Both the position numbers and the translations under genes were made by a program. Source: Takakia lepidozioides (Eukaryota > Plantae > Bryophyta). Taken from it: 64,000 bases of DNA. How positions within the stretch are numbered: position 1 is the first letter of the stretch; each line of letters begins with the position of its first letter. Positions 1 to 64,000 of the stretch are shown in pieces. The notes under the pieces are model-generated. The model made no database searches, was not told the origin of the DNA, and worked only from the letters and a program-made list of their open reading frames with translations. Location of the stretch: assembly GCA_030704615.1 (NCBI GenBank), contig CM060732.1, forward strand, positions 78,058,001 to 78,122,000, read 5' to 3'.

Positions 1-3000
1 ATTTCCTAAACATGTAGCATACCTATAGTGTGCAAACACAGACATACAATATATTTTAGATCCATATGCTGCTGCCACTTATTGTACATCTTACATGACA
101 AAACTAGACAAAACAATAACATCTGAATTACGTACAATTAACCAAAAATGTGTTGTTGACAAAGTAGATTCTGATACATGAAAAATAAAGTTGGTAATGC
201 TTTCTTAAATTCTCAACAAATGTCTGCCCAACTTGCAGCCTACTTAGTTTTATCACTTCCTTTGCATCACAGCTCTCGCTCATTTAAGTTTATTAATACC
301 TCACCATGTCAAAATAGGGCATTTGTGCTAAAACCTCAAAGTGCATTAGGAAAATTAGATCCACATTCCACTGACGTTATGTGTCCCTCTATTATAGATA
401 GGTACGTACGCAGACCTATGGAATTGGATTCTTTATCTTTAGCTGAATTTTCTTCATCATATAATATTATAAATAATAAATTTATCAAATAAAAAAAATG
501 AAAGTAATAAGATTTGTTCACTACAATAAATATAAAGATATAGAAAACTGGGCAAGAGAACACCTTCTTTTATACCATCATTTTCGAGGACGAGAAGAAC
601 AACAAATAGGTATTCATTACACATGGCATGAAGCATATTTCGAACATGCCCAATCTATATCACAAATAAAATCTCTTTTTACATATAAACTTCATGTACA
701 ACAGGACAACTCTAATGTTTGTTGGGATGACTTACAAACTTGTTCATTTGAATTGTCAAACCACCATAACCAAAACATGTGGACAAACATTGATCATCAA
801 AGCAATGACGAGGACAACATGCACTTTGCTATTCCAATAATAGATAATAGTAATACAAACAGATATAACATTCACGATGATTTTTACATTAGACCTCGTA
901 ATACACGCATAACATCCGTTCACAATGAAGATAACTCTTCTTTATCAAGATGCCCAACCCTAATGGATGAACAACAATTTCGTTGTCTTCTAAGAGAGCT
1001 TAATCCGGAACAAAGATGTATTTTTGACGACTGTATGTTCCGCAAAAGAGTACACCCCACTAAACCAATACATTTATTTCTAACAGGAGGTGCTGGTATA
1101 GGTAAAACATTTACATTAAAACTAATTATTCAAGGTTTATTACGATTATACAACCAACAGCTTGGGTCTGATCCCACTAAAATCAAAGCTATACTTATGG
1201 CTTATACAAGGAAGGCTGCATTTAACATTGATGGTTCCACTATACACTCCACAATATGTATACCGATAAATCAAAATTTAACACACATATCAAAACTATC
1301 ATCAGATACACTAAACAAATTGACAGCTCAATATGAACAACTACAACTTGCAGATATTGACGAAATATCCTTAGTCGGTAGCAAAATGTTTGAAGCCATT
1401 GACCAAAGATTACGATCTATTAAGCATATACATAACCATTTTTTTGGAAACTTAGATGTCGTAATGACTGGAGATTTCTACCAAGCTCCAGTAAGAGATA
1501 GATGGATATTTAAAAAACTGCAATCTGGACTAGACGCCCTTGCGCCCCACAGTTGACATACACATGTCAAATGCTATGAATTGCAAACAGTTATGCGTAA
1601 ATCTGATGACACATTTATTGAAATACTTAATTGGTTTCAAACAGCATCACAAACAATTGAAGATATAAATACCATAAATAGTCTATGCCTAAAGACTCCA
1701 CCCCTTACCCCAACACTACCATACATATACTACACTAACGAATTAACCCGTGCACATAATGATTATATTTTTTTCCATAACCTCAGGCCAAATTTATAAT
1801 TTCGAAGCTATTGATGTACGACATCATTCATGCCCTCCATTTCTAGATTTAAGCAAAGACCCATCCAAAACAGCGGGTCTCCACCATATCATCCGGTTAA
1901 AAAAAGATATGTTGGTGGAGCTATGTGCTGGCAACTATCAAACATCTGATGGTCTAGTGAATGGTGTAGATGGTACATTTCAAACAACAATATCTACCAA
2001 TAATAAAGACATCATTTGGATTGATTTTCAAAATCCAAAAATAGGATTACTCACTAGACATAAAAACCAACACTTTTATACTGACAATATAATCCCAACT
2101 TGGACTCCAATTGAACCTATCACAAAAGAAATTAGAATAGGAAACGTTGACTCTCATGTAATCACACGAATCCAATTTCCACTACAACCAGCTGCTGCAA
2201 GAACAATCCATCGATCTCAAGGTTTATCATTGGATGAAATGGCTTTTGATTCTACTAACGTTTGTAAACATGGCCTAACTTACAGAACACTTTCTCGTGT
2301 TCCCACCAAAGAAAAGTTATATCTTTTATCTCCAATGCACCAAACCAACTTCCGAGTTGATGACTCTGTAAATCACGAGATGCTCAGACTCAAATCAAAT
2401 GCAAAATGGGAACTACTAGTTCCTAACTTAAGTATATACCAATATTCCCATATCATAATTCAAGCTTTGAACACATCGTCTCTTCGTCAACATCACAAAG
2501 ACATCAACTCTGATCATAATTTATAATTATGTAACATCCTTTGCCTTACTGAAACAAGAGTTCATCACTCAACATCTGAGTTACAACAATACATAGATAC
2601 CACAAAATTTAATTATATAGGAGCTTATGATGGTCATGGCGCTCTTATGTTATACACAAAAAACATGACGCTTAATTATTCAGAAACATTAACATGTACT
2701 AGTTCAGAATACATAGCTGCCACTTTCAACATAAATACACGTAAAGCTATATGTCATATCTATATATAGATCACATTCTACATACACCAAACTATTTCTA
2801 AACTATCTTGAAACTTTCATTTTAAAAGCCCCTCCTCAATGCCCAACAATAATATTGGGAGACTTCAATATTGATTTGTTACATATCAATGACAATGACT
2901 TTGTAAATTCACAGTTACACAACTTTATGAATACGTATAAACTTCAGTCACAATTTCAAATGAGCACAACAAAGAGTGGCTCACAATTAGACCACATATG

Positions 3001-3100
3001 GGCAAATATGTTAGGGAAAGACTGTAAATCCGGTACCACAAAAGCATATTGGACCGACTATCACAAACCAATATACATCGCTTACAAACAATATTCCTAT
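1..3100 (+). mobile_element. Decayed Helentron-type rolling-circle transposon (Rep motif III + PIF1-family helicase + AP/EEP endonuclease), 5'-truncated by the window edge
   Basis: Broken reading frames give, in order: Rep motif III ANTDIQYILDPYAAATYCTSYMTK (~33-105); GNAFLNSQQMSAQLAAY; Walker A LTGGAGIGKT (~1080-1110); Walker B IDEIS; GDFYQ; DGLVNG; RIQFPLQPAAARTIHRSQG; then EEP motifs ILCLTETR, GDFNID, TTKSGSQLDHIW and TDYHKP. Multiple stops and frameshifts; AT-rich compared with the flanks. Confidence 0.9.
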
Positions 3101-3115
3101 TTTTGTATCGACGGC

Positions 3116-3195
3116 GGACTAGTGACTGTGGTGACTAGTGGTTGTCTAGTGGCAGCCTAATGGTGCACTAGTGGTGGACTAGTGATAGATTAGTG
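3116..3195. repeat. Short degenerate tandem array of (GA)CTAGTG(G) motifs at the Helentron 3' boundary
   Basis: ggactagtga, gactagtggt, gtctagtggc, cctaatggtg, cactagtggt, gactagtgat, gattagtg occur in series. Confidence 0.6.
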
Positions 3196-3373
3196 TTTGG
3201 TGTGCACATGTGTTGTGTGGTTTTGGACAGCGATGTAGTTGTGTAATGATATGTATGCGCACGACAGCTGTCAAGTTATTTTACCGCTAGTGTGAAGTTA
3301 GCTAGAAAATTCTCCTTTCATTTAAGCTCCCTCTCTTTTGCTGCAATGGATAGAGCCTCTTGCGGTTTACAAC

Positions 3374-3426
3374 TTGTTTGTGTTTGCAGTGCGTGTGCAA
3401 GCCTGGGAGCCCTGGAAAAGGGGAAA
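3374..3426 (+). pseudogene. Isolated fragment of a PPR L1 motif
   Basis: Translates VCVCSACASLGALEKGK, nearly identical to the L motifs (FVCACNACASLAALEKGK) of the PPR gene at 14-17 kb. No flanking PPR sequence. Confidence 0.75.
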
Positions 3427-3959
3427 CATTCCTCTCAACAGTCGTCCCTAGTAGTACAAAGCAAAGTAGCCCTAGGTCAATCCGCTAACCGGAGAGGCTC
3501 TGCCTATTGAAGCAACATTTTTGACAAGCTGTCACTTGGTTTATACTTTAAAGATGCAAATCTCTGCCATGAAGGGGCAGAGCCAACAAATTTTCACACA
3601 TTCTCCGTATCCAACAAATGGTCTAGTGGTCAGGCACAAGGCCAGCTTACTAGTGGTGGGGGGGTTTCGAAGCCACGGGTGTGTATGTTGGACATCATCC
3701 ATAATGACTGACCCCTTATAAGTGGAGATAACTGGGTCAACTGATTCATGTCAGGGTACTAGGGACTGTGGAGTCGTTAGGACTCTTTTGGGTGAAGTGA
3801 TCGAAGTCCTTTCTCACACATTTTCATGATTGTTGTTGTTGTGATAATTTGAGCTTACAAGGAAACCACAAGCCACAAACTTGAACGTCGTACACCTAAT
3901 CCTCACACATATTTTGGCCCTCATCGACACCCAACACTCACACAGCTCTACATCGCATA

Positions 3960-4560
3960 GTGTTGTGTAATAATCCACACAGCCAGCTCATCATATCGAT
4001 GGAGAACAGCTTCACGATCCTCTCAGCCATCCTCGAAAAGGAAGGAGAAGGAGCGAATTTTATAGCGTTCAAAATGCTAACAATGAGACAACAGATCGAC
4101 TGTTGGCACATGAGAATGATCAGCGGATCTAATGAATGACTTGCAGCAGCTGCTTACTCGGATATCCCAAACCTTATCAGCTTCCAACATCCAGAACCTG
4201 GCCAGCCCAATCTCCGACTGCCAATGTCCCAGCGTACTCTCCACTCCCTCCATAACAGCTTACATAAAAGATCAAGCCTTGGGCTTCGCTGTCCACTGCA
4301 TACTAATTCTCCATCACTTGCGCTCACAACTCCATTATCTGGAAGTCTGCAGGGCCGGATTCATGTGAATGGCCCACCAGCCAACCATCCGATTGACGAA
4401 ATCGATGTTCCCTCCGGCTAGATGATGGAGCCCTCGCAAGACTTTGAACCGTGAAATCAACTGGAAGCTTCAGTACTTCAGGGAGGTTTGCACACATCGT
4501 CTTCACTTCGAGGATTGAATTGCGGGCCATGACAAAGTTGGCTGTTTGGCTTGTCTCTGT
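3960..4560 (-). pseudogene. Probable decayed F-box gene
   Basis: Minus strand gives the F-box-like LPEVLKLPVDFTVQSLARAP and, in another frame, VVSASDGELVC...LWREWRV, resembling the ASxDGLxC...NPLTREWRxLP motifs of plant F-box-associated domains. Stops and frameshifts present. Confidence 0.4.
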
Positions 4561-5410
4561 CATGGTGTAGATTTTCAGGCTGTTAGCTGCATACTTTTCC
4601 AGTGGCTGCCTAGGTATAGTCTCTGCTTCTGCGAGGCTTCTGCAGTACTGTACCGTATTTGATTCTTCCATGTCCAAGACCGAGTCCATCCCTCGTCGGC
4701 AACCACCGACGCGCGGGCCACGGAGGACCCGCGACATAGACGGGAAAGGCCCGCATTACCGTTGCCGTCGCGCCGCCCTTTCTGTAACTGGGGAATGGGC
4801 CCCGCTGTGGCCCCCTCTGGCGGGGAAGAGTTTCGGTGAGCCCGCATGCTGTTTCTTCCTTTGTCTGTTTGATTCATTTCATGGATTGTCCTTGGGAATT
4901 TCCTAGGGGAAGTCAAGGTTTTGGATTTGCCATCGAGCCCTTTACGGTGGGGAAGCCACCGGTAGAACTTTGGTGAGCTCGGATCCTGATCTGTTTTTAT
5001 ATGTTTTGAAGAGGCCTGTCATTTCATGGAATGAAAGTCCTGTAGGATGTCCCTTACGCTTGGGAATGGGACCCGCCCAGGCCATAATAAACAAAATTAT
5101 CGGGAATTCAAACATGTAAGTCTAGTGTCACCTGATACGATAGTGCGGGAGGAACGGAGAGGGAAGCATGACATTGGACTTCCTGAATTCGGACATGAAC
5201 AGATAGAGGAGGGAACAGTGAAGAAGCAACACAATTAGAGCTCACAAAGAGATGTAGATCAGAGCTCACAATCGAGGGAGATTGGGCGAAGATTCTATTG
5301 AGGTGCTACTTAGCTTGTCACGGATCGGGGAAGAATCTCCTCGACTTGTGAGTCTCCTTTGGATTTGACCACTATTCCGATGCTGCAATTGAGCTAGGGT
5401 GGGGCTTCTG

Positions 5411-8400
5411 ATGACAACGTTGGCGAACACATATCTGTCCCTGCTCTTGCTTGCTTGTTCTCTAACTCTCGGCAATGCAACCAATCCAGATGGTATGTTC
5501 TCATTACCAGTGCTTTTTTGCTCCCTTTCTTCTCCCAACCCTCCCTCCCTAGACCGTCCTCCCAACTTTGGCGAAGGGGCGACGTCTGTTTCATGACCTT
5601 AATCTTATCCTGTGACGATTACAGATGCCAACACTCCTCCCATCTTTCTCGTATCCGTTATTTTCCGCGTAAAGAGAACTCACTCGCTTTACTAAATTCA
5701 GTAGACAAAGAGAAATCTTAAAATTTACGGGCCCAAAAAATCTTTACCTAATCTCATACGCGAATGTGGCAGATGACTGAGGAGTTTTCTCTGGAGAAGG
5801 GGCAAAGAGGGACATGCAAATTTTACTAGTATTTGGAACGAGCAGCTGATCAATCAATATAATCGTACTCGAGTTGCTTTTTCTGTAGAATATTCTGTAG
5901 AATAATGGCAATTCATGGCCAGTTCAGATCGGAGAGTTATTTGTGTATCTCAGCTTTCTCTCTCAATCCAGGAATCAGCTGTGCTCATATCTTCGGTGGA
6001 CAAGAATACATTGGTTGATATACCGATGCGTGGCATGTTTTGGTTCTATACAGTGGACGCCCTTATTGCACTAATGCAAGTGCTCTCTTCTGCGAATAAT
6101 GTTTTCTCGACTTGGCAACCATCGGATGCGCAGAATCCATGTCATTGGAGAAACATCGAGTGCTCACCACAAAATGGAGTGGTGTATTTGTAAGTATAAG
6201 CATATGTGCAGTCACACCACCTCTCTTCTTGTTGATGCTGTTTCGACTGTCATTCTCTTCACGTATGAAGCACAGGTGTATAGAGAGAGACATTCTAGAC
6301 AACCTTGTGATTGGTATTTTGGCCCTGCATTTGGTTCGATAATCGTTGGTCCGATGATGGCCAGTAAAATATTGTCATATCTCTTGTATCTCTTTGCATT
6401 CTTAGCAATATTTCTCTGTCAGAAGATTAGTCTTAATATCTTCTGAGACATCTAACATTGTCGTGTCCGGGAAGAAACCTTAGTGGATGTGGAATTTCGG
6501 GGACCCTTCCTGCAGAGATTGGCAATCTTACTTCACTCGAATTTTTGTGAGTTTTTCAAAACTACGAACCTATGCAGTTCAAAATGCACAGTTTCATCAA
6601 CATCTGCTTTTTCATCTTTAGGGTACAAGAAAGTCTTAATGAGTGTCTTCAACAGCACTGGTCTTTGGACCAACCTTCAGAATGCATGAAACGGAAAATG
6701 TGGTCTCTGGACCTCAATGAAGGGGCAGAAATAATTTACTCATCAGTTGACTGTTCCCTATAAACCGTTATTGATTTCAGCCTACCAAGCTAACCCAGTG
6801 TCAACCCGGTGTACAGTTGGAAATAATCCGGTTGTAGGAAAAGTCTTGATGATTTAAGGGCTGGTGTTGACTTGTGGCTGTGGTTGAAGCTAAATCACAC
6901 CACTGAAAGAGAAAGAAATGAAATGGTTCTTTATAACGTCCGCGGAAAGAAGAAATGTAGGATTGAATTCTAACGTCCATTGAAAGTAGCCCAAAGGTAT
7001 CGAGGGAGCGGGAGAGCGGGATAAGCTTCACATCGGGAAATCTAACAAGCATACCTTCTATGGCTGTCCATGGCAGGGACCTCTCCAACAATTCTTTCAG
7101 TGGCCCTATTCCACCTGAACTTGGGAATTTAAGTGAGCTACGGACCCTGTAAGTTATTAACCACATCATTGTTTTGTCCTCTCAACCCTGTCCTCATCTT
7201 TCCCTCCTGGGAGCACATGCATTCTTAGATAAGGTGAAGGGATGAGTTGAAACGGAAGAGGCCCAGGGAAGGAAGGTCCCATACGTCTGTAGTCTGTACC
7301 TTCAAATACTGATTAGTACAATTTCTTACAGAACTAGATCATCTTTGAAACATGATCATATGTCAGGGACCTGCACAAGAATAATTTCAATGGCAGCATT
7401 CCTATCAAGTTTGACAATCTCAGCAATCTCCAGCTATTGTAAGTGACCAAACTCACGTATTTTTTTCCCTTTCCTTTTCTTTTGGCAGGAGAAGGATTTC
7501 TTTCTGGTTTTAATGATTCTGCTGTGTCCATGGACCCTCGGGCATCTTGTGGACTTAGTACCATAGGGCCCACCCCCAAAAGAGGGCAGTAGCCGTAAGG
7601 CAAGTGGCTCATAGTTACGCCGGCTTTTGGCTGGAGTCTTCTCTCTGGTCTTAGTGATTTTCTTTGTTTCTCTCTCTGCCATTTCTGTCCCCTCAGATAA
7701 AGTACCTAGATATGTTACTCCTTGCCGAGAGCACTTCTTCTGTTCTTTGTGTACCACAGTAGCTGTTTCATGGAAGTTGCTACCGGTTCTGGGTTCGTTT
7801 TCACAGATACACATCAAGTGGTGACTCTAACGTAGAGAATCTTCGCTGGTATTTGTTATTTATGCAGAAATCTATCCTACAATCAGCTAAAGGGTGTCTT
7901 TGTGGCCAGCAACCAAATTGCGCAATTCTCTGAAACCTCGTACGTGTTCTTTCTCACCTTGCCTCAGTAACACAAGCTGACTATTCTGGTTTCGGCAGGA
8001 GATTGAAACAAGCAAAAAAAGACCACTTGACTCCCTGACCTTGGGCCTTGATTCGAAGGAGCTGGCTGCAAATGCTGCGGAAAACTCTTTTGGGTCTGTC
8101 TTGCCTGTATGGTCATATCTCATGGAGCATTGATATTGACAGCCAATACGTGTAGGAAGAGTCCTCTTAATTTCCTGCTCTGCTTAGTGGAAATGGTCAC
8201 ATGACATCGGGGTTTTGTCCTGTTGGCGACTAGGATCTTGTCTTCTTCATGTTGACTTGTAATCCGAAATGAAATGATAGTTTATAATGTCCTTGGAAAT
8301 TATGAGACGAAAAAGCATGAAACAAGAAAGAGACAGGGGCCCTCCACAAGCAGCCCAAAAAGAGAGAAAAAGAAACATAACGTCACAGAGAGCTTATGAG

Positions 8401-11400
8401 GTTGAGAGAAGACTCTGACAATTAGAACAATTTGACGTTATTCATGGATGCCAAGCGGATAGACAATGCTTGATATGTATGATATTTTACTCTGTCCAGT
8501 TCTGATAGTATTTTAAACTAAGAGAAACTAAGAGTACGACTAGTCTGTCTAAGAGTAACTAAGAGTCATCTTCACATGTTTGATCAGGTTTGAAGGCAAC
8601 TCAGGATTGTGCGTCGAGACGGTAACACATGAATGTACTCAGTTTTCTGCTTACTTACTCTAGGATTCTTCCTTGCAAAATCCCTTCTTATAGAGGATGC
8701 ATTTCTGCGTCTGAGGTTTTCCATTAAAGAATGCTCTTTTGTTGTTTCTAGTTCTGTGCACTACAGTACTCCGATGGATTTGTGTCAGAGGATAGTCTAT
8801 CTGATTGGATATTACATTGTCCCCATTTGCTCAAACACTCTCTTCCCATTACATGGCAGGTGTTGGACGAGGCAGGATCAAACCTGGCAAATTGGTTGGA
8901 ATTGTGCTTGCAGCAGGAGCAGTCTTTTTAACCATTCTTGTAGGGGTGATTCTCTGGCGGAATAAACCACGTATCTTTTCTTTGCTGCGTGCTGACAGTA
9001 AGCTGCACATGTTGCCCAACCTCTATGGCTTGATGTTTGCAATAGCAGAACCACATTGCTATCCGCTGAGGCAACTTGGGTTGCTCATCTGTTTTGTACA
9101 GGGAGCCAATTTCAACACTTTGCAAAAGCAAAACCAGACTGCTATTTTCTGGGTCGCTCCTGTTTTGTGTATAGGGAGCTTGCAGCCAGCCATTTCCAGC
9201 ACTTCTAATTGTGCCTACGTGACGACCAAAAAATTCTTCATATTTAACTCAAACTTGGATCTTGGCCATGTCTTGTACATATTTGGCAGATGACTTGCTG
9301 GACCGTGACACAACCAATGTGGAGCACTACAGATTGCGGCAAATCATGGTAGCCACAGAGCAATTTAATGACTCCCACATATTGTGCAAAAGTACAACTG
9401 GAGTGGTCTACAAGGGAGCCATTGACAAGGGCCCAATGCTTGCATTCAAACGCCTTAGTAATGCGCCTAAGAAGGTAAGGAGCTTTTTGTTCAGGAAATG
9501 TTGAGCTGTTTCTGGACACCACTATCATTGGCCCATGTTCTCTCTTTCTTTCCCCCCTTCTTGCATCTTTCCATGATCCAGAGATGAGACGTACGGTGTC
9601 TATAAGGCGTGGTTCTTGTGATGTGAGGAACACTAACTCAATAGCATTGGACTGGAATTGTAGAGTCAGCACACATTTGATGGAGAAGTGGAGGTGATAT
9701 CGAGGGCAAGTCATAGGAATGTGGCAAATCTTGTGGGCTATTGCTCTACTCTCCAAGAGAAGATTCTTGTGTTTGAGTATTATCCCAGAGGCAGCCTTGA
9801 TTCAGTTCTTCACGGTGAGTCAGACTACTGAGGAAGGGGACATCCTTGTGGGATGTAAGTTAAGCACATTGTAGGTTCTGTAACACATATGATCTGCAAT
9901 GGGTTCAACTCAATTTACTGTGAGGTTACGCAATTTGGTATGATAAGGCAAGCCCTCCCCTGGTTCTATGTTGACTAGCAGGATTCAAAAATCTCAGGAA
10001 GGAAAAGACCTCCCAACATCCGGCATCCTAAAAGTGCCATGTAAATTAACCTGCATTATGTCGTTTGCCAGGTGGAATATTTCCTTCTGTAAACCTCCTT
10101 AAGCAGGTTAAGGCCATGGGTCAATGATAAATCCTGACTGTAGTGGTGCACGCATCCATGGATATTGATATGACTGCCACTGATTAGTAGATCGACTCTT
10201 CACTTTTGCTTGGTAGGGATTGGAGTGGGACCTTTAGATGCCGTGTGAGAGAATTTAGGAGGAGAATGCAGCTTTCTGAAGCTGTTGTACACGAAGAGTA
10301 CATCTCAAAAGTAAAATTTTGGGATTTTGTTGTTTCAGGGCATCGGCAAAGTGAGTTCCCACCACTGGGTTGGGAGGAGAGGAAATGCATATTGCTGGGA
10401 GTAGCAAAAGGCCTTGCTTATTTGCACGGCTCAAACCCCAAAGTAGTGCACAGTGCAGTGAAGGCCAACAATGTGCTACTTGGAAGTGACCTCACTCCCA
10501 AGCTCACTGACTTCAGTATTGGCCATTCCCTGCAAAGAGGAGCGGTCCCTTCCCTTGCTGGTGATGAGTGGGCAGTGATGGGATACATGGCTCCTGGTAC
10601 AATTCACTTGAAATGTCAGTTGGTCCCTTCCATGTCTTTCTAGCTCAAAGTTCATATATGTTTCCTTTACTTGTTTTTGTTCATTCGATGCACAAGAGCT
10701 GGGTGAGGGATCTAATTAGAATGTGCTTGCAAGAGAGTCATAAATCCCCATGCCTGGTTTGGTTGGAGGAGAAAGAAGGGAGTTGGGGAAGTTGACAGCT
10801 GCATCCAGAAAGCACTCTATGGCCCTCAATGTAGACCCAAGGAGGGTGATAGTTTCTGGCATTTTCTCAACTTGCAGTTAAAGTCTTCTCTATCCTCTCA
10901 AAGACACCCAGGGTTGGAGATCCAGAAGAAGAAAGGAATTTGTTATGCCCCTGAAGGGCAGGCTCCAGAGACCTTTCGGACTCTCCGGGATAACATAAGA
11001 CAGGAAAGATTGTGTCGAATTCAGGGAGTTGGAGTTCCCTCATACAGATAATAGAAAGAGGTTGGTACAAGGATAAAATTTCATAGATGATGGAAGCTAA
11101 TTTCTTGGATGTTTTTTTTCCAGAAATAATAGGGAGCGAGAATCATTCATCAGAGAGTGATTGTTATAGCTATGGCTTCTTACTGGTGGAGGTTGTGAGT
11201 GGGAGACGACCATGGCAGCTTCTATCACTGGCTAAAGATGCCCACTATGACCAGCTCCGTGATTGGGTCAGTTTTATTACTTTTTCCTTGTTATTTTACT
11301 GTCGATGACAAATGCAGGTTTTGCAGTCTACTGACCTTTGGATTCACACGCTCTAGATGAACATGCTGTGAACTGTTGAATTTTTTTGGGTAACAAGATT

Positions 11401-12072
11401 CACTAAGTTCATTCATGCTTTGGGAGTTATTGACAGTCAGGTGTCGGTGTGACAAATGTCTTGTGTCTAATCTACTCCAGAGCTCACTGAGGTGACATTA
11501 CAAGCTTGTGTTACACAGGACCAAAGATCAGAGGCTCCAATTTGTCATCTCATAAAACTTACTAGATGAGGTCGATTGTATCACACTCTTCCACTCTTGG
11601 GCAAGGTTCTAGTGCTGTGCAGCAGTTAAAACAGCTGACTGACAGGGTACAACTGAACAGAGGTGTGAGTGTGGATCCATAAGAAGAGTCTTTTGCATCA
11701 GAAGGAACTCACTAGGATGTTCCCATGTGCACTGTAAATTTCTGGAGAACGCAGGTAAGGGGGTCATACGCAAGGGAGGATCTGGTCGACCTCATTGACG
11801 CGGAGCTCAGACATCCTCCCTTATGGGAAGTCAAGAAGATATTGGAGCTTGCAGCGACGTGCATGGATAACGACCCTTTTCTCAGACCTCCTATGAATGA
11901 GGTCATTGAATACTTGGTCGAAGAGGTTCTCATCCCAAGTCGATCGACTGACTTCGATAGTTTGTTCATTGACATAGTCATGCATCCTCAGAACAGCTTT
12001 CAATTAACCCCCAAATCAGAGAGTAGCTTTCGACAGACAAGCCTCTCTCCTTTGAGCATTGCCAACAAATAG
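5411..12072 (+). CDS. LRR receptor-like kinase, SERK/LRR-II-like exon architecture, predicted pseudokinase
   Basis: GT-AG exons: 5411-5492 (signal peptide), 6054-6189 (LRRNT, W..NPCHWRNIEC), four 72-nt LRR exons 6475-6546, 7077-7148, 7367-7438, 7868-7939, then 8588-~8634 (FEGNSGLC), 8860-8970 (TM LVGIVLAAGAVFLTILVGVILW). Kinase exons 9290-9474, 9664-9814, 10339-10596, 11124-11266, 11755-12072. Confidence 0.9.
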
Positions 12073-12203
12073 AACACGGTTCTGTGATGTCAACGACACG
12101 ATGGAATTAGTCCTGGGACTTCGAAAGACAATACCAGGCTCCGTCACACATTTGGGATCCGAAGAATAATCTGCATGAAGGCTGGTAGCAGTGAAGGAGG
12201 GGC

Positions 12204-12470
12204 GCTTGGAACTATAAAGACTTAAAGGGATACCTCCGAATATTTGCCAACATCGAATCGAGCTCGAAGTGGACACTAAACCTGTTCGACAGAACAGCTA
12301 TCGCATGCATCCCAACTCTGCAGCTAAAGTCTGGGAAGAAATTAAGAAACTGCTGGATGCAGGATTCATCTACCCCAGTGGAAACACCTCAATGGTTATC
12401 ACCCCTTGTGGTAGTACCAAAGAAGAATGGCAACTGCGAGGGTGTGTGGAAGTGGACCAAAAACTGTGTA
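12204..12470 (+). mobile_element. Ty3/Gypsy pol fragment (pre-RT/RT N-terminus)
   Basis: AWNYKDLKGIPPNICQHRIELEVDTKPVRQNSYRMHPNSAAKVWEEIKKLLDAGFIYP, then a frameshifted W.SP.VVVPKKNG-like segment. This is typical of plant Gypsy pol. Confidence 0.85.
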
Positions 12471-13220
12471 ACATAGATTGACAATAAAGTGTCAGGACAT
12501 ATCTGCACATTGTCTCGTCTCTCCTCCGATTCAAAGTAAAAACATACAAAGATTTGCTCAGGCCCGACTGGATACTCGTATGTATGAATGTTGGCGATGT
12601 ATAAAAGAAAGTAAGCCATCCTGTTTAGGGCTCTGCCAAATCACAAATCTAATCCAATTTGCATGATAACACTTACTGATTGCGAAGAGAAATGAATTTT
12701 ATAACGTCCCCAGAAAGCTCAAAGATGAGAGAGAGAGAGGGAGACAGAGATGCGTAGTACATGGCGAGAGGAAGAGAGAGACTGCAATCCGTAATGAATG
12801 GGAATGGAGTTGGGCCAGTACAATGCGCGAGCTGCAGGGGGATCGCAACCGTATCTATATTGTAAGCAGATCTAACCAGTCTCAGGACAGCAGCTTCTAA
12901 AACCATCACATGGAAAGCAGCAGCGCAGGTCGCAAAAGTTGGAGAAGGAGGAGCCGTGGCAGCGAGCACAGTAAGCATGGCAGGGGTGGCATCATCTACA
13001 TTCTCCCCCGAGGCTACTGTGCTTGTAAGACTGGCCCTCTTCTCAGAACATCAAAAGCGTGTGAGAGGTACACTCTGTACGGGACCTTTGTGCATTGTGG
13101 GAACTGCATTTGTATTGAGATTTTCTTCAACCAGTTTCAAGCCAATTATGGGGCAATGGAAACCAGTAGGGGAGGAGCAAGTTCATTGGCATGGGGATGA
13201 GCAAGAAGGCCGTGACACGC

Positions 13221-13930
13221 AAATATCCAAAAAGCCAAAATTCAGGTGTTGAGAAGCTTCGGAACTATTGTTTTCCAAAACCCCGTCAATAGCGGGACAG
13301 TCGAGGCAGAACGATCCATTCTGGGGGACGAGATTTCAAGCACGAGACGGATTGAGAGCTGCAAGAAACCTCCGTCGGTGGATTGCAGTTAGTGCCAAAT
13401 ATCCAAAATTTGGACCAGGAGAAGCTTTGGAGAGAGTAATTTCCAAACCAAAGTCATTGTTGGGACAATCGAGGCCCCTACACATTTCGAGCATGGGAGT
13501 AGCAGCGAGGGGGTGACGGATTGATGGCTACAAGAAACTGGGGAAGCTGGTTGCAGTGCAGCTGGGCCAAATATCCAAATTTTTGAAGATTTGGACAAGG
13601 AGAAGCTTTGGAAAGAATAAGTTCCAAACTAAAGTCATTGTTGGGACAGTGGAGACAGAAAGGTCCATCCTACACATTTTAAGCATGAGAGTACCAGTGA
13701 GCCGAGTACGGATTGATAGCTACAAGAGGGTGGACGGTGAATTAGAGAAGTTGGATGGAGCTAGGGCCAAATATCCAAAAATTGAAAATAGAGTCAAGGA
13801 GAAGGTTTCAAAGGAACACTTTCCAAATACCAGCCAACAGAGGGACAATCGAGGTACAAATCCACCAGATTTCAAGCACAAGAGTAGTAATGAGAGGCTA
13901 TTGATGGATAGCTACAGGAAACCTCTATGG
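13221..13930 (+). repeat. Four degenerate tandem ~170-200 bp units at the 5' end of the PPR gene
   Basis: Units anchored by aaatatccaaa at ~13222, 13398, 13569 and 13769. Each is followed by gagaag(c/g)tt..ttccaaa..gggaca(a/g)t..(g)gattga..gct(a/g)caag; the peptide AKYPK recurs. Confidence 0.75.
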
Positions 13931-16900
13931 TTAGATGGTCAACTGAAAGCAGTGGAAGTGCAGTTGTTGGAGTCAGGGACCTGCACCATGACAACCTCTT
14001 TTGAAAGATATGGGAGTTTGAGGACACTATGTAAGGCAGGACAATTGAAAGAGGTGCTGCAGATTTTGAACCAAGAAAACATTGCCGTAGACTCCAAAAC
14101 TTATGTCTGTCTCCTGCAAGAGTGCATCAAGACCAAACGCCTAGCAGAGGGAAAGCAGGTGCATGCACACATTATCCAAAGTGGATTCAAGCCAGACATA
14201 TATCTATACAACACTCTCGTCAACATGCATGCCAAGTGCGGGAACATTCTGGATGCACGCCTAGTGTTTGACAAAATGCCTGAACGATGCTTGATTACAT
14301 GGAATATAATGATAGCAGGATATGCCAAGCAGGGATATTGTGTTGAGGCCTTTGAAACCTATGAGCAAATGATGAGAGAAGGGGTGACACCCAACGAGGT
14401 CACATTCATTTGTGTTCTCAGGGCATGTGCCAGCCTGGCAGCCCTGGAGAAGGGCAAAGATGTCCATGCTGACATCATGAAAGCAGGAATTGTGCCTAAC
14501 ATCCTTCTGGACACTACCCTCGTTGATATGTATGCCAAATGCGGGAGCATTGCGAATGCAAAGATTGTGTTTGACAATATGGCTGATCGAAATGTGGTCT
14601 CATGGAATGCCATGATCACTGGCTACGCCCAGCATGGGTGTGGGATGGAGGCTTTGGACACCTATGAGGAGATGACACGGGAAGGAGTGAAACCCGATCA
14701 GGTCACATTTGTTTGTGCTTGCAATGCTTGTGCCAGCCTTGCAGCCCTCGAAAAGGGCAAAGAGGTTCATGCTGACATACTGAAAGCTGGAATTGTACCA
14801 GATATCATTCTGGACAATACCCTTGTGGACATGTATGCCAAATGCGGGAGCATCAAGGATGCAAAGGGAGTGTTCGACAACATGGTCAAACGAAATGTGG
14901 TGTCCTGGAATGCGATGATCGCAGGATATGCCCAGCATGGTTGTGGTATGGAGGCTTTGGAGACCTATGAACAAATGATGCTGGAAGGGGTGAGGCCCAA
15001 CCAGGTCACATTCGTTTGCATTAGCATTGCGTGTGCCAGCCTGTCAGCGTTGGCAAAGGGCAAAAACATCCATGCTGCCATCTTGAGGGCTGGAATTGTG
15101 CCAAATATCATCTTGGACACCGCCCTCGTGAACATGTATGCCAAATGTGGGAGCATTGAGGATGCAAAGGGAGTTTTTGACAATATGGCAGAACGAAACG
15201 TGGTCTCATGGAATGCCATGATTGCAGGATATTCCCAGCATGGTTGTGGGATGGAGGCTTTGGAGACCTATCAGCAAATGATGTGGGAAGGGGTGAAGCC
15301 CGACCATGTCACGTTTGTTTCCGCCTGTAATGCATGTGCCAGCCTGGCAGCCCTGGAAAAGGGCAAAAAGGTTCATGCTGACATTATGAGAGCTGGAATT
15401 GTACCAGATATCATTCTGGACAATACCCTTGTGGACATGTATGCCAAATGTGGGAGCATTGAAGATGCAAAGGTAGTGTTTGACAATATGGCTGAGCGAA
15501 ATGTGGTCTCATGGAATGCGATGATTGCAGGATATGCCCAGCACGGTGGTGGGATGGAGGCTTTGGAGACCTATGAGCAAATGATGCAGGAAGGGGTGAA
15601 GCCTGATCAGGTAACCTTTGTTTGCACTTGCAATGCATGTGCCAGCCTGGCAATCCTGGAAAAGGGCAAAAGTGTCCATTCTGACATCATCAAAGCTAGA
15701 GTTGTACCTGATATCATTCTGAGCAATACCCTCGTGGACATGTATGCCAAATGCGGGAGCATCGAGGATGCAAAGGGAGTGTTTGACAGTATGGCTGAGC
15801 GAGATGTGGTGTCATGGAATGTGATGATCGCAGGATATGCCCAGAATGGGTGGTGGCTAGAGGCTATGGAGACCTACGAGCAAATGATGCTGGAAGGGGT
15901 GGAGCCTGACCAGGTCACATTTGTGAGCATTTGCAATGCATGTGCTAGCTTGGCAGCCCTTGATAAAGGCAAAAGTGTCCATGCTGACATCATGAAATCT
16001 GGAATTGTGCCTAATGTCATCTTGGACACTACCCTTGTGGACATGTATGCCAAATGTGGAAGCATCAAAGATGCAAAGGGGGTGTTTGACAATATGGCTG
16101 AACGAAATGTGGTCACATGGAATGCGATGATCGCAGGTTATGCCCAGCATGGTGGTGGGATAGAGGCTTTACAGGCCTATGAGAAAATGGTACTGGAAGG
16201 AGTGAAGCCCAATCGGGTCACATTCATTTGCATTGGCAATGCGTGTGCCAGCCTGGCAGCCCTGGAAAAGGGCAAAGGTGTCCATGCTGACATAAAGAAA
16301 GCTGGAATTGTGCCAGATATCATCTTGGACACTACCCTTGTGGACATGTATGCCAAATGTGGGAGCATCAAGGATGCAAAGGGAGTGTTTGACAATATGG
16401 CTGAACGAAATGTGATCTCATGGAATGCGATGATTGCAGGATATGCCCAACATGGTGGTGAGATGGAGGCCTTGGAGAGCTATGAGCAAATGATTTGGGA
16501 AGGAGTGAAGCCTGACCAGGTCACATTCATTTCCATTTGCAATGCTTGTGCCAGCCTGGCAGCCCTGGAAAAGGGAAGATGTGTCCATGCTGACATCACA
16601 AAAGCTGGAATTGTGCCCAATGTCATCTTGAATACTACCCTTGTCGACATGTATGCCAAATGTGGGAGCATCCAGGATGCAAAGAGAGTATTTGACAACA
16701 TGTCTGAACGAACTGTTGTATCATGGAATGCGATGATCGCAGGATATGCCCAGCATGGCAGTCATAGGAAGGCCCTGCAATTATTTCAAAGAATGCAAAA
16801 GGAAGGCTTGAAGCCGAACACTGTCACCCTTACATGTGTTCTCTCTGCATGTAGTCATGGGGGCCTAGTGGATGAAGGAAGACACTACTTTGATTCCCTG

Positions 16901-17176
16901 AATCAAGATCATGGCTTCACTCCTACAGTGGAGCACATTGGGTGCATGGTAGACCTTCTTGGCCGTGCGGGGCAATTGGCTGAGGCAGAGGGTTTCATTA
17001 ACAAGATGTCAACAAGACCGGATGCTGTGGTGTGGAAAGCCTTGCTTGGTGCATGCAGAATCCATGGCAATGTGGAGGTGGCTGAACGTGCGGCAAAATC
17101 AATTCTTAAGCAGGATCGACAGGAAGCTGCTACTTATCTGTTGCTATCAAACATCGATGCTGCAGCTGGCATGTAG
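13556..17176 (+). CDS. PLS-class pentatricopeptide repeat protein (organellar RNA-editing-factor type), truncated in E2; true start uncertain (first in-frame ATG 13685)
   Basis: Intronless ORF with nine L1-S1-P triplets spaced exactly 303 bp apart (tatgccaaatg at 14531, 14834, 15137...16652), followed by L2-S2-E1. Stops at AAAGM-TAG where W (TGG) is expected. Confidence 0.93.
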   Translation: MQLGQISKFLKIWTRRSFGKNKFQTKVIVGTVETERSILHILSMRVPVSRVRIDSYKRVDGELEKLDGARAKYPKIENRVKEKVSKEHFPNTSQQRDNRGTNPPDFKHKSSNERLLMDSYRKPLWLDGQLKAVEVQLLESGTCTMTTSFERYGSLRTLCKAGQLKEVLQILNQENIAVDSKTYVCLLQECIKTKRLAEGKQVHAHIIQSGFKPDIYLYNTLVNMHAKCGNILDARLVFDKMPERCLITWNIMIAGYAKQGYCVEAFETYEQMMREGVTPNEVTFICVLRACASLAALEKGKDVHADIMKAGIVPNILLDTTLVDMYAKCGSIANAKIVFDNMADRNVVSWNAMITGYAQHGCGMEALDTYEEMTREGVKPDQVTFVCACNACASLAALEKGKEVHADILKAGIVPDIILDNTLVDMYAKCGSIKDAKGVFDNMVKRNVVSWNAMIAGYAQHGCGMEALETYEQMMLEGVRPNQVTFVCISIACASLSALAKGKNIHAAILRAGIVPNIILDTALVNMYAKCGSIEDAKGVFDNMAERNVVSWNAMIAGYSQHGCGMEALETYQQMMWEGVKPDHVTFVSACNACASLAALEKGKKVHADIMRAGIVPDIILDNTLVDMYAKCGSIEDAKVVFDNMAERNVVSWNAMIAGYAQHGGGMEALETYEQMMQEGVKPDQVTFVCTCNACASLAILEKGKSVHSDIIKARVVPDIILSNTLVDMYAKCGSIEDAKGVFDSMAERDVVSWNVMIAGYAQNGWWLEAMETYEQMMLEGVEPDQVTFVSICNACASLAALDKGKSVHADIMKSGIVPNVILDTTLVDMYAKCGSIKDAKGVFDNMAERNVVTWNAMIAGYAQHGGGIEALQAYEKMVLEGVKPNRVTFICIGNACASLAALEKGKGVHADIKKAGIVPDIILDTTLVDMYAKCGSIKDAKGVFDNMAERNVISWNAMIAGYAQHGGEMEALESYEQMIWEGVKPDQVTFISICNACASLAALEKGRCVHADITKAGIVPNVILNTTLVDMYAKCGSIQDAKRVFDNMSERTVVSWNAMIAGYAQHGSHRKALQLFQRMQKEGLKPNTVTLTCVLSACSHGGLVDEGRHYFDSLNQDHGFTPTVEHIGCMVDLLGRAGQLAEAEGFINKMSTRPDAVVWKALLGACRIHGNVEVAERAAKSILKQDRQEAATYLLLSNIDAAAGM

Positions 17177-17591
17177 GATAGTACTGTGGAGGTGCGAAAA
17201 TGATGAAGGTCAGAGGCCACGGAAGGAGCCTCTTTGTAGCTGCATCGAGGTCGACTGGCTGCACTCATTCGTGGTAGACGACAAATTGCATCCACAAAAT
17301 GAGGAAATCCATGCTAAGCTGATAAGATTATCTGAACACATGAAGAAGGCAGGTTATGTGTCAGACACACTCTGTATTGCATTATGTGGGTGATGAGCCA
17401 AAGGAATTTTCTCTTTGTCACCAAAAGCTTTTGGGCTGCCCCTGGGATGCCTCTGTATCATCCGGAACCTTCGGGTGTGTGGTGATTGCTATAGGGCACC
17501 AAGTCAAGAATGTTGGCTGAACAATTTTATGGGATGCAAAGTGCTTCATCATTTCCAAGATAGGGTCTATTCCGGTGGAGAGTACTGGTGA
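17177..17591 (+). pseudogene. Decayed E2/E+/DYW cytidine deaminase tail of the PPR gene
   Basis: Fragments RKEPLCSCIEV, HSFVVDDKLHPQNEEIH, MKKAGYV, LCH..KL..FG (HxE motif deleted), NLRVCGDC, HHFQD and terminal GEYW-TGA (17583-17591), spread over several frames. Confidence 0.88.
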
Positions 17592-17859
17592 AACATTTTT
17601 TTTTTTTCACGAGTATGAGTGTCTTCCTTCATTCATTTAAACTATCCAGTTTCTTGGTTATCCACCATTCGCTGAAAATGATGGCTATAATGTACTGTTG
17701 AGGGTGTTTCCTCGGTGGAATATCAACCTTGAGAGCCTATTGTGGGGTCTACCCACCAGGTGGTGGAAACTCACAATGCAATGTAACGTGCTCCTGCATG
17801 GCCAATGGTAGTCATTAAGTTTTGATGTACAGGGTGGTGTAACTCATGCTAGTTTTTTT

Positions 17860-18570
17860 TTTGTTTTTCTTCAACACTCCCCCTCCGTCCCTGCCTCCTT
17901 GTCTCTCTTACTCCTCTTTCCCGCTCTTCTTTCATTTCTTGTTTTTTTCCGTTTGCGTACTCACTGTGCGGGTGGCTGGCTGGCTGGCTTGTCGCGCACA
18001 GGCAGGAGCAAGCAGGCCGCCGACGCCAGCACACTTCACCCCGGTACATCCCTGCACTCGTCAGGTTTTTGCTTGTTGTGTATTTTTTGTTTTCCTTCGC
18101 CACTCTCTCTGCCTCCCTGCCACCCTGTCTCTCTGCTTTTTGGATGTCATTCTCCCTCCCTGCCTCTGTCTCTCTCCCTTTCTTTTTTACTTTCTTGTTC
18201 TTTTTTTGTTTGTGTGCTCACTGTGTGCTGGTGGTGTGTTGGCCACTCGCTGGCTGGCTGGCAGGTAGCGCGCGGGCGGGAGCAATCAGGCTGCTGCAGC
18301 AGCAGCAAGCACACCCCCGCCGCAGCAGGTAAACCCCTGCACTCGTTGGTGTTTTGCCTGATGTTTTCTTTGTCTTCACCACTCTCTCTTCCTCCTTGTC
18401 GCTCTCCTTTCTTCCTCTCTTCTTTCCTTCTTTTAATTTTAATTTTTATTGTGTGCTGACTGTGCGGGTGGGTGGGCAGCTGGCTGGCTTGCAGGTCAGG
18501 CATGTACGGGAGCAAGCAGGTCACCGTCGCACCAGCAGCCAGCCACCAGCAGCAGGCCCCGGCACTTGGT
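17860..18570. repeat. About three degenerate tandem ~250-bp units (pyrimidine tracts + gtgctcactgtg..(gctg)n..ggagcaa..cctgcactcg)
   Basis: Core starts at ~17955, ~18212 and ~18452; cctgcactcg at ~18051 and ~18336. Confidence 0.7.
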
Positions 18571-19179
18571 TTTGTAAACAGTCATGCTGAAGCATGGAGC
18601 CCTTTATATGCTGGTTCTGCTCCTTATGTCATAGGAGGGTACGCTGCTGGACAGTCTTTATTTGATGGTTGAAGCTCTCTCCAGGCCCAAACAAAATTGA
18701 TGCAGATGATATACTCAGAAGCCTTTAACCTAGGGGATGCATGTGGTGTCGCCCAGTTACTGCGCAGCGTAGTGCAGTTGCATCGTCTGCTACAATTGCT
18801 CCAGGATCCAATTATCCAATTTTCCAATTTATCCAATTCAATAAACTGGCGCAACGCCGGTTAACAGAAGTGCCGCCTTGAAAGCCTTTGCTATTGACAG
18901 AGATGGCTCTATTTGGTGATTCTGGGTAACGAACGACCTTCACTGAAATCCACACTGCCCCTAAACTGGAAGCGCTGCCATATTTGGGGCAGATGTCTTC
19001 CCCCTCCTCACATTGCATCCCCTGTGAGATGAGAGGTTCTTGTTAAGGTTGGGTTCAATCCACTGATTGGTGTCACAAAGGTGTCCACCTTCCCGCTAGA
19101 AGGCACTAGCCCTTCGGGGTCAACAGACACCATAATTTACACTTCCTTCTGGTGGCTTCATATATGTATATATGTATCT

Positions 19180-19785
19180 GTGCGGCTACCTCATTTCAGT
19201 CTGCTATATAGCTTACAGGTTATGCTTAGGGTCTGAGGGCGATACCACACTGCGGCAAGAGGGGCAGTGGCACTCAATTTCGAACCCTCCTATTGGTTTA
19301 AGGGAGGGCAGTGTGCCGCACTGCCTACCACACTAGGGGCTGCTGCCGGCCGAGAGGTGTTGACATGGCTCCGACCTGGCGCCTACATGTCACATTACCG
19401 TGAAATACGGATTTCCAGGCAGTGTCCCCTGCAAATCCACAATTTTAGGAAGACATTTTGTCATGGCGCGATTCTCCCCCCCGGGGCAAAGCTAATCTCT
19501 CTAACCCCGTCGTGCTATGGTCTCTCCTACCGATTTTTTTGTCGCTGGGCTTTTGCAAGTGTGGTAGCCGAGTCATTGCCGCTTGGTGACATGGACCTAT
19601 ATCATCCAACAATCCCTAGCCTGCAACGTCCACGTCAGTGCCCTTGTTGTGCCGCTAGTGTGGGGCATTTTTCCATTGCAGGCTACCGGAGAGCCCAAGG
19701 TGTGAATGAGAATACAACAGCTGTCTGCCAAGACCTTACGGAGGGAAGTCCACGTTGTACATGGCAGTTTGTGATTGGCTGTTAA
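19180..19785 (+). mobile_element. Putative relic of a tyrosine-recombinase (DIRS/Ngaro-like) retrotransposon: methyltransferase-like segment followed by YR N-terminal domain
   Basis: RLPHFS..GSEG..Q..NPPIGL (19182-19300) resembles the DIRS MT-like LPRFNS..G.EG.DAF..NPP motif. SYRFFCRW...LP...LY...AASVGHFSIAGYRRAQG...AVCQDLTEG resembles the YR SAM-like N-terminal domain. Heavily decayed. Confidence 0.5.
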
Positions 19786-20043
19786 GAGTTAAGATGAGCA
19801 TTTCAAGCATAAGGTCATGTGTGAAGGTGCTACGTGTCAATCATTTATAGGTATTGTACTTGCAGCGATTATGCCAAAGGAGGTGTCACTAAAATACAAA
19901 GAGCCAATGTCCCTCGTTTATTTTAAGACAAAAACACAAAGATAAATTGAGCAGCTGGAAATAAGCCCAAGTGGGATTATGTCAGGCCCGCCCCAATCAC
20001 ATAGTTTAACATAACATTTTTCATCTTGAGGTAACACCTAATC

Positions 20044-20246
20044 AGCTCAGTTGGTAAAGTGCACTGAGTGCCATCCGGATGACCCTGGGGGTCAAATCCT
20101 GCTACTTGACGGGTGTTGCGCGGTGACGCATCTGAAAGCCTTACGGCGAGGTTACTTAGAGGTTATTTTCTCCTCTCTCTATCAAGGGGCCTGATTTGTG
20201 AGCTGTCGCTCCCAGGTGTTTCCCTTTTAAAAAAAAAAAAAAAAAA
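20044..20246 (+). mobile_element. tRNA-derived SINE with poly(A) tail and 11-bp TSD
   Basis: A-box-like agctcagttgg, B-box-like ggggtcaaatcc, A18 tail at 20229-20246, perfect direct repeat aacacctaatc at 20033-20043 and 20245-20255. Confidence 0.88.
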
Positions 20247-20426
20247 CACCTAATCGGTCCGAAATCGGGCAGCCACAACTAAGATGGCGGTCGCTAGAGG
20301 AGAGGACAAGTGAACAGCCAAATGTGGCGGTGCATGTGGCCCACATGGCAATTGCATGTTACAATTAAAACCTTTGACCCTAGGGTAGAACACACCAGTT
20401 CATAGGGGTAGGGTAATATCCGGGTA

Positions 20427-23017
20427 TCAATATGTGAAGCGAGGTTGTTTGTTTGTTTGTTTTGTTTTGTTTTGTAGCGTTGAGATGTCCCAAACCACGG
20501 GCCAGAGGTACCATTGGAAAGCCCTCCGAGGAGGGGTGCACCGGCTTGGTCTCAAGAATTTTTAGACCTAAGGTGTGGGAAATGTTGAATTTCAAGTACT
20601 TTTGGTCGCTGGAAGTTCGTGAAAAATAGCAAAGTGGGCTTTCCTGGGACAATCATTGGATATATCAATATATAAAGCATCGACATAGGAGATTGCAAAA
20701 GTAGCAAAGTGAGGATCTCTGGGTTGCCAACTGGTGTGCATGCTTTATGGCCCCTCTGGGGTTTAATTTTTCCCCATTCAAATAAAGTTCAGGGCTTCAT
20801 CCCTTTGAAAAAAAAAAAAAATGGGCTTGCCCCAGTGTCCAGTGTCATCTAAGTATCCAGAGACCCTACAACTTGGAAGATCTCCACGTCATTGTTCCAG
20901 ACATGCTATCCATCACATATGAGGATGGATGTCATTATTTCAATGTTTTACGGCATTTCTTTTCATATACAATATTGTTCTCCTTCGTCTCGACATAGGA
21001 GACACACTTGGATAGATAAGGGATTGCAATTGGACTTACACAGCAGTGGACACTTGGGCCAATGGCACATGCTACCCTAGTCAATATGTGAGGCCAGATA
21101 GTTAGTTAGTTAGTTTTGTTTTGTTTTGTAGCGTTGAGATCTTTTAAACCACCGGCCCAGCCCTGGTGCTTGGTACCGTTGGAAAGCCCTTGATGAGGAC
21201 GGGTGCACCGACTTGGTCTCATAAGTTTTGGACCCGGCAGTGTGGGAGATATGGAATTCAAGTACTTTTGGTCGCTGGAAATTCGTGAAAAATAGCAAAG
21301 TGGATTTTCTTGGAACAATGATTGGATACATTACTACTCAATAAATTCATGGAAAAACACCCATCACATACGAAGATGGATATCCTTATTTCAATATTTT
21401 ATGTCATTTCATTTCATATTCATACAATATTGTTCTCCTTCATCTACAAAGAAGCATGCCTCCTAGCCTCGACATAGGAGACGCACGTGGATATATAAGG
21501 GATTGCACTTGGACTTAGATATCACTGGACGCTTGGGCCAATGGCACATGCTACCCTAGTCAATATATGAAGCCGGATAGTTTGTTTGTTTGTTTTGTTG
21601 GGTAGCGTTGAGATATCTCAAGGGGCCAGCCCTGGTGCTTGGTACCATTGGAAAGCCTTCGATGAGGAGGGATGCACTGACTTGGTCTCATAAACATTTG
21701 GACCTGCAGTGTGGGAGATGTCGAATTTCAAGTACTTTTGGTAGCTGGAAATTCGTGAAAAATAGCCAAGTGGGCTTTCTTGGGACAACGATTGGATATA
21801 TTCCTACTCAATATGGAAAAAAATAAATTGATTTTTCTGGAATATAAAATGACTGTATAGTATGTGCTCAACGACACAGTCCACATAATGTAGTCCAAGA
21901 TCTTATGTGGTGTGCCGCAAAATTGTATATACGAAAGTATTAAGATAAACTTCTAACTCTTTCACCAAATTCCAATCTCTGAATCACATTACATTGTTGC
22001 TCATTTTGTTCATGTTTACAACATTCTTTAAACATTAGTTCATTCGTGTACTACACATTCTTTGTAACTAAACAAGCATCCAACTTCATTTTAGTACATC
22101 GATTTCAGCATGGGCCTCGACATAGGAGACACACTTGGATGCATATGAGATTGCACTTAGACTTAGATGACATTGGACACTTGGGCTAATGACATAGGCT
22201 ACCCTGGTCAATATATAAAACAAGGTAGTTTGCATGTTTGTTTGTTAGTTTTGTCCCGCAAAGGAATAGAGCCATTGTGGAGACTTCTTCCCCAGGCGGA
22301 GCTAGGCAGGAGAACTAGACTTATCCATTAAGCCATATGGAGGGTTGATGGGCCCGCAAGGGATAGAGGCCTTGTCATGGTCCATGACTCATAGAGACAT
22401 CTTGCCTCGGGCGAGAACTAGGCTTATCCATTAAGCCTAGTCTATGGAGGGTTGATGGCCATGATTCATGAGGCCTTGCAAAAAGTATAAAACAACAACC
22501 CCAAAATCACCTAAGGAGAGAGCCTCTTGTGGCAAAGCAGCTTGTTTTGTTTTGTTTTGTAGTGTTGAGATCTCCCAAACTGCGGGCCAGCCTTGGTGCT
22601 TGGTACCTTTGCAAAGCCCTCGATGAGGAGGAGGGGTGCACCGACTTGGTCTCATAATTTTTGGACATGCGGTGTGTGAGATATGGAATTTAAAGTACTT
22701 TTGGTTGCTGAAAATTCGTGAATAATATCAAAGTGGGATTTCCTAGATCAATGATTGAACTTATATATTATTAGTCAATAAATTCATGGAAAAAAATAAA
22801 TTGGTTTTTTCAAAATATGAAGCAAGGTAGTTTGTTTGTTTGTTTGTTTGTTTTGTTTTGTAATGTTGAGATTTCTCAACCATGGCCCCAGCCCTAGCCC
22901 CGGTGCTTGGTACCGTTGCAAAGCCCACCATGAGGAGGGGTGCACCGACTTGGTCTCATAATTTTTGGTCTCAATAACCCTCTGACCTCACTTGGGCCAA
23001 CGGCACAGGCTACCCTC
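20427..23017 (+). mobile_element. Head-to-tail array of non-autonomous Helitron-like units (about five copies of a ~270-bp module with a (GTTT)n microsatellite)
   Basis: First unit begins A|TCAATATG at 20427. Junctions CTAG|TC at 21080/81 and 21559/60 and CTGG|TC at 22207/08, each preceded by cacttgggc(c/t)aatg(g/a)ca. The module ttgagat..ggtaccattggaaagccc..ggtgcaccgacttggtctcataa recurs at ~20480, 21135, 21610, 22565 and 22865. Confidence 0.75.
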
Positions 23018-23875
23018 ATATGTGGCGGGGTCTGGGTATGTAGAAATCCAGGTATATGAGGGTAAATCATATACCCGCCCAACACTCGTGAGTTACCTCG
23101 CTGCATGTGGATGAAACGATCGGCGGCCTCCTGGATGACGTGGAACGATTACAGGGAAGATAATCTATTATCGCGTCATATCTGAGACTCCAGACGCGAT
23201 CCTGACTCTTGAAAAATGTCTCGTACTAGTGAAGAGTATAACTGCACATATGACGGCATCTTGGTTGAAAGTCATTGCAAACGACCACTCAATAATTTGG
23301 ATAGATGAACGGTCTTAGGATTCTTCTTGTGTAATGATGGGAGAACAAGTACCCATTAAATGGGAAGAGACGGCTGATCAAACGAGATGAATGCACGCAT
23401 GGCAAGCCCACTGCTACGATGGTACGTAGGGTGGCCTCATTACATTGGGGGGGAAGGAGTTGAATGCAAGCGTGGAAGCATGGTAAGCATGGCCAGCTTC
23501 TGGAAAACTTTGTAAATGAGAGGTGTGTAGCACGGTTATTTTACTTTAGATGAGAACACGTGGTTGGCATGGGAGTAGCAGCTGCCGGAGCTTTCGCGCT
23601 GGTCAGATTCCTTCAATTTTGGAGCAAACTGTTCCTGTAGAGTTCTGATGCTGAGTTGGTACTGAAGATTGTCAAACGATTCTGGATGTAGACTTGTAAG
23701 AGTGAATGGAAATTATACTCCCTAGAATGATGATATGGAAATCACTTTCAATCCTGAAGAGCTCTGATCAGGAACTCTGTATCCAAGTTTCATAGGTCCA
23801 CAAAATTAGAATGAACATGCATTCTGAGCTCTACGAACATAAAATTAAAGATCAGATATCTGGGTGCCCAAATGG

Positions 23876-24456
23876 GCTCACTGAGCTCCTACATGGCAGG
23901 CAGCGATCCACACATTGTTTTCAGCAAACATGTGGCGATCGAGTGTTATCAACATAACGTTCAAAAGCTACGCATTTGGCTTCAACAGACTGTTCAGCGG
24001 CCATTGCTGCAAGTCTTTGTGTCTGAGAAACACTCTCCAGTCTTGTCATAATTTATAGCGAGTATGCAAATGTGGGACTCCAGAGATGAAGATATGTAAG
24101 TATGTTAGCGTTGATTGCAGTTTATCTTTTGATCGTGGGATCATGAAGATCGTGACAGTTCATGTGCTTAGGATCCGTACTGTTGTGTGTTGGGTAGCCA
24201 AATGGGTTTTTCTGACCGAGCAGATTAATATAGTGTTCGTGGCCGTTGCTTGGCCTTACAAAGTAGACGTGGTGCTCCCTTTCACAGCACTTCCCCTCCT
24301 GCTCACTTGAGCTGATCCTACATGGCAGGCAGCGATCCAGACAGTGTTTTCAGCGAAAATGTGGCGACCGAGTGCTCGTAGATCAACATACGTTCACAAC
24401 TACACATAATTTGGTTTCAACAGACTGGGCTTGAGCGGCCATTGCAGCAAATCTTT
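23876..24456. repeat. Pair of ~145-155 bp diverged direct repeats (23876-24018 and 24301-24456)
   Basis: Shared cctacatggcaggcagcgatcca..tgttttcagc..atgtggcga..ttcaacagactg..agcggccattgc. Confidence 0.8.
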
Positions 24457-25249
24457 CAATCCCAACACTTTGACACGTTTTCATTTCGAAATGGTTATTC
24501 CGCCAATGGCTACAAACATTGTACAAGTGAACACATCACTTAAATCATAGATATATGGAGATATGTCCCCGCTTACAAATCGTGATGTGCAGAAAGTTGA
24601 GGCTACGGCTACATACGCAAGGGTGGATTACTAGAAGATTTCGAAAACAACAGCACTGTAGGTTTTTTTGCCATTGCAGAAGAAATGGAGGAGGGGACGG
24701 AGTTGTATTCGCTGTACGGTAGTGCGGAATGAAAAATCAGTGGGTTCCATCACATATCTTTCCCAGAGGCACCAGGGTGTTCATCTAATCCATCCACCAG
24801 ACTCGGCCGGGAAACAGCTTGCAACCCCATTGAATAGATCTTATAAGGTGCATGGTGAGTCATAAGTTATTCAGTATCTTTCTGTTGCTGTTCATCAAAC
24901 AGTTGCCTATCTCCGAGGATATCTCGCAAAGAGCATGAAGTCGCATACAAAATAGGATTTAATTGGCTTAAGGATATAAAAACTGTGTTGGACATCAATT
25001 TTTTTCTCCCAATATGGAAACATCCGGGAATGACTGCCAACCAAGAGGAGAAAATAATCTCTCCCCAATGAGGGGTCTCCGCACAAAGCTCATGGGACAT
25101 TGCCCAAGGGAAGGGAGCAGATTCGGAGATTACCGTATACCACATCCACCAGCATAGTAGGAGTCGGAAAACCAAAAGTTGAAAAAATATGAATGCGTCG
25201 TCAAAACAAGCATAACTTATTGTGTCACTTGAGGGAACTACATTCTTCT

Positions 25250-25358
25250 GGTGGGAAGGTGGACATGGGGGCTACTTCTGGTGGACCTTTGTACCATCCA
25301 ACATGTAGTTTGAACCCACAAGTAGTAAGGCGACTTGGTGCTCTTTACCACCGGGCTA
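25250..25358 (-). mobile_element. Second tRNA-derived SINE family, copy 1 (other copies ~33100-33191 minus and ~19050-19097 plus)
   Basis: Minus strand tagcccggtggtaa (A box) ... gggttcaaac (B box) ..catgttggatg..aaaggt..ccaccttcccac, shared among the three loci. Confidence 0.65.
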
Positions 25359-25909
25359 CTAATAACTGGTGGAAATTCTGAGAGTGCAGAGAAGGGGTTT
25401 TGGTTTATGGGTCCTCCAATCTTACCAGCTCTCACTGCCTTCTGATTATGTTATGATTGTTGGTAGATGCTGCCAAACCTAAGACTTGTTGAATCCAGGG
25501 TGAAACTGCATGAAGCAATCTCCGTCCCCATCAAAATTCTCACAAACAGGAGTAAAGATATGTTGAGTTAAAACATGTGTCCCAGTATGAAACATTTGCT
25601 GATTGTTCAGGTCACATTTACACTTTACAAAATAGGACCCATTCAAGTTTTGCAAGGAAGGAGTTTAACTATGCTGCTACTGAGAATTCTAAGCTGCTTG
25701 CTGAAACCCTGCGCCTGTGCTGCTGCAAACTGACAAGCTCTGATGCAAGTGACCTGCCTTTACAGATGCTAACTTCCAAATCCAGATGAAGCAAGCTCGA
25801 GTGTGCGATACCAGCCTGGCAGTATGAACTCGGAAGGATAGTTGTGAGGTCTCAATCAGTCACACCTTGGCCACTCAGAGAGGTGCACCACCATCTTCTC
25901 GAGAGGTTT

Positions 25910-27452
25910 CTAGGTCTGAACAGGGGGACCAATAGGCTCATAACCACTCTGCTGGCCCCGTGCATAGTAGCCAAAAGGCCACCAGCTCAAAGTTCTTCCT
26001 GAGTTTCCAAGTGACCTTGCAGCTCGGACACAAGATGTAGTGCTCCAGAGACAGTAGATTATTGCTCCTATGACCAGCAGACATGTGAACACAATAAGGA
26101 TCCACTTGATAACCTTCCACACGGTACTGGACTTCTTGTCTGTAACAAACCAACCCACTCTTGCTGATTAGCCATTTTGTCAGAAAAAAGCTACCGCACT
26201 AGAAGTTATGATGGATAATTTTCACCCACCATGCCACTCACCAGGACAAACCAGATAACAGAGAAAACTTTTAGACAACAGAGCAAATCCATCAATCAGC
26301 CCATCACCAAATGTACCTATAAGGTACATCCCACATAATCTGCAAAAGCTCATTGAGAATAAACAACAGATCTTACTTCTGTACACATGGATGTAGTATG
26401 TGGAGGGTCGGTGCCCAGGAGCTGATACACTCAATTTGAAGACCACTGTCTCCGCATTTCCACCGACAGCCAGCGGTGGACTTTCTATGCCACTGATCAG
26501 AGACGCTGAATCGAGCTTGATGTCATAGTCCTGTTCCACACAGATCACTTCAATCTTCTTAGATCGATTTGTAAACGATTGGAAAAGTTTGTTGCCACGG
26601 TCAGTCAGCAGCCAATAAAATTTGTGCAAAACTGATGAGATTAGAAACAAACATGTTGATGAAGATGAAGGCATAGAAAGCTATCTACACAAGTACAGAA
26701 CATACACATCATTGGGAAAAAAGCCATGTGCCTCGAAGAATAGTGATCACGTCTGTAGAAAACCGAGGAGCCGCAATGATGTTAAGGCATCGATATGGTG
26801 AACCTTACCTGTATATCTGGTGACAAGTTTGCAGTGATACGGACAGCTGTAACATGCTCCCCAACGGACGTTGTATAATTAAACACATGGGGGTCGAATG
26901 GGGGGTCCAGCTTGCTCTGATGCCTGTCTGCATCAGCGACCTCCAGATTGCTCAATGTGACAAGAGGAGGTGGTCCAAGAGGAGGAGAGGGAGGTGGGGG
27001 TGGAGGAGAGGGAGGGGGGGGCTTGGGGGAGGAGGGGAATGATGTGGGGGAGGGGGAGATGGCGGAGGCGGAGAGGGAGACGGAGGTGGGGGTGAGCGAT
27101 GGCGTGGAGAAGGAGGCGACGGAGAAGGAGGTGGAGGAGAAGGGGGAGGTGGAGATCGATAGTGTGGAGAGGGGGGTGGCGGAGGGGGTGGATCGAATAG
27201 GGGTTCAAAATCTGAGGGCAATCTCAGATTATCCTGAACATTATCTGAGATGAGGTCGATAAAATTCTCTGCAATCCCATCCAAACGCAGCAAGGGGTTT
27301 ATCTTCCCACCATAGTCGGCTCCTCTTCCCCTAACCCGTGTTCTCGAATCAAGCTCCTTCCACTCGGGTTCTTCCAGGCTATGTTGGTCGGAGAAAGATG
27401 GAAGAATGAGGAGAGTGAGAACAACGAGGAAGAATGCACGCTCACCCGACAT
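25910..27452 (-). CDS. Type I membrane protein: signal peptide, extensin-like SP4-5 region, cadherin-like beta-sandwich domain, TM helix, short tail; 1-nt frameshift in the G8 run at 27014-27021
   Basis: Exon 1 27452-26810 (MSGERAFFLVVLTLLILPSFS...SPPPP repeats...VTLSNLEV..KLDPPFDPHVFNYTTSVGEHVTAVRITA). Exon 2 ~26530-26377 (DYDIKL..AETVVFKLSVSAPGHRPSTYYIHVYR). Exon 3 ~26139-25910 (TM WILIVFTCLLVIGAIIYCLW). Splice phases are consistent; adding one C restores the frame. Confidence 0.8.
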
Positions 27453-29817
27453 CTTGTTATCTAACGACAAGAACTACAGCAATACAAATCACAAACTAAC
27501 TCTATGCTGAAACACACACAACCAATGAAGAGGGAATGCACCCTTTCATGCTATCTCCTCGTCTAATGGGTAGTTCTAGCACCCACTAGAATTTATACAA
27601 GCTCAGCACAGGTTGTCTCAGATCCAACAACAATGACGACGGATCCTACACGAGAATGGAGACAAATCGAGCTGTTCCTGGTCCAAAGGCGGCTATGTCA
27701 GACCCTAATAGACGGAAGTAGACAGCTGAGAACCTCATCTCCCCCAGGATATCCTCTGCATCAGAAACAGACGGGCACAGATACTGGATTCAAATCCTAT
27801 AAACTAGAAGAGATCGATCAGTGAGCAAAGGAAACTAAATCGCTCAGTCAGAAACTCTCCCACACACACCCAGACAGACTGCAGTCTGCAGGCACACTGC
27901 CTCTTGACAAGTGCACATCCAGGGCTGCGGTGGACATGCCCTGCTGACAAGTGTTGCACATCCAGGCCTGCCAAGTGCCCCCCTTCATGAAATGGATGTG
28001 AAGCAGCCACATGATCAGTTGATAAGTAGACTGCCGTTTGTGGAATCTTCCACACATCCCCTCAGTATCAACTGGGAATATTAAAGTTCAGCCTCCAACA
28101 ACTCTGACAAGTTAGTTTCATTCACAGTCTATGCAATCACTTGGAGAAGGGATGTGCCTTCTCGTTGTGCCTTTTCTCTTTCGAGCACAGATTGAATTGG
28201 ATTTCCCTCCAATCTCTTCACGCTTACACTGTAGCAGCCATTACCACGTGCTTGGAAGGATAGAGGAAAAGTCCAACCTCAACTTTCCATGCAGAAACTC
28301 CCCAGGGTTTCCCCTCAGTAAAACGTTCACTAGAAACTTTTACAAAGGATCTTTATCTATGCCTCTCTCTCTCCTGACTGCTGCAGTCAGTGAAACAGGA
28401 GGTCCTTTCAGAATTTGTGGCATGGGAGGAAATTCACAGATTAAGGTGCAAGGTGATAAGTCTCATGAGAGGACTTGGTCCCCTCACGTATGCTATGGCA
28501 CAGACAAACTCAGAGCTTCAAGCAGATCTCATTCTTCATCAAGGCACGACAATTTGAAATGTCAAAGGTTGCAAAACAGAACCTAAAAGCATCCATACTC
28601 CTTACTGCTCAGTTCTCCAGACTAGAGGCTGGTAGACTGGTTCCAAGCATGAATTTAGCTACGTAATTACAACACGAAGTTCAACAAAGTTCAACAATCA
28701 CCCACTCATTGCCCGGGACTAGAAGAGCCATAGAAGACAGCAGAAATTTTCTTTTGGGGGCTACATATTAACCCAGTAAATCCACTGCCTTAGCATTTTC
28801 ATATCACCACCCTCCCACACGAATCATTGTTTCAGTGTAAACAATGGCCATCAAGCTGGTAATCAATCCGGTATACATCTTGGCAATTGTTAGCTGGCCC
28901 ACATGTGTACTAAAAGTGAACATGAAACCATGGACTCAACTACATTACAAGTAGGACTGAGCCAGTACGACTGAGGCAAATGCCTTGGGACCACTTTTGA
29001 AGGGATCCAACTCTGCGGTCCCACCCACATCTTTGACACTCGGACACCCCTTTACAATGGTCCTTGCCAAGTCAAACTTCAAATAATCTGCACCTCCTTT
29101 GTGGGTGCCCACAAACTGCAACATACATTAGACTCGGTAGGGATTCCATACTTGTCAATGCTCAAAGCAACCCCATTAAAAATAATCATCCAGGTTTCAA
29201 AGAAACTTGGAAAGTGATAACAAAATTACTTCAAACTATAGTCTATGTGAAAAGACGTGGATCTCAATCCTCCAATCTTGTCTTTTCATATCTAAATTAC
29301 AAACTACATCTAGAATACAAGTAGGCACTTGTGTATATTGTCATACTGATGAACTGGTCAAGACCCATACCAGTGGGAAAATTCAGGGCCCTTCAAGAAA
29401 GGCTACCACCCTTTTGGAGAAGTGAGCTGACTCTGGCAAGCATTTTCTTTCCTCTATCTATCTAATGAATGACCTGGATAATTCTCTAACAGAACCTGAA
29501 TGGGACGCTCTGTGACCTTCAAAACACTAGCTCCTGCTAGATGAAAGATAACCCTTGGAGGTGGAAAAACTTTGCAGCCATTAAGGCCCTTCATCAGTCT
29601 TCCACTCCTTGAACCATATTAAGAGGTTCACCCATTCAGAGAGGGTGGAAATTAGTGTGCCACGGAGACTTTTGACAGGAAGTTTACCATGTCAACAGTT
29701 TCAACAGTGGGCATTGCTACCCATTATGTATGGAAGGAATTTTGGCAGCAAAACCTTTCGCACGAACAATGTGCCCATGCCTCAGTCAAAGAAAGATGCC
29801 AAGGGACCTTGAGTGAA

Positions 29818-32800
29818 TTATTCTTCATCCGAGTCACCAAAAGTGATCTTGGTAGCCTTTGGAGCATCCACCCCAAGTTCTCTGAAGTGAGCCCCATACA
29901 ACTTTGACTCCTGCATTCGGTCACAAACAATCTTAGCATGTGATAGAAACAGAATAATGTTTTCTCAAAACGAATCTCTTTGACTATTCGCTGCATAGAT
30001 TGCCTGCTCTGCAGAAACTATGTAAAGCAACTGTAGTCTGCAAACTTATAATGAGCATGGCCATAACAGACCACCAATAGCAGTGAGGGGAGTATAGCAC
30101 ACACCTTTTTCTTAACATGGGTGCCAAACTTCAGAAGCTCATCAGGCACTGTTTGGCCAGCCTCTCTAAGGACATTCACCAGCTCTCCTGCTCTTGCCTG
30201 GCATGCCAAACTTTCACGAGTCAAATTGAGGATTTGACGCTGATTTAGCCAATCACTTGTCAGCTACGAAGATTACAAAATCACACTTAATCATGTTGAC
30301 TGCTTAAAACACACAACTGTTCAGCCACCAAAAATACAACTAAAACATCACAATTTGCAGTTGAGACTCCAACTATCAAGAAAAAGCTGTTGTACATACA
30401 GATTCCATTCGACAATGAAGACAGTGTGAGTGTCCTTTAAAGTCCTTTAAAGTCCTCTAAAGTCTACAAGGACATAGGCTAGGTAGATGTAACATTGTAG
30501 CCCTGGCTGAACGCAGGCAAAGACTAATTGAGCTCATATGTACCCGGTCAGCTTGTGTGAAGAAAGTGTGTGCAATGCCCTTTCTCCCAGCTCTGCCTGT
30601 TCGGCCAATTCGGTGTACATAGTCTTCAGTGGTGAGTGGAAAGCTATAATTGATGACATACTCAACATCTGGGATATCAAGGCCTCTCGCTGCCACATCT
30701 GTAGCAATCTACACATCCAAACATTATAAAACATTCAATTATCATTCTCTAATCGGAGTTGTCAGCTGCCATCTTTGGAAAGAAAATGGGAGAACAAAGA
30801 TGAGAGCTAACCAAAAGAGGACGACTGCCATCTTTAAAGGAGTTGACTGCCTTGGTGCGGTCAGCTTGGCCTTTATCCCCATGCACTGCTGCAACTTTCC
30901 ACCCTCTGCTATTGCAAGCCCCCTATCAGAATTAAAATTCCCATATACATTTATCAGTGCAGCCATGTTTCTCAACGGTAAAGTATTACAACTACTACCA
31001 ACAATTCACCACATGGTTGATAAAAGCCCTGAAAGAGTCATTCGTACCTTCTTTGTAATAAGCTCTCTACGCGGGCCGCCTCTTTCTTATACAACACAAA
31101 CACCAGAACGCGATTCCTGGAGACATGGAGTTTTGACCATAAAATTCAGTTTGGAATAGAGCCATGCAGACCACAGAGGCTCATTAAATTCTTGACCAAT
31201 CGGATGAAAAGCTGGACTTAGGAATTGAAGCCATACTGTACATTATAACACTCAGGTTGCAAACACCCTTGAAAAGGAGACTCACGTGCGTGATTTGTGA
31301 TACTTTTGAAGGAGAGAATCCAGCCGTGAGTCTCGTGCTCTGTCCTCCAACACCTGCAGGTTCCGGGGGATCCTCCTGTTGTGTCAATCATTTTTGGCAC
31401 CATTTCAAACAGTTAACCCAGTCATCTTAGAACTTCCTCACTGTAAAGACATCCCAGTATTTCCTGTATGCTTTGGGACCCCCTTGTTTAACAGTTTAAA
31501 CAATTTCTGATCCCCTACTGAACATCTCTTCTCTCCCATCTCCTCTCTTCCACATACTTGACAAACAAAAGTATGAACACTCCATGGCTTCCATACCTCC
31601 ACAATCTGAGTGACATCATGATTGGCTGCCAGATCCTCTGACCCCACCATCACCTGCATGACCACAAACAGCCAGTAACTTCAGGGTAAACTAACCTCCA
31701 GGTCAAATGTACAAGACTTATTGGTGCCAGTTGTGAAGAGAGAGAGAGAGAGCACCTTCACCGGACTGGAATCATTCATGAACTCTCTGGCCAATTGATC
31801 AACTGCAAGCGGCCAGGTTGCACTAAACATCACTGTCTGCCTGGCTGCGCCACCATAAACCACAAGGGATGCAAGTTAAGGACAAAACACCCCGACGAAA
31901 TGGAAGGGCATATTAAGAGTATGCCATCACAGGCAGAAAACTACTACAGCATGATGCAATGCAACCCACTGCCAAGTATCACTTATGATGCACGTAGGTC
32001 CACATACAAAGGTGTGCCAAAATCGGTTGGCAGCTATATAAGTTGGTTCTACATTGGGGGCAAAGTGGAGGCTAGGGCAGCAGAGGTGGTATCACCATTC
32101 AGATTTCCAGTAGGATGCCTATAGTAGTCCATACATGACACAATCCTGTGCATGAACAGCATCGCTATTTTGAGCTGAGTTTGAATACCCTGGTGGTTTG
32201 AAACCCTCAAAGGCTCTGGGTTGATATCCCATGGAGTGCCTTCAAATTTGAAGTGCAAGGGAACTGTCAATGAGTAGCTCTCTCTCTCTCTCTCGACATC
32301 CCATGGTCACAATAAAAATCCCTTTGTTCTCTTATTGTGTCTTGCTGTATCTTTCCACAACCCTCTCGAGAACCTTGGGCATCTTCTGAATCGGTCCTCA
32401 GCCTGCAGATTCGGATGGGGCCTGAATAAGACATCTCCAGGGCAATCATCCTCTTGTCTGTAACACAGAAAGTACTATTTCTTTCTGTCCTGTCCCACAT
32501 ACTATGTGATATGAATAATGTTGTCTCATGGAGACTCCTTGTCTTTGGTGGAGGCCTTCAGCTATGATGAACAAGAGTGAGTGTATGGAAGCTTAGCTGA
32601 ATGAGGCACTTTGTCTTTGCGTAATGATTGAGTATTTGGATGTGGGTGTCTTGTTGCTCTACTTTGTCTGATGAGCCCTTGGGTCCCTTTGGACATCACA
32701 AGTTTTTTCCTCACCTCTTTTACACGCACACACACTCCATTCCTTTCCAACCTTCTCTCAAGGACAAAACATACTTTTGGAAGTTCGGCTAACAATTGCA

Positions 32801-35278
32801 CGTATGGCAGGCTCGAATCCAAGGTCGAGCATGCGATCTGCCTCATCCAGCACCTGACACCACTCAAAAGAGAAATGTCAGTATTGCTTCCTCCTCATAC
32901 AACTCTGCTATCGACACTTTGAGGGCACAAGATTCTGGTAATTGTGCTACCACTTAAAATATACATCATCATGCAGAAGAACTGATCCACCTTTATTAGG
33001 CATACCGACTGCCTCAGGATTCTTTGCATATTTAGCTTGTTAAAAAGAAATGTGAACGCGTTGCCGAAGCAAGCGTAACTCATGGTCTCACTTGACCTGG
33101 AAGTGGGAAGGCGGACACCTTTATGACATCCAACATGTGGTTTGAAACCACAACCACTAGTGAGGCGGCTTGTGCCCTTACCACTGGGCTAAATGTTCGT
33201 TGTCTGTAACTTGTTACATATGGAGCACCTTCCAACGGAATATGATACAAGGCTGCTGTGAATAAGGATTTACTAAATCCACATGCTATGGGATAGTGAA
33301 GCCACCCTAATTACACATTAGTGTCTCTCTCCCTCTCCCAACCCTGTGCAGTTCAGAGTTATCAGCATTACACCAAGCTATGAATGATAATACGAAACAG
33401 CATACGTTGTTCTGTAGTCTCAGTACCATATCAGGTACATCGTAATCTTCTACCACTATGCTACTCCTATCACTCACTGCCACTGAATAGTATACTTGTG
33501 ACCGAACCAACTAGAAAAGATGGAATTCAGGCTCTTCCCAAAGAGAAACAAGGAGTCCTTACCACTCAGTGAGATACTGGTCTTCAAGACAAACTGAAGT
33601 ACAAAAAACAACCTTGAGAATGAGACTATGGACTTCCAAGAAACAAGTGTCACCCAACTAAAATGGAACATTTTAGTGGGCAACTGGGCCACAAGGTGAT
33701 AAATCTTCATTGCAAACCTCTTTCTGGATTCCAGCAGAATTTCCCTATCGCCATCTGACTTGATGGCATCAATGTGGAACCCACATGGTCCAAGAATAAC
33801 ACAAACATACAGAGAGGGATGCTGATTACCAAGAAAGACACAAGGTCCAGAGAGCAAACACCCTCCTCCATGAGATCTTGGAGCCGTCCAGGTGTTGCAA
33901 TAACAATCATCTGTCGCCATAAAAACTGAGGTTAGCAGATTACCTCTGGCAATACTATTTAAGCACATCCCATCCAGGCTAAATAAAGGGAGCCCATCCC
34001 AAGCATGAATGCTCGTTCGATCAATGTTTAACTCCCTTCACACACTAGCCAGCCCCGGCCTGAACACCTCAAGAAGCAACAAGTCTTTACCTCTTTACAA
34101 ACCTGTGTTCCGTGTAACTCACTTTCTATTGAAAATTCATGAATGTTTCCCTGGGAAGGTATTGTGAAACCAAACATGACTTTGAATTATTATGGATCAG
34201 CCATCCCTGGCCACCAACTAAAACAACTGCATCAATGCAGGGAGGCATACCTACCGCACCAGACTTGAGAGCACTTCTCTGTGGGCCTTTTGATGTGCCC
34301 CCATACACGCAAGCTGTTTTCACCCCACAACTACTGCCTGCCTCCTCCAGCACCTCTGCAATCTGCCAGCAAACCCTGTGCTTCAGTCTTCAACCACTAA
34401 ATGTCCCTCAACCCAAGGCCTCAAAAGTATACCTACAAGAGTATGGTACATATGTCCGCAGCAAAGAACAGCACTACATGTGTAGAGGTTGACAAAAAAA
34501 TTCTGACCCTAACTCTTAGGCTAAAACTCATTACTGAGACAGCCCTATGTTCTTCTTACATAAAAAATACTTGAACACCACAGGACCAGGGAGGTGGGAG
34601 AGGAGCCCCTCTACTGAGAAACGTTCAAGACCCAATATATGCTCAAACGAAAGAGTGCATTTGATCCTTGCAGCTACCTGCTGAGCAAGCTCACGAGTTG
34701 GAGAAAGTACAAGACACAGAGGGGAGGCATGTTTCTGGGGGTTCCCTTGTTTATTCAACATTCGCGCCAATGCTGGAATCCCATAAGCAAATGTCTTGCC
34801 TGCATCATATCACAGTAAACATAGCTGCTGTATGATGTACATCCTCACCAAACTCGAGTAGAGACATGGACAAACAGGTGAAGATGCATTCCATGGATCA
34901 CACTCGATGATAAACCACCACTAGTCTGGACGAGAAGGTAGTTCCTTCATTAAAGATGGAAGATTTCCCATGAAAGGGCCTAGTTTTAATACTTCAGAAA
35001 GGAATATGCAGTCCTCAATCACTCGAGAGAATGATATAAAGCCTGCCTGGCGCACTTCAGTAACAATGTCGAAACTGGAAAGCATGACCTTGCATTGTAA
35101 GCTATCCATGCTTTTCCGTGAGGAATTCCGTTTTAGAGAAAAAAGAGAATTTGATAATTGCAAGACCCAGGTCCAGGTAAGGAGGGACACAGTGTATCAG
35201 AATGAAAATACAATAAGTGTAAGACAGGGTGAGGGATACGCCAGCAGCCGAACAGCGCGAATTAGGGTTTTCTGGCAG

Positions 35279-35318
<40 letters not shown>

Positions 35319-35906
35319 ACCAGAGCCAGTCGCAGCAATTCCAATAAGGTCGCGGCCCGCCAACAAAAAGGGCCATGCATGTGCCTGTATTGGAGAGGGT
35401 TTTGCAAATCCTCTACAGCAACGAAGCACACTGGCAGGTACGCCTGCAATATCAAATGACTCTAAGGGCTTGAACTTGGGATCCTCGCTGCCCATCCCCG
35501 AAACACTCACACATAGCTTCTCTGCATCTCCATCCTGTCTCAATGATGTGCTATCATCCACCCCATTTTTCGACGCCTCGGCACCAGAGTACGATCTTTT
35601 ATCCTTTCTCTTCTTCTTGAAGCTCTTCTCATTCTCAGTGGCCCCATCAGACACATTGTTTGAAACCTTTGCAGATTCGTTAGCTTCCTCTACTGTTTCA
35701 TCATCTTTTTGGTGCCTCTTCTTCTTCTTCTTCTTCTTCGATGTTGGATTGGAGGTATCGGGATCCTTGTCTTCAAACTCCCTCTTTGTCTTCTTTGCAA
35801 GCCCATCAGCACGCTCCCTCACTTGACCTGCTTCCTTACTGACGTTCTCTCCCTCGTCCAGCCCGTTTATCCCCGCGACCTCGCCCTTCTTATTTCTGCC
35901 GCCCAT
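29818..35906 (-). CDS. RH5: DEAD-box RNA helicase, RH5/DBP3-like (ribosome biogenesis)
   Basis: Lys-rich N-terminus; Q motif FAKPSPIQ; AATGSGKT; PTRELA; ATPGRL; DEAD exon (~32773-32854); MFSATWP; [14 protein letters not shown]; [12 protein letters not shown]; C-terminus [19 protein letters not shown]-stop. GT-AG introns. Confidence 0.92.
33100..33191 (-). mobile_element. Second SINE family, copy 2 (intronic in the DEAD-box gene)
   Basis: Minus strand tagcccagtggtaagggcac..ggtttcaaaccacatgttggatgtcataaaggtgtccgccttcccac. Confidence 0.6.
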
Positions 35907-37491
35907 TGCTGCTGCTCGCTTTCTCTCCAACCCTCTACACTCTTTCGACTCTTCTCAATTCACTCAACACTTCAGTTACAAAATCAATATCTGCCTCACC
36001 GTCGCTAGCTACTGCCCTTCAAATTTCTAACACACTACTTCCTACAACTACGTTCAAATCCTCACCTTCCATACACATCCTGGTCTGTAATTCCTTTCTC
36101 CCTCATGAGCTATCGGCGCCGCTGGAAGAGTTCCCCTCTTCGTGAACGCGTTCCTCTCTGGGGAACAGGAAAGCCCTAAACCCAGACGTGCAGCGGCCAG
36201 CCCTTCTGAAACGAAACATTGGAGAGGATTCTTAGATTCTTCCTTGCATCCCCCGCTTCACATTAGGGCTTCAAGAAAATTTCCACTACTTATACGTTTC
36301 TCTACACAAGTTTGGAGAGGGTGGAACAACGGTTGCTTGGCATGATTGCCTTTTGATGATCACATGTTATAATCTCGAGAGATGTGGCAGTGGATTTGTA
36401 CATCGATAGGTGGGTCTGCGAGGCAGGCCTGGAATGGCCCAAGGCTCCACTTACAGCTCCAAATCTGTTGGGGAACCATTTTCATGGTGGTACTTATTGA
36501 CTTGGGACAGGAGCTTCCAGTTGCATTCCCTGTCAGGAGTAGCAAATTCTCAGAAGCAGCACAGGGATCATCCAAGGCTTTGTTACTAGGCTTCGTCCCC
36601 TGACACAACAGGGTACTATTTGAGTATGGCCCTGTATATACACCTCTGTTTGATATATATGGAATGTACTCTTATGTTGACATTTGCCGCAGCCTTATGG
36701 CCATTGTTTTGTATATATAACAGCACAAGCCATATCATAGTGCTAGATATGTAGTTACACACACACCACACACGTACAAACCATCTCTCAAAGAATTAGA
36801 TGTGTAGTTCCACACACACAGTTCCAGACACAAGTGTTCTAAGAAGCCCTAGGCCCTAGGTATGTGGTTGTCCATGTATAACCCGAGAAGGGTAGATTTT
36901 CTTTTGCTCTTCCAAAGTGCAATGATACTATTGGTTGATGAGACACTAAGGTAGACCCACCACTGCAAGGTCTTGCGAGGGACTTTTGTTTTCTCCGGAG
37001 GCCAAAATCTCAGTAATCAAAATTGTTTATCCTAAAGAAAAATAATCTGGCATAGTGTCCACTGGCTTAGATCTCAGAGAGTCGGGAGCCTGTGGAACAC
37101 AGGTACCGGTGTGCTCATAGATTCAATTATGTCCTCAAGATAAGAGGGCTATGTAGAGTGCTCTAGCATATCTGTTTTTGCCATGATGCATGGCAAAGCA
37201 CTTTACCTGTATCATCCTTGTGCTCGGTACATGCTGCATCAGACCCAAAAAGTCATCAGAATGGTGAGCTGTAACAAATACAAGTTGAATACAAAGAAGT
37301 GTGTGGAGAATTCCACTACAAACACACAGTAGTTTTGTTAGGGAAGGGGATCTAAGATCCACAGCAGGCAGGGAATACAACCAGCACACATACTGTCATC
37401 ATTCAAATTTGTGCTGCTGTACCTACTTGTGACTACTCTCATTGCATGGTACTCTCGGAAGGAGATCACTCCAATGTGAGAAAGGCCCGGA

Positions 37492-37575
37492 GCATGCCTC
37501 CACAGCAGAATTTGAGTTTCCAAATACAATACACCGATTTGGAATAAAATTGAGTCGCTCAGCTGCATAAAGATA
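37492..37575 (-). pseudogene. Isolated fragment of a HAD-superfamily phosphatase (PYRP2/At4g11570-At3g10970-like)
   Basis: YLYAAERLNFIPNRCIVFGNSNSAVEA matches the FxYAAxxLxFIPERCIVFGNSN motif of this plant HAD subfamily. It lies just 3' of the HD gene stop. Confidence 0.7.
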
Positions 37576-37609
37576 GGTTACTTTACATGGGTGAAAGGGA
37601 TTCTGGAGG

Positions 37610-40600
37610 TCATTGGTGTAAATGCTTTCGGCGTTTGAGTTTGCTGTCAGGCGTCCCACAAACTTGAGTTGCAGTACCATACTGCTTCTTCTGGAACTCC
37701 TCGAATGCTTCTGCTACCACCTCCACCTTCAACACGATGCTGAGGTCTTAGAAAACTGAGCTATCTAAAACCAGAGTAGGAGATGACAGTTAGAGAGAGA
37801 GAGAGAGAGAGTGAATGTACTCAATGATCAAATCCTGCCAATGTTGATTATGGTGTAGTCTGCAGGAGGATAATTTACAGCCTACAACTATCATAACGCT
37901 TGTGCACAGCTGACAACATTCCCATCACAGTGAATTTCCATACTATGTCAACCAGAGGCGTGCCGATGGGCAGTACGTGGGAGGCCCAAAGGGCCCAGGG
38001 ACACAAGAGTGTCACTGAGTAGAACCACAGAGACCAAACAGCAGAACCAGAGAGAGAGCCAACATACTCATGACCCTGCGAAGAGAGAGAGAATGTACTC
38101 ATAAGATGTTGTTTGCCATAGCCTTGTGGCCATTGACCCGCACTCAGTTTGAGCGGAACACAAAGGGAGGGAGAGAGAGAGATATATAGAGAGAGAGCTA
38201 CCAGCTCAGGCTTCTTTGTATAGACTCTAACAATCCTGTCTTGGAAGCTGTCTGGCAAAAGATGGCTGATACGATCCTTTTTAATCTTGAATTTGACTGT
38301 ACTCTCGAAGTCCTGCTTGATTGGCCCAATACACTTCCCAATGAAAACGAGGGTTCTAGGAAAAACGAGATTAACATGCCCAGCAGTTTCAATCGAGGAT
38401 ATTCACAGACAGCAACATCATCCCTCAAGCATATACTAAAACATCAGAAACTCCTATTTGTTCTCTAGAGACACACTATGCATGGTGAATCAGTATCAAT
38501 TAGCTGTACAAAACAACTGTCTCAGTATACAGCATAAGACAAAAGCTTACGCCTGAAGCACACGAGGACAGCATCAAGTGCCAACTATCTGATTGACACA
38601 GTTAGGGAGGAGAGGAGAATAGACTGATGAAGGGGAAGCATTACATATTTACCTGGAAGAAATGAACTCTGCAGGTGATAAAACAACACACACAACCCCC
38701 AAAACAACACCATGAATGATATCAAAAACGAGCACATGCCACCATGAACAAGTAAATAACCACCTAAGCAACACTTCACAACATTCCATTCAAATCAGTA
38801 ACGGCGGCCAATAGAAACAGCTATTGCATGATGGTGAGAAGGTTGTTAAGTGACTTTGATGCATGCACGCACAACCTGAGTGGGTCGTCCAAAAGAAAGG
38901 ACCCACAACTGTGTTACCACAATAATGTACCTGTTGACAGGGTCATCTTTTCCGCAAGTAAGATCGATTCTCGTAGTGCTCACGATAACATCTTCTTCAC
39001 GAAGCTCAACTCCCGATCTCTTCTGTGATTTTCATCCACCCTATTGTAAATCATGCAGTAACAGTTTACTCTTGTCTGCAGAGTGTTTCCACGAAGCTAT
39101 CGCAGAAAGTGCCGAAAGAACAGTCATACTTAGTAAACAACATTTCTGGAACGTACAATCCACAGGAACTAGTGGAAGTGATTGTAAACCTCCTAGGCAC
39201 TAATTTTATCAGTAGCAACAAGACATATGAAGAGGAAAGAACAGTTGGGCCTAGAAATTGATTGAAGCTTTTCTTGTTTGCGGCATGCAGCTTCACAAAC
39301 AACAAAGCAGTGGTTGCAAACAAAATTCCCCTGTGGCAAACCTTGGGTCTGCAATGCAGTTCAACCCATGACGAGGAAGACTTCCCAGGAGGCTCCAGTC
39401 AGAACTTTATACATGGGATTGCTTAACAAAATTTAGGAATACACATTTCGATAAATATAACCTACATTACAGCTACAGTGATATTTAGGGTCAACTTTGG
39501 AGATTCAACCAATCAGAAATAAATGGATTGGTCAAACAGTGCATACTACCAACCTGGGAGCAGATAATGTCCTGGGCCGTGACCTCCTTGTGATGCTCCA
39601 GCTCCTCTTTAGGAACAGCATATTCATTACAGAACTGTCCGCCATAAGGAAGGCCACTTCAGAACCGTAAAGAAGAATGCCAAGTACGACACAACAATGA
39701 CTTTATAACAAATGAGAGAATACCTGGTACAGCTGCCTTCGCCTCATGCGTAATACCACATCCCGAGCCGCTTGTAATTCTGGTTGTTCCGCAGTCTCAA
39801 TAGTCTTAAGTATTGTGTCATCCAGCTGCATCCCTAACCCTTCTTGTATGAGCCCTCAAGACAACAAACAAGTAATGCACACTTCTCCACTCTCTCCGCT
39901 CCATCCGAATTGGTATGATAGACGGCCATGTGTATGCATAGCATTATACAAAGTAAATACACAATAGCACACACGAACTTTGTTACCCTGTCTGTCTCTG
40001 TCAGACATATCATTACAGCTGTTTGTGATTCTGCATCTGCTTGATAGTCATCCTTACCTTCCAGAACCTTTCGGGCCCTTCAATATGGTTGGTTATACCT
40101 AAGTAATCATTGGCCAGTACCAAGGCATCCACCAACATCAGCTCCAACGCCTGACAGACAAACCACAGGCAAAGCACAAGAGATTCATGAATTAGAAATG
40201 ACATGATCTACATATTGCTCATGAACATAGCTGCATCTTCTTAAAACAGCACCTTATTGCACTTGAAAGTTTGAGGGGAAAATGTCGGTCAATGTCAAGG
40301 GATTTTCAGGTTGAGGGCCTTGAAACAATGTCAACGTCACTTTACTTCAAAGGCACCATGCAAGTAACAAAACAACCAATCTGAGCTTAAAACAAGAAAG
40401 GGAGGGAGGTCACCTTCACTTTAGAATGAGTGTACACAGTCCGGAATAGGTCTGCCCGTGTCTGGAACAGCCGGTAGACTGTAATTGCTGGACCCTCCCA
40501 ACCATTGCCATCAGTGACTTGCATTGGTCATTGAGCACAGATTTCAACAGTAAAATTTATGGAACGCACCATGCAGAATTTGTAATCACACGAAACTTCG

Positions 40601-43600
40601 GGTGAGCGGTGGACATGTAGAGCTTACACTCTTTAGCCTTGTAGCAAATCTCATTATCGATCACTTTCATGTTCTCCAACAATCTGCAACTCAACGACAA
40701 CACATTTCCACTTATCATTTGCCCAAAAGCACGATAATCTCTTTATATATCTCAACAGCATATGCCAACGAGCAACCACTGCCATCCTCCACATCTTTCC
40801 CCTGACCCCAGAAGACCAGTAAAAGCCACAGCCTGTCGAGCCAGTCACGAGCCTTTTTGACATTCAGGAAGAAGACAAAGGTGGGGTTTCCTCCTTGTTT
40901 CCTTCACTTAGTCTGGCTTATGGAAAACCGGCTGCACAAGTTGCCATTGCACAGAGCACGGATTCAAGAAGATTTTCTGTTTGATGAATTCGTCTAGCCT
41001 CCAACTTGACAGAATCTATGTGCACATTAGCAGGTGCCTGTCGTTGTCTAGCTCAGGTTCTTCGACCAGTAATTACGAGACATTCATTCCCTCCCTCTCA
41101 CCTCTAGCATGTGAAGAGGATTTAGCTTTTCAAATCTACCCCTCCATGGATCTCCTTAGATTGGGCGCAACACGGAAGCCATTGGAGTTGTCAGTTGGCA
41201 AGGCAGCACCCCAAAACATGAGATGCAGCCCCCATTTCTCTGGAAGCCCGCCTGACTACAGAACAGCTTGCCAACTGTGCTAAGAAGTGTAATGCCAGTT
41301 CCCAGGCTCTTCTCTGTCACCTTTTTTATACAGGTTGACGATGACACCCTCTCTCCAACAAAAGGGTATCATTTCAGTCTTCCAAATAAGATTAAAGGGG
41401 AGGGCAAGGGCTGCTACTGTACAATTGCCACCATGCTTAATTAGTTGATGGACAATGCCATCACACCCACTGGCTTTATAGCCCTTTAAATATTCTCTTG
41501 CTTCATCAATCTCAGAAGAACTAATGGGTACATAGTATCCATGGAGATGGAGATAGACGAGTATCAATAACCATGGAAAATCTACCAACAAGTATTGAAC
41601 CAGTTTAATATCAAGCAGTTATTTTCAAGGAGGAAGTGTGTTACATGCCTAACTACAAAGCTGAATTGCCACTGCATCATTCAGTACCTGCGAAAGTCAA
41701 AGCTTGTGGAGAGACCACAACCCCGACAATCCCTATCAATGTAGTCAAACCTGCAGAGGGACTCGAGGTGAGAATATCTCTCTCTATCTTCCCCATCCCT
41801 CCCTTCTCCCCCTCCCATCAAAGAGTTAAATAAATATGGCATGTGCAATACTGGGCTTTAATTCCGAAACACTGATGAAACCCCCATAAGCAGCTGAAAG
41901 ATCTCAAGTTTTCCAGTTGAGGATTGACATTTAAGTGAAGGCACACTTAAGTCTCAAGCACTCTTTGGAGGGACAACCATACTTGTCAACATCGATTCCA
42001 TTGCGTCCATTTGCGACTATATCAAACAGAAAACGCTTCTCGCCATAGGCCTACAAAACAAAGAGTGAATCAACATGGGATTCAAGGTTTCTGATCCAAA
42101 TCTCGGGGTCTGAAGATGGAAAAGGTTGTGACAAGTGATGCTCTTGGACTTTCGTAACATGAAAACTTGACCCTCTTCAGGTCTTTGCAGTAGGGAAAAT
42201 GTGCACTGAAGGAAAATACTGATTAGAATCCAGGAAAAAGGTATATTTTGTTTGATGGAATTGGTTCAAAAAGTTCAGGACCAATACCCAAAGAATTCAG
42301 AATGCATCGAAACCGGTCTAAGATATGGGCTCTATTGAATCAACCTTTTCATAGCACTGCTCTTGGTGAAGTCCTAAGAATCACAGAGGAAGATGCATGA
42401 CAGTCAGGTCCAAGGACTTCGTCAAGCTGTGACTCGAACGACAACAAACTCATTTCAATCAATTGGAACTTGTTGCACTTACTGGAGTGTCTGAACAACG
42501 TGAAGTTGCTAGTATCATGTCCTGAAAAACCCAGCACCCGTCAAAGGCATTATTAGTGCCTCTCACAGAACTTAGTGGACATCCTATGTATGTCTCCTCA
42601 CCTGTCCTTGAAACGTCAAATTAACTTAATTATCAACCTAACCAGGAAACTAATCATTTTGCTATGCAGACTGGTTCCTTCAGTCAGAACAAGCTTCTCA
42701 AACAGCTTTATAGCAAACCAAGTTGCAGCCATAGAAAAAGGAAGAAAGGACATTTAATATCCAGAGAGGAAAGGAAGGTGAATGCAAGAGGGTATTCTTT
42801 ACCTGAACCATCCGCAGTTCACTGTGATCAATGTCAATATGATGCTGATCCACAATATATTCAACCATGTCCGCTGACATTTGCTCATGCTTCCTGACAG
42901 GAAACATTGCAATTATTACATGGAAATCACAAATACGTCACATAATTGGGTATCTTGATTCTTTTCTGGAAGCCTGGGATCAACTCAGTTTTCACTGTAC
43001 AGTTAGTTACCAATGAGATTTTGTTACAAGGGACAAAATTAGACAGGAGAAGAACACATCAGGTTTATGATCATGATTGACAGTGTTTGAGACACACCAT
43101 TTCACATTAGGAAGTACTCGAGGAAGGAACTCGTTGTCAAACACATGGCTGAATGGGCCATGACCTACGTCATGGAGCAGGCCTGCCAGCTTGACAGCCC
43201 TGATGTCAGTTCGGTCAATCTTCAGTTCTTCATGCTGCAGCAACATATCAAATACCTTATGTCAGCAAAGATTCCCTGAAACGGGTCCAGTGTCAAGGAT
43301 CAGATTGCACACAAGCAACCATGAGTAGGGATGGGCAACATGCCCTTTTGATGATATTTAACAGTTGAAAGATCTTTACCAAGGAGGGATTTGTACAGTG
43401 GCAAACAGGTTAAATGCCCTCCTTTTCCCCATCATTCCCACCCTGCAAGAACACATTAAACTTCACAAAAAGAAGCTCAGCTCACTTGGAACTTGTCAAG
43501 CAGCTGGATTGCTTGACCAGCCACATGGTAGACTCCTAATGAATGCTCAAATCGGGAATGCATTGCACCGGGAAAAACAAAGTGGCACAGACCTGTAAAT

Positions 43601-45080
43601 TTCCACAACAAACCACAATCTCAGTTTCTATTTGGTGCATCAGAATTAGACTTAATTGATACTTGAGAAGAGAGAATGTACTGTCATTCAGGCAATACTG
43701 AGATGAACAAGTATGCACAAGGGGCTCACCAAGCTGTTTCACATCACGTAATCTGCTCCCCGTCGACATAGTTCATGCACAAAGTACTCAGATTGTGAGA
43801 TTTGGAAACTTCAGTCCATCGCACAGATTCTCATATCTTGAGGCAAAAGCCACACACTGTGCAAAGCTTCAAGATTAGATTAGAAAACCACCTTGGTTGC
43901 CAATTAAGGTCCAGTATTTTTGAATTATAGAAATTACATCCCATGCAATCAATGTGAACCCTAGTGCAAAGATGAAAGAAAAATTGCCTTCAATAGTAAA
44001 GATATGATTGAAGCTATGCTCATGATTGTGTGTCCTGACACAACACCTAGGGTACCACTCAATCCCAACCTTTCATTTTTGAAATCTTGGAATCAGTTAC
44101 TTGCACTCACACATCTTCTCTGCTCCATTAATCACATCAACAACTTTAGGCAGTTGGATCCGGTATCTTTGAGAAAGCAGGGATGAGAGGACAAGTATCT
44201 CTCCCTACCTTTGGAATTGCTCTGTGTCGATGAATTTCATGGCTAACTGCAACCAAGAACACAATATGGCAATACATTCACTCAATCTATCAGTTCTTGA
44301 ACATATGGTTGGCAAGCATGATCACAGCTGAGAAACCTGTCAACTTTGAATGTCTGTTATGGAGAGGCAGTTAGTGGGAGCTACTTGACTACAAACCAAA
44401 CGTAGACACCCTTGTATGGCTCGACAATCACTCTGCATTGAATTGTCTAATTGACTCAGCCCCACTTCAGACCATAATTTTTGTTTTTTGTAAAACACCA
44501 CCATGGCTGCATTAGTATGCTGCCTGAATTCATGAAGGTTGGAAATTGAAAAACAGAACATCGAAAAACTAATGCGTGAAATTCATGTAGGCTGACAAGG
44601 CAGTGCAAGTAAAGGGAAAAGAAAATCCTCAGCAGAAGAAACAGATACAGACATGACGCCAGCCACAGCCTGCGTAAATAAGGAAAACAGGAAGTATGAC
44701 AGGGTGATAGATAGTTTCCTGTTCGGTTCACTCTTTCCGATAGCGAGATGGACGATCATCATCTCAATACTTGTACACTTGGTCTCAGCAGTGATTTATG
44801 AATGTAACTTCATACAAAACAGGCGCAGTGACAGAGTTCGCAGTCATGTTGCTAGTACATTGTAATAGTATACTTCATCGCTGGAGCTACTGTATGAGAT
44901 TAGACTAAATCAAGGAGAATTGCATTTAAGAGAATGACAGACAAACAAAGTAAATACCGGATCAATGGATATGTTCCGGTGCACGTTGTCATGAACTATT
45001 TTGGTGTTAGATCGCTCGTCAATAATAGGAAACATATGCCCTTGAGATGGCGGGGATGCCTTGTCAAATTCTGCCACCAT
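37610..45080 (-). CDS. VEN4: HD-domain dNTP triphosphohydrolase, SAMHD1 homolog (VENOSA4-like)
   Basis: Exons encode [13 protein letters not shown]|[59 protein letters not shown]|[32 protein letters not shown]|FCNE, and the terminal [17 protein letters not shown]-stop at 37610-37612. Confidence 0.92.
41160..41560 (-). mobile_element. Non-LTR (LINE) reverse transcriptase N-terminal fragment in an HD-gene intron
   Basis: [21 protein letters not shown]...[35 protein letters not shown], frameshifted. Confidence 0.85.
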
Positions 45081-46376
45081 CCTGCTAGATCTCGATTCCG
45101 AGAAAAATGTGACTATCCTGCAGACAAAGATGCTGAACGTTCCACAAGGGGGGAAAAAAGGGGACAAATATTCAAGAACTGAAAGAATGAGGATAGGACT
45201 CGAATGACACGAGGCATGGGCAGGAAAGTTACGAAACAAGACAGAAGAAAGTCCCGTTTCCACAAACACCTAGCTAGTCCTATTGAAGAAAAAGAGAGAC
45301 GCCAAGCCGCGCGTTTGATATCCCGTCCCCATCACGAAACGCGCAGGGAGAGCGACAGATCCAGAAAAAATAGCTATACCCTTCGTAAATCACACAGATC
45401 AGATCAGACAGACAAGAGAGACGCCGAAATAAGGTGCCCGGTATATACACAATGTTCGCTTTCAGAACACAGCTGAGCGCAGAGGAGAAGCGGAAGGCAA
45501 AGCAACGAAGAGAAGCTGGCCGTCGCACTATTCTGTTTGATCTGTGGCACACATTGTTCGACCATTATACCTACAATCTTCACTTGTCAATTCCCTGTAT
45601 ATATTTATATAGAAGAACATTTATTAGCCGTCTTTTTTAACCGTTTACGTAAAGCTCTCTACTATTCTGTTATGAACCAAAAAGTGTTTTTCGCCACGAA
45701 GCGAAACTTGCTGCCGTTCTTTGAGGTTTTCTTGCCCATTTTTAGTCTCTCGTGTCCCATGTACCCATGTTCCACTTGCGTTACCATGTTCTCATGTTTT
45801 TCTTTCAAAATAATGTATGCAAATTTTTATTTTTAACTTTTTTCGAAAATTATTAGAAAATTAAAAATTGGCCTTCAGGGAAACAGAAATCAAAGATGTC
45901 GGATGTTTCGGATGCTTGGGATTGGCATCCTCGCAGTTCATATTCGCTGCCGGAAGATGTGAAAAGCTTTAGTGCAAGCGAGTCAGGGGAACGGCGACCA
46001 CTCAACCCGGGAGCATTCAAGATATTTGGGAGAGAAGCAATTGCTAAGACTGAACATTTGGGAACACCATATTATTCACTGCCTTCAGCAGAAGCTGGAT
46101 TGCATTTTGTACGCAAGTCATGTCTGTCAAGAGTTGATTGCTCTCTTTCAGGCTGCAGATTTTGAAGTGCTCATTCCACGAACACTGGCCATACAATGAA
46201 AGATCACGAAGCTGTAGTACTTTGAAATGAGTTCCCTAGGAACATCGCCAGTCCCATTCGTTCAAGCTATACAACTATCTCAAAGAATAGAGGAGATCTG
46301 ACCAATTGTTGAACAGCATTTCCTTGCAACAGTTACCATTCCAGTCAAGAGTGCGAATTGAGATGTAGGTGGCAAA

Positions 46377-48704
46377 TCATTCCGCTTCCAAGCCACCGCG
46401 AAGAATTGAGATTTGACCATCTCTGAGCAGTATATCTTCATCAAGTTGCCGCACTCGCCGCCGCAACATCTCCACCTCCAGACTCAAATGAAGTGCTTCC
46501 CGGCCCACAGCCTTGGCCTCCTGTTGCATCTCATTTCGCTCTCTCGACACGCGATTTAGCTCTTCCCTCCCTTTTTCCACCACGTCGGAGAGGTCCTCCA
46601 AAGCGATCTCCAGCAATCTCACTGCCTCTTTCCTTTCACCAAGCTGCTGCTCAAGCTGAGAGATCCGAAGAGAAGCATCCGCTAGCAAGAACTGCAGTTT
46701 CTTCCCATCCACTACTAGTCCATCATCATTCTCAAGCTTGGAGGTCACTTGTGGATGACACTTTTCCAGGGCTGCCTCCATTATTATCACCTTCTCCCTT
46801 AGCATCTGACAGCTCAAATTTCGGGCTTCCATCTCTTGTTCCCATTCCTCTAGTTGCTCTTTCACTTGTTTCATCTCTCTCTCTGCCTTCTCCTTACTGT
46901 GAACAGCTGCTGCGATCTCTTTGTGGAGATCTTCGATTTGTTTGGTCTGCGACCGGGACAATCTGTTCGAGTCTCGGGCTTCCATCTCTTGCTCCCATTC
47001 CTCTCGTTGCTCTTTCATTTTGTTCATCTCTCGCTCTGCCTTGTGCTTGCTCTCGACAGCTGCTGCAATCTTTCTGTGGAGGTCCTCTATTTGTCTGGTC
47101 TGTGACTGGGACAACCTGGCAAGCTCCTCATTTTCGGCAAGAACGCAGTCATCGACAGTTGTGGCGAAATTGCTTATTGTCTTTTCCAGACTGCAGATCA
47201 GCTCATCTTTCCTCTCGCTTTCAACCCTTGCTTGCAACAGCTTCGCCTCGTACTGCAAGAGCCTATCGGACATCATTTCCACCCTTCTATTCATGCTGTG
47301 TAACTGTCGTGTTGACACCTGCATAGTTTCCCCCATCCCACGCTCCATATTCTTACCAGTTTCGGCCTGGACTTCCTTTCCCCGTTCCTTATCAGTTCCG
47401 CCAGGAGCAACTGCGGCTTTCTTTCTTTCCTTCCGTAGTACATCTCTCGATATGTGACTGCCTGTTGCACAGCACCCCTCGCCTTGCTTTACTTGTTTAT
47501 GCGCTTGTCTCTCCCTTGCTTGCAGAGTATTAACTCGACCTCTGCGAAGCTCTTCCCGCAAGCGTTTGTTTTCTTCTTCTAACTTCAATGCAAAACCTTT
47601 TTCAGGGTTTCTAATGGCCTCTACCATGTTCACTTTCTCTCTCATCAGTACTCTCAACTTAGCAGTCAGCAAATTGTTCTCCTCTTTCAGCTCAGCAGCT
47701 TTAGCCTGAAGTTGATCAAATTCTGCTTGCAATTCCTTGTGTAATTTATTCAGGCAAGCGTCACTTTCCCCATTACGTCGCTTCTCCGACACAATCTTGT
47801 TCTCACATTGCAAGAGATTTGTTTCACCCGTAAAAGCCTCTCGCTCTCCTCTCAATTGAATCTCCGCTCCGTTCTGCATGTGCTTTTCCCTTTGGGAGGG
47901 ACTCCTCTCTTGATCGTTCTTGTCCATGCCATTCTTGATCCCTTGCTGCAGGCTCTGTATCGTCTTCTCGTGGTCTATGCAAAGACCCTTCAACCTATCC
48001 ACCAGATTTTGCAGGTGCTTTGTCTCTCCATCTTTCTCCTGGAAAACCTTTTGGAGCGCTTTCAGATCCGCTTGCGCTTTTCTGGCTTGTTCGTAACTGT
48101 GTGCCGCTGATTGCCTTAGTTCTAAGATAGTCTTCTCTGCTCTCTCCATCTTCTTTCTGTGCCCATCCATTTGCGACTGAAACTCCCATAATCTCTCCAT
48201 TAAAAGAGCTTCTTGCAAGGTCACGTTGGCAAGATCTTCGGGCAAAATGTTTTCGTCTTTCACATTTGTTACTGTGTCGCGCAGGCAGCTGTCATCAACC
48301 GGCCTTTCCTCCGTCTTGGACCCCGAGGCATTCTCCAGAGGCCACGGTCCCTCCTCTCTTCTTGCAAACTGGTCCAGACTCGTGTTCACCTCCACATTCT
48401 CCTTCCCTACTGATTGCGATGTCATTGCTAAGGTCTCAATTGCAGCCCTGCGTATCCTCCTATCAGAGCTAAACTTTACCTTCTTTCTTTCTTTCTTTCC
48501 TTTCTTACCATCTTGTACGCTTCCAGTTAGTCTCCAGTGTGCATCGTCGATACCCTGAAGCTCACGATCATGTCCTAGAACAGGTGCTACTTTAATTTTG
48601 TTCCTCAGATCAAGCAGTTCAATATCATCATACACTTGTTGTACGTTTGGCAGACGGTCCTCCAGAAGGCCACCTTTATCCTCGTTATGGTTGCTAGATT
48701 CCAT
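46377..48704 (-). CDS. Intronless long coiled-coil protein (At3g55060/At2g39300-like family) with an internal 51-aa tandem duplication
   Basis: 775-aa ORF rich in E/K/R/Q heptads. C-terminal LEVEMLRRRVRQLDEDILLRDGQISILR and LCIDHEKTIQSLQQG resemble that family (recognised from memory). Confidence 0.8.
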   Translation of the reverse strand: MESSNHNEDKGGLLEDRLPNVQQVYDDIELLDLRNKIKVAPVLGHDRELQGIDDAHWRLTGSVQDGKKGKKERKKVKFSSDRRIRRAAIETLAMTSQSVGKENVEVNTSLDQFARREEGPWPLENASGSKTEERPVDDSCLRDTVTNVKDENILPEDLANVTLQEALLMERLWEFQSQMDGHRKKMERAEKTILELRQSAAHSYEQARKAQADLKALQKVFQEKDGETKHLQNLVDRLKGLCIDHEKTIQSLQQGIKNGMDKNDQERSPSQREKHMQNGAEIQLRGEREAFTGETNLLQCENKIVSEKRRNGESDACLNKLHKELQAEFDQLQAKAAELKEENNLLTAKLRVLMREKVNMVEAIRNPEKGFALKLEEENKRLREELRRGRVNTLQARERQAHKQVKQGEGCCATGSHISRDVLRKERKKAAVAPGGTDKERGKEVQAETGKNMERGMGETMQVSTRQLHSMNRRVEMMSDRLLQYEAKLLQARVESERKDELICSLEKTISNFATTVDDCVLAENEELARLSQSQTRQIEDLHRKIAAAVESKHKAEREMNKMKEQREEWEQEMEARDSNRLSRSQTKQIEDLHKEIAAAVHSKEKAEREMKQVKEQLEEWEQEMEARNLSCQMLREKVIIMEAALEKCHPQVTSKLENDDGLVVDGKKLQFLLADASLRISQLEQQLGERKEAVRLLEIALEDLSDVVEKGREELNRVSRERNEMQQEAKAVGREALHLSLEVEMLRRRVRQLDEDILLRDGQISILRGGLEAE

Positions 48705-49962
48705 AATGAACTAGCAGTCTGAATTGTTCATCTTCGGCTGAGTGCTGAGTATCCAGCCATTTCTGCGAACTTGGATGTGTTATGGGGATCTTACATGAGA
48801 AAAAGCGAAAAGAAGCCTGAGGTAAGGAGGTAGATCCAGGCTATGTACATGAATAGAGAGCCCAGGACGAACTGTAAAATTTGAGCTGAACAGACATGAG
48901 AGTTCGGATGTGAAAGGCAAGCGCTTATGGCAGGCTGCGAACAAAAAGGACGGACCTCAACCACTTGTTGTCATAATGAAGGAAACAGACAAGAATCAGC
49001 GCTGTTGATTGAACAAGAAAAGAAGAGAGACATCACATGACGTACATCCTCCACGAAGAGAAACAACTGTAGTCGAGAAGGGAGGATCAAGAAAGTTTTC
49101 TAAGTCTAACCGAGACAGGGCTATGGATTCCAGCAGGAAAAGAAAAGAGAGGATCGAGCATCCATCAAGGCTAGCGCGAAGATTGTGGGCCACTGCATTC
49201 CTTCACCAATATTGCACTCCACTTGATCACAGCGCCGTTCGCCCGCATGCTACTCCAATAACTAAGATACAGTTACATGGGTTCTGAACAGCACAGCAGG
49301 AAAGGCGCAAGAGAAGGGCTCAGATCATCGAAAGCTATTATGGAGATTGAAATTCTTTGCATCTCTTCACTATCCCCCGCTCATTGATTTCATCACAGCG
49401 GCCTTCCGTAGGAGAGCTCCGGTAGCTGCTTCGTCCTCTGCAGCTTCTCTCGTCGAAAAACAAGCAACGCACGCGCTATCCGGTAAACATCATTCAAAAT
49501 TTTGACCGTTCCTCTACCCTAACGAATTCATCCTTTTCTGCAAATTACCGTCAGGGCACAACCCACGATTTTCTCCACCCAAGATGTCGAAATTTTATTC
49601 CCCGGGCCCTTACCCACCATGATGGCAACCTCCAACTGATAAGTTAATAGATTGCGCTTGCCAGATGTCGGTGGCTCTAAGTAGACCGTCAACAGTCACT
49701 CCATAATCAGTCAGCGGGAAGAGGGGCTAATGATTCTGCTCCTCTCGAAAGAGCAACTTCTCCTATGATGTCCGTGGTCTCTCTCCCCCAAGTCTATCAA
49801 AATCCTCTCTGCCTCCTCCTGGGTATTAGTACATACCGTATGCACACGTTTGCTCTCTCTGTCTCTTACATTATTCTGTTTTGAACAAGCTACAGTTCAA
49901 GGAGGACTATATCACTATATCACGTGTAAGCACAACACTGTCAGTGAAGTACAAGGGGAAAC

Positions 49963-52019
49963 ATGGGAGAAGCCATGAATGCAGCGCTGGAGGCTCTCAA
50001 AAAAGGACAATGTGTAGCCATACTCGATTCGAAATCGCGAGAGGCAGAGACTGACCTGTTCTTCCCCGCCGGGAGTCTCTACCCGCTCTCTCTGCGTACC
50101 CTTCGCACGCAAGCTGGTGGGGAGCTCTACATTTCTGTTGGCCATGAAGTCGCCAACTCTTTTGGCTTCCCATTCATGGGCGAGGTACTCATATACTAGA
50201 GACTCTAACAAAGTGCATGTAGAGTTAAGCTCTACAGCAGAAACAGGCTAGCTCTGAGGGTCATTACTGACCATAGCGAACTCTATCAAGATCACGTACA
50301 GTACGCTACGCAGGCTTGACAGTTGAAAAAACGAAATTGAATTGATACAAGTACAATGCATCTGCTGATCCTGCTTCTCGTGAAGGTCAAAAAATTCACA
50401 AGGGACGCGAGCAAGATAACCTTCTTTAGTGGAGTCAAAACTGGTGAATCGAACATGTATCTTGGCCTAGTGACCGTTGGTCCCCTACTGCTGCAGTTCT
50501 TTCTGAGACCTTGTCAATTCTGATTACTGAAAGAGTATGAATGTGGCCTTCTAAGAGCTCATGTATTGATGGTACTTGTACACTTACAGAAGAAATTGAA
50601 ATCGTGCCAATACATAGCATCTACAATGTCTCACATGGCCAAAACCATTTGATCTATCAAACAACTGTAGAGCTGTTGGCTTTCATAATGGAAGTGTCTA
50701 ACCAGAATTTGCTTCGAACCCGTCCTTGCATTTGAGCATACATAATGCCCAGGCTATACAGTGTGGTGGCAAACAAATTCAGGTCTATAGGAGATCAGGT
50801 AGAACTCAGTTTGAAGAGGCTTTTGTTCGTTTTTACCCTTCTAATTCTTTGACTGTAAAGTCCAAATGCCTGTTATTGAACTCTCTTGCCATGACAATCT
50901 ACCATCATACCATTCAGGATCGCCAAAGGAGGGCCTGCCATTCAGTGGCATTTCTCTTGATAGCAAAGTATAATTCTGTGTTCTGCAGGGTGTCAGTTAC
51001 ATGCTTGTAGAACAATTTGCTGGCACTCATCTGTAAGTCAGCATCATCACTCTCTTCTCTTTGAAAGGCAGCCTCCAATGTTCTTCTGCCCATGCATTTG
51101 AAGTTATTCCCCCCATTTTCAAGAGACCTGTTTTAAGGCATCAAAACATATTGCTGTTAACCTACATTACTGGGCACTGTGATTACTTTTTGTTGCAGCT
51201 CATAAAGATACCTAGTTGCCTGCTGTCTGTCTACCTCTCTCTCATCAGGTACTTGCACACACAGACTTGGCAGAGAAGTACCCCATTTTTCAGCGTATGG
51301 GAAAGGAGAGGAATGGCATGTGCCAAGGTTCTTGCTCAGTGGGGTTCTCTCTTGACCATCGGAGCTTGAAGACAGGGGCCCCGGATGTGGAGAGAAGTTT
51401 TACATGCCGACGGCTGGCAGAGCTGTCTAAGGAGGTTGTGGATGGCAGGGTTGAGAAGGACGAAGCTGCGCAGCTTTTTGGGAAGGAGTTTCACACTCCA
51501 GGCCACATCTTTCTGTGTGTAGAGAATGAACGGGGGTTGGAAGCTCGCTCTGGACACACAGAGCTTTCGGTAGCGCTTGCACGAGCAGCTGGCATCATAC
51601 CTATCATGGTATGGTTGTTGTCAATTATTCTTCCTAAATTGGTAAAGAATCTGCTCACTCGTTTCTGTGTCACGTTTGAAATTGGCCAGATAATATTATC
51701 TTGCAAGGCTTTGGCGGTGAGTATAATAGGATTTTGGCACTCTCTTGTGAATGAGGCCTGAACAGCAACCCAGGTATGTCAGATTCATCTCCCTATGAGA
51801 TGTCAATTTGGTCACACCAATCCATTTCTAAGGTGAAAAAACAATTGTCTCTAGGTTGGGTGTGTCATGTTGTGCAATGATGGCGAGGAGTTCGGAGCCC
51901 TACCCCCGGAAGCTGCTCAAGCTTGGGCAGCAAAACATGGTGTCCCATTCTTAACAGGGCAAGATATCATGGTGTCACTCAAAGGAGCAACAGACACCCT
52001 CTTGAAAAATGTTCACTAG
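49963..52019 (+). CDS. ribB: Stand-alone 3,4-dihydroxy-2-butanone-4-phosphate synthase (RibB)-like protein, archaeal type, 248 aa, 3 exons
   Basis: Exons 49963-50184, 51249-51608 and 51855-52019 (GT-AG, all phase 0). Motifs ALEALKKG, DSKSREAETD, AGG, GFPFM, SLDHRSLKTG, FGKEFHTPGH, RSGHTELSVALA, WAAKHGVPFLTGQDI. Confidence 0.88.
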
Positions 52020-52743
52020 GTGTCCACTCTGGTCACATCAATTCATCGACAGTAGGCAAGTGGTGGGCTATTATTGGATTAGGAGGTATCATTGTGTTTC
52101 TTGGCATCATCTTGGCCTCTCTGCCTTCTATGCTGATGGAGCTGACTCTCATAAAAGGCAAGTTCTCTTGGGGAGGACCCCAATTATTATGATGCTTGTT
52201 GTCTGCAATGTCTGCTGAAAGCTTTGTGAGTAGTCCAAGTTTCCACCCAAAGAAACACAAGGACTAAAGCTCAGTTCTGGCATTCAGCCTGTGCTCAAAT
52301 CAAGGGACCGGTCACAAGTCACAACCTGGAATGCCAGTCATTGAATACTTCCACTTGGTCATTGAGATTTCAGACCACCAGGGTTTACAGACTCATTCTG
52401 AATGCACACGGTCGGTGACAAATCAATTCTAACAATCTTCAGACAACAATGGAAGGCTTGGTAACTCATCCTCCAAGATACTGAAATTCACACGTGTCAA
52501 GCACATTGTGTGTGTTGGCTGCAGGTGTCACTCCAAGAGCACAAAACAGCATCCAAGTTTGATCAGTTGTCATAGCAGGTTGCATATCAAAAGAGTAACC
52601 ACGGCAACAAAGGATGGAGCTCCACATTGAGGTTAGGACTTTTCCTGGACATTTCAAAGTAATCTCCGAACTACCTAGAGTTGAACAAACCAGAAGCTAT
52701 TGAAGCTGAATTCACATGGAACAGTAGAAAGAGAGGGCTTTGG

Positions 52744-55168
<2,425 letters not shown>

Positions 55169-55445
55169 TCACTCAACTACTCATGTAAGCACTCTATCAG
55201 TGTGTCGAATGCTTACACCCATACAGCACAATTGACCTCTCACCACACCTTGTTCATACCTTCGATGAAGTGGAACAGCGGCGTCGGATAGAAGCAGACG
55301 AACCCAAATACAGAAACTGTGGCCTTCTCTCTCCCCCCTTGAACCTTCGCAAATTTCCACAGATTACCTCAAACAGTCTGCTCATGCATACCTCACTCAC
55401 CTGGTTTCCCACACACTCTCCTCTCTTCGCTGAAGACGACAGTGA

Positions 55446-55518
55446 AAACCCTAAACCCAGGGCCCTTCCAAGAACTCAAAGAACACTCGAGTGTAGGAAT
55501 AGCGTTAGGGTTAGGGTT
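55446..55518. promoter_or_regulatory. Telo-box motifs in the divergent DIM1/BSH promoter
   Basis: AAACCCTAA at 55446-55454 and TTAGGGTTAGGGTT at 55505-55518, between start codons ~620 bp apart. Telo-boxes are typical of plant ribosome-biogenesis genes. Confidence 0.6.
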
Positions 55519-55652
55519 ATCACAGTTACGTTTTTGTGTGTGTCTTGATGCGTTCATGAGGTCAAATCGGAAAGATGGGTGTGTCAGTAGATTCCCTCAT
55601 CTAGGTTCGTGCTAGGGGGTCATCCTGCTATGGTGGTCGCGGTCTCCTGAGG

Positions 55653-58600
55653 ATGTTGGGAGGAGGAACTCAAAAACTAAGGGTCAGAGGAGCCGTGGCG
55701 AGCGCGGCCAAGTCCTTTGTCTCATTTCGTATGTGAGTTACAAGCCTTGACAGTCATCAACATACTTTGCAGTGGATCTCTCTCTCTCTCTCTCTCTGCT
55801 TTTCTCAGTTCCAGAGACTCGAGAAGGTGCTGAAACATGTAGCATCCTCGGGCCTGAAAGCTGGGGATGAGTACTCGGATAAGAATTTATACCTCAGAAA
55901 ACGTTATTCAGAGAAAATTTGAAGGGTGCAAAACGCCCACTGCTGAGCACCGACATCTACAGGTTGTCCACCTTCCTACTCTCCCCCTCCCTCTGCACCT
56001 TTGAGGTGGGTTTGTGGTGATAGGGTTAATCCACGCAACTGCCGTTATGTAGACCATGTGTCTCTCTTTCAAGCGTATGCATCACCTTCAGAATGTGTTT
56101 GGTTTTTGGCATTGCAGGCCGACAGCAGATAACTTAGTACCCATTCGGTTAGACTTGGACCTGGAAGGTCGGAAACTGAAGGATGCATTTACATGGAATC
56201 CAGAGGGTACGAGCTTTCCCTTCTTTCCCGAATGTGTCTCAAATTTATAAGTTGATTCGCTGAAGCGTAGTTGAAAATCACTCTCCAGTTCTTTCACGGA
56301 GGACATTAAAGACCTTTCCACTCGTTGGTTTCAGATCCAGATTCCGACGTTATGCCATTTGCAAAGAGAATGGTGAAAGATTTGAACCTGCCAGCTGTAT
56401 TCATGGCATATATTTCTCAGTCAATACAGGTATTTTGGTCCTTTTGTTCCTTCTCAATGGAGGGTTGTCTATAACAAAATTTTGTAATGGGATTACTGAT
56501 ATTCTCATACCAGGCCACATGCTGTTACATGCTTACTCTCTTTTCCCCTCTCTTTTGGCTTGCTGTGGTCATAATAATGCTCCTTTGTTTCTTTCTAAAG
56601 TCAGCACTGGGATTGTTGGGGCCACAGTCTCAGTTGACAGAGTTTCGATCATATGAAGGCCAGGACATGAGCACTGAGGAGAAAGTCCAGATAATAAAAG
56701 TACGTTCACTGGAAGTGTGAATGTTTTCTATTGAGATGAAATGCATATGGTACGTCAATGGTACAGAGCACTAAGGAGAAAGTCCAAACGAGGTTCAGTG
56801 TACGGGACAATGACTAGCACTTGAGATGAAATGCACATATAAGTGTTAAAAGTACATACAGGTAAGGAATTGACTTGAGGGTGAATACTGGTTGGAATTG
56901 GCAGTTGGATCTCCGAGTCAATAAAACTCTTATTCATGACCAGTTCCTATGGGTACATCTCCAACCACCCTCCCTCTAGAAAGAGAAATGCTATGTGTAG
57001 TCTGCTTGCTCTCAAGCCTTGTACCCGCAGACCCTGTGCATGTTTTGGATGGACAGGAAAAGAATTGTAGTGAAGAGGGACAAGAGGTTGCTCAATACAG
57101 TAGCTGAAAGGCTTTCCGGCATCTGGAATCTAACTCTAAAGGGTAATGCACTGCAAATTTTTAGATCAAGAGAATATGCCAGACTTGGTCTTCAAAGCTC
57201 CTCAAAGAGTGCTTTGGACAAGTTTTTCATGTTATTGTGAGGATCAGTGCTTTTGTGGCACATAGAGAGTGATCTTTTTCAAATTTCTTTTATTGAGTTA
57301 TGCTGAAGATGTAAAGCTTAATCAATTTATTTTGCAGGATGTCAATGACTTTAAGAGTGACCCAGAGGGCTTTGCAAGGGGTCTTTGCAAGGACCTGGAA
57401 CTTGATGATCCTGAAGTGGCGGTGAGAGCTTAATTGCCATCTTGTTTATCTCCAGCTAGGTTGCGATGTCTTTTTATCCTCTTTCTATGTAGAAAGCTTC
57501 ATGGCTGCTGTGCCTAGCATTCTCTTTCTTTTCCTCCTCATCAATCATCCAAACAATACTTCTGTCCCCTTTTCCTTAAAAAATTCTCTCTCAGAGCATT
57601 AGTAGCATGAGAAGGCTGTGCCCGCAAGGGGGATTGACAAGTTTCACTGTGTCTGTTGAATGAGCACGATTGTGTGTTTTATATCCGACTCTCAGCTTCC
57701 CTAGAAACAACGTCTTATGAGTACATTCTGAGCTTTCCTAGAATGTGTAATATGCTGGAGAGTACATCCCACATAACTATCATGACTGTTTGCCACATCA
57801 TCTGAGCAAGGGGGATGGAAGGAGGAATCACAAAGGAGATTGATAGGTCGATCTCGATGGCTGGATGTGTTTGGCTCATTTGCAGCCTGCAGTAGCTGTG
57901 TCTATTCGAGAGCAGCTCTATGAGGTGAGGAATGACTGTCTTTTGGAGCTTTTTTGAAGATTCACGTCTTTGTTTGTCTTGGTGGTCAAGTAGGTCTTCG
58001 TGCCGCCCTAATTTTGTGAAGTTTGAGTGGGTTGTAAGATAGCGAAACAGAACCTAGCAACAGGACGCGAGACCCGCATCAGCAAGAAAGTTCGTCGTGA
58101 TAAGGGGGCTGTGGAGTACTTTCAGCCTAGGTTCTCTCTCTCTCTCTCTCTCTCTCTTTTGTTTCTGGTGTTCGTTTCTCAGTTGCTCTTTAGCCCCTCC
58201 CTCCTTGTGATGAAGTTCTGAAACACAGATTAGGAACTTCTCTTGCTGCTTGTGTATTCTGAATGCATCGTCTGTGTCTTGCGTGTTAACAGTGCGCAGG
58301 CAACAACAGCTCTTAATTTGATGAAGCGTCCCAACAGTAAAACCAGCATCGTAAGGTTCGTTTTATCTGATGTGTTCATATTCGACTCATTACAGTTATG
58401 TGTTTGGAGATCTCACAGGGATTTACTTGTAGCAGATTGTATGATGCCCTTCTGCCCCCCCTTTCTCCTAAAACCACACAAAGAAGGGAAGAATGAACTT
58501 ATCACTTCTTACATCCATGGGAGGCCCAAAGGGCCCAAGGGACACAAGAAGAACGACATAGCAACAAATCACAAATCAAATACATCATAGAACCAAGGAA

Positions 58601-59776
58601 ACAATGAACTCCTAAACCTTCAAGCTTTACACTTGGAGAAATGCATTAAAAAGGAAAGCTGCATGCACGTGGGGTCTCCATATCTAAAGGTGTCTGCCAG
58701 GGATGGAGGATCTAGAGACGACGATGTTGTTTGCAGTAGCCATCAACCCTGTGCCCAGTTTGGGCTGAACAAGAGTGAACAGACTACCTTTGTGAGGGGC
58801 TCATGCCAGTAGTGGGACTTTCATGATGTAAACAATTTGGATGGGCTTTCCAGATTTCCTCTAGAAATCCCTTCACACAAGCATCCATCTGCTGTGTGTG
58901 ATCTGCCCAGCAGTTAAGACCCCAACAGGGCCAGGGCTTGAGGCTTAGACTCAAGATTTTTACAGTTGGTGAACAGAGGTGCAGGACTATGTTCTTGATG
59001 GTCCTGAAGAGAGTTGCGCTCTAACGAGAATACCCCAGACATTGTATCAGAAAATCGGTAGTCTTCAGGCCGCCCATATTGACAATCTCTCTCTCCTTCC
59101 TGCATGTGTTTATTGTTCAAAGGTAGACTCCCTGCTCTGAGTTTGTATTTGAGTCTAGTAGCAAGAGTAGGTGGGCCCTTCAGATCATCCTTAAGGTACC
59201 CATGTGACAGACTGGAAACAAGTCCAGGGAAGTTTTATGGAGGAGCAAGAGAGAGGGAGAGAGGGAGAGTCAATACACTTAATTCCCTAGGCTTCTGGCC
59301 ATACTTGCAAGTGTGGAGAGAAAAGTTGATGGGATGATGTTGGTGCTCCATGTAGGCGGAGGAATGAATGGGATATGTTTGAGCCTGTTGTTGAGATTTT
59401 GACTGACAAGGAAGCGGAAGCTCTCCATGCAAGAGAAGAGAGGAATTCCCGGTATATTCCTCCTCCTCGCTAGAGAGGGGGTGATTTAGTTAGGTGCAGG
59501 ACATTTTTGTTTGCCACAACCAAGCAGGTCGGGAAATCTACCTTTGGAAATGGTCCTCAGATAATGGTACTAATGACTTTGTGGTTCATCATTAGGACGG
59601 CTTTGCTGGCCATGAAGCCAGTGGGTACTGGATACAAACTGGGGAGTGGTCTACGAACACCTGTTTTTGGTGTGGATCACCTGGAATCTTATGAGGTGTT
59701 GTGTTGGGATGGCAGCCTAAAGAAGCGGCAAGAGGAGAAGGATGATGCCTATGCAAGCCGATATGTCCGAGTCTAA
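55653..59776 (+). CDS. BSH: SWI/SNF subunit BUSHY (SNF5 homolog)
   Basis: FRM|PTADNLVPIRLDLDLEGRKLKDAFTWNP, QSIQ|SQLTEFRSYEGQDM, LDLRVN..DQFLW, SDPEGFARGLCKDL, AVSIREQLYE, WDMFEPVVEILT..EALHAREERNSR, LKKRQEEKDDAYASRYVRV-stop. Confidence 0.93.
58480..59260 (-). mobile_element. LINE 3' fragment (C-terminal region and tail) in a BSH intron
   Basis: YLKDDL..TRLKYKLRAGSLPLN...CQYG.PED resembles the LINE ORF2 C-terminal Cys-rich region. The tail motif gggaggcccaaagggccca(a)gggacacaag at ~58519 also occurs at ~37978. Confidence 0.6.
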
Positions 59777-59984
59777 TGTCTCCTGTTTTTAGTGAGCAGG
59801 CTTGTCCTCGTGTAAAATCAATGCTTCTACCAGATCCCAATCTGAACAAGTAGGGCCTTTCGATTCCTCTCGTGTAAGATATAAAGGGTACATGAAATCA
59901 TGTCGTCTATGTGTTAATCGATGCAAGTTGAATAGTTGACTGGTGGACCAAAGAGATTCTCTTCCTGCCATCTTTCAGTAATGC

Positions 59985-60553
59985 AGACAATGTGAAAGAT
60001 GTCTTTGTTTACATGTGCAGAGGGATTTTCCACCCTCAGTTCTTATTATGCCACCATCAAATCCTACCCTTATACTTCTTTCGAGGCCGGATGTCCTTCC
60101 ACCTGCAGCCTCATCACAAGGAGTAGTTCTGTCAGTAGCTGCACAGGGAAAGGAGCACAACTATTGGGAACGTCACCCCATCGACACATTCATCCTTTTG
60201 GTGTCAAGATCTTCGGTTGTTTGCATCATGAGTTCAACGACTTCCTTCGTACTTGTGCCCATCGTGCAGCGGAAAACAAAAGCGTCAGAAGCCCAAACTT
60301 CTTTTTTCTTATAGCTTTCTTTAGGCAACTCTATTTTACGATCGGCGGAGGTTGTGGGGGTGGCTTCACCTCGCCTCCCGGCACTTTTTGACCCATCCTC
60401 TTTCCCGACCTTGTTGTCTGACCTTCTTCAGGCTGTAGGTGATACTTGAATAGTTTGATTTCTTTTTGTCAATATATCTAGCTCTATGAGATTTTGTTAT
60501 TTTGTTCTTACTAAGTACCTAGGGGGCTCTGCACTAGGAGGGCCCCAAAAAAA
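59985..60553 (+). mobile_element. 3' fragment of an RLE-type (CRE/R2-like) non-LTR retrotransposon
   Basis: AASSQGVVLSVAAQGKEHNYWERHPIDTFI(P)FGVKIFGCLHHEFNDFLRTCA resembles the K..KY...FIP..(E).FG restriction-like endonuclease C-terminus; possible A-rich end at ~60547. Confidence 0.65.
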
Positions 60554-61104
60554 ACGCAAACATCGGTACACCATGCCATAATAAATTAATAGCAGCAAAG
60601 CAAATGATGAATAAATAAGCCCCCCAAAAGAGATGCCCCCCTTAATTATAGTGAGAGGAGATTTAAACTTTCAAAGTCACAGGCTTGCCAGAAGTTGAAT
60701 CAATGCACTGTGGCAACTTGATATAGTTTACTTAAAGTTCAGGGACAAGCACACACATCCACCAAAGCAAAACCCAATTTCATCACATCAATATGCAGGC
60801 TGCACTATTGTGTTTGTTCTGCATGGAGGGGCCCCCTCTGTGGAAAAAATCAGTGATTGCCACAACTTATTTGGAGCAACTTTCTGATTCAAATCCGAGA
60901 GGAGTAGAGTCAAGGGTTGTGCGATTTATAATTCCCCTGTGAAACCAACCATATGTAGAGTGGTCTTATTGGGTCACAAAATAGAGGTGTCCAGATGGAT
61001 ACTTCAGAGCTATGTGCAGTGCTTGTACAAAATTGCACTGTGGACAGTAACTGCTCTAGAAATTAATCTTACTGATTCTACAAGAAAGTAAAAGAAAATC
61101 TTGT

Positions 61105-62251
61105 CTAGACTTTTGCACCTAAGCTTAAACTAAGCCTTCCGCTAACCAAGACCCTGGACCCAATTCCGTGAAAGAAAAGTGGATAATTATGACGTGGCCA
61201 CGTGTGTTGCTTCATGTCATACATCAAAAACGATACCTGTGTTGGACAAGACTATGAGATTGTCATTGCTCACCACCTTAAACTCGTACTGGGTACCCAA
61301 TCTCAAGACTATAATCTTAGTTCTTGCAATCTCCAGCCACTCTGCACTCGTTGTAGAATCTTTCAACTCCCACACACAGATTACCATGGATGTGATAAAC
61401 AGATCATGATGACATTCAGGAACCCCAACCATTAATAGGCGCCCACCACTCTCTAGAAGGGATGGACCATCTCCATTGCAATCACATACAGCAAAGTGAG
61501 GCATCTGTGCAGAAACTTTAGTCCACACACCCGTGCCAATGTCACAAGCCATCAAAATGTAGCCTTTCTCTGGTGTATAAAATAGAGCAAAGAGAGTAGG
61601 GCCACATATCACACTTCTTTTACAATACGCATCACCTTCTGTGGGCATCTTTCCAGTTTCGGTCCAACTCTCGCAAACTGAGTCGTAGATGTCTGTTCTC
61701 CAACTGTAAGTCCTGTCGTGGCACCAATATGATATGGCAAGGACCTTGTAGGTGTTGCTGCATCTATCCACAATCATATTCAGCATGTTCACATTGAGGA
61801 AACGTGTTTTATTGTCGTGCGGCAGGGCAGGCAATTGTCTGGAACTGTTCAATAGAGGATTGCACACAATCCGTAAACCTTCGTCCTCGGCACAAAACAA
61901 GCCTCCATTTGCAGCACAAACTTTGTAAAATGATCGGAATTCCTTGGGGAATTTGAGGCCGATCTCGTGCCACCGTCGAGTTGTGGGGGCAAACAACATG
62001 CAAATATCTTTGCTTTTATGACTGTTAAAAAGCAAGTAGGGTTCTTCGTAAAGAGGGAGGTGCTGACAGAGTTCTTGGAAACAAGCAGTAGATGGGAGGG
62101 AGTTCCACAACTTGCAAACCGACTTAAAGCGGGCAAGACTTCGATATGGCAAACAGGCCAACACTACCATCACTAACTCCAAAGGGAGCCTGCACCAAGT
62201 CTCCTCCTCCGTGTTGCCCCCAGGTCGATTCGGTGACAAAACCTCTCCCAT
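61105..62251 (-). CDS. Intronless F-box protein with F-box-associated/kelch-like domain; apparent 1-nt frameshift at 61226-61230 (uninterrupted ORF 61217-62251)
   Basis: F-box WCRLPLELVMVVLACLPYRSLARFKSVCKLWNSL; AANGGLFC; VCNPL; IYDSVCESW; LLESGGRLLMVG. Removing one T gives the typical end LMYDMKQHTW...LSLSLGAKV-stop at 61105. Confidence 0.88.
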
Positions 62252-64000
62252 AGTCCTCTTGTGATTCTGACCTTAACCGAGCTATGTGGGGAAGAAAAGA
62301 AGGGAAAGAAAGACAGAGTCTTGGGCCTCTGAGATTTATACCCATGAGCCAGACGTTGGTATCATTTCTGTGCTATCAAAAGCCTTCGCTCTTGCTTTTG
62401 CTATTCTGTACTGCAACCTTCATTGCTAGCCATCCGATTTGCGGTCTGTACATAGAAACCCTAAAATCCTTGGAAATCCATCCGTGTGCGAGAAAACGGG
62501 AGGGCAAGAGCGGGCACAAGCATGAACGTAGGGTTCAGAAAAAGAATCCAGTGATTTCCTAAATTTGTCCCATGAAATCAGTGGACTCTGTCCCTGAACC
62601 CCGCACAGATTTTGCGATGCAGGATGTGCTCGATATGCAGAACTCATGTGACATTGGCAAGCTCCAGGGCTTGTGAAGGTGGTGGAAGTTGTTTGTGTCA
62701 TGATTGTGGTTGCAGGTTGATTGGATTTTATCGTGCAAGTATTGCATAGGACATTTTTAAGTTGTATAAAGTTGCAGTGATCCAACGCAAGTGTGCAACG
62801 TCAGAGGACTTCAGGAAAGTTAACAGACTTAGTGTGAGTCGCACGGGGATTTCTATAAAGGAGACTTACACTAGGGCCCCCGTTCCTTCCACCTGCACAA
62901 CACCATACCACACTTTCAGTAATTAGAGCCAGAGAATTTCATTCCTGGCACCATGTGATAGAGATCACCTCGCTCCTTCATACATAGAAAACATACACTT
63001 CACACAGATTCACAAAGCCACTTGACTTTGTAATCTTAGGGTTCCACATGCTATATAAATGGCACCGCTTCCACATTCCGAAGGCATACAGCCGTGCTCC
63101 CAAGTAATTATGCAGCTTGTTCATTACGTTGCAAGTACATCAAAGCGAGCAAAGCTGACGGTACCTCCTCAGCTGTGGCATCAAATAGAGCAACATAGGT
63201 GCTGCACTCTTTGATTAATCCGCTTATGCGATGGCATCTTTGCTCAAGGTCCTCTGTGTGCACTATCCCTCTTTGAATTCAACTTTCTAAGCTTCAATTC
63301 AGTTACAGCGAAAAAAGAGTGCACACAGATCAATCACAATACATATTGTGATGGAGACCACTACTGCAGTTGAAGATGGAAGGGGTTAGGCAATACGATT
63401 TTATTTTTTTTGTTCTATATATATGGTGCCCTTAGTTGTATTAGTAATTATCTGAACCAGTTTTTTCGGGGCTTATCCTTTACCCATTGGGCATGTTTTT
63501 ATACATAACATCTTTGAATTTTTATTTTCCCCCCTTATCAATATAACTTCAACTATGTGTTGTGAGATAGTACCTGAAAACTTAAGTTAGTTTGAGCTTT
63601 AAAAAAGTAAACAAGTATACAGAGAGAAAAAATGAATTGGGGGAAGGATGTAGGAGGTTGGGCTCCGCATTTTGCGGTGAGAGGAACAAGGACTTAGCCG
63701 TTTCAAGGCTAGGCCTTCTTCTGTCTTCTCTCAGACTGCGATCCTTCCCTTCATCCCCTCTAAGGTTCTTCCTACACTTCTCCATCGCCCTCCGCCTTCT
63801 GGGCAATCTCATCGGGCTTTCTTCATCGACCTCTTAAAATAGAAAGAAGAGGTCATGGCTAGGCCTGCTTCCGGATGATTGCGTGCTCAGCATGCTGTTC
63901 CTTCTCTTGCTAGCCATTCATTCCTACCTCTGCCACCTCTTGATGCAGGCGCGCTCAGCAGGGTGTTCTCATCTCAAGCGCTCGACATTTGATGCACTTG

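What the first reader, a model, noticed from the sequence alone, without database searches (positions are those of the whole stretch)
49963..52019. Archaeal-type, stand-alone RibB (DHBP synthase)-like gene domesticated with spliceosomal introns
Plants make DHBP with plastid-targeted bifunctional RibBA proteins. This 248-aa protein is monofunctional and has an in-frame stop just upstream (49945-49947), so no transit peptide is evident. It follows the methanogen-type RibB pattern as I recall it (AIEALKKG, DSDEREGETD, AGG, GIPFM plus the archaeal insertion, INHRKTFTG, FGKEFRSPGH, RQGHTE) with ALEALKKG, DSKSREAETD, AGG, GFPFM, LDHRSLKTG, FGKEFHTPGH, RSGHTE. Two GT-AG introns and plant neighbours (DIM1, coiled-coil gene) argue against contamination. 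It is a candidate archaea-to-plant horizontal transfer and a possible extra-plastidial riboflavin-precursor or ribulose-5-phosphate-utilising activity.
Basis: partly seen in the sequence, partly recalled or inferred. Interest (0 to 1): 0.88.

Follow-up and report, generated by a model that had tools for sequence, protein, structure and literature searches.

The report
Archaeal-derived vitamin B2 enzyme in liverwort
This is a real, spliced liverwort copy of a riboflavin-pathway enzyme gene that green plants got from archaea long ago, a transfer already reported in moss in 2012; new here are a likely marine-archaeal donor and a rebuilt active site whose chemistry is untested.

Summary
Observation confirmed: three exons (49963-50184, 51249-51608, 51855-52019), 248 aa, PF00926. 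Both GT-AG introns are seen spliced in a public run; the unspliced leader holds in-frame stops, so no transit peptide. The archaeal origin is right but already published: Yue et al. 2012 (PMC3493653, Table 1) list the moss ribB as from Euryarchaeotes. The gene belongs to one old family found in chlorophytes, Zygnematophyceae, liverworts, mosses and Selaginella, with no seed-plant name among the hits; moss and Selaginella also have the normal RibBA. Added here: (1) the nearest prokaryotes are Marine Group II archaea (Poseidoniales, 42%), not methanogens; three of four trees group them (91/90 to 100/99), AU tests do not reject alternatives. (2) The family keeps the metal ligands and phosphate site but replaces Cys55, Tyr95 and Glu185 (M. 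jannaschii numbering) and gains an invariant Glu54, probably next to the lost Glu. (3) Several chlorophyte members have transit-like extensions; land-plant members have none. Best reading: a cytosolic Mg-dependent ribulose-5-phosphate enzyme, probably still a DHBP synthase; a different product is not excluded.

The parts
49963..50184 (+). Coding exon 1 (aa 1-74): acidic loop D22, R26, E27, E29, D31; family-specific E54 and Y56
50185..51248 (+). Intron 1, 1064 nt, phase 0, GT-AG; absent in Calypogeia and Physcomitrium
51249..51608 (+). Coding exon 2 (aa 75-194): remodelled lid loop (M98, C99, Q100, C103), D110, T116, H160, R174, H177, T178
51609..51854 (+). Intron 2, 246 nt, phase 0, GT-AG; same position as the single Calypogeia intron
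51855..52019 (+). Coding exon 3 (aa 195-248 and stop): G196 and V198, the latter in place of the conserved Glu
49744..49962 (+). 5' leader seen unspliced in an RNA-derived contig (true start unknown); in-frame stops at 49882, 49927, 49945
49765..49884 (+). Upstream ORF of 39 codons inside the leader, in the frame of the gene; function not tested
52020..52067 (+). Start of the 3' untranslated region as far as the contig reaches
46377..48704 (-). Divergent neighbour: 775-aa coiled-coil ORF (context only)
52744..55168 (-). Convergent neighbour: multi-exon RrnaAD/DIM1-type rRNA methyltransferase (context only; limits approximate)

Best explanation
The gene is this liverwort's inherited orthologue of the archaeal-derived ribB already described in Physcomitrium. 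It entered the green lineage at or before the chlorophyte-streptophyte split from a Thermoplasmatota archaeon, most likely related to Marine Group II (Poseidoniales), then changed quickly and was conserved thereafter. The protein has the RibB fold, would bind Mg2+ through E27 and H177 and the sugar phosphate through R174/H177/T178, and most likely still turns ribulose 5-phosphate into DHBP plus formate, with the new E54 standing in for the lost Glu (V198) from the neighbouring strand. Without a transit peptide it would act in the cytosol, beside the plastid RibBA. Shown: gene model, splicing, family, fold, residue pattern. Inferred: donor order, strand geometry, activity, compartment.
For: Splicing and leader. 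Orthologues at 60-72% identity from chlorophytes to Selaginella. dN 0.20 with saturated dS against Calypogeia. Model of the Calypogeia orthologue: pLDDT 87.7, Z 30.9, rmsd 1.7 A to 1PVY, 5 Z units above any bacterial or fungal RibB. Poseidoniales are the best prokaryotic hits (197 bits against 149 or less for methanogen-like rows) and sit in riboflavin operons. Green + Poseidoniales + Rhodelphis: 91/90, 100/99, 100/95 with a bacterial outgroup; 9 columns shared by green and Poseidoniales alone, against 1 and 3 for other archaeal groups. Metal ligands equivalent to V. cholerae Glu39 and His154 (PMC9305975) are kept. Phe at the Cys55 position occurs in operon-encoded Thermoplasmatota enzymes, so Cys there is probably dispensable. 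In 309 sequences exactly one of positions 54 and 198 is acidic; pair 56-196 ranks 20th of 23,477 in coupling analysis and 54-198 is in the top 2%, fitting an antiparallel register.
Against: No activity or localisation data. Glu185 and Tyr95, present in all archaeal rows of the 50-row set, are replaced. The Calypogeia orthologue is below the TIGR00506 cut-off (134 against 177 bits). DHBP is used in the plastid, and moss and Selaginella already have RibBA (PMC3509567), so a cytosolic copy has no obvious partner. AU tests do not reject green outside the Thermoplasmatota group (p 0.12) or outside all archaea (p 0.27); a quick 102-row tree left the long green stem unplaced. The 54/198 pattern rests on about two independent events, and the only other group showing it is not in riboflavin operons.
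Confidence: 0.6

Rival explanations
1. Same origin, new chemistry: the rebuilt active site still binds Mg2+ and a pentose phosphate but releases another product, for instance the 2,3-diketone first intermediate of the RibB reaction, or uses another sugar phosphate.
For: About eleven positions conserved in archaea are differently conserved in all green members, clustered in the lid loop and catalytic strands; long stem branch followed by conservation; redundancy with RibBA; cytosolic in land plants; the unrelated prokaryotic group with acid at 54 and no Glu at 198 lies before a TPP-dependent E1 alpha/beta pair in both contigs read. The diketone is an observed RibB intermediate (PMC9305975).
Against: All of D22, R26, E27, E29, D31, T116, H160, R174, H177, T178 are kept and D110 matches the bacterial/fungal Asp; the prokaryotic group also lost the Asp30 equivalent, which the green family keeps; several chlorophyte members carry transit-like extensions, pointing to the plastid where riboflavin is made.
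Confidence: 0.25
2. A catalytically dead RibB-fold protein that binds sugar phosphate or metal as a sensor or scaffold.
For: Loss of Glu185, Tyr95 and Cys55 equivalents; several Sphagnum copies and the Rotaria copy are degenerate.
Against: Both metal ligands, the His-Asp pair and a new invariant Glu are conserved across green algae and land plants, which a dead enzyme would rarely keep.
Confidence: 0.08
3. Not a direct archaea-to-green transfer: the gene came down from an older eukaryote ancestor (Archaeplastida or earlier) or through another eukaryote, and was lost widely.
For: Rhodelphis marinus has a Poseidoniales-like copy with a 72-aa extension; green + Rhodelphis is not rejected (p 0.35); green-type copies also occur in a dinoflagellate and a bdelloid rotifer.
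Against: The copies group within Thermoplasmatota in the three better trees; Rhodelphis lacks the green active-site changes and is closer to Poseidoniales (51%) than to the window protein (34%); the rotifer and dinoflagellate rows nest inside the green clade; no other eukaryote groups were named among hits.
Confidence: 0.15
4. Contamination or assembly artefact.
For: None found.
Against: Spliced contigs, an intron position shared with Calypogeia, sister position to Calypogeia in trees, GC like the rest of the window.
Confidence: 0.01

Closest known systems
Physcomitrium patens ribB of euryarchaeal origin (Yue et al. 2012, PMC3493653, Table 1, Fig. S13)
   Same: Stand-alone PF00926 protein; the Physcomitrium protein found here (P0006) is 64% identical, has the same E54/Y56/MCQ/V198 pattern and no N-terminal extension. 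That P0006 is the protein in the paper is inferred, as the supplement is not held.
   Different: The moss gene has no introns; the paper's main text gives only 'Euryarchaeotes', 'riboflavin biosynthesis' and no Arabidopsis homologue, with nothing on donor order, active site or compartment.
Methanocaldococcus jannaschii DHBP synthase (PDB 1PVW, 1PVY, 1SNN; PRK05773 type)
   Same: Fold (Z 30.9, 219 residues, 1.7 A), archaeal insertion, acidic loop, His147, Arg161, His164, Thr165 equivalents.
   Different: About 30% identity; Cys55 to Tyr, Tyr95-Asp96 to Met-Cys-Gln, Asn106 to Asp, Glu185 to Val, Leu53 to Glu.
RibB of Poseidoniales (Marine Group II archaea)
   Same: Highest prokaryotic identity (42%); aromatic residue at 56 with Gly at 196; nine further shared columns.
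   Different: Keeps Tyr95 and Glu185 equivalents; encoded in an operon with a CTP-transferase-like gene, riboflavin synthase and lumazine synthase.
Plant RibBA (Arabidopsis RIBA1-3; PMC3509567)
   Same: Contains a DHBP synthase domain of the same fold.
   Different: Bifunctional, plastid-targeted, bacterial type; RibBA profiles score 43-76 bits against 120-134 for stand-alone and archaeal profiles.
Fungal RIB3 (PDB 1K49, 1TKS)
   Same: Stand-alone eukaryotic DHBP synthase (cytosolic by my own knowledge).
   Different: Lacks the archaeal insertion; 58-64 bits against 151 for the archaeal enzyme.

Membership tests
RibB / DHBP synthase (PF00926, TIGR00506) | Pfam PF00926 above cut-off | tested here: met
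   exons 1 and 2 separately
RibB / DHBP synthase (PF00926, TIGR00506) | TIGR00506 equivalog cut-off (177.45 bits) | tested here: not met
   134 bits for the Calypogeia orthologue; Poseidoniales 175 is also just under
RibB / DHBP synthase (PF00926, TIGR00506) | RibB alpha+beta fold | tested here: met
   model of the Calypogeia orthologue, Z 30.9 to 1PVY
RibB / DHBP synthase (PF00926, TIGR00506) | Metal ligands Glu (loop 1) and His (GHTE) | tested here: met
   E27, H177
RibB / DHBP synthase (PF00926, TIGR00506) | Acidic loop, phosphate site and His-Asp/Asn pair | tested here: met
   D22, R26, E29, D31, R174, T178, H160, D110, T116
RibB / DHBP synthase (PF00926, TIGR00506) | Conserved active-site Glu (Mj Glu185), Cys (Mj Cys55), Tyr (Mj Tyr95) | tested here: not met
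   V198, Y56, M98/C99; E54 is a possible stand-in
RibB / DHBP synthase (PF00926, TIGR00506) | Ribulose 5-phosphate to DHBP + formate activity; homodimer | not testable with these tools
   needs assay
Archaeal-type RibB (PRK05773 / 1PVW type) | Insertion after the GxP(F/Y) motif, HR motif, best scores to archaeal profiles and structure | tested here: met
Archaeal-type RibB (PRK05773 / 1PVW type) | Grouping with archaeal rather than bacterial-type rows | tested here: met
   bacterial-type rows split off at 100/100; a position outside all archaea is not rejected by AU (p 0.27)
Green-plant archaeal-derived ribB (Yue et al. 2012) | One clade with the Physcomitrium-type proteins, shared E54/Y56/MCQGxC/V198 pattern | tested here: met
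   100/100; motif table
Plant RibBA | Fused GTP cyclohydrolase II domain | tested here: not met
   stop at 52017-52019 lies inside the spliced contig
Plant RibBA | Plastid transit peptide | tested here: not met
   unspliced leader with three in-frame stops; rare splice forms would not show in contigs
Plant RibBA | Nesting among plant RibBA sequences in a tree | not tested
   no plant RibBA sequence was available by reference; unnamed bacterial-type rows and profile scores were used instead
Fungal RIB3 | Closest similarity to fungal enzymes | tested here: not met

The most novel reading that the evidence does not exclude
The green-lineage family is an archaeal RibB, taken from a relative of marine Group II archaea, that was rebuilt into a different pentose-phosphate enzyme (catalytic acid moved to the neighbouring strand, lid loop rewritten with two cysteines) and moved from plastid to cytosol in streptophytes, making a product other than DHBP, such as the 2,3-diketone phosphate; a parallel change in an unrelated prokaryotic group linked to TPP enzymes would point to an undescribed pathway.
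Probability: 0.2. Interest if true: 0.8.

Novelty: new member of a known kind. Interest (0 to 1): 0.42.

Why it matters
It is the only archaea-derived family among the 57 transferred families in the 2012 moss survey, and I found no paper that characterises the protein. If it makes DHBP, seed-free plants have a second, extra-plastid entry to the riboflavin pathway and the enzyme is a natural test of what the conserved Glu does in RibB. If it does not, it marks an unknown cytosolic pentose-phosphate reaction kept across green algae and early-branching land plants. The Poseidoniales link would tie the transfer to planktonic marine archaea. The transfer itself is not news.

Tried and rejected
Joined model: shared databases were searched exon by exon by reference and the joined protein was never sent to a search or folding tool; the Calypogeia orthologue P0001 stood in for folding and whole-length profile scores. 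I did build the joined frame inside scripts, for the frame check and for local alignments, local BLAST and trees against proteins already fetched. For the exon 2 search I gave the natural ORF 51216-51758 with residues 12-131 so that full-length relatives passed the length filter. Exon 3 alone hits no profile. The careful 102-row tree did not finish. A neat Cys/Tyr swap (55 and 95) was considered and dropped: the lid loop aligns either way. An N-terminal extension from the upstream ORF was considered: no such joint is seen. Repeats in the locus are chance-level. Papers on mutagenesis of Glu185, Cys55 and Tyr95 were not held, so their roles rest on my own knowledge. No paper links Poseidoniales, green algae and riboflavin transfer. 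Gene structures for Chromochloris and Selaginella were not on record. The coiled-coil neighbour did not name the host.

Full report
Observation. The three exons join in phase 0 through GT-AG introns of 1064 and 246 nt into a stop-free frame of 248 codons, with an in-frame TGA at 49945-49947. Exons 1 and 2 each pass the PF00926 cut-off and each finds the M. jannaschii DHBP synthase first in the PDB. Contigs of one public run lie on 49744-50182, 51247-51607 and 51854-52067 and skip both introns exactly. The run is only guessed to be RNA, but spliced joints can only come from RNA. The leader is unspliced from 49744 and holds in-frame stops at 49882, 49927 and 49945, so a transit peptide would need a splice form that was not seen. 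The gene lies between a coiled-coil gene and a DIM1-type gene at ordinary GC.

Family. Exon 2 and a profile of its hits retrieve a compact family: Calypogeia (72% to the window protein), Ceratodon, Physcomitrium (64%), Sphagnum, Selaginella, Closterium, Mesotaenium, a row with a Spirogloea-style gene id, Chromochloris (61%), Scenedesmus, Tetraselmis, Prasinocladus, a pedinophyte, Pseudoscourfieldia and Prasinococcus, plus a bdelloid rotifer and dinoflagellate TGD. No seed plant, fern, hornwort or Marchantia name appeared; that is absence from ranked lists, not proof. The window protein is sister to Calypogeia in the trees, which fits a liverwort host. Against Calypogeia dN is 0.20 and dS is saturated. 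Calypogeia has only intron 2 and Physcomitrium none, so the introns are lineage-specific.

Prior knowledge. Yue et al. [quoted passage not shown] Their supplement is not held, so I cannot say how wide a distribution they showed. Physcomitrium, Selaginella and Chlamydomonas have canonical RIBA, and Arabidopsis RIBA proteins are plastid-targeted (PMC3509567). So the transfer is known and the gene is an extra copy of the fold.

Donor. After the eukaryotic rows, the best hits are Poseidoniales (Marine Group II) proteins at 41-42% and 197 bits, ahead of methanogen-like rows at 149 or less. Their genes lie in operons with a CTP-transferase-like gene, riboflavin synthase and lumazine synthase. They belong to a Thermoplasmatota group with Phe at the Cys55 position and Gly two places before Glu185; the green family has Tyr and Gly there. 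A 50-row mixture-model tree puts green + Poseidoniales + Rhodelphis at 91/90 inside that group at 100/98. Dropping the remodelled columns gives 100/99 under LG+G4 and 100/95 with a bacterial-type outgroup. Nine columns are shared by green and Poseidoniales alone, against one and three for the other archaeal sets. Against this, a quick 102-row tree left the long green stem unplaced, and AU tests do not reject green outside the Phe group (p 0.12), outside all archaea (p 0.27), or together with Rhodelphis (p 0.35). Rows left out of the smaller trees were the long and compositionally odd ones and near-duplicates; many archaeal rows are unnamed and no Asgard or plant RibBA row was labelled. I put an archaeal source at about 0.9 and a Poseidoniales-related donor at about 0.7.

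Active site. A model of the Calypogeia orthologue (pLDDT 87.7) matches 1PVY at Z 30.9 and 1.7 A. The two metal ligands named for V. cholerae RibB, Glu39 and His154 (PMC9305975), are kept as E27 and H177, with D22, R26, E29, D31, T116, H160, R174 and T178. The family as a whole replaces Cys55 by Tyr, Tyr95-Asp96 by Met-Cys-Gln, Asn106 by Asp and Glu185 by Val, and gains an invariant Glu at 54. That Glu185, Cys55 and Tyr95 are active-site residues is my own knowledge of the M. jannaschii work; those papers were not held. In 309 aligned sequences exactly one of positions 54 and 198 is acidic: 266 have Glu at 198, 40 green-type rows have Glu54/Val198, three unrelated prokaryotic rows have Asp54/Ser198. 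These are about two independent events. Coupling analysis ranks 56-196 at 20 of 23,477 pairs (14 without green rows) and 54-198 at 493; both sum to 252, as an antiparallel register would. I infer, but could not measure, that E54 sits beside the lost Glu.

Mechanism. Most likely the dimer binds ribulose 5-phosphate and one Mg2+, which does much of the chemistry as a Lewis acid (PMC9305975), and releases DHBP and formate, with E54 taking the place of Glu185. Five chlorophyte-like members carry 45-105 residue Ser/Thr/Ala/Arg-rich, acid-poor extensions while streptophyte members have under 30 residues, suggesting a move from plastid to cytosol; no targeting predictor was run. The main rival is a new product. 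Its best support is indirect: both contigs read for the Asp54/Ser198 prokaryotic group place the gene directly before a TPP-dependent E1 alpha/beta pair, not riboflavin genes, but that group also lacks the Asp30 equivalent, which the green family keeps.

Method note. Shared databases were searched exon by exon by reference; the joined protein was not sent to any search or folding tool, and that step is left out. The joined frame was used only inside scripts, against sequences already fetched.

Verdict. Real gene, right origin, already published as a transfer; a new member of a known family. The donor refinement and the rebuilt active site appear unreported in the library searched and give a cheap, decisive experiment. 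Interest 0.42.

Noticed in passing
L091:4001-6524 and L092:6001-8583 (proteins P0251, P0258; also P0243): A divergent prokaryotic RibB-like group (35-41% identical to each other) with Asp at window position 54, Ser at 198 and no Asp30 equivalent lies directly upstream of a TPP-dependent E1 alpha/beta pair in both contigs read, with a PRPP synthetase nearby in one: possibly an undescribed, non-riboflavin pentose-phosphate pathway.
   Followed up: partly
L004:8001-8789 (P0049); L009:3958-4746 (P0288): The bdelloid rotifer Rotaria sp. Silwood2 carries an intronless green-type copy among animal-like genes, with altered GHTE and TGAP motifs; a closely related environmental copy has intact motifs. 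Probably a secondary transfer from a green alga.
   Followed up: partly
P0136 (EukProt, Rhodelphis marinus): Rhodelphis has a Poseidoniales-like RibB (51% identity) with a 72-residue N-terminal extension and without the green active-site changes: a second archaea-to-eukaryote transfer, a shared Archaeplastida origin, or prey contamination.
   Followed up: partly
P0058 (Dinoflagellata sp. TGD), P0053-P0055, P0037: A long-branch green-type subgroup with a 102-residue extension in TGD; by my own knowledge TGD has a green-algal plastid, so endosymbiotic transfer is plausible.
   Followed up: no
P0023, P0024, P0039 (Sphagnum): Several Sphagnum copies have lost acidic-loop and GHTE residues and look to be decaying.
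   Followed up: no
window 49765-49884 (+): A 39-codon upstream ORF with three in-frame ATGs lies in the transcribed leader; possible translational control.
   Followed up: partly
window 46377-48704 (-) and 52457-55168 (-): The 775-aa coiled-coil ORF starts about 1.3 kb from the ribB start in divergent orientation and contains a short internal duplication near its C-terminal third; the DIM1-type gene's transcript contig reaches to 52457, about 390 nt from the ribB contig end.
   Followed up: no
P0138 (409 aa), L079, L089: Some Thermoplasmatota fuse RibB to the CTP-transferase-like (FAD synthetase-type) domain that follows it in the operon.
   Followed up: no
L001:7176-7781 versus L007:6230-7232: Poseidoniales operons use the bacterial-type riboflavin synthase (PF00677), whereas another Thermoplasmatota-like contig has two lumazine-synthase-fold genes, the archaeal arrangement.
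   Followed up: no
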